A stretch of DNA of 64,000 nt from Prorocentrum cordatum. Taxonomy: Eukaryota. The position numbers were made by a program, and so were the translations under genes. Location: contig CAUYUJ010000336.1 of the NCBI GenBank assembly GCA_963575745.1, positions 248,001-312,000 on the forward strand, read 5' to 3'. The notes under the pieces were generated by a model. It saw only the letters and a program-made list of their open reading frames with translations, had not been told where the DNA came from and did no database searches. Positions within the stretch are counted from its first letter, which is position 1; the number at the start of each line of letters is the position of its first letter. Of this stretch, positions 1 to 64,000 are shown one piece after another.

Positions 1-335
1 CGACGACGATGATGATGATGACGATGATGACGATGATGATGATGCTGATGATACTCATGATGCTGATGATAATTTGGATGAATATGCGCTTGGTGATGTT
101 GTTGTTGACGACGGCGATGCTGATGATGTTGATGATGTTGATGATGGTGATGATGATGAGGAGGAGGATGATGATGATGATGAGGATGATTATGGTGATG
201 ATGATGCTGATGATGATGATAATGGTGATGATGATTATGATGATCATGAAGGTGGTGGTTGTGGTGATGGTGGTGATGACGGGGAGGAGAGGGAGGAGGA
301 GGAGGAGGAGGAGCAGGAGGAGGAGGAGGACGAGG
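1..335. repeat. Imperfect (GAT)n grading into (GGA)n microsatellite
   Basis: Directly visible trinucleotide runs; they explain the poly-M and poly-D/E ORFs. Confidence 0.95.
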
Positions 336-339
336 AGCC

Positions 340-1590
340 GGCCTCTTGTGAGCGCCTCGTAGGGCCTTTTGAGTGGTTTTTGAAGGAATTCGTGATGAAC
401 ATCAAGCCTCTTGGTGGCCTCTGAAGGGCCTCGTGGGGACCTCTTTGTGGTTTCGTGGGTGCGTATAAGAGGCCGTTTGGTTTTCAGATGCCGTCTTGGA
501 GACCCCATTGGGCTGTGTGGAGTTTCTATTGGGACGCTTTCGGGCCGTCTTGCAATTGTTTGGGGCCCCTTTAGGGGCGTCTTGCGGGCCCCTTGGGCTG
601 TCGTGAGGCCTTTGGGCCATTCTCGGGGCTGCGTTGGGGCCCTCTTGGGCCGTCTTGGCGCTACCTTGGAGGCACCTGAGGCCGTCTCAGGCAGTCGGAA
701 GCCCGAAAAGGTGAGAACGCCAAAACAGGCTCTAACAGCCCAAGGGGAATCGATGAGGATGGCCTTGTCGTGCCTTCCTGAAGGGCCTGTTGAAGCCCCC
801 GCGGGCAGTATTGGGGCCTCTGGGGTGCCTCTGGGCATCTGTGGGTTCAGAAGGGAACACTTGGGTCTTCGGAGGCGATCTTGGGGGCCTCCAGTGGCAG
901 TCTTGGGGCCGCTTGGGTCTCTTCAGGGCCGCCTTGGAAGTCTCGTGGGTCCCCGTAGGGCCCGCTAGGGGCTGTCCTGGGGGCCTCTTGAGCCGTCTTT
1001 GGGCTCTCTCAGCCAGTGTCGGGGCCCATTTGTCGCTTCTTTCGCCGTCGCGGGGGCTACCTTGGCGGCCTCTGGGGTCGTTTTGGGCCGCAGGAAGCAC
1101 ATCCAGGCGAGGACGCGAATATCATTGAAACAGTAAGGGGAGTCAATGAGTTGAGTCTCTTCGGGTCCTCCTGGAGGACCTTTTGGAGCCCTCTTGGGCA
1201 GCATCGGGGCCCGCGCACCAGCGACGGTGCGCCTGCCACCCGCACGGGCCGCTGGCTTCTGATCGGCGATGGCAGTTCCAATTGGGCAGCATCGTGCGCG
1301 TCTATGGCCGTCATGATTTCGTTTTGGACCGTCGTGAGTCCACTTGAGGTTGTCTGTGAGACATTTCGGGGCCATCGAGGTCGCCCTTGGGGCCATGTTG
1401 GGCGTCTTTAGGCCATCCGGGATCGTCTCGGATGCCATCTTGGACCATCTCGGCAACCTGGAATGTGTTATTTAGGGATTTGTTTTGGTACATGGGAACG
1501 TGTTCGGAAGGTTTCGAAGAGACACTATCCAGCACGCCGGCGACCCTCCTTGCACGCAGCGGAGGCCCAGTCCGCCAACGAATTTGAGTC
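340..1590. repeat. Dispersed degenerate repeat rich in GGGGCCTCTTGG-like motifs, probably a non-autonomous element
   Basis: The same motif vocabulary recurs at ~29590-29950, ~36720-37140, ~37670-38140 and ~41040-41320. Boundaries approximate. Confidence 0.5.
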
Positions 1591-1689
1591 TTGGACCAGA
1601 GGCCTCCCTCAGGGGCCTCTCGGAGGCCTCATGTTTGGGACTCTTGGGGTCTTTTCGATGCTTCAGGCGAGAGAGGGGTGTAAATATTC

Positions 1690-1800
1690 ATAGAGAAAAA
1701 GAGAGAAAGAGGGAGAGAGAGAGAGAGAGAGAGCGAGAGAGGGAGAGAGTGAGGGGAGAGAGAGAGAGAGAGAGAGAGCAAACGACAGAGAGAGAGAGGG
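1690..1800. repeat. (GA)n microsatellite
   Basis: Visible dinucleotide run. Confidence 0.9.
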
Positions 1801-2074
1801 GTGAATGGACCGAGGGAGCGTTGTGAGTATCCACATTGCTCGCCAGTCGTATTATCGCACGGTCCCCAAAGGGCTACATGAAGGAGAACTTGATCTCTGG
1901 TCAGATGGGTCATAATCCTTCTCCTAGCAGGTTCTGCTCTAGCTATTGAGTGTTTCCCCTGTTGCATTCACGAGGCTGGGGCGCACGGGGCGGCGACCTC
2001 GACGGCGCATGGGGGGCCGGGGCCTCCGGGGCCCCCCCGAGACAGCCCCAGACAGCCCCGAAACGCCACCCGAG

Positions 2075-2975
2075 AGTCCCAGGAGGTCCCTGGCGCGCTC
2101 TTCGGGCGCCCCGAGCGGCAGGTGTACATCGCGTCCGCGGTGATTGCTATGGGGTGGATGCTGGCGGCCCCGGTCTTCCAGCACATTCACCGCAGGCTGT
2201 GCCGCCTGCCGCCGCCCAGGGGTGCAGGGCTTCCGCCTGAGCTGGAGTGGCGGAAGGGCGAGGCGCGCCCGATCGTCGAGCTGGGCAGTGGCCGCGAATC
2301 CGGCTGGTGGCAGGTGTACATCGACGACTTCGACGCGCCCGAGATCGTGGACGAGGTGCGGGCGCGGCAGCTCGTGGGCACCGTGGCGGACTGCCAGCAG
2401 CGCGTTCGGGAGAGCTACAGGCGCGCTGGCGTGGCCTACTCGGCGGAAAAAGCTCACCTGCGGGAGACGCGAGTTGAGCACATGGGGGCAGACGTGGATG
2501 GCGTCAGCGGACGATTTTCAGCGCCAGGCCCCAAGGTGCTGAGCACCGCTGCCCTTTGCCTCGCGACGTTGTCGCAGGAGCGGGTGCCCTGGCGGGTGTG
2601 CATGATGGTCCTCGGCAAGCTGGCGCGGGCTTGTAAATTCAGACGCCCGCTCTTCGGCCTCCTGAACTGTGTATGGTCCCTGTCGACGGCACGCTCGACA
2701 GTCCTCGACAGTCCGGTGCAATGCCGAGGTGGTCGAGGAGCTCCTCTTGGGCCTCATGCTGCTGCCTACAGCGGCCACTTCTCTCCGCGCCCGCATCGAG
2801 GAGGTGGTCACGGTTTCGGACGCCTCGGAGTTCGTTGGCGGCGTTTGCGCGTCCACGAGCCTCCGCGGGGAGGCGGCATCGGCGCTCAAGTCCATGAGCC
2901 AGGTCGCTGATCACCTCGGCGCGGGCGCTCGGCTGCTCAACATGCCTGGAGACCCGCGGTGCCCTTGGACCGTCT
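2075..2975 (+). pseudogene. DIRS reverse transcriptase C-terminal half plus RNase H N-terminal part
   Basis: VIAMGW, VYIDDFD (2314-2334), HMGADVDG, VLGKL..FRRPL. After a frameshift, TVSDASEFVGGVC (DIRS RNase H TDAS motif) at ~2805-2850. Confidence 0.85.
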
Positions 2976-3016
2976 AACCCGAGGATCCCGAAGTCAGTCG
3001 TTTTGAAGGTGCTCAA

Positions 3017-3760
3017 TGTCCTAGTCTCGTAGGGCTCTTTGACGGCATCGGCGGCCTCGCGGCGCCGCTCTCGAGGTTGCAAGGCCTGCATGGCCGCAAG
3101 AGCTCCCTGTTCTACGAGGTGCCCAGGATCTTCCGGCTCTTCCAGCAGGCGTGCGAGCGGCGGTTCTACTCGCTGCTCGAGAACGCGGCGAGCATGACAG
3201 ACGAGAACGTCAATGCCATGTCCAGCTGCATGGGAGTTAAGCCGCACCTCGTCTGCCGGTCGGTCATGGCGCCGCGTCGCAGGCCGCGGCTCTTCTGGCT
3301 TAGCTGGCAGCTCCGGGTGGCACCGCCGCTGCGCCTTGTCGACAAGGTCTGCTGCCTCGAGGTCATGGCAGACAGCGGGCCGCTGCTGGGCATCGAGTGG
3401 GAAGGCCGGGGGGGTCGCTGGGGCGGGCGCCCGCTCCTCTTCCCGACGCTGGTGTGCTGCAGGCCGCTCCCGAAATTCCCGTCGGCGGCGCGCGGCCTGG
3501 CCTCGGCGTCCGGCGAGGCGCGAGCGCGCTGGCAGGCCAATGTGTTCCGCTAGCACGTTGCGCTGCGCGAGGAGAACAATCCCGTCCAGGATTGTTCTGG
3601 GAGGCTGCCAGGGAGGCTGCCAGAGAGAGAACGGGTGCTCGGGTTCGACGCGGGTCACACCGCTGTAGCCACGATGGGCTCGAACCCGCAGGCAGCCTCG
3701 GACGTCAGGGCCTTCCTGCTTGGGAACAGCTTCAGCTTCTATGCGGCCGCATGGGCTGTG
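3017..3760 (+). pseudogene. DNMT3-like C5 DNA methyltransferase domain with internal deletion
   Basis: Motif I GLFDGIGGL (~3035-3060), SSLFYE, motif VI LLENAASM, motif VIII RPRLFWLSW, ERVLGF, motif X LLGNSFS. The motif II-IV segment with the catalytic PC appears to be missing. Confidence 0.85.
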
Positions 3761-4069
3761 CAGCACGTCCGCCTGGCGGAGTCCGCTTTGGCGCGCCCCC
3801 TGTCCGTGCCCGAAATCGCGCACGTCGGCCAGTGCCGCGAGACCTGGGACCAGCGCGGCTGCTTCGAGGACAGCTCGGGCGACCCGAACACCGAGGTGGC
3901 CAGGCGTCTCGCCCTCCATTACCTGAGACGCGCGGAGAAGGGGGCTCGGACGCGCGGCTGGATTGCGGCCTGCCGCGCCGTCCAAGAGGCCGGCCTCGCT
4001 CGAGCCTGGCCCCCTTCGCGCGGCGGCGGCGCGTCGTACTGAGCATGGCGTGTCCCGCGCGAGACGCGC

Positions 4070-4335
4070 GCGCGCATCAATGTGAGAGAGCTGCAGGCGG
4101 CGCTGGCAGCTCTGCGATGGCGAGCGCGGAAGTCAGCCGGGCACTGCACGCGGTGGCCCCACTTCGTCGACAGACAAGTCGCGGCGGCCATCGTGACCAA
4201 GGGTCGCAGCAGCAGCCGCCGCTTGCAGCCAGCGCCGAGGCGCTGGATGGCCATGGCGATCGCGGCGGACATGCGCCCGCTGGTCGGCCACGTGGTCTCG
4301 GGGGACAACCCGGCAGACGAGCCGTCTCGCAAGCT
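4070..4335 (+). pseudogene. DIRS RNase H C-terminal part
   Basis: INVRELQA, FVDRQV..IVTKGRSSS and NPADEPSR match the DIRS RNase H pattern IN..EL / DS.V / NPAD..SR. Confidence 0.85.
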
Positions 4336-4429
4336 GTGGCGTGGCTCACGGCTCAGGAAGCGCGGCGAGGCGCGGCCCGCCGTGCCCCCGCGCGGGCCGC
4401 CGCTGCTGCGCCGAAGTGGCGCGCGAAGC

Positions 4430-5110
4430 GCCGGCAGACCCTCGCCTCGCTGCGCGCGGGGTTTGCGACTCGGGCGAGGTACACTCGCGCGGTGCAGGAC
4501 CTGCAGAGGCACTGCGGGGTGAGCCCTCAGGGGGTGCGCGTCCTGGGCGACGAGGCGGAGGGCGCTGACAGCCTGGTCGCCAGCTACTTGGAGGCGATTT
4601 GGCAGAGCGGAGTGGGCATCGCGCTGGCGAACAACACCGTCGCGGGCGCGTGCTTCCTGCTGCCCAAGCTGCGGCGGAGGCAGGATCTGTCGCGGGCGCT
4701 GCTGAAGGCCTGGCGCCGAGCGGAGCCAGCAGAGCGGGCGCTGCCGTTCACGCCCGATCTCGTCGCGGCCACGGCGGGCCTGGCGGCGGAGGCCAGCGTT
4801 CGACGTGGGTTTCCTGCTGCTCATCTGTTTCGAGGGCCTGCTTCGCGGTGGCGAGGCCTTTGCGCTGACGACGGACGACGCCCTCGACCGGGGCGACTTC
4901 GCCGTGCTGCGGATCAAGACGTCGAAGACCACAGCGGGCAAGGACGCTGCAGAGGCCGTCGTCATCCGGTCAGCCTGCGGTCGTCCTCCATGGAGGCCGC
5001 GCTCGTGAAGGGCAGGTGGGCCAGCAGTATGGCGGCCCGCATTTGCATCGAGGGTGCTGTGGCAGACCTCGTGCTCGTGCGGCCCACAGACCAGGCCGCC
5101 GCCTCTCTTT
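4430..5110 (+). pseudogene. Tyrosine recombinase (frameshifted, internally deleted)
   Basis: TRARYTRAV, YLEAIWQSG, RALPFTP, ICFEGLLRGGEAFAL (box I R), IKTSKT, and GRWAS..ARICI (box II, with the catalytic Y position changed). Confidence 0.8.
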
Positions 5111-5309
5111 TGCATGGATTGCGCTTGTTGCGAGCTCTCAAAGCTGTACATTTTTTTTGCATGGCATATACTCACGAGCTTCGCTCTGGCAGTGATCTCA
5201 TCATCCCCAATTCGAGGAGCAGACTAATGCATTGCAAATGAGGTGGAGGGGTGGCGAGTTTAACCGTATTTTCACGGCTAGTAAGTCACGAGGGGGTGGA
5301 GTTGGTATA

Positions 5310-5576
5310 GCGCGTTTTTCCAGATTTTTCGGTGCCGCGGACTGGGGTTCATTGGGGCTTGGGTCCTGAAGCGCCCTTCCCTGTCGTGAAGCTGGCCCGT
5401 GAAGCCCAGAGTGAAGCCGGTGTGGACTGCCACGCTTGGTTGCTCTGGCTGCGGGGGTCTTGCTCTTCGCTCGGCGCAGCTGCGGGGGAATGGGGCGTCG
5501 GGCGGTTCGCAGCGAACAGCAGTCTGAGGGGGAAACTGAGCTATTAGACCATTGGCGTGGACACGTGCAGTAAAAC
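5310..5576 (+). repeat. DIRS 3' direct repeat copy 1 (B1-like)
   Basis: About 267 bp, closely similar to 5763-6029; both end in GGACACGTGCAGTAAAAC. Confidence 0.9.
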
Positions 5577-5762
5577 GGTATGTCCGTATACTGACTTGTA
5601 TGGTCATACCATTTGGTGCGTGTGTCCCCTACGCCGTCGACCCTCCGTTCCAGAGCTAGGAGCTGTTCTGGCTCCCGACCCTCGCACCACCCACCATAAT
5701 AATCTCTTGTAGAGGCTAGCCGGCCCAATGCTTGCCTGAGGTGCCGTAGCCCATCAGGCATG

Positions 5763-6029
5763 GCGTGTTTTCCCTGATTTTGTGGTGCCGCGGACTGGGG
5801 TTCATTGGGACCTGGGTCCTGAAACGCCCCTCCCTGTCGTGAAGTTGGTCCGTGAAGCCCAGAGTGACGCCGGTGTGGATTGCCACGCTTGGTTGTTCTG
5901 GCTGCGGGGGTCTTGCTCTTCGCTCGGCGCAGCTGCTGGGGAAGGGGGAGTCGGGCGGCTCGCGGCGAACCGCAGTCTGAGGGGGAAAGTGCACTATTAG
6001 ACCACTGGCGTGGACACGTGCAGTAAAAC
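5763..6029 (+). repeat. DIRS 3' direct repeat copy 2 (B2-like)
   Basis: Second copy of 5310-5576, separated from it by ~186 bp of unique sequence. Confidence 0.9.
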
Positions 6030-6819
6030 TGTGTATATATAAATATGTATATATATATACATATGCATCCGTCTTCTGCATCCGTCTTAGCGGTGCAAGA
6101 TGGGCAGGTGCATGTCCATCACGTCGCTGTCGATAATTCTCCTTCCCCTGTGAATGAACAGTTGTTCTCCGGGCCGACCGGTTAGACTCGTTCTCTGTAC
6201 AGGTTTTGCTGCAATTCGTGTTGTTCTCTCCGTTGGGCTGGTTGGGCTGGCCGTTTGCATAGTCTCGTCGGCGTCGCTGCGACGTGTGCAATATCTTGCG
6301 TCAGCGTTTTTTTGTTGATGTCTTATTCGTATTCCTCCGATGAACGAACAGTTGCTATCTGGGCTGGTGTTTCAGAAGTTTCTTCCCAGCAGGTTCTGCT
6401 CTGACTACTTGTGATATGTGTTGGGCTGTCGGGTGACCAGACTTCCCCGCGCTGTCTCATGTCTGGCCTTGGCCATTGGCAAACAAAATACGAAACACAT
6501 CCCGGATTCTTCCCAGGTCGCGAAAGCTTTTCAGCTGCCCGTCGCGTGATTTGTAATGACTAGAAGATTTTGCGAGCGTTTTTGGGTCAGTTGCAACGAA
6601 GTCTCGAGCCTGAGCTTCGCCTTGCGAGTGGTCGCAAGAGCCTCTCAGGGCCATTTCGGGACCTCCCGAGGAGCATCCCAACAGGTTCTCCTGAATTCTC
6701 AGTACCACTTGAGGACCATCTCAGGACCACTTCAAGACGCTCTCAGGAACCTCGCAGGAAAGTGGACGGGATCTCTGGGTGTATGTATTGACAATACATA
6801 CGCCGTGCAGTATGTAATT

Positions 6820-7030
6820 TATAGAGAGAGAGAGAGAATACATATATCTATATATATATATCTATATATAGCGCGAGAGAGAGACAATGAGAGAGAATGG
6901 AGAGAACCTGGCAGAGAGACAGAACGAGTGACATCGCTAGAAGTCGAGAGAGAGAGAGAGGGAGACAGAGAGAAAGGCAGAGAAAGAGAGAGGGAGAGAG
7001 ACAGAGAAGAGTTGAGGAGATGAGAGGAGC
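6820..7030. repeat. (GA)n/(TA)n microsatellite
   Basis: Visible runs. Confidence 0.85.
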
Positions 7031-8263
7031 GAAAGAAAGAGGGGGAATATGAACACATATTATGCTGAGGGTGACGTTTGGACGTGGAGGTGGAGAAGGA
7101 GGGCAGGGGGAAGAATGAGTTAAAGAGGATGATGCGAACGATGAGGATAGGAGGGGAGGGCGAGCATGAGGACGATGAGGATGAGAGCAGTGCAGAGGCA
7201 TAAAAAAACACATGTGAACTGGGAGATCTCGGGGGTTCACGAAAGGATAACAAAAGTGATGTGGCCAATGAGGTCCGCGCGTAGTGTCGGCGATGCGCGT
7301 TGTCATCGTCAGTTTAGTTGCGTCGGAGTACCCGCAGCAGCGTCGCTGTTAGCATCACCGTTGCCCATACATCAACATGCGATGTTGTTAGCAGCGTTTT
7401 TTTTCTGAGCCTTATGTTCGAATGCAAGGTGGTTGGCGTGGGTAGGACTAGAGGACAATCATGAGCGGAGAGCGCGCGCGCGTGGTTCTAGCGCTATACA
7501 TGTTCCGCATTCGCGCGATACGAACATGCCGAACTTCAGCGTCATCTCAAGATGAGTGTGCAATTTCGGTAGCTCGTTCTTGGGCCGCTCTCACTTAGGG
7601 TTCCTTCTCTGACGCAGCAGGGTCTAGCTACCGGGGGCGCACCCACACCCAGCGTTGACGAGGCCCCTTGACGTTTCTGTCGATTGGTCTCGTTCGCGCT
7701 CTTTGCCTCTCTCTCTCTCTCTCCTCTCTTCCGCGTTCTCTGGCAGTGGGAGTGGCCATTGTGCTGGAGCAAGAAACTCGCAATCTTGTTGTTGGCGCCA
7801 CACCAGGCCATTCACACACATATGGGTATGTATTCACGCACAGCTCATACGTAGCTCGACTGCTTCTCCAACAACATCCCCGCTGAACACTAGGATTTCG
7901 AGTACCTTTCGAAATGAAACCCTGCTGAGAATCATAATCGCAACGAGGTGCCGAAGAGGAACCCCACAGCTGCAACATGCTTAAGGCACGCTGGCAGGGG
8001 CGTTCTCCCCAGTTTTCTGAATAGGTTCGGCAATACCGATCCGTCTGTGTTTTGGCGGTGCGTATCGATGGGGACAACATGTTTACCGCATGCGATCAAG
8101 TAGCAGATGTTCAAGGTGCTTCGGCGATGCGTACCGACGCTCATGGGATGCTATATGTCGCGTGTCGCATTTACACATCTAGGTCTGTGCGACATTACAG
8201 GAATTGGGTACCTGATGTGCTGTTGCATTTCTCCTTGCTGGGGGGTGGGCGCTGCGGTTGCAG

Positions 8264-8342
8264 GCTCGAAGGGCTCGATCTCGCAGACCGTCTTCCTGGC
8301 CCGCATGTTGAGGCTCTTGCGCCTCGTCCGGATCTTCCGACG
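8264..8342 (+). CDS. Single-domain voltage-gated cation channel, exon encoding the S4 voltage sensor
   Basis: CAG acceptor at 8261-8263; reads (G)SKGSISQTVFLARMLRLLRLVRIFR with Arg every third residue; probable GC donor. Confidence 0.8.
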
Positions 8343-8770
8343 GCGGTGGCGAGGGGCCAGAAATGGAGGAGGTTTCTATGGCAGGCAAGGTTGCACGAGA
8401 GAATTTTGGGCCGGGGCTTTCCTCCAAGCACATCCGTCATCCCTCGAACCTGTGCGGTTCCTCACAACTTCTCTGAGATGCGAGTGACGATGCTGCGGAG
8501 CACTAAAAGCACGGGGTGCGGTGAACCAGTACCCAGCAGCTCGCGACTTCATTTTCAACGCCGACGTTGGCGTGTTCAGAGCCACGGATTGAAACAGATT
8601 TTGGGATGCCACATCCTTCCCCCTTCCCCTCGCCCGTCAGTGCGATCGTCCTCTCTCTCCCACTCCCCTTCCACTCGCTCTCCTCTTCCTTGCCCCATCG
8701 GCCCTTCCCTGCCTGCCCCCCTCCTTCCCATCCCCCCTTGCCTTGTGCAGCCCCGCTGCGGCCAGAGCAG

Positions 8771-8825
8771 GTCCTTCCCAAGGCTGAACATGCTCGCCCG
8801 CGGGCTGATGGAGTCGTTCCCGCAG
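8771..8825 (+). CDS. Channel exon, S4-S5 linker
   Basis: CAG acceptor and GT donor; SFPRLNMLARGLMESFPQ; phase matches both neighbouring exons. Confidence 0.8.
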
Positions 8826-9257
8826 GTGGGCACGCCGAGGCCCGGCCGCCCGCAGACGGGGGTGGCGGGGGGGGGGGGGCGGCCTCCTGAGAGGGCAGAG
8901 GGGGGAGCTCTTCGGGAGCCCCCCCCCCCGCCTTCGGGAGGGCTCCTCGGAGGCACCCGGCCCCTTCCACGGGGCACCCCGCCCTCCCCGGAGGCCGGCC
9001 CGCTCGCCCCGCACCTGCCTGCTGCGCGTCGCCAGGCCGCGCGTCGGGGCGGCGCGAACCCATCGGGGGCCACTCGCTCCCCCCCCAGAAGCGATCCCCG
9101 GGACGCCTCCAGGACACCGCCCGACAAGCCTGCCGGGCTACGCCCAGCAAGGGCCACGATGGAGGCCCCAAAGCCCCAGAAGAGCAGAGACTGAGAGAGA
9201 GGGAGAGCGAGAGGAAGAGAGAGAGAGAGAGAGCTGCAGCGCGAGATGTCACAGCAG

Positions 9258-9299
9258 GTGGCCACGGTGCTGGCGCTGGTCCTCATGCTCGTCTTCATC
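9258..9299 (+). CDS. Channel exon, S5 first part
   Basis: CAG|GTG acceptor, VATVLALVLMLVFI, GT donor at 9300. Confidence 0.75.
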
Positions 9300-9369
9300 G
9301 TCGGCCCCCCAGCAGGGCCAGCCAGCGGATCCTTGCGCCAGTGCTCTCCCCTGTTTTGTTTCGACGTTG

Positions 9370-9451
9370 CAAGCCTAGCCCCAGGGCTGACTTGGCCCAC
9401 TTGGCGACTTCAAGCCTAACCCCAGGGCAGACTTGGCCCACTTTGCGACTT
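9370..9451. repeat. 41-bp tandem duplication (intronic)
   Basis: Two near-identical copies of CAAGCCTA.CCCCAGGGC.GACTTGGCCCACTT.GCGACTT. Confidence 0.85.
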
Positions 9452-9608
9452 GGCCGGAGGATGAGGAGGACGGATGATGAGGAGGAGGAGGAGGAGGATG
9501 GGGAGGAGGCGGAGGAGCAGGGGCAGCACCGGGAAGGAGGACGAGAGGGAAAGGAAGCATTCGGTTCCACGCCCTCCTCCTCCTCCTCCTCCTCCTCGTC
9601 TTCCCCCT

Positions 9609-9630
9609 TCTGTAGCCATTTTGGCTCCAG
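9609..9630 (+). other. Dinoflagellate spliced-leader relic (20/22 match)
   Basis: TCTGTAGCCATTTTGGCTCCAG versus DCCGTAGCCATTTTGGCTCAAG. Confidence 0.85.
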
Positions 9631-10800
9631 GTTTTGAGATTTCTTCCGGAATATGTGGGTACCGCTGGTCCGCGGGAGTGCCAACGCCTTTTGCTTGCCC
9701 TCCTTTTTTCTTGGCCCTGGCGGGGAGCTGCGCGCTGCCGCCTCTTCATCACGACTTCCCCTCGCCTGCTGGCGTGGGTCCTCCCAGTCGAGCTACGGGT
9801 TCCAAGCAGAGACGCGCCGCGCAGGCCGAACCTTGGCACTGTAAGTGGTGCAAATGCAAACCGACGGACTCTCCATGGATCAACAAGGCTGATCACGAGT
9901 GGTGTCCGCAGCGTGGCCTTCCCAAGGGTACTGCGTTCAAAGGCGTTCCTTTTCCTTCTCCCAGCGTTCCCGTTCGCCAGTCGGCGTCCATGATTTTTGT
10001 GCGTGCGTCTAAGCTTGCCAAGCACTTCGACGAACTCAAGAAAAATATGGCAGGAGAAGAAGCAGATGGCAGGTCTGGCGCTGTCGGGAGGCAAACTGGC
10101 CAAATGGGAGCGCTACCGGTGGAGGGGGCGGTCCTTCCACACCTTAGAGCAAGCGTCAGCGAGCTGACGGTGACAAGCACCAGCGTATTGCCGACAATGG
10201 GAAGATCCTCTCCGCTATAGGGCCCAAGGACGGTGAAGTGCGTGTCAAGTTCGTCGGGGCACCGGATCGGTTTCAATCTGAATTCTAGTCGGGAATGCCG
10301 TTCGAAGCATAAACACGCGGCCTCAGCAAGCTGATCAAGGTCGCCAAGACCACAACAACCAACTGCTCAGCTACGGATGAAGCCGCCTTGTTGGCGCTTG
10401 ACAAGGCACATCAATCACTCGAGCAAGCTGAAGCTGACGAGACCATCTCTAAGCAAATCATGATTCTGGCCAGTGCGCAGCTAGGCGGTAGGCAAATGGC
10501 GATGTCACCATTGCGGGGGATTGGCCTGGATTTCGACAACTCTCAATGCCTTGCTTACGCACCGAGAGACTCGGGTTCGCTTGCCGTCCCCGATCTAACG
10601 ACGCCCGCATGACCCGTTGTTTTGTTCGGCGGCAGTGAAGGTTGCTTTGGGCGCGGCCGACAAGGCCCAGGAGGCCCAGGAGTTCCAGGACCGCCCAGCC
10701 CCCCCCCGCCTCCCGAGCCACCTCCCTTTGCTGACCTCGGGCGCGACGTTTACTCTGTTTGGCCCGCACATGCGCGCCGCCGCCGCGACGCCGCGCGCGG
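9631..10800 (+). pseudogene. Decayed ORF after the SL relic, with a Zn-finger-like motif; probably the 5' part (ORF1) of a retro-copy
   Basis: WHCKWCKCK...WINKADHEWC motif (W-x-C-x2-C...N...C). Intronless, frameshifted and directly downstream of the SL. Confidence 0.45.
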
Positions 10801-12524
10801 TGCCCTAGGAGGCGCGCGCAAGTTACTTGCGCGCAGTTTGGGGCCCGCTAAGGTCGCGCCCACGCTCGCGAACGGGGAATGGGTGCCAGACGTCTCGAGC
10901 AGGGTATCCGCCCCACGACAGGCGTGAAGATCATCGTGCTTGCCCCTGGCGAGTGCGAAGATTCCGGTGTTGCTTCTCATCCTGGACTTGTTGCGCCCCA
11001 TCCCGCGTCTCCCCCGTCGGTCGCCCAGCCCCCGCCCTTTTCCCCCCCGCCGAGTGTTATTTGTGTGTGCCTCGTGCAGCGGGTGGTGTCCATGAAGGCG
11101 CCGCGGGCGACGCGGTCAGGTGGGGCCCCTTTATGTTCCTCGGCTCGATGCGTTGGCATTTGTCCCGAGCTCTTCCCGAACTGGACCTCTCACTTCCGCT
11201 TCGGCGGTTGCGGGGGGCGCATCGGTTTGCGCCCCCTGTTCATTTCCATCCACCGTACATGTGCCCCAACGTCATGTCACTTGAAGTGCCCCTCTGCCGC
11301 CTCTGTTCCCCATGTCCCTTTAAGTTGTCCCCCATCGTTTCCTCGTCCTCGTTGCAGGGAGTTTCATTGCAGGAACTTCACGCCTGGCTGATCCCCACCC
11401 GCAATTGCACATTGCTCCATAAGAGCGAGGCCACAGCCCAGCGATGCACAACAAAATTGCTTACAACTTGTTTGTTCCACAACACAGGGGGGAGTGGCCC
11501 ACAATTCGGCGCCCCAGGGTAAGAAGGTTCACGACTCGCTGGTCCACGGCGCCGAGGTCCTCCGCTTGGTTGTCCAAGGCAGGAGTTGTATTACATGTGG
11601 TTGGCCTACAGCAGTGGACAAGCCCATAACTGCTCGGTTCACTACAAGGACCACAATTTGTTTGTTCAACAACCTCGGGACGGGTCAGGGCTTGGTTACA
11701 CGTGGCAGGACGGTCCACGCCTTGCTGTTTTTAACAGCCGAACGGGTTCACAACTGCGCGGTCGACGGCAACAAACCCGCAATTTGCTAGCCCACACCAG
11801 CGGGAAGGTCCACACTCTGACGGTCTACAACAAGAAGTTCCACAGTTGGTTGGCCCGCAGCAGCCGAAGGGCCCATACATGCACGGCCCACGAAGGGAAC
11901 ACCTTGCTGTGCTAAACCAGATCGAGGGTCCACAGCGTGGCGGTCCATGGCAGGAAGATCCATGCCAAGATGGTCCTCAGCAGCGAAGTCCACGGTTTGG
12001 TGGCCATCCTGAAGCAGCGCCCGCTCGGCAGTTCGTCGACGATGCTTGGGGGGCACGTGAAATTGGCCCTCGTGCCCTCAGCGCTGGGTTGCGACCTGCG
12101 TGCGGCGCTGGGCATCTTCTGCCCTTTTTCGCAGGAGAGGGCAGGGGCGTCGGGGCACCGCGGACAACGGTGCCCCGCGGCCCCAGAGTCAATTTCCTTA
12201 GCCAGTCGAGGTGATTTCCCAGCATGCGCAGGTTTGCTGTACGCGGCTCCCTGGTGGGTGATGTAAGCAGGTGGTTGGAGTGACCAGAATCCCCATACTA
12301 CAGGCTCGGCAAACATTCCTCCCTTACGCCACACCAGGGTCCCAAGAACAACCGAAAGACAAACGAAACCTTCAGCGCCGCACCCCTCCCGCCTCAGCGG
12401 ACATGTGGTCCAACGCCCCCCCCCTCCAGAAAATTCTAAACGGGCTGGCCCCTGCGGGGGTGGTCTCTGGGGTGATCCACTCCTTGAGTGCGAATTTATT
12501 GAGGAGAGTGGATGGTGGATGGAG

Positions 12525-13070
12525 CCTGGTTTGGGCGATTCTGCTTGGGACGTCCTCAAAGTTTGCCTGGTTTGGGCCCTGGCTGGGCCTGGCTGGGCGG
12601 CGCGCCCCGCCTGAGACGTCTTCAGAATTTGCCTGGTGGAGGCACTGGTTTTGCATGGTTTGGGCATGGTTTCGCTTGAGATGTCGTTGCAAGTTGCCTG
12701 GTTTGGCCCTGGTTTGGCATGGTTTGGGCCTGGTCTCGCCTGAGACGTCCTCACAATTTGCTTGGTTTGGCCCTGGTTTGGCCTGGTTTGGGCCCGGTTG
12801 GCAGTGGTTTGGCCTGGTTCCGGTTTGGTTTCGCTTGAGATGTCCTCGAATTTGTTTGGTTTGGCCTGGTTTGGGCATGGTTTCGCCTGCGACGTTCTCG
12901 CAATGTGCCTGGTTTGGCATTGGTTTGGGCCCAGCTTCGCTTAAGAAGTCCTTGCAATTTGCGTGGTTTGGCCACGGTTTGGCATGGTTTGGGCCCGTTG
13001 TTGCTTGAGACGTCCTGGCAATCGGCTTGGCTTGCGTTGGTGTTCGTCCAGTTTCGCTTGTGACGTCCTC
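12525..13070. repeat. Degenerate minisatellite (GGTTTGGC/GCCTGG, GAGACGTCCTC units)
   Basis: Visible recurring motifs. Confidence 0.8.
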
Positions 13071-13179
13071 ACACAGTGGACGTTTTACGTTGTGCTTGGT
13101 GCAGCGTGTGCCTCGGGGCTTGGGCCGGCCAAGCCGAATCATGGCCTCTCTTGGACCTTGACCTTCTCCCCAGCGAGCT

Positions 13180-14329
13180 GCGCGGAGAAACCTCCGAGAG
13201 GAGAAACGTCGCCGGGCACATTGACGTGCCCAGCCGCGGCGGCACGCACGGGGCCTGCCCGCTCTGCGGCCTTGGGGAAGCCACCACCGAGCACGCATGG
13301 CGTTGGTGCCCCGCCCTCGTCCTAGCATGGGCGCAGGCCAGAGCCCGAGAGCATCCCCACTCCCTGGCCACAGCCATCTGCACCCACGGGACGCACCAAC
13401 GACTTGTCTGCCGCATCCTTCATCAAGCCTCCTACCGCTACTGCTTCAACCAAGACTGCACCCCCCTTGGTGCCCAGGAGGCCGCCAGGCTCATATTGCA
13501 AGGGATCGTGGTCCCCGACTGCGACCAGCAAAGCGACAGCGACGACGACTGGCACGAGGGGCAGCCCCCCCCCCCGAGCCAGCAGAGACATCGGTGTGGG
13601 CCCCAATGCTCACGGCCTGTGACACATGCAACCCGCAGGGTGGGACTGGCCTGCGCGTCAACGGCGCCGCCAGGCCACACATGGGCCGACAAGCCGATCG
13701 AGCCGGCGGGGAGGCCCGCCGCCTCCCTGTTGCGAGTCGGAGCACCTGCTCTGGAGACCGCCTCGCGGTGCTACAGGCGACGGATTCGAGGGCCGCCTGG
13801 ATGATCACATGCCAAGGGTGGTTCCCCTGCCCCCGCACAGACCCTGACCCGTCTGCGTACTGGATCAGGAGATACTGCCGCGCCTGCGACACCCACGCAG
13901 TCACCCTGTGGGCCGGCAGATCCATGGAGCAAGGAGACGAGATTTTCGTGAGCGACTCCAAGTTTCCTTCAGCAGACGCAGCGCAGTGGCCTTACGAGGT
14001 CACGTTCGACGGAGGCGCCAGGAGCATCCTGGGAAGACCCAAGGTTGCCAGCGCAGGGGCCATCCTGTGGAAGCACGACCTCAGCAGCGGACCCCTCAGG
14101 GTGGTCGCTGCAGCGGTGGTCGCCCTCCCTGGAGACGACAGCGCGCAGGCTGCCGAGGCAGCGGGGTGCAGGGCGGGCCTCGCCCTTCTTCCCCACGTGG
14201 ACAGCCCAGTCAGGTGCGCACGGGTTGTAGGCGACAACCTCGCCGCCATACGGTACGGCGCGGGCGCCGGGCGCTACAGGAGGCCCCACCTTGCCCAACA
14301 GATGGACTACGCCCTGCGTCAAGTGACCA
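13180..14329 (+). pseudogene. 3' region of an older LINE ORF2: zf-RVT-like zinc knuckle plus RNase H, interrupted by insertion
   Basis: CPLCGLGEATTEHAWRWC; RNase H motifs VTFDGGAR..AGAILW, AQAAEAAGC and VVGDNLAAI. The domain resumes at 20872. Confidence 0.8.
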
Positions 14330-14409
14330 GAGCAGAGCAGAGCGCCAGAAAACGTCCCGGAAGGACGGCCCTATGAGAGCCCGGCGGGGGCGCCGGAGCG
14401 CCAGAAGGC

Positions 14410-17400
14410 TCATTCGTTGTAGTTGCCGGAGTGGAGGAAGCGACGCATGTAGTCCAAGAAGCCTTCTTCACGAGTATTCCACCATGGTAGGTTCTGGGGC
14501 AACACCCACCATTTAGAATCGTTGTCGGTGTCGACCACGTCATGTAGATAAGATACAATGTCATCATGCCAAAACTTCTTTTGCCCGCCATGTCGGCGAA
14601 AGGCTGGGCGTAGGTCGTGTGTACATGGGTCCCAACTTGCACTCAGTCGCGTCCATCTGTCGTGATCGTGGTTGGCCACACGTGCTGCGAACGCCCATTT
14701 TCGCTTGAAGTATACGTCGGTCCAATCGTCGACTCGTGCTCGTTTGGCGTGTGCCAAAGCGGTGGAGGTACTTCTCCGTATGAAGTGAACCCAAGACTCA
14801 GATCCATCGTCGTTGTCTCCGTCGGTTGCTGTTGTCGGTGCTGGTGTCGGTGTCGGTGTTGGTGCTGGTGCTGTCAGTGTTGGTGCTGTTGTCGGTGCAG
14901 GTGCTATTGTCGGTGTTGGCGCTGTTTTCGATTGGTGCTCGTGCTGGTGCTGGTGCTGTGTTCGGTGTTGGTGCTGGTGCTGTGGTCGGTGCTGGTGCTG
15001 GTGCTGGTGTCGTCGTCGTCGTCGCCGTTGGGTGTTGTTGACGGTCCTGGTGTCGGTGCTGGATTCGGTGTCGTTGACGTCGACACGTGTGCTGTTGTTG
15101 GTGTTGCAGCTGGCGCGTGCTGTCTGTCTGCTTGCTTCCAGCGTGTTCCGTCTTCCCGGCATATTGATGATCAGTCGGAGCATTTTCCGTTGTGTACGTT
15201 GTAGCGTGATGAGCATACCCTTGGTGAGTGTCCACGAAGAGCAACCGTACATAACGCATGGTGTGATCGTGCCGCTGAAGAGTCGGAGTCTGCTGTGCAA
15301 TGGGAGTTTTCTGTTGGTAAGTTCACACCGTAGTGTGTGAAACTTCGACCATCCCGCGGTGATCCTGCTTTTTTCAGCTCATGTCCGTGGAAGTCGTGGA
15401 ACGATAATTTTTTGCCCAAATATTTCGTACTCTGGTCGTTGGGTAGAATGTATATGCGTGCACCATCTAAGACGATGTGCGTAATTGTTCTGCCAGCCCT
15501 CCGGCTGACGTTGGTGAGCATATTGGTCTTGTCGGGGTGAAGTGAGAGTCCACAGCAGGATGCTTTGTTCTTCAAGTCGCGCAATAATCATGTAAGTTGG
15601 CGAAGGTTCGGGGCGTACAGCAGAACGTCGTCTGCGAAGCGTAGGTTCGTGATGCTTGCTTCTTGAGCAAAGCCGAGCTTGATGCCAAACTTTTTGCGTT
15701 GCCAGCCGGGCTTGATTTGTCGGAAGATATGCTCCAGCAGCGCATTGAACAGGAAGGAACTGAGCGGATCTCCCTGCTTCACACCCCGCTGTATGCTAAA
15801 ACTGCGACTGGAGGTGTCAGTGCGGACAGTGGCCGTCTGATCATTGTACATGTGCAGAATGAGGATGATGTACGCTTCGGGAATATGTTGCTGTCGTAGA
15901 GCGTCCCATAGGTGTTTGTGGTCCACGCAGTCGAACGCCTTCTTGAAGTCGATTGCTGACGCCCAGAGCGGTAACTGCCAACAGTGTGATTGCTCGTGCA
16001 GCATTGCCGTCGTGAAGAGGTGGTCATCCGTGCTGAAGCCTCGCCGGAAGCCAGCCTGGTCAGGGCTCTGTTGTGCGTCAAATGTGGCTTCTAGTCGATT
16101 GCAGAGGAGGCGGGACATGAGTTTGTACAGCAGTGGGATGATGGCGATCGGTCTGTAGTTTTGCGGTAGCTTGGGGTCCCCAGATTTGTATATCACCGTT
16201 ATCGTCGTTCTCTTCCATTGTGTGGGTAATGGGTGGTTTGGCTTGATAATGTCGTTGTAAAGCTGAAGTAAGTGTGATTCAATGGCGGTTCCCCCCGCTT
16301 TGAGAAGTTCGGCTGTGAGTCCTGCAGTGTCGCTGCACTCGCCGTTTTTCAGTTGCTTGATTGCGTGTCGGAGCTCTTTTGGTGTGAGTGGTGGTATGCT
16401 CGAGTCTGTTGCCGTGTCGGTGTTGCTAGAAATGTCGCTGTCGTTCTGCGGTGTTTTATAGAGTTGCTCGTAAAAGGTGGCGAAGACGTCTGCGATGCTC
16501 TGTCTGCCAGTTGTTTCGTCGCCGTTTGTGGTTGTCATTGACGCGATCATGTCTTTTTCTCTTGGACGTTTTCGTGCCCGCGATTCTCTTGAGGTCTTTG
16601 AACTGGCACACAATGGTTTCAATCATGGCGTTTTCCCGGACACGCTTGATGGTTCGAAGCTGTTTCAAAATGCTCAGTGTACTCCTGGTGGTTGTGTCGG
16701 CATGCGGTGTGCTGCGCCGTCGGTCAATGAGGTCGCGCAGCTTATTGTTTGATGGGACGTCGTCTTCGTGTGCTTGGTGTCGCGGTGAACTGTCGTGGTA
16801 CTCATGGTAGTCGCCGTGAGCTTGGACAAGGGCTTTGGTGATGTGATTGTTCCTGTCGTCAGTGCTGGCTGCGACGTCGTGGGCGTCGAGTCTGTGCTGT
16901 AGGTAGTGTTGGTACAGTGGATCGGCAGCAGGTGGGCGCGTAGACCGATGATTGGATCGTTTTGTTCGTTTCTTCCGCTTCTTCTCCGGCGTGGCGTCGA
17001 AAACAAGCCTCATACATACCGCTTGATGGTCGGACCTGAGGTCTGGAATAGCTGTTGCAAACGAGTCATGCACCTGGTTGCGACGATATTTGTCGATGAG
17101 TATGTAGTCAATCTGTGTTTGGGTATGGTTTTCCCCATTGCTGGTATAAGGGAAGATGTTGCGATCATGCTTGTAGAACAACGTGTTGGTGATAAGCATC
17201 TTCTGTGAAGTTGTCCATTCTCGTAGCCACGTCCCACGTGTGTTGCACGCTCCGATTCCGTGTGGGCCAATTGTGAGTCTCCGGCCTCTGTTGGCATTCT
17301 CTTCCTCGTCCGCGTTGATGGGGTGTTTGCCAACCTGTGCGTTGAAGTCTCCAGTGATGATTGTGGTGCGCTTCTGCTTGGCGGCTTCGTCGTGGAGCGC

Positions 17401-19545
17401 GGTCAGGACGTCGTACATCTGCTGGACGTGAGCGTCGGGGTACCTGCAGTGTGGGAAATAAGCCGTCGCAACTCTCACCTTGCAGGCGGATGTGTCGAGG
17501 TCGATGTAGGCGATGCGCTCGCTGATGCGTGTGAAGCATGTGATGCTGTGCACGTGCCGTCGGTGGATAAGAAATGCTACGCCTCTTGATGTGGTGGTGT
17601 GGCCCGCTGCCGCAAATACGTGGGAACCCAACTTCCTTGTCCACATCTCTCGTTCTGTCGTCCTCCAAGTTTCATTTATTGCCACGATGTCCCATGCCAT
17701 GGTCTCCAATTCGCAAATCAGCGTGTCGATGGAGTCGTCTGTAGAGAGGCTTCCCGCGTTTTTGTGGATGACGGTGAACTGGAAGCGACTGGAGTCGGCG
17801 CATTGGTTTCCGAGATTTTGTTGAAGCTGTCTTTGCTCTTGTCGCACTGTCAGTCTGGCAGAAGAGCTGGAGTCGGAACCTTCCAACCTGGATGCTGGTG
17901 TCGTGCATCGCCGGCGCAAGATGCATGCTGGGAGGTCGCCAGAAACGTCGCTGTAGGCACGTCTTCCTCCTCCTCTTCCTCTTCCACCTTCCCCACTGTT
18001 GGGTAAGACGTTTGTTTGGGCTGCGCCAGACGTTGTACAGCTGGTTGTTGAAGGCTGGATGTCAGCGTGTTGAGCTGCTGGGAGCTGGAGGTCAATAGGT
18101 AGAGGTGGGAGTGGAGAGTCGAAAGCTGGTCGTCGAGGGTCAGAGTGCACTGGTGGAAGCTGTAGGTCGATAGGTGGAGGCGGGAGTGGAGAGTCGGAGG
18201 CTAGACGTTGAGGGTCGGAGCGATATGGTGGAAGCTGTAGGTCGATGGGCGGAGGTGGGAGTGGAGAGTCGGAAAGTGGACGTTGAGGGTCAGAGTGAAC
18301 TGGTGGAAGCTGTAGGTCAATAGGTGGAGGTGGGGGTGGAGAGTCGAAAGCCAGACGTTGAGGGTCAAAGTGAATTGGTGGAGGCTGTAGGTCGATGGGC
18401 GGAGGTGGGGGTGGAGAGTCGAAAGTTGGACGTTGAGGGTCAGAGTGAACTGGTGGAAGCTGTAGGTCGATAGGTGGAGGTGGGATTGGAGAGTCGAAAG
18501 CTGGATGTTGAGGGCCAGAGTGAACTTTTGGAGGCTGTAGGTCGATGGGCGGAGGTGGGAGTAAAGAATCGAAAGGTGGACGTTGAGGGTAAGAGTGAAC
18601 TGGTGGAAGCTGTAGGTCGATAGGTGGAGGTGGGAGTGGAGAATCGAAAGCTGGATGTTGAGGGTCAGAGCGACCTGGTGGAAGCTGTAGGTCGATGGGT
18701 GGAGGTGGGGGTGGAGAGTCGAAAGTTGGACGTTGAGGGTCAGAGTGAACTGGTGGAAGCTGTAGGTCGATAGGTGGAGGTGGGATTGGAGAGTCGAAAG
18801 CTGGATGTTGAGGGTCTGAGTGAACTGGTGGAAGCTGTAGGTCGATAGGTGGAGGTGGGAGTGGAGAGTCGAAAGCAGGACTGTGAGGGTCAGAGTGAGC
18901 TGATGGAGGCTGTAGGTCGAAGGTTGGAGGTGGAGAGTCGGATGATGGAGGGTGGAGGTCGGAGTGTTGTGCTGGTGTAAGCTTGAGGTCGATAGCCTCG
19001 AGCGCACGGTCACCACCTCCAAAGCCTGTCCCGGAAGAGCTGGTCGCTGGGATACTGTCAGAACCGGTAGGTTTGCCCAAATCCAACGCATCACCTGCAT
19101 AGAAAAATGAGTGGGGAGAAAGTTGTTCCATAGGCGGCCGCTCCACACTGTCGGAACTGGGGTGTGCGGAACTGGGGTTGGGAACAGGAGTCGGCATGAT
19201 GATAATCTCTCTGTCGCGGAAGACGTGCGGAGTCCGAAGCCAGATCGTGCTCTCGACGGTGGAGTCGACGCGGTTGGAGCCTGAGTGATCGTAGTCGGCG
19301 ATGTTAGAGGATGATGAAAATGTAGACGCCGATGGCAAACAAAATTGGGAGAAACGATGTCCGGGGTCGGAGGGCGGAGGTGGAATGCTGGAGCCGAAGG
19401 GATGACGCATTGGAGGGATGCAGGTAGCTTTGCCCCGAAGCCCAGTGACGTCGTCGCGGTAGCTGTAGGTAGGGAAATGTTTGCGTTCGTCGATGGTGTC
19501 GGCTCTGGTGCTGATCCGCGGCTCCACCAGCACCAGCCGGACATC
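14410..19545 (-). pseudogene. LINE ORF2: apurinic endonuclease plus reverse transcriptase
   Basis: EN motifs HKNAGSL, AINETWR, GDFNAQVG, QIDYILID, SDHQAV. RT motifs NYRPIAII, QAGFR, DFKKAFD, GVKQGDPLS, RFADDVLL, KYLG. Lesions: frameshift ~16560, in-frame TGA at 15588-15590, frameshift ~15370. Confidence 0.92.
18080..18960 (-). repeat. 75-bp coding tandem repeat, about 11-12 copies (PIDLQLPPVHSDPQxPxFDSPxPPP)
   Basis: TGTAGGTC recurs every 75 nt (18161, 18236, 18311...) and the frame stays open into the endonuclease. Confidence 0.92.
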
Positions 19546-20655
19546 CTACTTTGACTCCGCTCCCTTTGATCTGCCTTTCGGGTTGCCCTTCATGCCCGTG
19601 GCAGCCCGCGCCAATAGTGTGTCACATGTTTCCGTAAGCTCTTGAAGTTGAGAATGGTTGTGTAATTCGTGCCATGTCTTCCAAGTTTCTGCCCAATCTC
19701 GCTTCAAGCTATTGCCATCTACGGTTATGGTGAGAGCGAGCTCCCCTCCCACATGCACCTGATAAGGATTATCGTCCGTAACTCTGATGGTGTACGGAAG
19801 CTGCATCGTCTCCTTCAGCATGTACTTCACGCCGAAGCAGAAGTTCCGGGTGGCTCGGTCCGTTGGTGCCCGATCTGGTGTAGCCCACACATTTTTGCCA
19901 CCGCATGTCAGTTTCATGCTCCTGATGAGAGCAACTGCCGTGTCGCGGTCCAGCATCGAGTCGAATTCAGCAAACAAAATATGATTCGTGTCGCCTTTTG
20001 TGTAGATGTTGCGTGCGATAGGGCCGTCGTTCGTCCCAAGTTTTCCCTGTATCCATTCTGCGGCTGTGTTGTTCATGTCAAAATTCTCTAGGTTCCCGAA
20101 TACAGCGGTGACCGCGCGTTTTCCGTGGACGTGGTAGGCGGTCGCTGATGCGGTAGTGTTGCCAGGTGGTCTTGGGAACCCTTTCCCACGTACGTTGGCC
20201 ACCTCGCGCTCTAGCTCATTCAGCTTTTCCCCGATCGTGGAAGTCATGCTGGGGGCTGCTTCCAATGTTGCCGGTAAAGGTCTTGAAGTTGCTTGTTTAG
20301 CTTCAACGGCTGCCATACGCGAGGTGAGGTCGTCAATCGATGCTTGTAGTGGTTTCAAGTCTGCGTGCGATACTCCGTGCTTCTTGATCGCGGTAATGAC
20401 GGTCTTGATCGGCTCCAGCTGCTCTTGTAGCATGCGTGACAAAACACCTGCCGTCAAGGGCGTATTGTCCTCAGCTGCGAGACGTTGTTGAAATAATGCC
20501 TGCTGTTGTTTGTTGCCATCGTCCGCACTTCTGACGCCATCTGCGGCAATTCCAGCTGTGCTGTCCAATCCGTCCATCTCGTGCAACGGGCTGTTGATCC
20601 TCTGTTGCTTTGCCTCAGGCCGCGTTGGTGTACTGAGAAGATGACGTTCCGGCAT
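19546..20655 (-). CDS. LINE ORF1, 369 aa, intact (coiled-coil segments followed by a possible RRM-like region)
   Basis: ATG-initiated open frame of normal complexity between the 5'UTR and ORF2; heptad-like LQASIDDLTSRMAAVE and LNELEREV. Confidence 0.8.
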   Translation of the reverse strand: MPERHLLSTPTRPEAKQQRINSPLHEMDGLDSTAGIAADGVRSADDGNKQQQALFQQRLAAEDNTPLTAGVLSRMLQEQLEPIKTVITAIKKHGVSHADLKPLQASIDDLTSRMAAVEAKQATSRPLPATLEAAPSMTSTIGEKLNELEREVANVRGKGFPRPPGNTTASATAYHVHGKRAVTAVFGNLENFDMNNTAAEWIQGKLGTNDGPIARNIYTKGDTNHILFAEFDSMLDRDTAVALIRSMKLTCGGKNVWATPDRAPTDRATRNFCFGVKYMLKETMQLPYTIRVTDDNPYQVHVGGELALTITVDGNSLKRDWAETWKTWHELHNHSQLQELTETCDTLLARAATGMKGNPKGRSKGAESK

Positions 20656-20749
20656 CCCTGCCCAGAGTGGTGATACGAGAAAGCAGCGAGATATTGTAGT
20701 AGCGAGTGTAAGTGAATCGCGCGAAAAGATGATGTGGATTATGTGGAAG

Positions 20750-20830
20750 ACGGGAATGTAAGGGGGTACGGGAATGTAAGGGGGTACGGGAATGTAAGGG
20801 GGTACGGGAATGTAAGGGGGTACGGGAATG
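20750..20830. repeat. 18-bp tandem repeat, about 4.5 copies, in the LINE 5'UTR
   Basis: Perfect ACGGGAATGTAAGGGGGT units. Confidence 0.95.
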
Positions 20831-20844
20831 AAAGGAACAAAGCA

Positions 20845-20865
20845 CTTGAGCCAAAATGGCTACGG
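20845..20865 (-). other. Intact dinoflagellate spliced leader (21 nt perfect) at the LINE 5' terminus
   Basis: Reverse complement reads CCGTAGCCATTTTGGCTCAAG. Confidence 0.97.
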
Positions 20866-20871
20866 GGGGTG

Positions 20872-21010
20872 GACCAACGGGGGGTGGACCCTCACATGGC
20901 AGGCTGCTCGACGGCGAATCAATGAGGCCGCCGACCGACTCGCCACCATTGGGGTCTACTGGGCCGACGTCCTAAGAACCGACGGACACCGCTCGGTTCC
21001 TCCTGCTCCT
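20872..21010 (+). pseudogene. C-terminal remainder of the interrupted RNase H
   Basis: TNGGWTLTWQAARRRINEAADRLAT carries the terminal N..AD.LA motif and is in frame with ...ALRQVT at 14329 once the insertion is removed. Confidence 0.85.
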
Positions 21011-21106
21011 CCTCCTTGGGATGCTATTCCTGAGAGATTCAATTCAGCATCGGTGCTGGCACATCCGTGGTTGAAAGCTGGCCGAATACCACTATGTACG
21101 TCTTAA

Positions 21107-21279
21107 TATCGGGGGCGGCCAAGAGGGGGTTGATAGGGGGGTGGATATCATGGCGGGTGCCATGGCCTCTCCAGATTTTATGGCGCCTCCTCTGATTTCA
21201 TTACGACAGCGGCCCCCCTTGGGCCGCGCAGATGCCGCCGACCATGATTTGCGCCCTCCCCTCTTGGACGCCCCCGATA
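21107..21279. mobile_element. MITE (~170 bp) with ~20-bp TIRs and a probable TA target duplication
   Basis: TA|TCGGGGGCGGCCAAGAGGGG ... CCCCTCTTGGACGCCCCCGA|TA, one mismatch between arms. Confidence 0.8.
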
Positions 21280-21495
21280 ATCCAGCTTAATCGTTCAATT
21301 GGGCTCACTCTGGTTTAATCTGTGCAATTGCTGCTTTATCCGGCTCAGTGGTCCCTTAATCTGGCATAATTGGCCTCATTCGTTCTTACGAATGCCTCTC
21401 AGGAGTTGCTTCCTTCTCCTCCTCCTCCTCCTCCTCCTCTTCCTCCTCGTCCTCTTCGTCCGCTCCCCAATGTGAATCTCTCAATCGGCGCTCAG

Positions 21496-21570
21496 ACCGG
21501 GATCCTCACCACCACGCTGATAGGGCAGCAGGCCGAGCTGTGGGCAGAGGAGCCTGATGGCAGTGCCGAG
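21496..21570 (+). CDS. Channel exon, S5 end and turret
   Basis: CTCAG acceptor; TGILTTTLIGQQAELWAEE... continues S5 in phase 0. The 3' boundary is uncertain (GA or GC donor between ~21549 and 21582). Confidence 0.7.
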
Positions 21571-24500
21571 GAGCGGCAGCGCGCATTCTGGGGGCGGCGT
21601 CGGCGTCGGCGTCACCGTTTTCGTCGTCGGCGGCGGGGGAGGACTGAGCAGGGGGAGGGAGAGGAGTAGGGGGAGGGGGAGGAAGAGTAGGAGGATGCAG
21701 GAGAGGATGAGGAATATCACCAGAGTGAACCCATGGCGAATCATGTGCCCTGCCGTTCGAAGTTCCTTCCTCATAAGTTCCTTCACCCACGGAAGCGCCC
21801 GCTTGAAAGACGAGCCCACCATGGCAGTCCCAGTGCGAGAGCTCCGGTTTGAAAACGTGCTTGATTTTGTTGTGTTAAAGCTTTCGGCCCATCCCGCGGC
21901 AGTGGCGTCCGCGGTGGCGGCGGCCCGCACAGTGGCGGCTGTGGCGTCCGCGGTCACGAAGGCGCTTGCGCCCTCGCCGACTGCATCAGCCGCTGCCACC
22001 CCCTCGGCGGCTCGGCAGCGGGCCAACGCGCAGCCTGCCAAGGAGACAGCTGCTGCAGGGCCTTCGCCGGAGGGCCTGCTCGAGGCTCTCCGCCATGCGC
22101 GGTGGGCAGAAAGAAACCTGAGGAAGGCACGCCAGCGGGAGGCGAAAGGCCAGCCCCCCTCGGCGCCTCAGGACAAGGCCACGGACGTCCCGGAGGCCGC
22201 GGGGAGCCTCCTCGCGCGCCATCGAGGACGCCGGAACGAGAGAGGTCGTGCCCCCGGCCTCAGGGGCAGGCTCGCGTTGACGACGCACCCGCCACGATCG
22301 GAGTTTCTCCGCTGGCTCTCTTTCGCCCGGGCGGCAAGGCGTCAGCGGCCGCATCAAGGACGATCGCTTCTTCGGTGAAGTCCGATGCCACCATCCCGTC
22401 GGAGGCCGCCATGGAGAAGGTTCAGCGCTTCGCAGCTGCGGAGCATCACGGTCATGAGGCGGCACTCGCGCGGGCTGGTAAAGGGAGCGCTCGCGGTCGC
22501 ACGCGTTGTCGCGCGAGCCCCCTTGCAGAAGGGAGCGGCCTCCCGCCAGCGGCCCAAACCTTCGGCGCCGCGGGAGGCCTCGGGCTGGCGTCAGCGCTCG
22601 ACGCGGAGCTGGCCGCGACAGCCCAAGCCAGGAGAACGGTGAGGCGTGGCACCACCTCCGTGCCAGGCATCCCCAGCTGCAGTCGCCCCTCTGGGCGCGT
22701 TGTCGGCGGCTTGCCAGGCGCAGTGCGTGCTAGGCCTGGCGGTGGGGCTGAAAACCGCTGGACTTCAATACCTGAGGAGCGTATCTCCTTAGGTACTCAA
22801 TGTCATGCGAGTGCGTATGTATTAGTCTTACTTTTCGTCTAATTATTCTTCTATGTCTTCACGCAGTTGAGCCACATCCTTTCCTGAGTTTGACCGGTTG
22901 TAAACTAGTTTAGTTCTTCTGTTTGGGCGGAGCTGAACGGCAGGATCCCCTTTCGGTGTGCACCTGCCCTCTTCTCTTTCCATTATCCCTCCTCCCCGCT
23001 CGGCCGCAGCATTCTGGCTCGGGCGCATGTTGATGTTCTGCCTTGGGGGGACCCCCGAACCCAACGGCCGCCATGCTGGCGTGCATCGTGGTCCCGATGC
23101 TCGCGTCGAATCGCGGTGTGGGGCGGGTTCGGTCTGCCCAATGTCAGCGCCCCCGGGATGGGCATGGGGACTGTGGAGGGAACGGCCAGGGAAGACCCCA
23201 ATCCGGATCCCCGCTGGCTCCGCGACGACCTCCCCGCGCGCGGGCTGAAACACCCGGCGCACGCGACGGAGGACATTGGGGGCGCGACGTCGGACACGCT
23301 GGCCCCACCCCAGGAGGAGCCGGAAACGGCAGGGAAGGAATGGGGCGGATCGCAGGCCGCGCCCCTCTGGAAGACGGAGGAGGCGCCTCGCGCGGGCCCG
23401 TGGCGCTTCTTCCTCCCACGGGTGCCGCCCGTCCGCCGCGCACTGGTAAAGGGGCGCTCCAAGCCCGTTAAGGGGAAGGCCGGGGGGGCGTCGCCGAGCC
23501 CGCCGGCCCATGCTAAAGGAGGCCCCCCGAGGCGATTCGGAAGCCCAGGACCAGCCCCGGGATGCCCGCGGGCGTCGTCCCCAGGACGCGGGCTGCATCT
23601 CCTACCGGGGAAGGGAAGGGCGGCGCCCCGGCGCGTGATTCGAACCAAAAGTCGTTCACCCCGCAGGAGAGTCCGATACGGAGGAACCTGCAGGCGCCGT
23701 TGTTCGGGGGGCTCGTGAATCTTGTGCTATGGGTCCAAGGAGGCCCCTCGGACAACCAGACGGCCCGCGGCGCCGCGCCCGTCACTCCTGGCCCGGCTCA
23801 GGACAGCCCAGACGCCGGGGGGCCACCCCGGGCCTGTCAAGTCACAGGGGAGGGCGTTCCCGCCCTGCTCGATCGGGCGAGCCCTGACAGCCCCCTCCCA
23901 GAGACGGAGGCCCGGAGGGAGAGAGTTGGCGGGAAAGCAATCGGTTCGCCAGTCGACGGCGGAAGGCGGCCCTCGAGGTACGTCGTCCACGGGGCCCGAG
24001 CATCGCGGCCTGTTTCATCTGGCCCACCCGCGGGAATTCGGGCGAGGTCCTCGCATTCCCCCCAGGCGCCTGGCGGGGGGAGTTTAAATGGAGGGTTTAC
24101 GGATGCTTCATGGTTTACACCTTTTACACCTTCATCATGCGGGCGTCGCTCTCGCCGTGGTCGACTGGGGGGCGAGACCCGTCTAGTGGAATTACCGCCG
24201 GCTCAGCCGGCACTACTGGTGCGGCACCACTTCTTTCGGGAGCGGTGCGCGCGCGTGGAGGACAACCGGCTCTTCCTCGTGGAGCTGGACTGGCGCGGGC
24301 CGGGCGCCCGGCCCCTGGGCGATCGATTTCTTCATGCAAGGGCGCCATCCGGGGAAGAAGCGACCAGCCCCCGCGCCCGCAAAATCACCCGGTGGCCGAG
24401 GCAGGAGGGGAATGGGCCCGGCTGGGCCGGGGCCTCCGCGGGGGCACCATCGAGGAGGATAAGCGCCACGGCCAGGACTTCCCCCGCTCAAGATGCGCGC

Positions 24501-24884
24501 GCGCTCCGACCCCCGACGGCGGAGCGCCTTCGAGCGGGCCCCAGTCAAGCCGGCGCGCTTATGCCCGTAGCAGGGGCCAGGAGGCGTCCGCGATGCACTT
24601 CCGCAAGTGCACGGGGGCGGGCTCCACGGCCATCCTCGACCTTGACGAGGACCAAAAGGTTGGGGGCCCAAGGCAGGGCTGAAGTCCGCCGCCCACTCCG
24701 GCCTACCTCACCGCCTGGGCTCGCCACCTCCTGGACGCGGGGCGCCGCTGACTCCGCCGCCGCGGCCGGGGCCGAGCCCCCTCTTCAGCCCCCCCTTTCA
24801 GGGGCGGCCCCCCCAGCCCGAGCGGGGGCCGCGCGTCGCGGAGGCGGTCGCCTGGGCGATCTCCCAGGGGCGCGCGCCGATCGG

Positions 24885-25100
24885 AGGGCCGCAGACCCCG
24901 CCCCGCTACTCGCGGAAGACGGCCTGGCCTCTGACAGCTGGGGGCGGCCGCGGAACGCCGGAGGGGCCCCTTAAGCGCGCGCGCGCAGGTAGATTCATTG
25001 GCGCCAGGAAAAGGGCCGCAGACCCCGCCCCGCTACTCGCGGAAGACAGCTTGGCCTCTGACAGCCAGGGGTGGCCGCGGAACGCCGGAGGGGCCCTTTG
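24885..25100. repeat. Direct duplication of ~90 bp, about 127 nt apart
   Basis: AGGGCCGCAGACCCCGCCCCGCTACTCGCGGAAGAC... occurs twice. Confidence 0.85.
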
Positions 25101-26039
25101 AGCGCGCGTGTGCAAGTATATTCTTTGGTGCCAGAAATGACCGTGCCCCAGCTACCGCCGCCTGAAGGACGGAGCGGTGGACTACGCCAAGTGGGCAGAT
25201 TACCGAGCGCCTTGGCATGTAGTCATGCGCGAAGATGGGTGGCCAGCGGGAGACGCAGGCCCCCCCGCAGCGGCGGCGCCTGCGCACGCGGCCGCGCCAG
25301 ACGAAGACCTTGCACTTGCCGCAGATGAAGCCCCCGCGGGAGGAGAAGAAGCCCCCGCAGCAGCAGGCGACCCCCCCTCAGCAGCGGAGGCGGGGGCGGA
25401 GGCGCGCCGCGCCGCAGCGCCGGGCGTCGACGCCCTCGCCGAGGCGGCCTCCGCAATCGAGGCCGCCAAGGCGGAGTCCACGGCGAGCGCGGCACGCGCA
25501 GCAGCGGGCGCTGGCCCTGTGGTTTTCCTCAAACCCGCCCCCCTTTCCATCCGCGACGTTGCGGAGGCTGCGCTGCCCGGCGCGGCTGCAGGCGACGCCG
25601 TTGCCGCGCCAGTGGCGGCCTGCGCTGAAGCTGCCCTGCCAGCAGCCAGCACCGCAGCATCGGCGCAAAGAGGGCCATCGGCGCTTCGAGAAATTAATGA
25701 CGCTGGCGCGAACGCCTGCGCGGCCCCCAGCCTGTTCCACAAGATGGAGGGCCCCCAGTCTGGGTGCCAATCAGCGAGGAGCACCCCATGTGCATGCGCA
25801 AACATTGCGTCGCAGGACGGGTAACTGCATGGTCGACATGACGGGGGGCCCGTCCACAGTGGATGGGATCTACACAGCTCACGGGGCGCGCACAATGCCG
25901 ACCGCTGCAGATGGGGACTGCGGTTCGGATTGCGCGCTGCGCATAGCGGGTGAGATTTCAACGCCAGAGCTCGCAGATTGCTTCGGCAGGAACGCCCCGC
26001 CTGCCGCTGTCTTCCCACCGTGCCTCCCTTACGCGTGAT

Positions 26040-27020
26040 TGTCCACCCGGTGTCTCGTAAGCGTGGCTTTCGCTTCCTTCCGCCCCCCCCCCCCCTTCCC
26101 CCCCCCCATCCCGCCTCCGTTCCCCCCCCCCGCGTTCCTTGCGGCCCCCTCGATGCCCTTCATGGCCCCGTTGCTGCCCTCGGTCGCCCCGCCCTTGCCC
26201 TGCGCGGCCTAATATGCGCACGCCCTTCGTGGCCCCCGCTCGTTCGCGCCCGTCGCGGCCCAAAATGCGCGCCCTTCGCGGCCCCGCCGTCGCCCTTCGC
26301 GGCCCCCTCGCTGGCCTACGTGGCCCAGTTGCTACCCTCAATGGCCCCTTCGTTGCCTTTTAGGGCCCCGCATTCTCTGCCCTTCGTGGCCCCCGCTCGT
26401 TCGCGCTCTTCGTGGCCCCATGCGCATTTCCCTTGCGCCCCCGCCGTCGCCCTTCGTGGCTTATTTCGCGCCCTTCATGGCCCTGCTGTCGTTCTCTCTC
26501 TCGCTCTCGCTGTCGCTCGTCTTCATCGTCGTCGCCGTTGTCGTCGTCGCGGTCGGTCCCCTGTCCGTCCCCTTTGGGGTCGGACTGCCGCCGCTAAGCG
26601 CTGCCGCTGGCCAGGCCGACGGCCCGCGGCCGCCCCGCCGCTCGCCGGGGCGCAGCCTGCAGGGATGAGAGGTGCACCCCCCAAAAAAGGTACGATCGAG
26701 AACGTTGGGGGCAGGCGTCGAGGGTTAAGGATATGCGCATTAACGGACCCTCGAACAGATAAGAGCGAACAGTCGTTAACTGATTGTCGTTGTCGTCGCC
26801 GCCCCTCCCGCGAACCGCCCGCGCCCCGCCCGCGGCCCGCCCCGCGACCCGCCCCGCGACCCACCCCGCGACCAACCCCGCGACCCACCCCGCGACCCAC
26901 CCCGCGACCCACCCGCGACCCACCCCGCGACCCACCCCGCGACCCGCCCCGCGACCCGCCCCGCGACCCAACCCGCGACCCACCCGCGACCCACCCGCGA
27001 CCCATGTGGTACGCGCCCGC
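26040..27020 (+). repeat. Composite repeat: (CCTTCGTGGCCCC)-type minisatellite, conserved tail and (CCGCGACCCA)n
   Basis: Homologous to 31540-32670 (shared CCTGCAGGGATG...GGTACGATCGA...CAGAT.AGAGCGAACA tail). The decamer array recurs inverted at 41360-41570. Confidence 0.8.
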
Positions 27021-29189
27021 GACCGACCCACATTGGTTGATCGAAAAAATCGGCGCTCGCGGCGGGCTCGAATGAAACGGCGGCCATTGTTCGCCAAGTC
27101 TTCCAAGCTCCGTTCGGACCCTGCAGTTCGAGCATTGACTGGGGAACTAAACTCGGGCACTGCATGCTTCGGCAGTTCGAGCCCGCAAATTTGCGACCCA
27201 CTCGGTTGGGGGGGTCGAGCGGGTAGCGGGCCGTGCTTCGATGTTATGTGTGTGCTTGGTTTCTCTGTCACTGTACATGTTCTAACGCAGTGTTTGTTCA
27301 CGCCAGTTTGCGCTAGGGGGCGGGGGCGCCCTTCGGAAGATCGCCCATCTTGGGAATGGGCTTGTAGCGACAGCACCTTGTGGTGAGGCCAGGGTTGACC
27401 AAACAACAATTTTCGAGCAATTGCATGGCCGCCTGCTTCCGGCGTGCCTTGGTGGAGCCACATTGTCGGATCATCGAAGTTGCGCGTCTGCGCGGAGTGC
27501 TCTGCCAGTAACAGGTCCAGATTGCGGCGCCTGGCCCCTCCGTGCGACTTCTCTGCCTGCGCCCATATTTTTGCCAATAGCTGGACCGCCGCCTGGCGCG
27601 TTCAAAAGAAAGCCCCGCGCGTGTGCTACCAGACCTCAGGTTCCGATTCGATCGAACATTCTTGGCAGTGTCTTGTTTTCTTGGAGGCAGGGGGTCGCTA
27701 CTTGCACCTTGACTTGTCCAATTGGTCGCTCCGCCATGTCTGAGTTCGTTCTCCTCTCAGCCCCTCCCCCAATGCCGCTGCACTCCACGTGCGCAGGTGT
27801 TGCGCAGTTCACGCTTGTCCATCTGTGCCGCTGCGGCGAATTTCACGCTTGGGGGCAATGCGCCCCGGGTGAAAAAAAACAGTTGCGTGGCGCGCAGGAG
27901 CGAGTGCGATGTTACAATCAAGCGCACCATGGGAAACCGTTAGTTTCGATTTGCCGGCCCGATCCCCACGGCCACGGCATAGACAATGAAGCGCGCCAGA
28001 GGCACGCACGTGCAAGGCAGGCGTTGATTTAACCAGGAGGGGGCGGACACTTCGTTGACCTCTTCTGTCCCGGCTGCGCGGCCGATGCCACCGGCCCCAG
28101 AAGGGTGGGGGACTTTGTTCACCGCGGGTGCGTGGATGGAAAGCAAATGCGATCACGTGAGGACAGAGGACAGCAAACGCAGCATACAGGCAATCAAGTA
28201 GCAAATGCCGTTCGGGCCTGCCTTTCTTCTAAGTGGTTTCTCATAGAGGCTCCCCGACGAGGCTTTGCCGAGCGGGAGTTTGACTGCACGTGCCCACCCT
28301 CCGCCGGGGCCTCTGGGCGGCTTACCCGCAGGGTCTCGAAGGCCCCACAGTCTTGATCGAGGACGTCTGCTTCGCGCAGCAGCGCGCGGCGACGCAGCGA
28401 AAAAACATGAAAGGCACAGTAAGGAATTGCGCCGCAATGCAACGCTAGGCGGCGTAGAGAAAATACAAATGTACCAGTTGAGACGCAAAGCGGATCCCAA
28501 GTATTTAATGCAATGCAGCGCAGGGCTATGCAAGGAAACATAAAGCAACAACATGCAATTCGAAGCGATCCAGCGGGCACATGCGTGCAACGTAATAACA
28601 ACGCTTGCAAGAGGAGTACTCGCACCCGCAGCCAACGCGCGCAATCAAATCCCATGCGAATCAGCTACATACACGCACAACGCGTACCAATTATCGAGAC
28701 ATCCAATAAACGCGCACGGCACGCAAAGCAAACGCGCTCAGAACAAAGCGTTGCGACGCAACGGAATTGTATGACAGGTGCCAGCGCGGCGTCGTTATAT
28801 TGAAATTGGTCTTACATGTCAGAGCGCCTAACTGTTATGGTTGCTGCTGCTGCTGGTTTGATGTTGGTGTTGCTGTTGTTGCTGTTGATAGTGGTGCTTA
28901 CTGGTTGAATTCTCAGTATACAAAGAACAATTATGGTTGACCCCACCCCTCCGGTGACCATTTTGAGCATTTTCAATTCTTTACGCTTCGCGTATCCCCA
29001 CCAGCCCATCTCACAGCAGCAACTCTTGCGAAGCATGCCGACAGTCGTGTTTTTCAGGCGTGTGTCCGCTTGGCCCCGCATATCTCCCCTGTTCCTCCTT
29101 CCTCCCGCCTCCTTGTACATCCTCCTTGTGGGGGGAGCGGGAGAAGGACGAGGCGGAGGAGGAGGGAGAGAAAGCGCTCCTCGTGATTT

Positions 29190-29800
29190 GAGTCGTTTGG
29201 GGTTTCTCGTCCTGGTGTGAGTCGTTCGGGCCCTTCTTCCTGGTGTGAGTCGTTCGGGCTCTTCGTGGTGTGAGTCGTTCGGGCTCTTCGTCCTGGTGTG
29301 AGTCGTTCGGGCTTCTCGTGGTGTGAGTTGTTCGGGCCCCTCATCCTGGTGTGAGTCGTTCGGGCCCCTCCTCCTGGTGTGACTCGTTCGGGCTCCTCGT
29401 GGTGTGAGTCGTTCGGGGCCCGCGTCGTGGTGTGAGTCGTTCGGGCTCCTCGTGGTGTGAGTCGTTCGGGCGCCTCGTCCTGGTGTGAGTCGTTCGGGCC
29501 CCTCCTTGTGGTGTGAGTCGTTCGGGCTCTTCGTGGTGTGAGTCGTTCGGGCCCCTCGTCCTGGTGTGAGTCGTTCGGGCTCCTCGTGGGGCCTCTTGGG
29601 GCCTCTTGGAGCCTCTTGGGGCCTCTTGGGGGCCTCTTGGGGGCCTCTGGGGAGCCTCTTGGGAGCCTCTTGGGGCCTCTTGAGGCCTCTTGGGGGCCTC
29701 TTGGGGGCCTCTTGGGGGCCTCTTGGGCCGCTTGGGGGCCTCTTGGGGGCCTCTTGGAGGCCTCTTGGGAGCCTCCTGGGGGCCTCTTGGGGCCATCTAG
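29190..29800. repeat. Minisatellite (GGTGTGAGTCGTTCGGGC plus a 6-11 nt linker, ~15 units) followed by (GGGGCCTCTT)n
   Basis: Directly visible. Confidence 0.9.
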
Positions 29801-30119
29801 GGGCTTCTTGCGACCTCCTCAGAAGCGCAAATGAGCGCTGGCCCCTGAGAAGGACAAAATGAGGCCAACACCTTCGTAAAATCAATGATTTTGCTATGAA
29901 GGAAGAGGAGCGCGGCCCCCTCAGAAGGCGAAAATGGGGCCAAATCCGTAGTAAAATCAATGATTATCCCGGCAAAGCAACCTAACAGCGATGTGTAGGA
30001 GCATATCTGGAAGCATTCCCCTTAAGATTCAGATGAGAATCCAGTTGTAGAATTCTGCTGTTCTCGCAGTCGTAGTCGCATTCGCGATGACAGTCGCAGT
30101 GGCAACGGCAGTCACAGTC

Positions 30120-30420
30120 ACAGCCTCTGCCTCAGCCTGCCTCAGCTCAGCCTCAGCCTGCCTCAGCCAGCCTGCCTCAGCCTCAGCCTGCTTCAGCCTC
30201 AGCCTCAGTCTGCTTGTCAGCCTCGGCTGCCTCAGCCTCAGCCTGCATCAGCCTCAGCCTCAGCCTCAGCCTGCCTCAGCATCAGCCTGCCTCAGCCTCA
30301 GCCTCAGCCTGCCTCAGCCTCAGCCTCAGCCTGCTTCAGCCTCAGCCTCAGTCTGCCTTCAGCCTCGGCCTCAGCCTCAGCCTGCCTCAGCCTCAGCCTG
30401 CCTCAGCCCTCAGCATCAGC
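30120..30420. repeat. (CTCAGC)n/(CTGC) minisatellite
   Basis: Directly visible. Confidence 0.92.
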
Positions 30421-30425
30421 CTGCA

Positions 30426-30755
30426 GCATTCAAAATGTGGCCCAGGAATCTGCTGGCCTACAGTTGGCTCCGGGCATTCAAAATGTGGCCCGGGAATGGA
30501 GTTCTGGGAACTCGAAGACACGAAGTGGCCTACAGTTGGCTCCGGGCATTCAAAATGTGGCCCGGAATGGAGTTCTGGGAACTCGAAGAGCACGAAGTGG
30601 CCTACAGTTGGCTCCGGGCATTCAAAATGTGGCCCGGGAATGGAGTTCTGGGAAGTCGAAGAGCACGAAGTGTGTGACTGTTGCATCCGGTTATTCAGAA
30701 TGTGGCCTGGGAATGGCGTTCTGAGAGGTCGACGAGCACGAAGTGTGTGACTGTT
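30426..30755. repeat. About 72-bp tandem repeat, 4-5 copies
   Basis: CATTCAAAATGTGGCCCGGGAATGGAGTTCTGGGAACTCGAAGAGCACGAAGTGGCCTACAGTTGGCTCCGGG units. Confidence 0.9.
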
Positions 30756-31539
30756 GGTGAAAAACGAGCCCGGCACAGGCCCGGCACCCTGCCGGCCGGC
30801 AACTCCCAACGCCTGCCCAGACCCCCTTGTGGAGTGATCTGTGAGCTCTTTTGAGTCAACTAGAAACCTATCAGTCTACGCTGTTAGATAATTTTAGCTT
30901 CAAAGACGGTCGGAGGCGCCAAACTCCCCCCCCCCCCCCCTCGGGGCCAGAATCCTCGTGAGGGTCGTCGTTTTTTGGCCCTCCCAGGAGTGAAAAAAGA
31001 TCCCCCTGGCGACGCCCCGGAGTCCCTGTCCAGGTCCAGGGGGAGGGGGTAGGGGGAGGGGTAAACCCTTCCCCGAAGGGGAAGAAGGGGGGGTGAGGAC
31101 AGAGAGAGCTCCCTAAACCACTCACGCCCCAAGGGCTGGTGGGATTGAAATGGTTCCCCCGGGGCTCGCACCTTGCTATCTATCGATCTATAAATATGAG
31201 TGTTTTATATATAAAAAAAGGAAAGCCACTCGGGTCAAACTGCGATTCTGGCCCCGGAATTATAACAACGGCTCCCCCCGTTTGAGACTTCCTCACCACG
31301 TAGCCAGGACCCCCGCTCCCGTTTGAGACTTCCTCGCGTTTTACTCAGGAGTCGCGCTCTGAATTGGGACTTCCTTGCAATGTATGCAGGAATCGCTCTC
31401 TCGACGCTCTGGGGTCACGCTCTCGCTAAAGACTTGCTTGCAAGTTACTCAAGAATCGCGCCCTTACGTTTCCATTCCCCGCAATTTTCTCAAGCGCTCA
31501 CCCTTAGGACTCCCTCGCAGTTTACTTAGGAATCGGGAT

Positions 31540-32670
31540 TTCGCTGTCTTTCGTGGCCCCGTTGCAGCCCTTCGTGGCCCCCTCGCTGCCCTTCTTGGGC
31601 CCGTTGTAGCCCTTCGTGGCCCCCTCGCGGCCCTGTGGCAGCCCTTCGTGGCCCCCTCGCTGCCCTTCGCGGCCCCGTTCCAGCCCCTCGTGGCCCCCAT
31701 TGCTGCCCTTCGTGGCCCCGCGCTGCCCTTCGCGGCCCCGTTGCAGCCCTCCGTGGCCCCTTCGCTGCCCTTCGTGCAGCCCTCCGTGCCCCTTCTCGCT
31801 GCCCTTCGTGGCCCCGTTGCAGTTCTCGTGGCCCCCTCGCTGCCCTGTGTGGCCCCGTTGCATCCCTTCGTGGCCCCCTCGCTGCCCTTCGTGGCCCCGT
31901 TGCAGCGTTTTGTGGCCCCCTCGCTGCCCGTCGTGGTCCCATATGTGTATGCCATTCGTGGCCCCCGCTCGTTGGCGCCCGTCGTGGCTCCTTCTGCATG
32001 CCCTTCGTGGCCCCGCTGTCGCCCTTCGTGGCCTCCTCGCTACCATTCGTGGCCCCGTTGCTGCCTTCAGTGGCCCGTCTTTGCCTTTTGCGGCCCAATC
32101 TATCTATGCCATTTGTGGCCCCTGCTCGTTCGCGCCCGTCGTGGCTCCATATGCATGCCCTTAGTGGCCCCGCTGTCGCCCTTTGTGGCCCCCACTCTGC
32201 CCTACGTGGTTCCGTTGCCACGTTCAGTGGCCCCGTCGTTTCCCCCTGTGGCCCCGCATTATCTGCCCTTCCAGGCCCCCGCTCGTTCGCGCCCGTCGTG
32301 GCCCCATAGGCATGCTCTTCGTGGCCCCGCTGTCGCCCTTCGAGGCCCTCTTCCTGCCCTTCGTGGCCCCGCTGTCGCTCTCGCTCTTGCTTTCGCTCGT
32401 CGTCGTCGTCATCGCCGTCGCCATCGTCATCGTCGTCGTCGTCGTGGTCGGTCCCATGTCCCTCCCTCTTGGGGTCGGGTTGCCGCCGATCAACGCTGCC
32501 GCTGGCCAAGCCGAAGTTCCGCGGCCGTCCCGCCGCTTGCCAGGGCCCGGCCTGCAGGGATGCTCACTATTCCCAAAAGGGGTACGATCGAAGACGAACA
32601 GGGCGTGTATAGAAGGATTTGGAAATACACGTTGAATAGCGTTTGAGCAGATCAGAGCGAACACTGTTAA
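31540..32670 (+). repeat. Second copy of the composite GGCCCC-minisatellite element
   Basis: Homologous to 26040-26790. Confidence 0.8.
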
Positions 32671-32680
32671 CATGATTGGT

Positions 32681-34272
32681 GTTGAACATTATTAATTCTA
32701 AAGAATAATTATTGTTGGGCCCCCTGGTGCGCGCCCATCTTTTCGTGAGGAAGCCTCAGGTAATTCGAGTTGATCAAGATCCGGTTGTTTTGTTGTAATC
32801 CGTTTTCCCTTGCAAAAAACACTATAAAATGAAATTTCTTGTTCAAATATAATCAAATTTCAAGAATCCCTTGCAAAAAATAAGGTAAAGTGGACATTCG
32901 CGCGCGCAAGACGAAATCCTTCCAAAAGCTTAGTGTTCGGAGCGATTTTAACATAAAAACATCAAAAAACCAATGGTTTTTCAACAAAAAAATGTCAAAA
33001 TCTCATCCCGCGCGCTCTTGCGGATTCGTAGGAAACCCAACACTTTTTAAACATTTCTGTCAAACGGGCTTTTGCGAGCAACTTTTTCGAACTTCTGCGA
33101 CAACGGTTGCGCACCTGCCAGGGCCATCATCCCTGTCAAATAATACCATGCGGGACACATTCGTTTTTTCTTCGCGCGCGCACGCCGAAATCTCCAAAAA
33201 CCATTGGGTTCTGTGGGTGTGTACCCCACGCCAGTGTAGTAGCCACGGTCGTCCGCACGCCACGAAGTGAAGTGTCCCAACGTCATAGGGCGGGAAGCTG
33301 GGTTTGGGTGGTCGCGAAGAGTCGTTTGGATATTTGGTAGAGCTTGTAATGCCCCCCCACGAAGTGGGGGTATTGCCTGGTGTCGTATGAAAACCCTGGC
33401 ACTGGGGAGAACACCACGCGTTCGGGTAAAATGATTGTTGCTGTTGTTGGTGGTGTTGGTGGTGTTGTTGTTGTTGGTGGTGTTGGTTGTTTTGGTGTTG
33501 TTGTTGTTGTTGTTGAACATTATTTATTCTAAAGAATAATTATTGTTGGGCCCCCTGGTGCGCGCCCCCCCTGCGCCGCCTAGGCCGCAGCTGCATTTTC
33601 ATCATTTTCGTGAGGAAGCCTCAGAAAAGAGGGTGTGTACAGGATCCGGTTGTTTTGTTGTAATCCGCTTTCCCTTGCAAAAAACAATAGAAAATGACAT
33701 TTCTTGTTCTAATATAATCAAATTTCAAGAATCCCTTGCAAAAAATAAGGTAAAGTGGACATTCGCGCGCGCAAGACGAAATCCTTCCAAAACCTTAGTT
33801 TTCGTAGCGATTTTAACATAAAAACATCAAAAAACCAATGGTTTTTCAAAAAAAATGTCAAAATTCATCCCGCGCGCTCTTGCGGATTCGTAGGAAACCC
33901 AACACTTTTTAAACATTTCTGTCAAACGGGCTTTTGCGAGCAACTTTTTCGAACTTCTGCAACAACGGTTGCGCACCTGCCAGGGCCATCATCCCTGTCA
34001 AATAATACCATGCGGGACACATTCGTTTTTTCTTCGCGCGCGCACGCCGTCGTCGTCGGCCGCGGGGCCCTGAATAGTAGCCACGGTCGTCCGCATGCCA
34101 CGAAGTGAAGTGTCCGAACGTCATAGGGCGGGAAGCTGGGTGTGGGTGGTGGCGAAGAGTCGTTTGGAAATTTGGTAGAGCTTGAACCGGCCCCCCCACA
34201 AAGTGGGGGTATTGCCCGCCTCCTATGAAAACCCTGGCACTGGTGAGAACGGAGTGTCCCCACGTGCTAGTA

Positions 34273-34311
<39 letters not shown>

Positions 34312-34370
34312 GGTGTGAGTGTTGTTATTATTATTGCTGTTGTTGCTGATGTTGCTGGTGTTGTTGTTTG
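32681..34370. repeat. Two head-to-tail ~830-bp AT-richer units, each starting with a hairpin and ending in (GTT)n
   Basis: Units start at ~32681 and ~33512 with GTTGAACATTATT.ATTCTAAAGAATAATTATTGTTGGGCCCCCTGG; the bodies are closely similar. Confidence 0.9.
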
Positions 34371-34666
34371 TCCTCGTGTTTTTGTTTTTTTTTCGGGCCG
34401 CGAAGGATTCACGGTCCCATCGCGGCATCATTTTCCTATGCACAACGTATATGTGTTTGAGTATGCATTGCATATCTTGGCGGCGTGAACCCAGAGAACG
34501 GCCTCTGTCCTGGAGAGGTGGGCACGGCAGGACATGCTTGTTTTGTTCATGTCATGCTCGCGCGTAGTCACGAGGCAACCAGGCCCGAGGGCGAAGTGGG
34601 GGCCGAGAAGTCAGCGGGAGTGCCTGCGCAGAAGGTGCGGTTTTGGCCCCCCAGCGCGCGGGGCAG

Positions 34667-34750
34667 GACGCCGAGGAGATCAAGAAGTATTTCGGCCAGG
34701 TCGCCATGTCCATGTTCACGTTGTTTCAGTTCATGACCCTGGACGACTGG
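34667..34750 (+). CDS. Channel exon, pore helix and selectivity filter
   Basis: CAG acceptor and GT donor; DAEEIKKYFGQVAMSMFTLFQFMTLDDW. Confidence 0.9.
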
Positions 34751-35417
34751 GTCGCCCTTCTCTCGGCATACATTTTGGGGTCTCGGGGCCTGCGGCGGGC
34801 CGAGTCCCCACGGCGCGTGGCGAGGGAAGAGGCACGTAGCGCAGGAGCTGGCACCCCGCCGCCGCGGGTGACGACACCGATGCCGCGTGTCGCGGAGTCC
34901 TGTAAGAATTCCCCCCTTTCGTCCCCCTCTCCTCCGTGCCTTTCCTTCCCTCCTCCTTCAACCACGCCCTCTTTCCCTTCTTCTTAACCTTCTCCCCACC
35001 CCTCCCACACCATTGGGGAGGAGAAGGGAGGGAGCTAACTGGGTCGGTCTGAGCTGCGACGTGACTGCATGCGGCTGATAGGGGTCGGCTTTGGATCCGC
35101 TTTGCGAGAAGGGGGGGGAGGGAAAAGAGGACGGGGAGGGGCAGGGAATGGAAGGGGAGGGGGGACGGGAGGGAGATTGTGACGAATGTGGGGGAGGGGC
35201 AGGAGGAGATCCAATGCGAATGGTGTTCGGATTCAGACGGCTCTCGTTGATTTGATGATTGGTGGCGTTTGTGCGAGCTACAGTTTCGGTTGCGAGGCGA
35301 ACCCATTGCCGCTGTCTCATGCAGGATCGGGCCAGCGAAGCCGTGCCTTGCGCAACCGGGATATCCAGATTTTTTTTTGACGCTGGCCAGGGCCTTGCTG
35401 CGCCGCAGAGGCGGCAG

Positions 35418-35460
35418 GCTGGGCTCACGGACCTCGCAAGCAGCTCAGCCGGTATCCACG
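35418..35460 (+). CDS. Candidate channel exon, P2 helix
   Basis: CAG acceptor, phase 0, AGLTDLASSSAGIH. Fills the gap between TLDDW and S6. The donor is ambiguous (35452 GT, 35461 GC or 35468 GTGAGT). Confidence 0.45.
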
Positions 35461-36049
35461 GCTTCTCGTGAGTGACTTCCGGTCCAGGGTAAGTAGAACC
35501 CCCCCCCGCATTCGTCCGAGCCTTGTTGCAACCACAGTCACCCAGCTTCTAATCCAACCCAATCTTGCCCCATCCAGTCCAAACCAATCCATTTCTTCGG
35601 GCCCAATCCATCCCACTGCGGTCCAGGCCATTCCAGCCCAGTGCCCCCATCTCTTCCTGCTCTAGCTCATGTCCCTCTTTCTCTTCCACTGTCGGTCTAC
35701 GTCTCCGAGCTCGTGGCCAAGCAGATGCCCATCATCGCGGCGGGCTGGCAGTGAAGAGGGGCAGCGGGGCATGCCTGAGCTCGGCCTCGGCGAGAGGCCT
35801 GGGCGGAGGAGCTGCAGAGAGTTGGGAGTGGCTCAGGCGTGCAGCCTTCGGATCGACGCCTCCCAAATATCCCAAACATGCGTACCAAGACTATGCGTGC
35901 GTCGCCCCGAAGGGGGCGACGCGCGCGCGCCGAGAACCGTACCGCTCGGGAAACGATGGCCGAGAGATCCTTTTCCTTCTCGTTTCCCCCTATCGCTCGC
36001 CGCCGACTCAGGGCGCGGTGGCGGATCAAGACTGCCAAATTGAGAGTTC

Positions 36050-36087
36050 CTCCTCATTATCGTCCTCATCATCATCATCAGCATCGC

Positions 36088-36120
<33 letters not shown>

Positions 36121-36163
36121 AATCATAATCATCATCACCATCATCATCATCATCACCACCATT

Positions 36164-36194
<31 letters not shown>

Positions 36195-36240
36195 CCACCA
36201 TCATCATCATCAGCATCATCATCATCATCATCATCATCCG
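36050..36240. repeat. (CAT)n microsatellite
   Basis: Visible run. Confidence 0.95.
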
Positions 36241-38349
36241 TCTGACCCCTATCGGCGCCAGCATCGCAAAGCGTGCGCGGTCCCACTCCGACACCTCGAC
36301 CGACTCCACCAACTCGTAGCAGATGTCACCGTGCTGCTGGTGCACCTGCGCTGCCCTCGATCGATTCCCGCTTGTACTGTATGTTCGGGTCGGACGCATA
36401 CCTCCGACGAGGACACACAGTACTAGTACGTCTTTCTGCGTCCCACGGGATGCGAATAGATCACTCGACTGCGTTGTGAACACTCTCAGAGCGTTCCGGA
36501 GCGCCCTGGAACGTCCGCGGCGCCCGCTGGACCCTCCCGACTCGCCAGCGCTTAGAGACCCCAGAGTTGACCATATCCGATTGTTTTGGGATTCGAACTG
36601 CTCGGCTCGGATTCGACTCGAGGAACTGTTGGCGCGACACTCGGAGGGAGCGGGATGGAAGGGAGCATGCGTGGGGGAGGGCAGGCGTTTTGGGACGGGC
36701 GGATGTATGGACAAGTGCGTTTCGAGGGCGCTCTTGTTGGTGGTCGGAGCCCTCTTGGGGTCCTTCCGGGCTCTACTTGGAGCTACATTGGACGATCTTG
36801 GAAGCATCTTGAGGTATCAGAAGCCCAGAAAGGCCAGAAAGTCAAGATCGTCTTTGAATTGTTTTGCGCCATCTTGGGGGGGCTTGCAATTGATAGTGTC
36901 CTTATGTGGGGCTGCTCTTGGGCTCTCTGTGGCCCTCTTGCAGCCCTTTCAGGGCTCTCCTGGGGCGATCCTCGGGATGTTCGGAGCACCACTTGTAGCT
37001 ATCTTAGGCGACCTTGGAACCGTCTTGAGACTTCAAAAGCCCATCGGATTCAAAAAGGCGAGAAGGCCGATATCATTGAGACACCTCAGGTATTCGATGG
37101 AGGTTGAGCCTCGTAGGGGTATCTTCGAGAGGCTCCGTGGCCCAGGAATACCAAAAAGGCGCCGTGTGGGTCGCGTCTTGGAGGTGTTGTTGGTGGTTGT
37201 TTGGTAGTTTTTGGGGGGTGCGCCCCGCAATTGGGCATCAACCGTGGAGACGGTCCAGGGACGAATTGGGTGCCCACTTGTCTTCGAGGACCCCCAGGGC
37301 GAGCTAGTGATAAGCATGGTTCACCACCTTTTGTTGGAGGTTCTAGCACGCCTTTGGCTTCGTTGGGCAGGCGCATTGTGTGGGCCCATGAGTGCAAGCC
37401 CAAGATGACTCAAGTTGGATCCCAATTGGATCTCAATGGGATCCCAATAGGATCCCGCATGGCTTCCAGAAAGGTTCCAATAGGTGCCCAGCTGGGTTCC
37501 ATTCGGATCAGTGGCCGTGCCATCGCGTGGAAATCATTGAATCGCTTCGCTCATTCCGCCGGCTCATAACTGCGTGCCGTTGTCGACTGACAGAGTGGTC
37601 TTTCGCGGTGCGGAGCTGCAGGGGCGGCAGCTGTTTTTTTGTATCAGGCTTTGCTTTCGGCATGTGAGGCTTCTTGGTGGCCGCTGGGGGAGTCTTGAAC
37701 GCGTCGCGGGCCGTCCGGAAGCGTTTTGCTTATGGGGACTCTTTCGGGAGGCCTCTTGGTGGCCTCGTGGGGACTCTTAAACGCGTCGGGTCGTTGGCAC
37801 TTGCTTGCGTGCTCGGGGGGGGCTCTCTTGGGCCGTCTTGGGGCCCTTTTGGAGGCCTCTTGTGCCCTATTGGGGCGGTCTTGGGGGCCTCTTGGGCCGT
37901 CTTGGGGTGTGGGGAAGCCGAAAAGGTGGAAACACCCAAATCTGTCCCCTAAGGAAACGGGCCTGTTGGGGGCGTCTTGGGGTCCCTTAGGGGCCTCTTG
38001 GGGACTCCTGGGGCCTTCTTAGGGCCGAGAGCTCGAAATGTTGATTCGTGTTTCCCCCTGGGACCTCTCTTGGGGCGTTCTTGGGGCCTTCTTGGGCCGT
38101 CCTGGGATGCGTGTTGGGTCGTCTGGGGGGCCTCTTATGAGCGCCCTGACCCACGACCACCCCCGACGACCCACGACGACCCCCAGCGCTACGACGACAC
38201 ACGGCGAACCCCCGTTCGCCGCCGACGGTCCCCGCTCCTTCCGCCCCCCGCCCGCCCCCGACGCGCGCGCTTGCGTGCTGTTGCTTTTGCCGCTTCCCCT
38301 CTCCTCCTGCTTGGTTGTGTCTGCTCGTCGCGTTTTTCTCTTCCTCGCC

Positions 38350-38387
<38 letters not shown>

Positions 38388-38657
38388 ATCCCAAGGGGGG
38401 CGAGCCCCCGCGGGGTTCCTCCATGCAAAGTCCTTGCCCAGGGTGAACATGTGCGGGCCCACCGCCAGGCGCCACACGATGGCCGCCTCCGCGACCGCGA
38501 GCACACGATGGCCTCGTCGGAGACCGCGGCCACGGCAGCTGGCCCACGCACGACACAGGCACTCGGCGGGCGCGGCGGGCGCGGCGCTTGGCGCCGCATT
38601 TTGCCGACCAGGCGTTGGCGGGGCACCCTGCTGCGGCCTGCGGTGGCGGGAATGCCG

Positions 38658-40804
38658 TCAGCAACCTTCCTCGCTGACGAGTTCGCGAAGCAACCCATCA
38701 AAGTGGGCCAACGACAAGGTGTCGGAGACTGGATACTCCCACTGGGTCACACCAGCGCCGCGGTTGAAGAAGTAGGTGTCGCCTGATCTCTCATCCACTG
38801 CACTCTCCCATCCTGCAGGGAGCAGCTGCGGGGCGGCGCGCGTCGCGCCGCCGCGCCTCCCCGAGAGCGGCGGCTCCGTCGGCACCACGCCCGAGAACGC
38901 AGTGAAGCGGTTCGCCTCGGCGTCATGCGCGCCGACGCCGCAGGTCGACTCAGGAGCGCGCGGGCTTGGCCCCGAGGAGGCCGCGGCCTCCTGGGCGGCA
39001 GCAGACGTAGAGCACTCAAGGGATGGCTCCCTGGAGGCCCAGGGGGTTGGGCAGCGGAGGCGAGGCCTGCAATGCCCGTCAATCTCCGCAGTGAGAGTCA
39101 CACATGCATCTTGTCGCTCGGGCTGTTTGCCTTCTCGGCGAAAGCGGCGGCGCTCGGCGGGCGCCTCAGCGAGCGCGGCAAAGCCGGGCGGCTCCGCTGG
39201 GGGGAAGACTGCCGGCGTGCCCCCAACTCCTTCGGCCGCGCCCTCCCGCACCTCCAGCTCCTCGTCGCTCGAGGGTGCCTCGAAAAGCTGCTCCACGAAT
39301 GCCTTCTCAATTGACTCCTCCAGGTTTCCCTCTACTTTCTCGCAGGACGACGTCTGGGCCTCCAGCCTGACCCTGCTGAGCGCTGCCACTGCCGCCTCTT
39401 CTCGAACGAGTGCATCGCAGACTGTATCTGATGACGTTTGGCCCAAAGTAGCACCACTGCCGACTGCCACTGTCTCTACTTGCAGGTCCTTCACCGAAAC
39501 ACCAAACTCGAAGCTGATGGCGTCGGGCCTCTTGGGCCCCTTCTCGCATTGACGGCCCTGCTGCCACTGGCGGCCATTCTCAGGCCTCTCCTGCCGCTGA
39601 CGCCCCTTCTCGCACAGATCTTCACTGCGAGCGCGGCGGCGCTCGGCGGGCGCCTGATGCCCCGAGCCTGCAACCCAACCATTATTGAAGGAAAGGCGAG
39701 AAGAGGAGGCAGAATTACACGAAAGTGAAGATGCACCGTGTTGTTTGTGCCGAGCGCTTTGCGCACGCTCAGGTTTTGCACGCTTTGCACGCGCCAGGTT
39801 TTGGCAAGTTACTGCATCGCAACACGCCTGGCTTGTGATTGCACCGCCCTCCGCCGATGGACAACCAACAATGCAGCTGATGGCATCGGGATCGTGCTTC
39901 AATGAACCACCACCCCTGAAGCTGACGGCATCGGGCTCGTGCTTCGGAGCACCGCCGCCCACGTGGCTTATGGTGTCGGGCTCGTACTCTGCAGGGCCTG
40001 CTGCAGCTGCTCGCCGCCCTCGCCAACCTTCTTGAGCCCATCGCTTTCCACCCTGTCCCCTGCGGGGCAGGGACCATAGAGCGGGCCTGGCTCGCCTGCG
40101 CCAGACGCCGAGCTGATGACGTTGGGCTCCACTGCCTGCCACTTCTCGCATTCCACCCTGGCCCCCGCAGCGCAGGGGTCATGGGGCGGGCCTGGCTCGC
40201 CTTCACCAGTAACCAGCCTGATAACGTTGGGCTCCACTGCCTGCAGCTTGTCGCAATCCACCCTGCTCCCCGCCACGCGGGGGTCCTGAGGCGGGCCTGG
40301 CTCGACTTCGCCTGCCGACACTTGCCGCCCAGCGCTGGACCTGAAAATATCGGGCTGCACTTCTCGAGTGGGAATGTTGTGAAGAGGAAGAGAACCACGG
40401 AAGAGAGAGTGAGGCCCCAAGAATTCGCAATCCTCCATCCAGGCTTCGAGGCCTGGTAGAATTCCGAATGCTGGGAAGAGCATGCATGCATCTGCGTCCA
40501 AGTTGGTACTGAGCTGGCTATCCTCTTTACCAGCCTCACCACACGCGCTATCGCATGCCTGGGCTGGCGCAAAGACGGGAGCTGAAGGATTAAACTGAGA
40601 CCAGTGGGTGGCCTTTGCACTGCAACCGACGCTGATTCTACAAGCAGCTCTCCATAAGACGCATATGTCATGCGGATTGCACCTGAACTTCCTAGTTCTG
40701 CACGCATAGCCCAGCCTCCTCATTGCTTTTGTAGCCGCACTTTGCGGCCTCCACACGGAACGCGCGGGTAATATCTCGTGGCCAGGCATCTCAGAAGAAT
40801 ACAC
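38658..40804 (-). pseudogene. Intronless frameshifted ORF with a PAM2-like motif, internal repeats and a C-terminal WW domain
   Basis: FNPSAPVFAP at ~40563-40597; WW LPAGWESAVDERSGDTYFFNRGAGVTQWEYP at ~38730-38826; repeated QAVEPNVI and EPDAISF units. Confidence 0.6.
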
Positions 40805-41359
40805 GGCAGAGACGAAAGAGGCAAGATCGAGAGATCAATGAGACTCCATCGTTGCGGGCCAAGCCGAGCGGGGCTGGCCGCGCGGGGTCACCCTGCGGGG
40901 CGGCGGGCGCGCGGTGGGGGGGCGCCGCGCCCCGTTTCGATTACGGCAACGCCTCCTCGCCTTCCTCCTTCTCCTCCTCCCTCCCTCTCCGGGCGGCACA
41001 GCCTGCCCAGAGCCGGCTTCGCCAGACAGCGTGGAGCCATTTTGTGCGTCTTGGAGCGATCTTGTGGCATCTCGGAGCTCTCTTGTATCTTCTTGAGGGG
41101 CTCTTGGCGGCCTTTTGGCCTTTCTTAGGGCTCTCTGGACGGCCTCGAGGGCGACGCCCAGGAGGAAAACCATATCTGACCCGCAGCGCCCGGGCTTCGC
41201 CTGGGGTACTTTTCTTCTGCGGACCCCCAGGGGCCGCCCCGCGCGGGCTAAGTTGAGTCATTGTAAAGCAGTTACCGGAGATCTTAGCACGCCTCTGGCC
41301 CGCTGGGCCGGCGAATCTATGATATGTAGCACTCCGCAGTTGCGGACAAGAGTGAGGGG

Positions 41360-41570
41360 GCGGGCGCGGAGTTGGTCGCGGGTGAGTCGCGGGGGGGTCT
41401 CGAGGGTAGCGGGTGGATCGCGGGTGGGTCGCGGGGGGGTCGCGGGGTGGGTCGCGGGGTGGGTCGCGGATGGGTCGCGGGTGGGTCGCGGGTGGGTCGC
41501 GGGTGGGTCGCGGGTGGGTCGCGGGATGTGTCGCGGATGGGTCGCGGGTGTGTCGTGGGTGGGTCGCAGG
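41360..41570 (-). repeat. (GGGTCGCGGG/T)n decamer array, inverted relative to 26820-27020
   Basis: Directly visible. Confidence 0.88.
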
Positions 41571-43454
41571 CAGGGTCAAGAAGGGTGAGACAACGGCAAC
41601 AAACAACGCAGCAACAAGAACACCAACAACAACAGTAGCAACAACAACAATCATATTAATAAGGGTCGTTCCTACTTGTTCGCGGCTCATTCAGCACGTC
41701 TATCCCAAACCCTCGGTACCCGCCCGAAGGAGGATGGAACTCGAGAGAGAGTAGCAGGAGGTGGGCTAGGAACAGAAAACACGTGGCATAACCAAGCGGG
41801 CAGATTGGACGGGTAGCCTCTAACGGGCGGGCGGGGAAGGCGGGCCCAGGCCGCCAGGTCGAGCAGGCGGGTTGTTGAAGCGTGCGTCCTGCATGAATCG
41901 CGAGGTAGTCCAGAGCGATAGCGCTATTCCCAAATAAACCGTCAAGAATTTCGCAGCGAGAGCGCGAGTCCTGGGTGTGGAAGGCGCGGCGTTTGAATAC
42001 ATTGCGAGGAAATGCCACGCGAGAGCGCGATTCCTGCATACAATGTGAGCACGTCCCGCGCGAGAGTGCGATGGGGGAGTCACTTGGGAGGAAGTACCAG
42101 GCGGGAACCGCTGTTGTTGTAGTCCAGGGGCCAACACCGCAGGTGCAGGCCTTGGGAGAAGCATTTTAGTTGAACGCATCGAATGGTTACTGCGCAAGGT
42201 GGTCAACGATACGTATTCTTCAGAAGTACTAGTTCATCATCAACAAGAACAGTCTGCACCGCGGAACCTTTTTTTAGCTACGCGCCCAGGGACAGTGAAT
42301 GACCTTTCGCCCCCTTCACTCTGATGAGTAATGTCCGCGCCCCCTCGTGGAAAGTATGCACTTTGTGTCCGCGCATGTTTTTGATGATGATTGTATAGGT
42401 CCGGAACATTCCCCTCACAGAAATCGAAGATTCCAATGTTTCGTGATATTGGTAATTCTGCGGGGGATCCTAATTGCTTCCTGGAGTGCGTGTGTGTGTG
42501 TGTGTGTTGTTGGCCTTGGTGCTGGTGCGACCTACCTGTGCCGGGGCATCGGCGGCTCAGCCCTTCGCTCGCGCCACAATCGCGGGTCTCTTTTCTTTCT
42601 CATCATGTCGCATGAGCCACGAGTTAGCACCCATGCTTCTGCGACCTCCAGATTTCTCGGGGTGGAATTCTTGGGTGGACTATGGGCGTATGCTGTCGGA
42701 TGGGGTTTCCCGCTCGAACGGGAGCACCCCGCGTGGCCCGACGACTCGCACCCATGCCTACAGCACTTTCATCGCCCTGCCCTCCTCCATTCCCCTGCCC
42801 TTCTGTCAACATCTACAAGCACACCTTCCCTTCGCCTCCCCGCCATCCTCATCCCATCCCTCGCCGTCTCCACCCTGTCCCTCTCCCCGCGTCCGTCGCC
42901 TCGCGCCTCCGCCCCCCGGCCTCGGGCAGACAGCAGCGCGCAGTCCGAAGGTGGGGCTTTTCTATGCGGGAGGCCTGGCGGCATTTCTGGCGGTGCGCGG
43001 GGCCCCCTTCGCCCGATCGAAACGTCCGGCACGCAGCAGTTGCTGCCACTGTCCCGAGCGACCCCGCCCTCCAGCAAAGGTGAGCGGAATGGGAGGCAAA
43101 GGTGATGAAGGAGGGGAGCGGCGGTGACGACGAGGGGATAAGAGAGGGCGGTCGGAGGATGATAATACTATTCTTTTGGTAACGCCCGAAAGGCTTGCCA
43201 CATCATTGTCTTCTCCTCCTCTTCCAATTCTTTCTCCTCTTCCTCGTGCTCATCCGTCCTTCTTCTGCTTGTCCTCCTTCTCCTTCCTTCCTCCTCCCTC
43301 CCTCCCTCCCTCCCTTCCTCTTTCCCTCCTGCTCTTTCCTCCTGCTCCTCCCTCCTGCTCCTCCTTGTTCCTCTTTCCCTCCCTTCCTCTTGCGAACGTG
43401 CTGGGTGGGAACGTTCAACCTCCTCCTGTTCCTTCTCCACTTTGGCTCCGCAAG

Positions 43455-43882
43455 CGGAGCTGGCGGTCCCGTTCATCGTGGTGGTGGGGTTCGTGATGCT
43501 GTCCCTCTTCAGCGGCGTCTGGGTTGACCACATGAACGACATGAGGCTGAAGGAGGAGAAGGAGACGCAGCTGCAGGCCATCCACGAGGCGGAGAAGGCC
43601 AACAAGACCTTCCAGACGATCTTCGGCGAGTCGGACGACAGCCCGATGGCCGTCACGAACACCATCGACGAGGATGAGTTCGCGGTCCTCCTGACGCAGC
43701 CTCAGTACAAGGAGGCCGCGGCAGTGAGCGAGATGAACTTCACCCGCTCGGAGGCTAGAGAGCTGTTCGCCTTGTGGGACAGGGAACAGGACGAGCGGCT
43801 CAGCTGGAGCGAGTTCCGCGAGGGCCTGGAGGAATACCGCGAGGGCCTCACCGTCAAGAAAATCCTGGTGATGAAGTCACAG
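43455..43882 (+). CDS. Channel exon: S6, neck and EF-hand pair
   Basis: VPFIVVVGFVMLSLFSGVWVDHM (S6), TIDEDEF and WDREQDERLSWSEF (EF-hand loops); strong GC3 bias; probable GA donor after CAG. Confidence 0.88.
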
Positions 43883-44159
43883 GAGCTAGTTTCTTGTATT
43901 CGCCCCGCCCCTCCCCTCCCCCCCCCTCCCCTCCCCCCCCCGTCCCCTCCCCTCCCCCGTCACGTCCATGACCGGCCCCGCCCCTCCCCTCCCCCCCCCC
44001 GTCACGTCACGTCACGATTCGCGCCAGTGCAGTGTGGGAACTAGCCGTTCGCAAGAATTCCCAAACGGCGCTGGCGCGAATCGTGACTACAGGCCCCCTC
44101 GCCCCCCTCTCCCCCCCCGGTCACGTTTGTGCTCGCCAGGGGATAATATTGTTCCCCAG

Positions 44160-44315
44160 CTGAAGAAGCTAGTGCACTCGCTCGAGAGCGGCGGCGAAGG
44201 CGGGCGGAAGTTCCTGCCCCTCCTCCGGGCCTCGCCCGGGGTGGAGCACCAGCTGGAGCAGGCCGACGCAAGGCTGCGTGCGTGCGAGGAGAGGATGCTC
44301 GCGTTCGAGGACCAG
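44160..44315 (+). CDS. Channel exon: C-terminal coiled coil
   Basis: CCCCAG acceptor and CAG|GC donor; LKKLVHSLE...LEQADARLRACEERMLAFEDQ. Confidence 0.75.
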
Positions 44316-44784
44316 GCCCGGGCGCCAGGGCTCGACCTAACCAGTCCTAGGCCTCCAATGTGGGTCCGGAGGACCGCGCCCGACCGACGATGCATTAGCG
44401 TTGCATCGCTGATGCATCGGCGATGCATTGGCGATGCGGCTCGATCATCCGAGCCCATCTACTCGGACCCCCATCTAGCCTCTAGCGCTGTTTGGGGATT
44501 CCGTGGGCCTTTTCGTTTCGGGCTCGTGATGTAGCAAAGGTGGAGCGACGACGAAACGAGGGAACACGAAGACACAGCGAACACGCACAAGTAACACTTT
44601 TTGGGTCGAACCCTGCTGGGCGCTGTTTGAGGTGACGGCCTCCCTGGTCCCCATGGGGTGGCTCCAGCCACCGGCCTCCAGCGCTCCCCTCAGCGAGGCC
44701 CCATGGGGGGTCCAAAAGTGGCGCACAGGGCTGGGGGCACCCTGGGGGCCCAGCGCCATCCCTCCCTAGCAGACCCCGGCTCAG

Positions 44785-44865
44785 GTCAAGGTGGCGCAGA
44801 AGCTTTGCGCCAGGGAGGCGTCTCTGTGCTCGCCGTTTTCCGCGTGCAGCGGCGGGAGCCCGTAG
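44785..44865 (+). CDS. Probable last coding exon of the channel
   Basis: TCAG|GTC acceptor, phase 0; VKVAQKLCAREASLCSPFSACSGGSP then TAG. Confidence 0.5.
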   Translation, partial: VKVAQKLCAREASLCSPFSACSGGSP

Positions 44866-44908
44866 GTGAGCCCGCCGAGCCACGGCACCCTCCCCCTCCA
44901 GGCCGCCG

Positions 44909-45086
44909 AGATGGGGTCGACTTAGATGGGGTCAGAGGATGGCGCCGCATCGCCGACGCATGGGCGATGCGGCTCGATGTGGAGCCCGATGTTTTCCATG
45001 CCGGCGTCGCCGATGGATCGCCCATGTTTCGGCGATGCGTCGGCGACGCGGCGCGATCCTCCGACCCATCTACTCGGACCCCATCT
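44909..45086. mobile_element. MITE-like foldback element with ~50-bp imperfect TIRs
   Basis: Left arm AGATGGGGTC...AGAGGATGGCGCCGCATCGCCGACGCAT pairs with right arm ATGCGTCGGCGACGCGGCGCGATCCTCCGACCCATCTACTCGGACCCCATCT. A related right arm lies at ~44385-44477. No clear TSD. Confidence 0.7.
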
Positions 45087-45949
45087 GGGAGCCCTCTCAT
45101 CCACCAGGAGGGAGGGGATGAGGAGAAGGGGGGACGCCGGAAGGGAGGAGGCACGGGAGTGAGGGTTCAGCCCTCCGATGTCCCGATCTTGGTCAGCGCT
45201 CGGGCCACAGAGTTCTCGACCCAATCACCGAGGCCGCTATGTCGTCCTCGGCAGTTTTTGTGGTGGTCTCGGAGCCAAGGAAACGACATCCCCCCATCCT
45301 GGGGCTCGGCTGGACTTTCAGCGCGCCAAGGGGAACTCAGCCGTGTCGACGAGAAGCCTCCCTGCGGCACAAGAAGGGCAACGACGGCTGAAATGACCTC
45401 GATCCGAGACCGAGGAGGCGGAGGACAGTGAGGGAGGAGGAGGGGAGAGGAGGGGGGGGGAGGGGGAGGGGATGGGAAGGATGATGAGGGGGGGCAAAGT
45501 TGTAGTCGATGAAACCGCAAACCTGCCACAAACCAGAACAAGGCGCGTGGATTGGCCATGCGTCCAGCTGCCGTGCAAAGTCGACGTGCTCCGTCGCCAA
45601 ACCAGGCCGCGCCGGCCCCAGATTTCGGGAAGGTGTTCTCCCCGAGCCGTGGATCTGGCGGCCTGGTGCCAGACCCGCGGAGCCGCAGCTCGTGTCAGCG
45701 CGTCCCTTCCAGCGGGGGGGGCATCTGTTTGGACCGCTGCATTGGTGCATTGGTCACTGCAACGGCACCTCTCTGTGACCGAACTGCACGAATGCCTGCA
45801 GGAGAATGCGGGTACGTGCTCCCAACCATCTCGTGGCGAAGGGTCCTCGTTTTGGAGAGGCAGCGCCCTGCGTTCACTCCTTTCTCCAACTGCCCCTTCC
45901 TCCCTCCTCTCATCCCTGGCTCCTCGTCCCTGCCTCTGCTCTCCGCAAG

Positions 45950-46640
45950 TCAACCATGTCGGCACACCCCTCACACGCTTTGTGGCCCCAGGAGGGTGGT
46001 GTCGCATGCGGTTATCCACCCATGTCGGCACACCCCGCACACGTTCCATGGCCCCATAGGGAGCTCCGTCGAAGCCCCTAGAATGGTGGTTTTGCATGCG
46101 TTTCTCTACCCGTGTCGGCACACTCCTCACACGATGTTGTGCCCCCAGAGGGAGTTTCCTTCACCCATCGGAGGTTGGCTTCGCATGTGGTTCTCCGCAT
46201 ATTTCGGCACACCCCTGGCACGTTCCGTGGTCCCACATGGAGCTCCACCGACGTCCCCAGGAGGGGGGGTCGCATGCAGTTCTCCTTCCATGTCGGCGCA
46301 CCCCTCACACGTCACGTGGCCCCACAGGGAGCTCCACCGAGGCGCTCAGGAAGAGGGTTTTGCATGCGGTTCTCCACCTATTGAGACACACCCGTCGCAC
46401 GTCTTGTGGCCCCATGGGGGACTCCACCGGGCGCCAGGGAGGGTGTTTTCGCATGCTGTTCTCGGCCTGTTTCGGCACACCCCTCACACTTTTCGTGGCC
46501 CCACAAGGAGCTCTATCAGAGTCCCCACAGGCAGCCCCACCGAAGGCCCCAGTGGCAGGGCTGGCATTCGTCCCCGTTCCCATTTCGGCACACCCCTCAC
46601 GTATCGTGGCCCCATGGGGGCTACACCGAAAGCGGTACCC
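45950..46640. repeat. Degenerate ~80-90 bp tandem repeat (CGGCACACCCCTCACACG..GTGGCCCCA.AGGGAGCTCC)
   Basis: About 8 recognisable units. Confidence 0.85.
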
Positions 46641-46821
46641 ACAATCGCTGCACTAAACATTGCACATGGCTTGGTCCTTCGACAGGAGAATTCATTTTCA
46701 CACTTGCCGCAACCCGCTGCAGCGATGCGCGTCTGGAGGGTAGACGCTCGAGCGTCGACCTAAGGCTTGGCAGGCTTTCCGCACGAATGGCTCGGGGCAA
46801 CATGCCCGTTCTGTTCGGGAG

Positions 46822-46945
46822 CTTCCTCCTCCTCCTCCTCCTCCTCCTCGTCCTCCTCCTCCTCCTCCTCCTCCTCCTCCTCCTCCTCCTCCTCCTCCTA
46901 CTCGCTCCTTTTCCTCCTCCTCCTCCTCCTCCTCCTCCTCCTCTT
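46822..46945. repeat. (CCT)n microsatellite
   Basis: Visible run. Confidence 0.95.
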
Positions 46946-48049
46946 CGTTCTGCTCCCTCGTCCCCCTCGGAGCGCTTGGCGGCGGCACCCGCGCGGCGCT
47001 TGGCGGTGGCGGCCCTCCCCCCTCCGCGGGCGGGCGCGGGCGGCGGCGCTGCGCGGCGGCGTCCTGTGTGGGAGCGGGAGCGCTCTCCGCGCCCAGGAGG
47101 GGGAGGTGGAGGGAGGGGAGGAGGGGGGGGGATGGTCGGAGGGGGTGATTGAGGGGCAGTCGGTCGGACTCGACACTGCAGCAGTCTGCGCGCTCACCCC
47201 GAGAGTCACTGGGTCACTGGGGGGTGCACTTGTTGCTACCGTCATCGTTCCCAACGAAAGGAGGGATGGAGAGAGGGAGGCGGGAGAGGAGGCAGGGAGG
47301 CCGCCCTCTGTGCCAACCTCATGTGGCTGGAGGTATCGCTGTGCGAACAGGGTGGGGAAACTACCCTCCCCCCTGGCGCGGTTTGTGGGGATCCCGACTG
47401 GAAAGCAGGAGCGGGGCATGGGATGCTCGCCCCTTCTCTGCACACCCGCAAACACAGAGACATTGGGTGCACACGCGCGCTGGCATGCGTGATGCTGCGC
47501 CCTGGCACTCGCGACGTCGCTATGGGGCAGCCCTAGCAGCGGTCCAGCAAGAGGGCAGCGGAACGGGGGCGAACAGTTCACGAAATCCAGAGTGAGAGAC
47601 AGAAGCGAAGGTCAAGGGAGACAGGCCCGGCAGGGGAACAGGAGGAGAAATGGATGTATGAAAGGGTATTAGGGAACGCATACCCGCGCTTCGCGCCGCC
47701 GCGCTCCTCCCGGGCAAACTGCGCTGCCCGTCGACAGGGGAAAGGAGGGGAGGAGCAGGCCGACGACGACGAGCGCGCAGGCGGGAGGCCAGTGCCGGCG
47801 GGGCGGGAGGGCAGGCGGAAAAGGGGGGCCGGGCGGAGACAGAAGGCCAGGAGCAATAAGGACGAGGAGGAGAGAGAGGAGGCAACCGCAAGCAACCAAG
47901 GCATGGAACAAAAGGAAAAGGAGGAAAAAGGAAGGAATACGAGGCGGAGTAGTGGGGAAGCAACCGCAAACGAACAGGCTGGGCCAGAGAGAAGAGCCAC
48001 CCGCGACGAGGTGAAGGACCCTGCGGCGACGACATGGGCGGGGTGGCCG

Positions 48050-50500
48050 ACCGAACTAAACGCGCGGCGGCATGGTGGGGAGAGCCCCTTCCGCGGGATC
48101 ACCCGCCTTCCCGCCGCGGAAAGGCCAGACGGCGCGTGTTTCGGGTCGTGGCGACGGCGCGGGGGCGTCCGTGCTGCCCAGCACCGGCCGAGGAGGGGGC
48201 GGGGAGCGTTGGCATCGCCAGGGGGTACTCACACGGCGTCCGCCGCGGAGGCAGCCGCATTCGCGGCCAGGCTGGCCGGGGCCAGCCCCGCCCCTCCAGA
48301 CTGCGTCTGGTGGCGCCACAACATTGCCCGCGCGTTTTCCTAACGCAGGTAGAACGGAAAGTCGTTCGGCGTGCTGGTCCGTATTAAGTGTGGCAGAGGC
48401 CCCGACGGCCCTGGCGTGCCTCGCGGCCCCGACCCCCGCCGTGGGCCCCCACCGGATAGGATGGTGAAAGCCTTGCGCCACGCGCCTCGCACTGCCGCGC
48501 GGTTTCCTGGCGTTGTTTTGTTGAGCTCCTCGTGCCGCTCCGTCGCCGCGCTGGACGAAGCGGCCGACGCGGCGAGGAGATCGGCGCGCAGCCCCGACGT
48601 GGCGGCAAAATGCCAGGCGGCCGCCATACCGCTGCGCTGCCGTGGCCGTCCACAGGGCGGCGGCCGTTGTCGTCAACCTGGGGCCCGCCATGCTCGCCCC
48701 CGGGGTGGCTTCCCTGGCGGGGCGCGGGGGTGGCGGCCCCGGGCGTTCCAACTCCGCCATGGCCTGGCCGGCGGCCAGGGCGTCGAAAAATACCCGGTTG
48801 CGCAGGGCGCCGTGGCGCTTGGTCTGGTCGGCACGGCAGGCGCAGACCACGGCGCGTATGCAAAATACGTCCATCGTTTCGCCGCAAGCTGGGCAAATGC
48901 ACTCCTCCTGCAGGAGCTGGACTCGCATCCGCCCCAACAGGCCGACCTGCATGAGGCCGCGCGGGAACGCGGCGCCAGTGGCCTCGCGAAGCGGCGCCTG
49001 CAGCCCCGCGGTAGCGCCCAGCACCTGCGCCAGGGAGAGGCGCGCCCTGCCTGCCGGCTAGGGTGGCGCCCGCCAGAGGCCCGAGCGCGGCGCTGTCCAC
49101 TGCGTCGGATAGGGCCTTCTGGTCTCCATAATTATTGCGCGGCGCCGAAGGCCGCTTGGTCGGTGCCCCGCGGGATTGCGCCGCGGGCCTGCGCCGCAGC
49201 CGCCGGGCTGCCCCCGCCCGGTGCTAGCGCGGGCGCGCCGCGGCAGCAAGAAGAGCTCGGGGGCTATTCTGGAAGGGCGCCCCAGAGGAGGCAGCAGGCC
49301 GGATGGCCCGCTGAAGCCGTCCAAGGCCCTTCGTGCACGGCGGGGCTTTTCGCGCAGCGGAGTTGATTGGGGAGAGCGGCATTACTGGCGAGCCACGCCA
49401 GGGTCTTGCCTTCTTCACGCAGGCGTTCCATTCCGGGGGTTTGGTCACCCCAAGGTCGTTCTGCACCCCCGGAGCACCGTTACACTTTCTGGGGTCGGGG
49501 GACGGGGTATGGGTTGGGGGAATGGGTGGGGGGATGGGGCCGTCGCGCGCCGTGTTCGCAGGTGGAGCGCGCGCGCGCGCGGAGGAGCGGGCCGCCCGCG
49601 TGCGCTTCGCGCCGCGGCGGGGCGCGTGCGATGCGCGGCGCGCGAAAGTTGCCAGGGGCCGCGCAGGGCGCGGCGCGGGGAATAGGCCGTCGGTGATTAT
49701 GATTGTTCGCGCGGGAGCGATTGGGCGAGATGGTTTGCTCGGTGGAGCAGCGCGTTGATGAGGGCCTTTTCCGCCGCCAGGTTGCCGCGCGGCCCCGCGC
49801 GGGGGTTTGCCCGCAGCCGGAACGCCAGACAGTAGAAGCGCCATGCCCTCTGCGCGCGTGGGCGCTTGGCCGCCCCGATGTTCCCCGCGCCCGGGCGGGG
49901 GGGGGGGCGCTGGCCCGATGGCGGCGCGAGCTGGCGACAGTAGTCTGGGCGGGGGGCCCGGGCGAGACAAAGTCAGCACCGTCGAGGTGAGCGAGCTGGC
50001 CCGACCGCAGATCGTCGAGATGGCGGAAGTAGTCACGTCCGCGGCGGCGGTCGGGGCGACCGGCGAGCTTGGTGGCCCGTTCCCGCCATGGCCTGCGACG
50101 AGAGGGTTGGAGTTCTTCTTGCCGAGTTCAGCCCGAGAGTATCCCGCTCTCCTGCCCAGCACTGGGGTCGTCTGGGGATGTCGGTCATAGATGGCAACGG
50201 CCGCGCCGTGGGAGACTCGGAGACTGCGGCGAACTAATGTCTCAAGTTGCTTGCGTCGGTGAGGCCCTGTGGAAGGACAAGCAGGCGTGGGCTGGCACTG
50301 GCGAGCTCATCGGCGCGGTGGTTGGAGGTTTCAGCACTTGGTGTGCCACGCCACTCGTTGGTGCACGGCTCGCCCAGGTCGCTTTCTACCCCCTGGGCAG
50401 TGAGCGCGTCGGGTTCGGCCTGTAGGGCGCAGTGGGCCATCGGCCAGAGGTCGGCCCGAGCCCCGAGTACCCTTTCGCGGCGGCGGTTTACCAGGGAAGA
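48050..50500 (-). mobile_element. Highly decayed RLE-type (CRE-like) non-LTR retrotransposon
   Basis: Zn knuckle CPACGETMD...VVCAC...KRH..LRN, then RRPVD and WHFAATSGLR (RLE motifs) at ~48550-48930. Faint RT remnants RPIA (~49720) and GVQ (~49465). Boundaries approximate. Confidence 0.7.
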
Positions 50501-53500
50501 CCTTCGAATCCGTCGAACGCGGCTTGGTCTTTTGCGAAAATGTAGGCAGGCCGCTGAGCCGCTGAGCCGCTGATGGGGCGCGGCTAGCGTCTCGGCTCTC
50601 TACGCGAACCGGGCCAGCCACGGCGCCCGCGCAGGGCGGTCGAGACGGCGGCCGCTCCCGCTGCGCGCTCCGAAATCAGCCCCGGCGAGAAGCGGGCGCG
50701 ACTGGCGGGGGCAGGCTCCGCGGGTGGCAGCGCAGGCCCATCGGGCGCCGCGGTCGTCGGCGCAGTCGTCGCAGAGGTCACCGTCGGGGTCCCCCGCCGG
50801 GCGCAGAGCGGGCCGCGGGGCTCGTCCTTGGCGAGGGCGACCTGCAGATCAAGGAGTCGGGGTTCTTCCTCCAGAGGGCTGCAGAGTCTTTTACGCGGCA
50901 GGGTTGTCGCCGCCGTTGCTTAGTGATCACGCCTTTTCAGCGCAGTCCTCTTGGTTCCCCAGCGAGAGCATTTCCCGACACTGCCTTCTTGGATTTCTTG
51001 TTGTAGGGCGCGCCGTCCGCGCGGGGGGCGGGGCAGGGGGTGGGTCGGCCGAGATGCGGCATCTCGGCTGGCGTGTCTTGCTGGGCGCAGTCGCTTCTGC
51101 AGGGTGCAGTCGCCCCCGCGCTGGCAGCGGGCGAGGAGGCCGAATTGCCGCGCCGCGCGCGTGGCCTCACCTCTCGTGCGGAACGGCCACGTGTTAGCGA
51201 AGTCGCCAAACCCTGCGCGACGGCAGCGATGCCCCCCTGGTCGCGCCCGGCTGTCGGGATGCACCTAGAAGGGGCTTTATGCGCGAAGTGCTGGCGCGCA
51301 CTGGCAGGTGTTTCCACGGCAGGGGGATGTCCCAGTCGTGGAAATTCGTGCCGTAGGTTGGCAAGCTCCTTTCGACTTGGGCACTTGTTTGCCACGCGCC
51401 ACCCACTGGGCCTCCCCCGTGGCAGGTTTGCGCGTGGTGACGCAGTACAGTGGCGTTCAGATCGGCGTCTCTCCGCGCCTGCCTTCCGGGTCCGACCGCA
51501 GCCCCCCTCAGCGCGGCGGCGCCAGTTCGGAGGCGCGCCCAGGGGCGGCGAGATCGGAGAGGGCCCGTTGCGAGATCCAGAATATTTGGGCCGAGTGGCC
51601 GCGAAAGTGGCGTTGTTGTAGAGGTGTCTGGTCTGGCTCTCCGGCCAGGCGCTTGAATGTCGGCGCCGGCGGCGCACGCGCTGGCCGCGAGAGATTTGGC
51701 GGAACGTGCTCTCGCTTGAGTGCCTTCGCGGAGACGCCCGATAAACGGCGGTCCGCGACGGGCGACGGCCCCTCGCGCCTCGGCGCAAGCGTTGGCGTCG
51801 AGGTTCAGTTGCGTCGTCGACGTCAGGCGCGACGTTGATGTATCGGGCTTCACCTGGCGGCGCGCTTGCAGCGGCTGCCTGCAAAGTTGATGGGGGGGGG
51901 GGGGCACCTGGCGGTGGAGCTTTTCGCCCGCGGCGCAGCCGACCACCTTGCCAGGGTGGTTCTTTCGGCAAGACAGCCCTTCGACGAGGGCGGACTCGTC
52001 GAACGACGTTTGGAGTTTCCTGGCCGCGGGGGACGCAGACTTGCCGTCGTCGGCGAATACTGAGCTCCCTGAGCGGGGCCCGCGCCGGCACCGTCGCTTG
52101 GGCCGCGCTCGCGCGAGGAGTTCGACGTCGTCGAGGGGCTGCCTTGGAGGTGGCCGCTGGCGCGGGCCAGAGGTTTAGTGTCTAGTGTGGGCTCCGCCCG
52201 TCCGGATGCATCTCCGGTGGCTGCCGTAGAAACGCCGCTTGCTCTTGGCGATGTCCGGCTGGCACCCAGCATGCGGCGCCAGGTTTGCAGATGTCCGTGG
52301 CGACGCGGGCGAGACATCTTCGCGGGTCTGGCGCTGTTCCCGCCGGGGGGATTTGGAAATCGCGCGCGTGCGTACCTGCGGCGCCAGGGTCGTGCTGATG
52401 TGTCTGATAGCGTCGCGTGGGGCCGCCCCGAAGCTAGTCGGGTGGACCCAGTAAGCTATCCAGGCAGTCAAGCTGCGGTAGGCCGGCATTTCCACTGCGT
52501 GGTCCCCTAAAAACGTGACGGAAAAGATCCGTTGATCAGTGGGGAGCTAGCCTTTTCGTTATCGCGTGACATGGGTTTGGCATGTGCACGAGTGCAACAG
52601 GAATTCGACTCATGCGTTTCATGGTTCTCAATGCTTCTAGTGAAATGGTGGAGAACTTTTGGCCTTTTAGTTGTCCACCCGTCGAGGCACCTGGCCCTGG
52701 CGGCGGGGCGGGCCCGTGTGAAGCGGACGAGAGCCTCATCCGTCAAGACGAGCAGTTTGGCCTGCGCCGGCACAGAGAGTTCCAGACGGTATTCCGATTT
52801 ATGAAGTTTACCTACGTAGGAAGGCGTCTGCCCAAGATAGGTTTCCACGTGTCCGTCATGTGGTTTGAGTATGGCCCTGGCGTCGGCCACGACAGTGTTC
52901 TGGTATGGCTCCAGCGGGGCGTAATCGTTGGAGTCACTTCCGTTGTCCGCTGCGGAGTTGCTCAGGACGGTGGTGGACGCATGTTTGGGGACTTGGCTTC
53001 GGTTCCGTCTCCGTCATCAGCTGCGCATCTGTATATTGCTTCTTCGTTCCCATCGGTGCCTGGTGGCGCGTGCGGGTCCCGTTATGCGGGGTACGAAGGT
53101 AGACAGCGTTGGAGCTGTCAGTCAGTTCGGCCCGCTTGCTTTTCGCTCGGCCTCCGTCTTTGGCTCGCATGTGCGTTTTCTTTCAAGATGTTGATGTGGT
53201 TGTTTTCGCCAGCGTGGCAGCGCCTCCTTGGCTGGGATCTGGTTGTGGCGGTCATGTCGTCGACATGATAGTCGGTAGGGTATTCGTCGATGTCCCAGAC
53301 GTGCGGGAGTTCCGTCATACTGGTGACGCGGCAGCGTTTGGCGAAGACGGCAGTTGCATCGTCTTTACCTGTGCCCAGGGGCCAGGATGGCTGGTGTCAT
53401 GAACGTTACTTTGTTCCTGGTGGGACGTCGGGCCTTTTTTGATTGCTCTGAGTTGCCGCAGTAGTTCGCCGAGAGCGATAGTGATTCGATTGGCCATTCC

Positions 53501-56495
53501 ATGCTCAGGATGCACGAGCGGTGCGGCGTAGGCATCTTGGAACCGTGGCTCCTGGCCGTGCCTTGCGGTTTTTCCTTTCATTCTGCGGCAGGAACCTGTC
53601 GCTGAGTTCCGTGTGGAAAGCGTGCGCCCTTTGGTTCATCCACCTCGCCAGCGGCATCAGCCACGCCCATGCCTGTGGAGTTAGCATGCTTGATGCGGTC
53701 TCCAAGCGTTTGCTGTTCATCCGGGTCTATCGTTGGGGATGCCGGCGGGTAGGGGGTAGGGCCGCCTTTAGTCTCTTCGCAGGGTGCCCGATGGCACCGA
53801 GGTCGACGGAGACCATGGGTCCGAGGCTGACGCGAGCAGAGAGCTACGTAGGGGGGACGAGGGAGAAGGAGTGCAGGAGGGGCCTCGGGCCTCCGCGGGC
53901 ACCAGACCTCCGACGGCTCTCGATTACTGCGTGCCGCCAGGCCCCAGAGTTCTCCCCTCTCCCTGTTTGACGGTCCAGACCAGGACATTGGTTGTATCGT
54001 GGGTTGCCAGGAGGTGGTCCTGATTCAAAGTGCTCCTGGCTCTTCACGCCATTTGGAGCCCCTGGAGCGTCGTGAGAGGTGCTCTGAAAACCGAGAGGGC
54101 CTCCCTGGAAGCCCTGCGGACACCCTGGGCCAGGGGCACCTTTGGCAACACCCGATTCGAATCGCCGAACACTGCAAAGAGCAGCTGGCGAGATTCTTGC
54201 GAGTCCCAGAGGCCTCGGACAGTCGTTGCTGTCCTCGTCCGCCCGGAGCGTTGCCATCCAGATGTCGGTTGTCTTGGGGTCGCTTGCTTACCCGAGGAGA
54301 TCGCGAAGGAAGAGGAGGGTTGGGAGAGGAGGAGGGATCAGAGAAGAAGCTTTGGGCGAAGAAGTCCCACCAGCCCTGTAGGGCGTTCGTAGGTGGTTTA
54401 GCAGGCTCGTTCTTAAATCATATCTTCCTCGTCGGAGATAGGCTCCCTGGCTTATTACTGGTGGTACACATTTCTTCCCCCACTGGCCCAGCTGGCAACC
54501 AGGGTCAATGCCAACACACCCATTACCCTCAAAACGGCATGCACTTAGCGGCAACATCCAAGTCATGTTCAGGCGTCCCGCGATCATTTGTATGGCAAGT
54601 TGTCAGGGACGGCGGGGGGTATCAGATTGCCCAGCGCGTGCAGGCAAAATGTAGGGCCCTGCGCTGGCGCCCTGCGATAGTTTCGCATTGATATGTTTCA
54701 GGGATGACGTGGGGTGCTCGCATCTTGTGGTGTGTGTGTGTGTGTGTGCAGTCGTATGGGCAGTTTCGTTTTTTCTTGCAACTGTCTGCCCCCATCCGGA
54801 CCTCCCATCTGTTACGCCAGGTGGAACTACGCCTAAGAGTGTCCCAGTTTAGCGCTTCGCGCCGGTCTCGTCACCTCGCCGTTGAAGGAGAACGTCTGCG
54901 GCTCCACCGTCCCAGTCTTAAATGATGGGGGGGCCCTCATGTTTCGGTGTGGGTGTGTGTGTGTGCGTGTGTGTGTGTGTGTGTATGTGTGTGTGTGTTC
55001 GCGTCAGCGGCCGCTGCGTGCTGTCCGTCAGGGCGGCGCGTGGCTCTGTTCACCCGCTCGCTGCACCCTTCCGGTGCCTCCCTGGTCTCCCTGCCAGCGC
55101 TGCTGCCACCCGCTGGCTGCCACGTGCTGTCCGTCGGGGCGGCGCGTGGCCCCTCCTCCTCCTGCGCCGCTCGTGCGCCGCTCCTGGCTCGCCGTCACGC
55201 GCTGTCCGTCGGGGCGGCGGGTGACCCAGAGTTCCCCTGCCTGTTGCACCATTCCGGTGCCCCTGTGGCGCGGCCCTCTGGCCGCGCCCCCCCCTCGGCT
55301 TCGCCCCCAACCCCGCCGTCTGCGCCCCATCGCAGTGCGGTCGCTGGCGCACCCGCCTGTGCCCGCCTGCCTCCGCGCCCTCAGCCACCTGGCCCGCTCC
55401 ACCTGTGGAGCGGCCGCCCCTGGGCCAGGCACCGTCGGTCGCCACTGTTGGCTCTGCAGTTTCGCCCTCCCCGTCGTCTGCACCTTTGCAGTGCGGCCGC
55501 CGGCGCCCGCCAGTGCCCGCCCTCACTCCGCACTCTTTGTTACCTGGCCGCGCCCACCTCTTTGTAGAGCGGACCGCCTCCGTGCCTGGCACCTCCGTTC
55601 GCCTCTCTGGCCCTCGCGCTCCCAGACGCGCTCGGCTCGGCTCGCCTCGAGTCTGTGCTTCCACAGTGCCCCCGCCCCGCCGCTGTCGCCGCAGCTGCGG
55701 GCCTTCCTCCTCGTCTTCCTTTCCTCGCCCGCCTTCCTGCTCCCCCCCTCCTCGGGCCGCCATGGCGCCGCCACCCCGCAGGTCGTGTTCGCTGTCGCCG
55801 CGCCCTGCTGCCCTTCTGGACGCCCAGACGCGCCGTCCACCAGCGCCCACGCGAGTGCGTATGGCATCGCACGTCAAGCTGAAGAACAAGATGAAGCATT
55901 TTGCTCGAGGCAGTCCACGGGCGCTCGCACTGTTTCCCTTGCCCAGCGCCTCGCGCCTGCCGACGCGGATTGCTTGACCTGCGCTCCGGCCCCCCCGATG
56001 CCGTCCCCGCCGCCCGCTGGCCGCACTGGCTGCTCTCGGCGGAAGTCTTCCGCCACTGAGTGCGCGCCCTCCCCCCCGTTTCTGTCCTTCTTCCTCCCTC
56101 CTCCTGCATGCTGGCCAATTCGCTTTGCAGGTGCCCTGCATCGTTGCCACGCTGGAGCGGATTGCCCCGCCTTGCCGCCGACGGAAAAAAGTGTGTGTGT
56201 GTGTGTGTACTCCCGCCCGCGCGGGCCGGCGGCGCCGAGGCTGCCTGGCGCGGGGTCTTGAGGCAGCGCTTCGCGGCGCGCCCGGGCCCCCCCGACTAGA
56301 GGTGCGGCGGCGCCGGGCTAATTAGGTGGAATTAGCTTCGGCGGCTGCCCTGGGCAGCCGTTGTCCCGCGCGCTCGCCGGGCGCGCTTTTTGTCCTACTC
56401 GTTCCTCCTCCCCCTCCGCCGCCTCCTTTTCCGGCTTTTCCGCGTCTGCTCGTCACCCGTTCTTGCCGTTGGGCCCCCGCTGGATTGTAAAACAA

Positions 56496-56630
56496 GTGTG
56501 TGTGTGTGTGTGGTGTGTGGTGTGTGGTGTGTGGTGTGTGGTGTGTGGTGTGTGGTGTGTGGTGTGGGTGTGGGTGTGGGTGTGTGTGTGTGTGTTGTGT
56601 GTTGTGTTGTGTGTGTGTGTGCGTGTGTGC

Positions 56631-56669
<39 letters not shown>

Positions 56670-56752
56670 GGCGGGCGGGCGGGCGGGCGGGCGGGCGGGC
56701 GGGCGGGCGGGCGGGCGGGCGGGCGGGCGGGCGTGTGTGTGTGTGTGTGTGT
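56496..56752. repeat. Compound microsatellite (GT)n/(GTGTGTG)n/(GTGC)n/(GGGC)n
   Basis: Directly visible. Confidence 0.95.
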
Positions 56753-57732
56753 GCTCACGCGGGCCCACCATCCCTGTCAAATGCATTTACAAAGTTTAGT
56801 TGGGGCCCGCGCCATACACAATGAATGCAGCTCTTGCCCGCCGAGCCTGCACACACGATACCGCGGCCCTCCGACCCGTGGGCCTTGGTGCCGTCCGCTT
56901 CCCCATGCTTGAGTCTGCGGTTCTCCGACCCCTGGGCCTTGGTGCCGTCCGCGGCCTCGTGCAGACCCTCGCTCAGCTTCCCTGCCGTCGGTTTGGCCAC
57001 GTTCTTCTCCACCTGCGCTGCCGCCGGTCCGCACTCGCCCGCGCCCGTGCCCTCCGACTCGAGCGATACCTCATCCTCCAGCGCGAAGGTGTCCAGCACG
57101 ACGTCCCAGGCGTCACCCTCCAAGTCCCCCGCTCTTTGACGCCATCTTCCGACTCCGTTTCCTCCACGTCGGCCTGCTCCAGCCCGCTCCCGCCCTGCGC
57201 CGCCGCCGACGGCGCCACCGAGACGCCCAGGGCTTGCAGCACTCCGTCGGCCTTGGGCGAACCAGGCCAGGACGAAGTGCTCTGCCTTCTTCTGGAGGGG
57301 CGCCACCGCCCCGTCCAGGAGGCGCTCGAACGCTCTGGCATCCCATCCGTCAGGCAGCCGCGCGAACCCGCCCGCCGCCCCTGGCGGCGGCGAGTGCCGC
57401 GGTGCGTTGCCCGCCACCAGCGCCTCCTCCGCCTCGTCCAGGCGGGCGGCCTCGCAGCCCAGCAGCCTCCCCGCCGCCAGCGCCTCCCCGAGGGTCGGGA
57501 GGTGGCGGCCCCCTGCGTGCGCGAGCTGCCAGTGGACGTCCAGCGGGGTCTGCAGCTCCCGCACCCGCTTGCCGCACACGGCGCAGGCGTCGGGTCAGTG
57601 TTCGGGCGGAGGCCGCCGCCCCGCTCCTTCCGTCCGTAGGCCTCTGGCGCGCGGCCGAGCGCCTGCCGCGGGCGCGCACTGGCGCGAGGGCCTCCCGTAC
57701 GCCAGCCTCGCTTGGGCCACAATGGCTACGGA
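56753..57732 (-). mobile_element. About 1-kb SL-headed, intronless decayed retro-copy ending in a (CA)n tail
   Basis: SL relic at the 5' end, a broken ORF (RELQTPLDVHWQLAH...), and a microsatellite at the 3' end. Confidence 0.6.
57711..57732 (-). other. Dinoflagellate spliced-leader relic (20/22 match)
   Basis: Reverse complement reads TCCGTAGCCATTGTGGCCCAAG. Confidence 0.85.
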
Positions 57733-59409
57733 CGACGGCGACGGCGACGGCGGCGATGACGACGACGAGCCCGAGGCCTCGGAGGAGCGAACAGGGAGGA
57801 GCGAACAGGGAGGAGGGGAGGTCCGCAGGCCGTCCCTGCCTCCTGGAGATCACCGGGCGCGTTCCACAACTCGCGGAGTGCCGACTCGCAAACGTCAGAA
57901 AAACCATGCTTTCCTCGAAGTAATGGATCGTGAATCTCCCGCGGCGGATCCAGGCCATTGGCGAGTAGCTACGTTGCGGGTAATGGCACGCGCTTGCACG
58001 CGCTTGTCTAGAGGAGGAGGGTCCGCAGGCCCCTTTGCAACCCCACCAGGGCGGCGTGCGCGAGCCTCCGGGGGGCGCGAGTGGCGCAGCGATGGGCGCG
58101 GCGCGCGCGCGGCGGGCGGGCGCCGTCGCTGCCGGCCAGGCCCCTCGTTGGCTTTTTACGTGCTCGCTGGGAGGCGCGGGGGAGGAGGAGAGGAGAGGGG
58201 CGAGGAGATGGAGGCGGAGGGGGAGGAGTGGGAGGAGGGGGAGGGGGAGGGGGAAGAGAAGGGGGAGGGGGTCGTGAGGGGGGGTGTAGAGCGAGGACCA
58301 GGGAAAGGACGCCGACGAGAGCGAGGCCGACGACGCGAGGGTGCGAGCAGGCGGCCGCGTGTTCCACGCTTGCCGCCGCGCGTTTGCCTGATCCTCATAT
58401 TGTTCGGGTCAGTATGCGACACGAGGGAACTCTACAAGCCAGCCTGGGACCATGGAGGGCAGACTTTTCGGGCAAGTGCCGAGCACAGCAATCATTCTGG
58501 CGAAGGTCAATTAGTATTACGTTATCGGTCAGGTGCGATTTGGATTACCGATTTGAGTTCCAACACAGCGTGTGGATAGGTTTCCAGGATTCGCCTGAAG
58601 TAGGTGCAAACCAAGGGTGACATGACAGTCGTTGGAATGCTTTCCGCGGTGTTGGGAGCGCCTGGGGCACGTAGCAACATGCGCGCGCCGACGTTTCAAC
58701 GACAATGGATCATTTGAAACCTCAGTTCCATACCGCGTAATGTTGGGAGCCAGTGTGCGGGAGGCCAAGTCCCGTAATCGTCGCGTCGGCGTGATTTACC
58801 CCATGCAAAGGCTCAAAACGCAAAGCTTGCATGATCGCTCAGCTGTTGCATGCTTTTCCTCAACCGTCCTATCAGCTTGTTCAGAAGGGTTCTATCTACC
58901 TGACCACCCACAGTTGCGGATACAAGGGGGAGGCATTGACTCGCCCGCGCCGCGATCCCGCCGCGACCCACCCGCGCCGCCGCCGACGACGACGACGACG
59001 TCGACGACGACAAGAACACTGGCAACAATTGTAACACTCGCTGGCCTAATCCTCCTTCTCCTTCAGGCCACGGTTCACGACACGATGTTGCTTATTGACG
59101 GTCGGCTCGGGTGGCGTCCCCGGCTTGCTTGGCGAATGTTTGTTTAGAGCTGTGGTGGTAACCACGATGTCCTACCTACCCTGCACCGCGGAACCCCACT
59201 GCAGCCACGCCCCCCGGGACTCTGTAAGACCGCTCGGCCCCATGGCTCGTGGGAAGGGTCGGGGGGGCCGTTGCCGGCCCCAAATCGGTGACCCGATGGG
59301 TCTCCGTGTGGTCTGCGGTATGGCCTCCTGGGGCCGGGGGGGGGGGCGTTGCCGGCCCCCGGCTTGGTGCCCTGATGGTCTGCCGCATGGGTTCCCTGCA
59401 AAGTCTCCC

Positions 59410-59740
59410 TACGTATGGTCACCCGCATGGTCTCCCGTGTGGCCTGCTGTATGGTCTCCGTATGGTCTCCCGTACGGTCACCCGTATGTTCTCCCGTATG
59501 GGCTCACGGCCTCTCGTATGATATCCCGTACGTTCTCCCACATGGGTTTCCGTCTGAGTTGACGTGTGGTCTTTCGTATGGTCTCCGCTCTCCCATCTGG
59601 TCTCCCGTATGCTGTGCTGTCTGATTACCCGTACGGTCTGCAGTATGTGTTCCCGGCTTATTTCCCGTGTTTATTTCCCGGATTACGATGTTCCGCGTGT
59701 GATTCCCCTTATGTTATTTCCCGTATGGTCTCCCGTACGC
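59410..59740. repeat. Degenerate 12-bp minisatellite (CCCGTATGGTCT)
   Basis: Directly visible. Confidence 0.8.
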
Positions 59741-60289
59741 ACAGTGCAGTTCAACGTTATATGCATTGCATGGTGGGAACTGTGTTGTTTGTGGTCGTCT
59801 TCCGCCAGTGTGTAGTGTTTCTGCTGTCAGGGTGTGGGTTTCGTAATGCGTGCGCAACGTGGACTTCAATGCATCACGGGCATTATTTTGTGCGCGAACA
59901 GCCCCGTAGATTCGTAGAACATGTTTGGCCGTGTCTACACTTCGCCAGATGTGTTGTGGCGACTTGCGCGTGGCACGCGTGGCACGCCTGACTGACTCCT
60001 AGGACCAGTGGGAGTTCGTTCGCGCTACGTGCCACTGTTGGCCCCAGGTACAATCGTTGCATAACTTTGATGCGTTTCAGGGAAAACCCACGCTCATCAT
60101 GCGAGGTCCCATGATTTCAGCTAGGTGGTGTTCGAACGCACGTTAGTGGTTCCTCATGTCCCTCCCTGTGTGTCGAGTCCGACATAGTCAAGTTAAGCGA
60201 TATGGGAAAGTCTCTCTTGCGGAACGGGTGTTTCACTTCTAGAGGTGGATGCAGCGAGTTTGTTGGCGACCCGTCTTGTCGACCACCAG

Positions 60290-60676
60290 TCAAGATACAT
60301 TAAAAGGTGGAACGTTTAAATCGTCTGAAGTGGCAACGACCTCTTCGACATTACTGGATTCATCTTGGAACAGCAGTGTTGGTCGGTGATAGCTTAGATG
60401 CATCTGCTGACGTCGGGCCATCCTGAAGAATCTTGCAGTTCCGAGGGGGTCGAACTGGCTGTCTTCGTCGGCACCGCAGCAATGTTGGAGCCTTGCCAAG
60501 ACAAGCTCGCGGTTACTATGTTCTTCTGAGTAGGCATTTTCGATTGACAGTTGGTAGGCCCCCCCGGGACCTCTCGAACTCTTTTGAATACCTCGTGGCT
60601 TTCCCTTTCAAGCATCATGGAGCTTTTGGGGGGCGGCCTTCTTTTTGAGAAAATACACGACCGCCGCCATCACAAA
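60290..60676 (-). pseudogene. Possible RNA-dependent polymerase (RdRp-like) relic
   Basis: One frame with one internal stop: YFLKKK...KGKPRGIQ (motif F-like), ADEDSQFD (A-like), VVATSDD (C-like). Motif B was not seen. Confidence 0.3.
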
Positions 60677-62451
60677 CTAACACCTTATCTTCCCCATTTT
60701 GCCGTTTGGGCACAAGGTGTCGCGTCCAGCATGATAACGATCACTCCGCCCGCCGGGACATCCGCCAGTGCACCTGCAGACAGGGGATGTGGCCAAGAGA
60801 CGACTAACTATCTTGAGGCACCGGATCAGGACTCGGGCGACGACGACATTCGGCGGCGAGCCTAGGGGGGAATGCAGAGAGGGCGGGCGTTCTCAGAAGT
60901 CTCGGAAGGTCTCGGTCTTTCTGAGAAGCTTTCTAAGCCGTCTCCGAAGACAAAAACGGCTTCTCAGAAAGCCGGAGGGCCTCTCAGATACCCCGCCGCC
61001 TTCTGAGAAGGCTTGCCCCCGCTCGTTTCCGCCCAGGGTGTGCCGCCGAGACATAAGGCGCCGCATCTCCGTTGGCGGTACGATCCGGCACAACGTGTCA
61101 ACGGCGAACTTGCTTGACGACGCGCAGCTGGCCGAGCTGCAGCAGTGGGCGTCCCAGCAGGAGGGGCCCTGGAGCGAGGACCTCCGGGCGTTCCCAGGCA
61201 CCGTGGCCAGCGGTCCATCCGCACGAGGGGCTATCGCAGATGCCGAGGACCGGCGGTTCACTGCCCAAACATAGATTTCCAGAGCTCCTCGTCGGATCCC
61301 CCTCCCTGGCGCGTCGAGCGCGCCAGGGGCGGCGCCCGAGGCGCCGCCAGGGGGCCCAGCGCAGATCCGAGAAATCCGCGCGGAGTTCCGAAGGTTTGTG
61401 TTTAGGCAGTTGTTTGCTCTTTTGTCAAAAGTGGAGGGGGAGGGGGAGGCGAAGGGGGGATGGAGAGGGGGAGGGATGAGGAGAGGGAGACGGAGCGGTC
61501 GCGGGAGCTGCAGGCGATAGGAGTGTGGTGTGAGGAGGCATGAGGGGGATGGAGGGAGGAAGGGAGGGACAGGGAGGGACAGAGGGGTGCAGATTTGGGA
61601 CGGGGCGGGGGAAGGTGTGCGGGAAGCAGGGGGATGCCGAAAGGTATCGGGAGGCAGAGGCAGGGAGTGGGGGGAGGATCAGCGAGGCGCGCTCGCGCCG
61701 TATCTGACATCCTTCCCCTCCCCCTGTGCCTCCCAAGTGCGTTGACTTCTGTCTATCCGCCGACGGGTGTCATGGCAATCGTTTTGTGCGCAAGCACCGA
61801 AACGAGTTATGCACATGCATGGAGGAGGAGGAGGAGGTGCCTAATGAGCAGGAGGATGAGCAGTGGGACGAGCAGCAGGAAGAGGGAGGGGGATTTGGAA
61901 GGCGGAGGAGAAAGAGGAGGAGGAGAAGCAACAGCAGCAGCAGGAGTAGGAGAAGCGGGAGGAGCAGGAGGACAATGGACAGGCGGAGGAGGGAACAGGA
62001 GGGGGCGACCACGACGAGGACGGATTGGGATCCAGAAGTGTTGCCCGCGCTCGGTCGAGAGTGCCACTCTTACGACGAGAGCTGATCACCGATCCTGATT
62101 TGCCGCCAGCGCTTCAGTGCGAACACCACACAACATCACAAGCGTTCCGACCTACATCTGATCCACTGTTGACATCTTGTGCGCTACATGACAATAAGCG
62201 GGGCAAACGGGTCCCCGTTCGCACAGAATCTCGGGGGAGAGGGGAGAGTAGTACTCATATGGACTATTTGTGGAGGTAGGACATGGTTGGCGCCATCGGG
62301 ATTCTCGCGATGCGTTTCCCCCCCAACTCCAGCCAACCTGCATCCCCTCCTGGATTTACCGGATAAAGACTTCCTTGGGCTCCACGAAAGGAAGAGGGGT
62401 GAGGGAGGAAGAGGAGGGATGTTGGAGGAGAACGGAGGCCGCCGCCCACAG

Positions 62452-62545
62452 GAACCGTACCGGCCGGTGCTGTCGGGGTACGCGTGCGAGCTCTTCCGCA
62501 ACGAGTACCTGGCTTGGTGCGGTGCGGTGCAGCTCGCGGAGACCG
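62452..62545 (+). CDS. Possible isolated exon of an unidentified host gene
   Basis: CACAG acceptor; GC3-rich EPYRPVLSGYACELFRNEYLAW.. between purine-rich flanks. No partner exon was identified. Confidence 0.25.
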
Positions 62546-64000
62546 GGGGAGCGCTCGAGCGGGGACGCATCCAAGGGAGGGCGGGGGAGGGAGGAGGGGC
62601 GAGGAGGGCGAAGGGGGGGGATGGGGGGGAGGGGATGTGAGAGATCGGGCGTACCAGAAAGTAAGGTTTCAAGTGGCTGCGACGGGCTGGGGGTGACTGT
62701 GCTCCTCTCCTGTCTCCTCCGCGTCGTCCTTCTCCGCAGCCCATTTGGGGTCAAGTTTTCTCCAGGGCCTCAAATGGCCCTGGTGCTGGCCCGGAGGCGC
62801 AAAGCGCGCGCCGGCGCCCCGCCGTGCTGCTCGCGGCAGAGTAGCGGGCTCGCAGGCCGAAGTTGCGACCCAAATGCCCGGGTCCGCCTTTGGGGGCTCC
62901 TGTGGCTTACGGGCAAAAGGAGGGCGCGGAGGCGCCGGCGCCTGGCGGCGGAGCAGCGCCTAGTGCAACGTTGGTTCAGATGTCAGCGAGTTGCGCCCCG
63001 AGTGCTGTGACAGCGCCGAGCAGACTTGCTGGGCTGAGAAGGACAGGATCGCGGCATGACGCTGCCCATGACCCTGGGTGCTCCGGCAACTGCAGGGATC
63101 GGGCGTTGGGTTTAGCCAGCGGTCCCACAGGCGTGGGACGAGTACGAACGCTTCTGCTTGTGCGAAATGGCGCGCGGTCTAGCCGGAGGCGCCGACGAGT
63201 TGGACGGGAGCGCCGCGGAGCTGCTGGCCCCGACCCGCCGGCAGGGCGGGAGGCCGGCGGCCGCGGAGCCCCCTTCGGGAGGTTCCCAGCGACCCTGGGC
63301 GGCCAATCGCGGGTGAAGGCAGGACACCGCCCAAGCCACTCCTGGAGAAACTATCGGGCGGCAAGGGCCGGGTTGGCCTGCTACCTCAACGGCGCGAGGA
63401 CGAGGTGGCCGCGCCAGAGGACTGGACGTCAGTGGTCGAGGAGGCTGCGGCGCCAAAGGGGGGCGGTCACGCGCGACGCCGCGATGGGCACCGCCCACCT
63501 CCGCCGCCGCATGGGCCAGAGGAGGAGGCAGGCGGGTCCGAGGAGAGCTGGTGGGGCTTGCAATATGTGCGCTACACCGTCATCGGCAGTTGGCTCGGCG
63601 GCTACCATGGCGATTGGGATACCGACGGGCGGTGACGCATCTGGGCGGGAGGCGGAGGCCTCATCCGAGGAGCGATCGCCACGGTTGGGAATATTGCCTT
63701 CGGGGAGTACTGGCCTTACGTGCCCGGTGGTATTTTACTTGTGCTGGGGGTGGCCAGGAGGGGGACTGCACTTGATGATCACAGCCTCGGGCTACTTGGT
63801 CGTGAAGTCTCTTGGATGTCCCTATCCCCGCTGATGTCGCTGTTCGGCTTCTGCCGACAAGGCATTCCACGCGCAGCTGCGCGCGCGCGATGCTAAGAGC
63901 GAGGCGCGCCATCTGGCCATTGAGGTCGGCGACGCATCAACACGCTAGGAACGCCCGCCCCTGAAGGCGGGGATGAAGCCCCAACGGTCGGGGCGCTCGC

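Follow-up and report, generated by a model that had tools for sequence, protein, structure and literature searches.

A dinoflagellate L1-like LINE headed by the host spliced leader and its likely origin from a trans-spliced messenger RNA

How does a retrotransposon come to begin with the spliced leader of its host? The question is raised by a LINE in the 64-kb stretch of dinoflagellate DNA analysed here (the window). It occupies 14330..20865 on the minus strand and runs from a leader through a 5' untranslated region (UTR), ORF1, ORF2 and a 3' UTR to a microsatellite tail. The features listed in an earlier note on this DNA were all confirmed on that strand. We consider that the copy is very probably an L1-like LINE (a non-LTR retrotransposon) of a dinoflagellate that arose by target-primed reverse transcription of the element's own trans-spliced mRNA; retrotransposition from a trans-spliced, fully copied message is well supported. 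A literature search found no description of leader-headed LINEs. The features are given below in the order in which the element reads.

20862..20890, minus strand: tandem duplication of the 5' flank, TGGTCCACCCCCCGT, 1.9 copies, period 15, 100% matches
20872..20876, minus strand: candidate target-site duplication TGGTC, 5' copy (weak: 5 nt, free boundaries)
20865..20845, minus strand: DNA copy of DinoSL positions 2-22, CCGTAGCCATTTTGGCTCAAG, perfect (0 mismatches), 5' terminus of the element
20656..20844, minus strand: 5' UTR between leader and ORF1, 189 nt, 72% pyrimidine
19546..20655, minus strand: ORF1, an uninterrupted open reading frame of 369 aa, TAG at 19548-19546
14410..19545, minus strand: ORF2 (apurinic-type endonuclease, APE; reverse transcriptase, RT; C-terminal region), directly after the TAG in the ORF1 frame, with two frameshifts and one TGA
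18071..18938, minus strand: 75-bp unit repeated 11.6 times (86% matches), encoding a 25-aa proline-rich repeat that lies after the ORF1 stop and before the APE domain
17026..17712, minus strand: APE domain, Exo_endo_phos, E 7.9e-8, residues 567-795 of the ORF 16456-19410
16554..16558, minus strand: A5 run where frameshift 1 probably falls, placed from frames and sequence
15516..16493, minus strand: RT domain, RVT_1, E 6e-27, containing the in-frame TGA
15369..15374, minus strand: A6 run where frameshift 2, separating the RT and C-terminal regions, probably falls, placed from frames and sequence
14344..14409, minus strand: 3' UTR; the ORF2 stop is at 14412-14410
14330..14343, minus strand: microsatellite tail, about three units of GCTCT/CTCTG, no poly(A)
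14325..14329, minus strand: candidate target-site duplication TGGTC, 3' copy

The leader lies in the orientation of the ORFs, and none of 100 shuffled sequences gave any match at three or fewer mismatches. The perfect 21-nt DinoSL reported as the 5' terminus is confirmed. The published DinoSL is 22 nt long and has D (A, G or T) at position 1 (PMC8045281). Base 20866, just before the leader, is a C and thus disallowed at that position; 21 of the 22 leader nucleotides are therefore present and the first was left uncopied. Reverse transcription reached within one base of the mRNA 5' end, in agreement with the proposal that the intermediate was copied to its cap end. Only the leader exon is present; the next bases are TGCT here and GGAG in L001, a relative from an unrelated metagenome. 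GTAC stands directly after the leader at seven sites resembling SL RNA genes (drawn from the 21 leader sites listed in 19 genome-contig loci, two of the seven being one site in two overlapping loci). The window element and L001 each have a single leader with no truncated relict behind it.

Relatives of ORF1 were found at 10 metagenome loci, and four independent loci offered at least 250 nt upstream of ORF1. The ORF1 of L001 is 40% identical to that of the window element and its UTR is unrelated, yet a perfect 21-nt leader stands 111 nt before its ATG. L003 has a decayed leader (18 matches and two insertions, a score reached by 3 of 2000 shuffles). The match in L002 is partial and weak (73 of 2000 shuffles); it falls within a 14-nt unit that occurs three times and ends in GCTCAAG. 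Perfect leaders head two of the four independent 5' regions and decayed leader-like pieces occur in the other two, where they could be partly chance or an artefact of tandem repeats. The earlier note had held that full-length copies lacking the leader, or sharing sequence upstream of it, would mark a one-off chimera; none was seen in this small sample of four independent 5' regions. Contigs from sequencing runs that covered the 5' end were short and mingled with other leader-bearing loci, and showed no further junctions. L003 and L006 alone share upstream sequence; being 100% identical over 1.1 kb, they are one locus that was assembled twice. The leader is perfect in the lineages of the window element and L001 although their UTRs no longer align, a pattern that fits renewal from the host SL RNA in each cycle. 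Carriage of the leader is a property of the LINE lineage and not an accident of a single copy.

Two other origins of the leader were weighed. LINE reverse transcriptases are known to switch templates at RNA 5' ends, as in the U6-L1 chimeric pseudogenes, and no second copy of the family was found within the 64-kb window, so that one might suspect a one-off chimera, produced by a switch from LINE RNA to free SL RNA, or else a leader that entered the assembly with contaminating cDNA. Switching to SL RNA would, however, bring in the SL intron with its GTAC start, whereas only the exon is found here, joined at its exact 3' end. The presence of the same perfect leader on L001, and a flank duplication and tail that show genomic integration, also make such a chimera very improbable. 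The SL-gene-specific LINEs SLACS, CZAR, CRE and NeSL-1 offer a different precedent: their leader belongs to the target gene, which the insertion splits, and their endonuclease is restriction-like. The leader likewise directly abuts the element here, but it is a complete exon, intact to its last base, that heads the element, and the downstream flank does not continue as an SL RNA gene. Upstream, the flanks of the window element and of L001 are unrelated and each locally duplicated, the endonuclease is of the APE type and N-terminal to the RT, and no SL RNA, 5S or other RNA gene was found within the window. Insertion into SL RNA genes is already contradicted by these observations and has scarcely any probability left. 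The claim that the transposition intermediate was a trans-spliced mRNA is supported by a leader that consists of the exon only and abuts flank-derived sequence, and by the same perfect leader on L001.

The junctions of the element bear on how this copy was made. The second copy of the 15-nt flank duplication, a feature absent from the earlier note, overlaps the first four leader nucleotides (CCGT). In L001, 17 nt are duplicated (80-96 and 108-124), the overlap there being with the first 2 nt of the leader, so that the two elements share an unusual junction in which a 14-17-nt copy of the upstream flank directly precedes the leader and overlaps its first 2-4 nt. Such a junction is expected if microhomology let the cDNA end complementary to the leader 5' end anneal to the target first. 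The reported GACCA target duplication is present on the plus strand (TGGTC on the minus strand), but it is weak evidence: a 5-nt match with free boundaries has by our own estimate a chance of about 1 in 20, and 6 nt, CACCCC (20871-20866), separate the 5' copy from the leader. An empty site was looked for and none was found, and since the duplication has only 5 nt, the outer boundaries are drawn from leader, tail and flank duplication. Three units of the reported (CTCTG)n tail are indeed present (about 14343-14329); the tail is short, is known from one copy only, no second copy of the element having been found in the window to confirm it, and where it passes into the target its last 1-2 nt could belong to either. 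A microsatellite tail without poly(A) means that priming was the element's own and specific to its 3' end, so that the copy is not a generic processed pseudogene.

ORF1 is intact, as had been described. Its structure model (mean pLDDT 60, with 73-92 in most 10-residue blocks of residues 181-350) shows N-terminal helices followed by an RRM-like domain and a C-terminal domain. When the model was searched with Foldseek, the nine best matches were all human LINE-1 ORF1p (E 8e-5), and the predicted fold is like that of the human protein. The ORF1 family comprises 830 representative clusters at E <= 1e-3. About three lesions had been counted in the APE-RT ORF2, and two frameshifts and one in-frame stop were found. 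The stop is a TGA at 15590-15588, within the segment 16493-15516 to which the intact L002 ORF2 aligns in one frame by tblastn, and frameshift 1 falls between 16456 and 16622, where it separates the APE and RT frames. Both frameshifts lie at A homopolymers and may therefore be assembly errors. The window copy is itself inactive or nearly so. The closest solved structure to the intact L002 ORF2 is human L1 ORF2p (E 1.4e-27).

At 10 of 10 loci the two ORFs share a frame and are divided by just one TAG, with G as the next base, an arrangement that is new here. A separate ORF2 frame starting from the ATG at 19544 was considered and rejected, the APE-bearing frame being the ORF1 frame, open from 19545 to 16456. 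Conservation of the TAG-G suggests that ORF2 is expressed by stop-codon readthrough. Murine leukaemia virus expresses gag-pol by UAG readthrough, and the likeness extends to a structural ORF and an enzyme ORF in one frame around a single UAG followed by G. The retroviral case differs in that readthrough is a reading of the sequence here and no stimulatory RNA structure is supported downstream of the TAG (consensus fold -11.4 kcal/mol, one compensatory pair among 22). Human L1, by comparison, has an inter-ORF spacer and unconventional re-initiation. The element shares with LINE-1 its two ORFs, the helical, RRM-like and C-terminal parts of ORF1 and the order APE then RT in ORF2, a likeness of layout and of structure matches. 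It differs from LINE-1 in its in-frame ORF2 behind a single TAG, in a 290-aa proline-rich repeat before the APE domain, in lacking a poly(A) tail, and in a 5' end set by the host spliced leader instead of by internal-promoter transcription at +1.

In the cycle that we propose, a source copy would be transcribed and the leader spliced at the AG directly upstream of the present UTR, the latter step being read from the DNA. The mRNA would give an L1-type ORF1 protein and, probably by readthrough of the TAG-G, an ORF1-ORF2 fusion with endonuclease and reverse transcriptase. To judge from the DNA, reverse transcription would then be primed at the element's own short CTCTG-repeat tail and not at poly(A), and would end at leader position 2, after which the cDNA end would be joined to the target through the 4-nt microhomology CCGT, with local duplication of the flank.

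How transcription is supplied in this cycle is a separate matter, to which the 5' UTR is relevant. At 20844..20656 it has the 189 nt reported for it, and positions 20750-20835 within it consist of 4.8 copies of an 18-nt unit. Short tandem repeats open the UTR in all four lineages (12 nt x2 in L001, 14 nt x3 in L002 and 14 nt x2 in L003). The UTR contains a single AG, at 20659-20658, 4 nt before the ATG, against 3.5 expected; as few occurred in 9.7% of 5000 shuffles, which is not significant, and the shortage follows from the G-poor sense strand.

The element might need no promoter of its own if trans-splicing of any read-through transcript used the AG at the end of the DNA-encoded leader (joint at 20844) and so regenerated the exact 5' end in every cycle. 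The single leaders without relict on the window element and L001 would suit this idea, as would the lone UTR AG close to the ATG, which leaves few competing acceptors; an upstream Pfam-marked gene (WW domain, 38661-40178) and a relict leader at 57711-57731 on the element's strand make read-through conceivable. The AG shortage is, however, not significant, and single leaders are equally expected if all copies descend from a master without a DNA-encoded leader, while the repeated GCTCAAG pieces in L003 and L002 resemble partial relicts. In recycled cDNAs, as far as they are described in PMC3229502, splicing re-uses the AG at leader positions 6-7 as its acceptor, so that a truncated relict stays behind; in the window a C-rich flank precedes that AG. 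We regard a promoter-less cycle as possible but doubtful. Much the same tentative standing is given to the alternative that a promoter operates after integration, either the TTT(T/G) motif of the leader as a core promoter or an internal promoter in the UTR repeats from which transcription starts at or close to the leader, the leader persisting as element sequence or being replaced downstream of the start. Tandem 5' repeats are promoters in some LINEs, such as the monomers of mouse L1, and repeats open the UTR in every lineage here. A start downstream of the leader would nevertheless leave 20659-20658 as the next acceptor and cost new copies the 189-nt UTR, contrary to what is seen, and a leader inherited merely as element sequence should decay like the UTRs, whereas it is perfect in two lineages only 40% identical in ORF1. 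A promoter role of TTT(T/G) has been proposed for retrogenes and would explain their mostly single leaders (Song et al. 2017, PMC5585692).

LINEs in other hosts with trans-spliced mRNAs follow a different course. The L1Tc/ingi elements of trypanosomatids have the internal promoter Pr77, which yields abundant unspliced, translatable transcripts (as summarised in PMC1874656 and PMC8190864); by these accounts they bypass the leader that the dinoflagellate element carries. The closest precedent is provided by the DinoSL-tagged retrocopies of dinoflagellates, or recycled processed cDNAs (Slamovits and Keeling 2008, in the description given by PMC3229502), which likewise are retro-copied transcripts whose 5' end is formed by a DNA-encoded leader in ORF orientation. 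The window element differs from them in ending in a CTCTG microsatellite and not in poly(A), in having no relict leader, and in that the message copied is the retrotransposon's own bicistronic RNA, so that the leader tag marks the machinery itself. Among leader-tagged retrogenes the GO term 'RNA-dependent DNA replication' was found enriched, the elements themselves not being named there (Song et al. 2017, PMC5585692). A 2018 review favoured LTR elements as providers of the reverse transcriptase (PMC6050394), and a preprint attributed leader-tagged genes and RT genes to independent processes (10.1101/783902). Two decayed leader-tagged examples occur elsewhere in the window, at 9610-9630 on the plus strand and at 57711-57731 on the minus strand.

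The element lies on the minus strand of the window, in GC-rich DNA (51 to 73% GC per 2 kb) in which the 21-nt dinoflagellate spliced leader (DinoSL) matches three times, against a chance expectation of 0, which marks it as dinoflagellate nuclear DNA. The features that an earlier note had read from the sequence, namely the leader, a 189-nt UTR, an intact ORF1, an APE-RT ORF2 with three lesions and a CTCTG tail, are all present and are arranged as follows:

20865-20845, minus strand: leader, perfect, corresponding to positions 2-22 of the published 22-mer
Behind the leader, minus strand: UTR of 189 nt, pyrimidine-rich, containing 4.8 copies of an 18-nt unit (20750-20835)
20655-19546, minus strand: ORF1, 369 aa, uninterrupted
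Ending at 14410, minus strand: long ORF2 region
18071-18938, minus strand: 11.6 copies of a 75-bp unit, lying behind the ORF1 stop and ahead of the endonuclease and coding for a proline-rich 25-aa repeat
17712-17026, minus strand: Exo_endo_phos, an apurinic-type endonuclease (Pfam E 7.9e-8), N-terminal to the reverse transcriptase
Minus strand: RVT_1, the reverse transcriptase (Pfam E 6e-27), aligning in one frame with that of L002, a metagenome relative with an intact ORF2
Following ORF2, minus strand: 3' UTR of 66 nt, then about three units of CTCTG, then flank

The start of ORF2 had been placed at the ATG at 19544, which does not hold, as the endonuclease is in the frame of ORF1 and this frame stays open for 1029 codons, starting directly behind the ORF1 TAG. 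The 75-bp repeat is open in two frames and so led to the miscalled start. Three lesions interrupt ORF2: two frameshifts, one between 16456 and 16622 and the other near 15375, and an in-frame TGA at 15590-15588. The frameshifts are each located at an A homopolymer of five or six bases (16554-16558 and 15369-15374, minus strand), typical places for long-read error, and they may be errors of the assembly; the window copy could therefore be younger than it appears, and the TGA at 15588-15590 may be its sole true lesion. The target duplication TGGTC was recovered at 20876-20872 and 14329-14325, but it is weak, being only 5 nt long with free boundaries and having the six nucleotides CACCCC between its 5' copy and the leader. 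The tail likewise consists of only three CTCTG units.

Comparison of the window with itself revealed no long direct repeats (LTRs) flanking the element and no second copy of it elsewhere in the window. No paralogous empty site was found, the flanks matching simple repeats only. Rfam detected no RNA gene anywhere in the window, and Pfam searches of the flanks and the rest of the window returned only a WW domain (38661-40178, minus strand) and a sub-threshold match to MINT_RAM7. Contigs from four DNA sequencing runs (X1-X4) were compared with positions 19400-21300 at 80% likeness. X1 matched best of the DNA runs, with 27% of the sequence words, and no RNA run was among the matches listed. X1 holds near-identical as well as diverged pieces of ORF1, and X2 a near-identical piece of the UTR. 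The 18-nt repeats interrupt these contigs, the leader region pools leaders from all over the genomes of the runs, and no usable junctions were obtained; one joint in X2 connects 20865 to 20999 through 14 other letters. At 21128-21300, which is 260-430 nt upstream of the element, X1 and X2 show a very high-copy repeat, with a summed contig depth of 2428 and 195, respectively, compared with 2-40 over the element.

ORF1 has no match in Pfam, yet it is a conserved protein. A profile built from six relatives and searched against 1.84 billion proteins recovered 830 representative clusters at E <= 1e-3, 77 of them at E <= 1e-30; a search for relatives of near length gave two, and one for longer relatives gave none. 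No ORF1 relative was found in viral_contigs or genome_contigs. The AlphaFold model of ORF1 has a mean pLDDT of 60, with values of 73-92 for the majority of 10-residue blocks in its C-terminal half and low confidence in the N-terminal half. It predicts helices at residues 45-155, then an RRM-like unit of beta-alpha-beta-beta-alpha-beta order (182-260) and, beyond it, one more domain (264-353). In a Foldseek search of the PDB with this model, the human LINE-1 ORF1p trimer took ranks 1-9 (E 8e-5 to 3e-3), and the low TM-scores of 0.24-0.42 are attributable to the flexibility of the helices. The closest solved structure to ORF2 of L002 is human L1 ORF2p (E 1.4e-27), with R2 proteins weaker, and this ORF2 also carries Exo_endo_phos (E 2.3e-7). 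The element thus combines the non-LTR-type reverse transcriptase and the N-terminal apurinic/apyrimidinic endonuclease of an APE-type LINE with an ORF1 that, in the predicted model, has the coiled coil, RRM and C-terminal domain of the L1 architecture. Judged from these models, it is built like L1 and would work like it. In contrast to L1, the 3' end has a microsatellite tail instead of poly(A), and we call the element L1-like and do not assign it to the L1 clade.

Scanning metagenome contigs with the ORF1 alignment identified 10 loci (L001-L010). Four independent loci have enough sequence upstream of ORF1, and the remaining metagenome loci end short of the 5' region. In L001, whose ORF1 is only 40% identical to that of the window and whose UTR is unlike that of the window, a perfect 21-nt leader stands 111 nt before the ATG in the same orientation. 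The recurrence of the leader on so distant a relative with an unrelated UTR argues strongly against the concern, raised when the element was first noticed, that it might be a one-off chimera. L003 has a decayed leader approximately 145 nt before the ATG (18 matches and two insertions, a score reached by 3 of 2000 shuffles), followed by repeated GCTCAAG pieces. The intact element L002 has a weak partial match to the leader (73 of 2000 shuffles) that lies inside three tandem 14-nt units ending in GCTCAAG.

Two contigs of different records, L003 (976-3974) and L006 (1-3005), share sequence upstream of the element; they are 100% identical over 1.1 kb (976-2075 of L003) and 76-97% identical beyond. 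We rejected this as evidence of an element extending past its leader, as the two represent one locus or chimeric assemblies, probably with the assembly passing from one paralogous LINE copy to another. The case is a caution against counting such contigs as independent copies.

The earlier note had proposed that the transposition template was a trans-spliced mRNA, and both the window copy and L001 support this. As in a DinoSL-tagged retrocopy, a DNA-encoded leader exon outside any SL RNA gene forms the 5' end of the element and has the orientation of the ORF. The leader exon alone is present and its last base is joined to the UTR, the next bases being TGCT in the window and GGAG in L001, which points to a trans-spliced template. 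For comparison with SL RNA genes we used a leader scan of prokaryote-labelled assemblies (genome_contigs), which gave 19 loci (20 table rows) with no LINE match; the seven SL-RNA-gene-like sites in this set, two of which are one site in two overlapping loci, all have GTAC after the exon. Had the reverse transcriptase switched to free SL RNA as its template, intron sequence would have come with it, and there is none here. Insertion into an SL RNA gene would also leave intron, and in the window the flanks are not halves of an SL gene, Rfam found no RNA genes and an APE is present. LINE clades that are specific to SL genes (CRE/SLACS/CZAR/NeSL) insert inside SL RNA genes and have a restriction-like endonuclease instead of APE, whereas the window element has an APE and flanks that are not SL gene. 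The absence of poly(A) together with the microsatellite tail indicates that priming of this copy took place at the 3' end of the element itself. Copying of a leader-headed, trans-spliced template is therefore supported for a lineage by the bare leader exon of the window and by L001. Trypanosomatid LINEs, in the available descriptions, bypass the leader by means of an internal promoter, while the dinoflagellate element carries it.

The 5' junctions point to how such a copy could have been joined to its target. In the window there is a perfect 15-nt tandem duplication of the flank (20890-20862, minus strand), the second copy of which overlaps the leader by its first four bases. The flank copy directly before the leader comprises 10 nt plus 4 shared in the window and 15 nt plus 2 shared in L001 (80-124), and in both the source of the copied flank is situated 1-11 nt farther upstream. 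We infer that the 3' end of the cDNA, complementary to the 5' end of the leader, annealed by microhomology to the upper strand of the target just upstream of the nick; the annealed end would have been extended by 10-15 nt and only then joined to the free upstream end. Such a sequence of events would explain both junctions, and it would imply that the RNA ended at the leader. The flank duplication may accordingly be read as a signature of cDNA-end joining. Other presumed retrocopies in the window start with two decayed leaders of two mismatches each (9610-9630, plus strand, and 57711-57731, minus strand). Simple repeats stand immediately before both of these leaders and before four genome_contigs sites (L130, L133, L142 and L144), and L002 has a (CAAT)n tract about 70 nt upstream of its 14-nt repeat units. 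Simple repeats before leaders may reflect a target preference or be a by-product of the junction.

How the next cycle begins is a separate matter. The earlier note hypothesized that the last AG of the integrated leader serves as the acceptor, giving a promoter-less cycle that regenerates its own 5' end; as a hypothesis, such an element would be the more striking. Single leaders fit an acceptor at the last AG, and neither the window copy nor L001 has a truncated relict leader, the mark of repeated cycles, behind the full one. The near absence of AG in the window UTR, however, is not significant, and relict leaders elsewhere point to re-use of the AG at positions 6-7 of the leader as acceptor, according to the available text of PMC3229502. 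Single leaders would also be explained if the T-run of the leader acted as a promoter after integration, as put forward in the accessible portion of Song et al. 2017 (PMC5585692), where most tagged genes have one leader and the relict is an optional feature. Short tandem repeats could also act as promoter elements, and units of 12-18 nt open the UTR in all four lineages (window 20750-20835, minus strand; L001 140-163; L002 3633-3674; L003 1789-1823). The repeat units of L001, L002 and L003 include or end in the last bases of the leader (CAAG or GCTCAAG), and these repeats could be partial relict leaders or promoter elements. That the leader is perfect in two lineages with UTRs too divergent to align argues for its renewal from host SL RNA in each cycle rather than for inheritance, wherever the acceptor lies.

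The open frame behind ORF1 suggests how ORF2 might be expressed. All ten loci counted that include the end of ORF1 (window, L001-L007, L009, L010) have TAG as its stop codon and a G directly after it, and the same frame is open beyond; L008 was left out of the count because it is rearranged. The TAG positions are:

Window: 19545-19548, minus strand
L001: 1458-1460
L002: 4807-4809
L003: 2891
L004: 813
L005: 832
L006: 1920
L007: 502
L009: 774
L010: 1050

In L003 the frame runs on past the TAG for 563 codons, as far as the contig reaches, and in the first three codons after the TAG the window and L001 differ only synonymously. A search for a stimulatory RNA structure behind the TAG gave no supported fold. 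From sequence, this pattern suggests that ORF1 and ORF2 are fused by stop-codon readthrough. UAG readthrough fusions are known in some retroviruses, which the element would resemble in this respect, and it adds a candidate case among LINEs.

Dinoflagellates carry thousands of leader-tagged retro-copied genes, and a leader-headed LINE is predictable from known dinoflagellate biology. The finding is useful because it names concrete machinery for leader-tagged retroposition and provides a junction signature to test. A leader-headed LINE shows that LINE mRNAs are trans-spliced like host messages and that a LINE reverse transcriptase is able to copy through to the leader. In the available text of PMC5585692 the reverse transcriptase behind tagged retrogenes is called unknown and 'RNA-dependent DNA replication' is enriched among leader-tagged genes (Song et al. 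2017). Contrary to what this enrichment suggests, a preprint (10.1101/783902), available in part, concludes that tagged genes and reverse transcriptase genes reflect independent processes. A 2018 review, likewise available in part, looks to LTR elements for the reverse transcriptase (PMC6050394). We found no description of a leader-headed LINE in the portions of the literature covered; the supplementary tables of Song et al. 2017 and Gonzalez-Pech et al. 2021 may list reverse transcriptase genes with leader relicts.

The broadest reading is that a large dinoflagellate L1-like lineage, as represented by the 830 ORF1 clusters, has its 5' end set by host SL trans-splicing and not by its own promoter, expresses ORF2 through a readthrough fusion and has a reverse transcriptase that routinely reaches the capped leader. 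We hold this only tentatively and consider it rather doubtful as a whole. If true, these LINEs would be the long-sought enzyme source of leader-tagged retrogenes, approximately a fifth of dinoflagellate genes, and the flank-duplication junction could test the link between LINEs and retrogenes. The recognisable junction of these LINEs can be sought on retrogenes, and the question of what makes the retrogenes becomes testable.

Perfect leaders were also found in viral_contigs, sequences filed as giant-virus genomes, where 119 stretches (L011-L129) hold 137 distinct sites. The window LINE proteins had no tblastn match in these stretches. Behind the viral leaders lie 147 ORFs with 250 aa or more; Pfam was applied to the 74 longest, and none has RVT_1. 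Viral DinoSL-like sequences are discussed in the available part of PMC9651163. The viral sites often lie 0-30 nt before ORFs whose products are typical of giant viruses, including topoisomerases, ribonucleotide reductase, MutS, helicases, Bro-N and DUF4116, and one (L077) precedes an RNA-virus polymerase.
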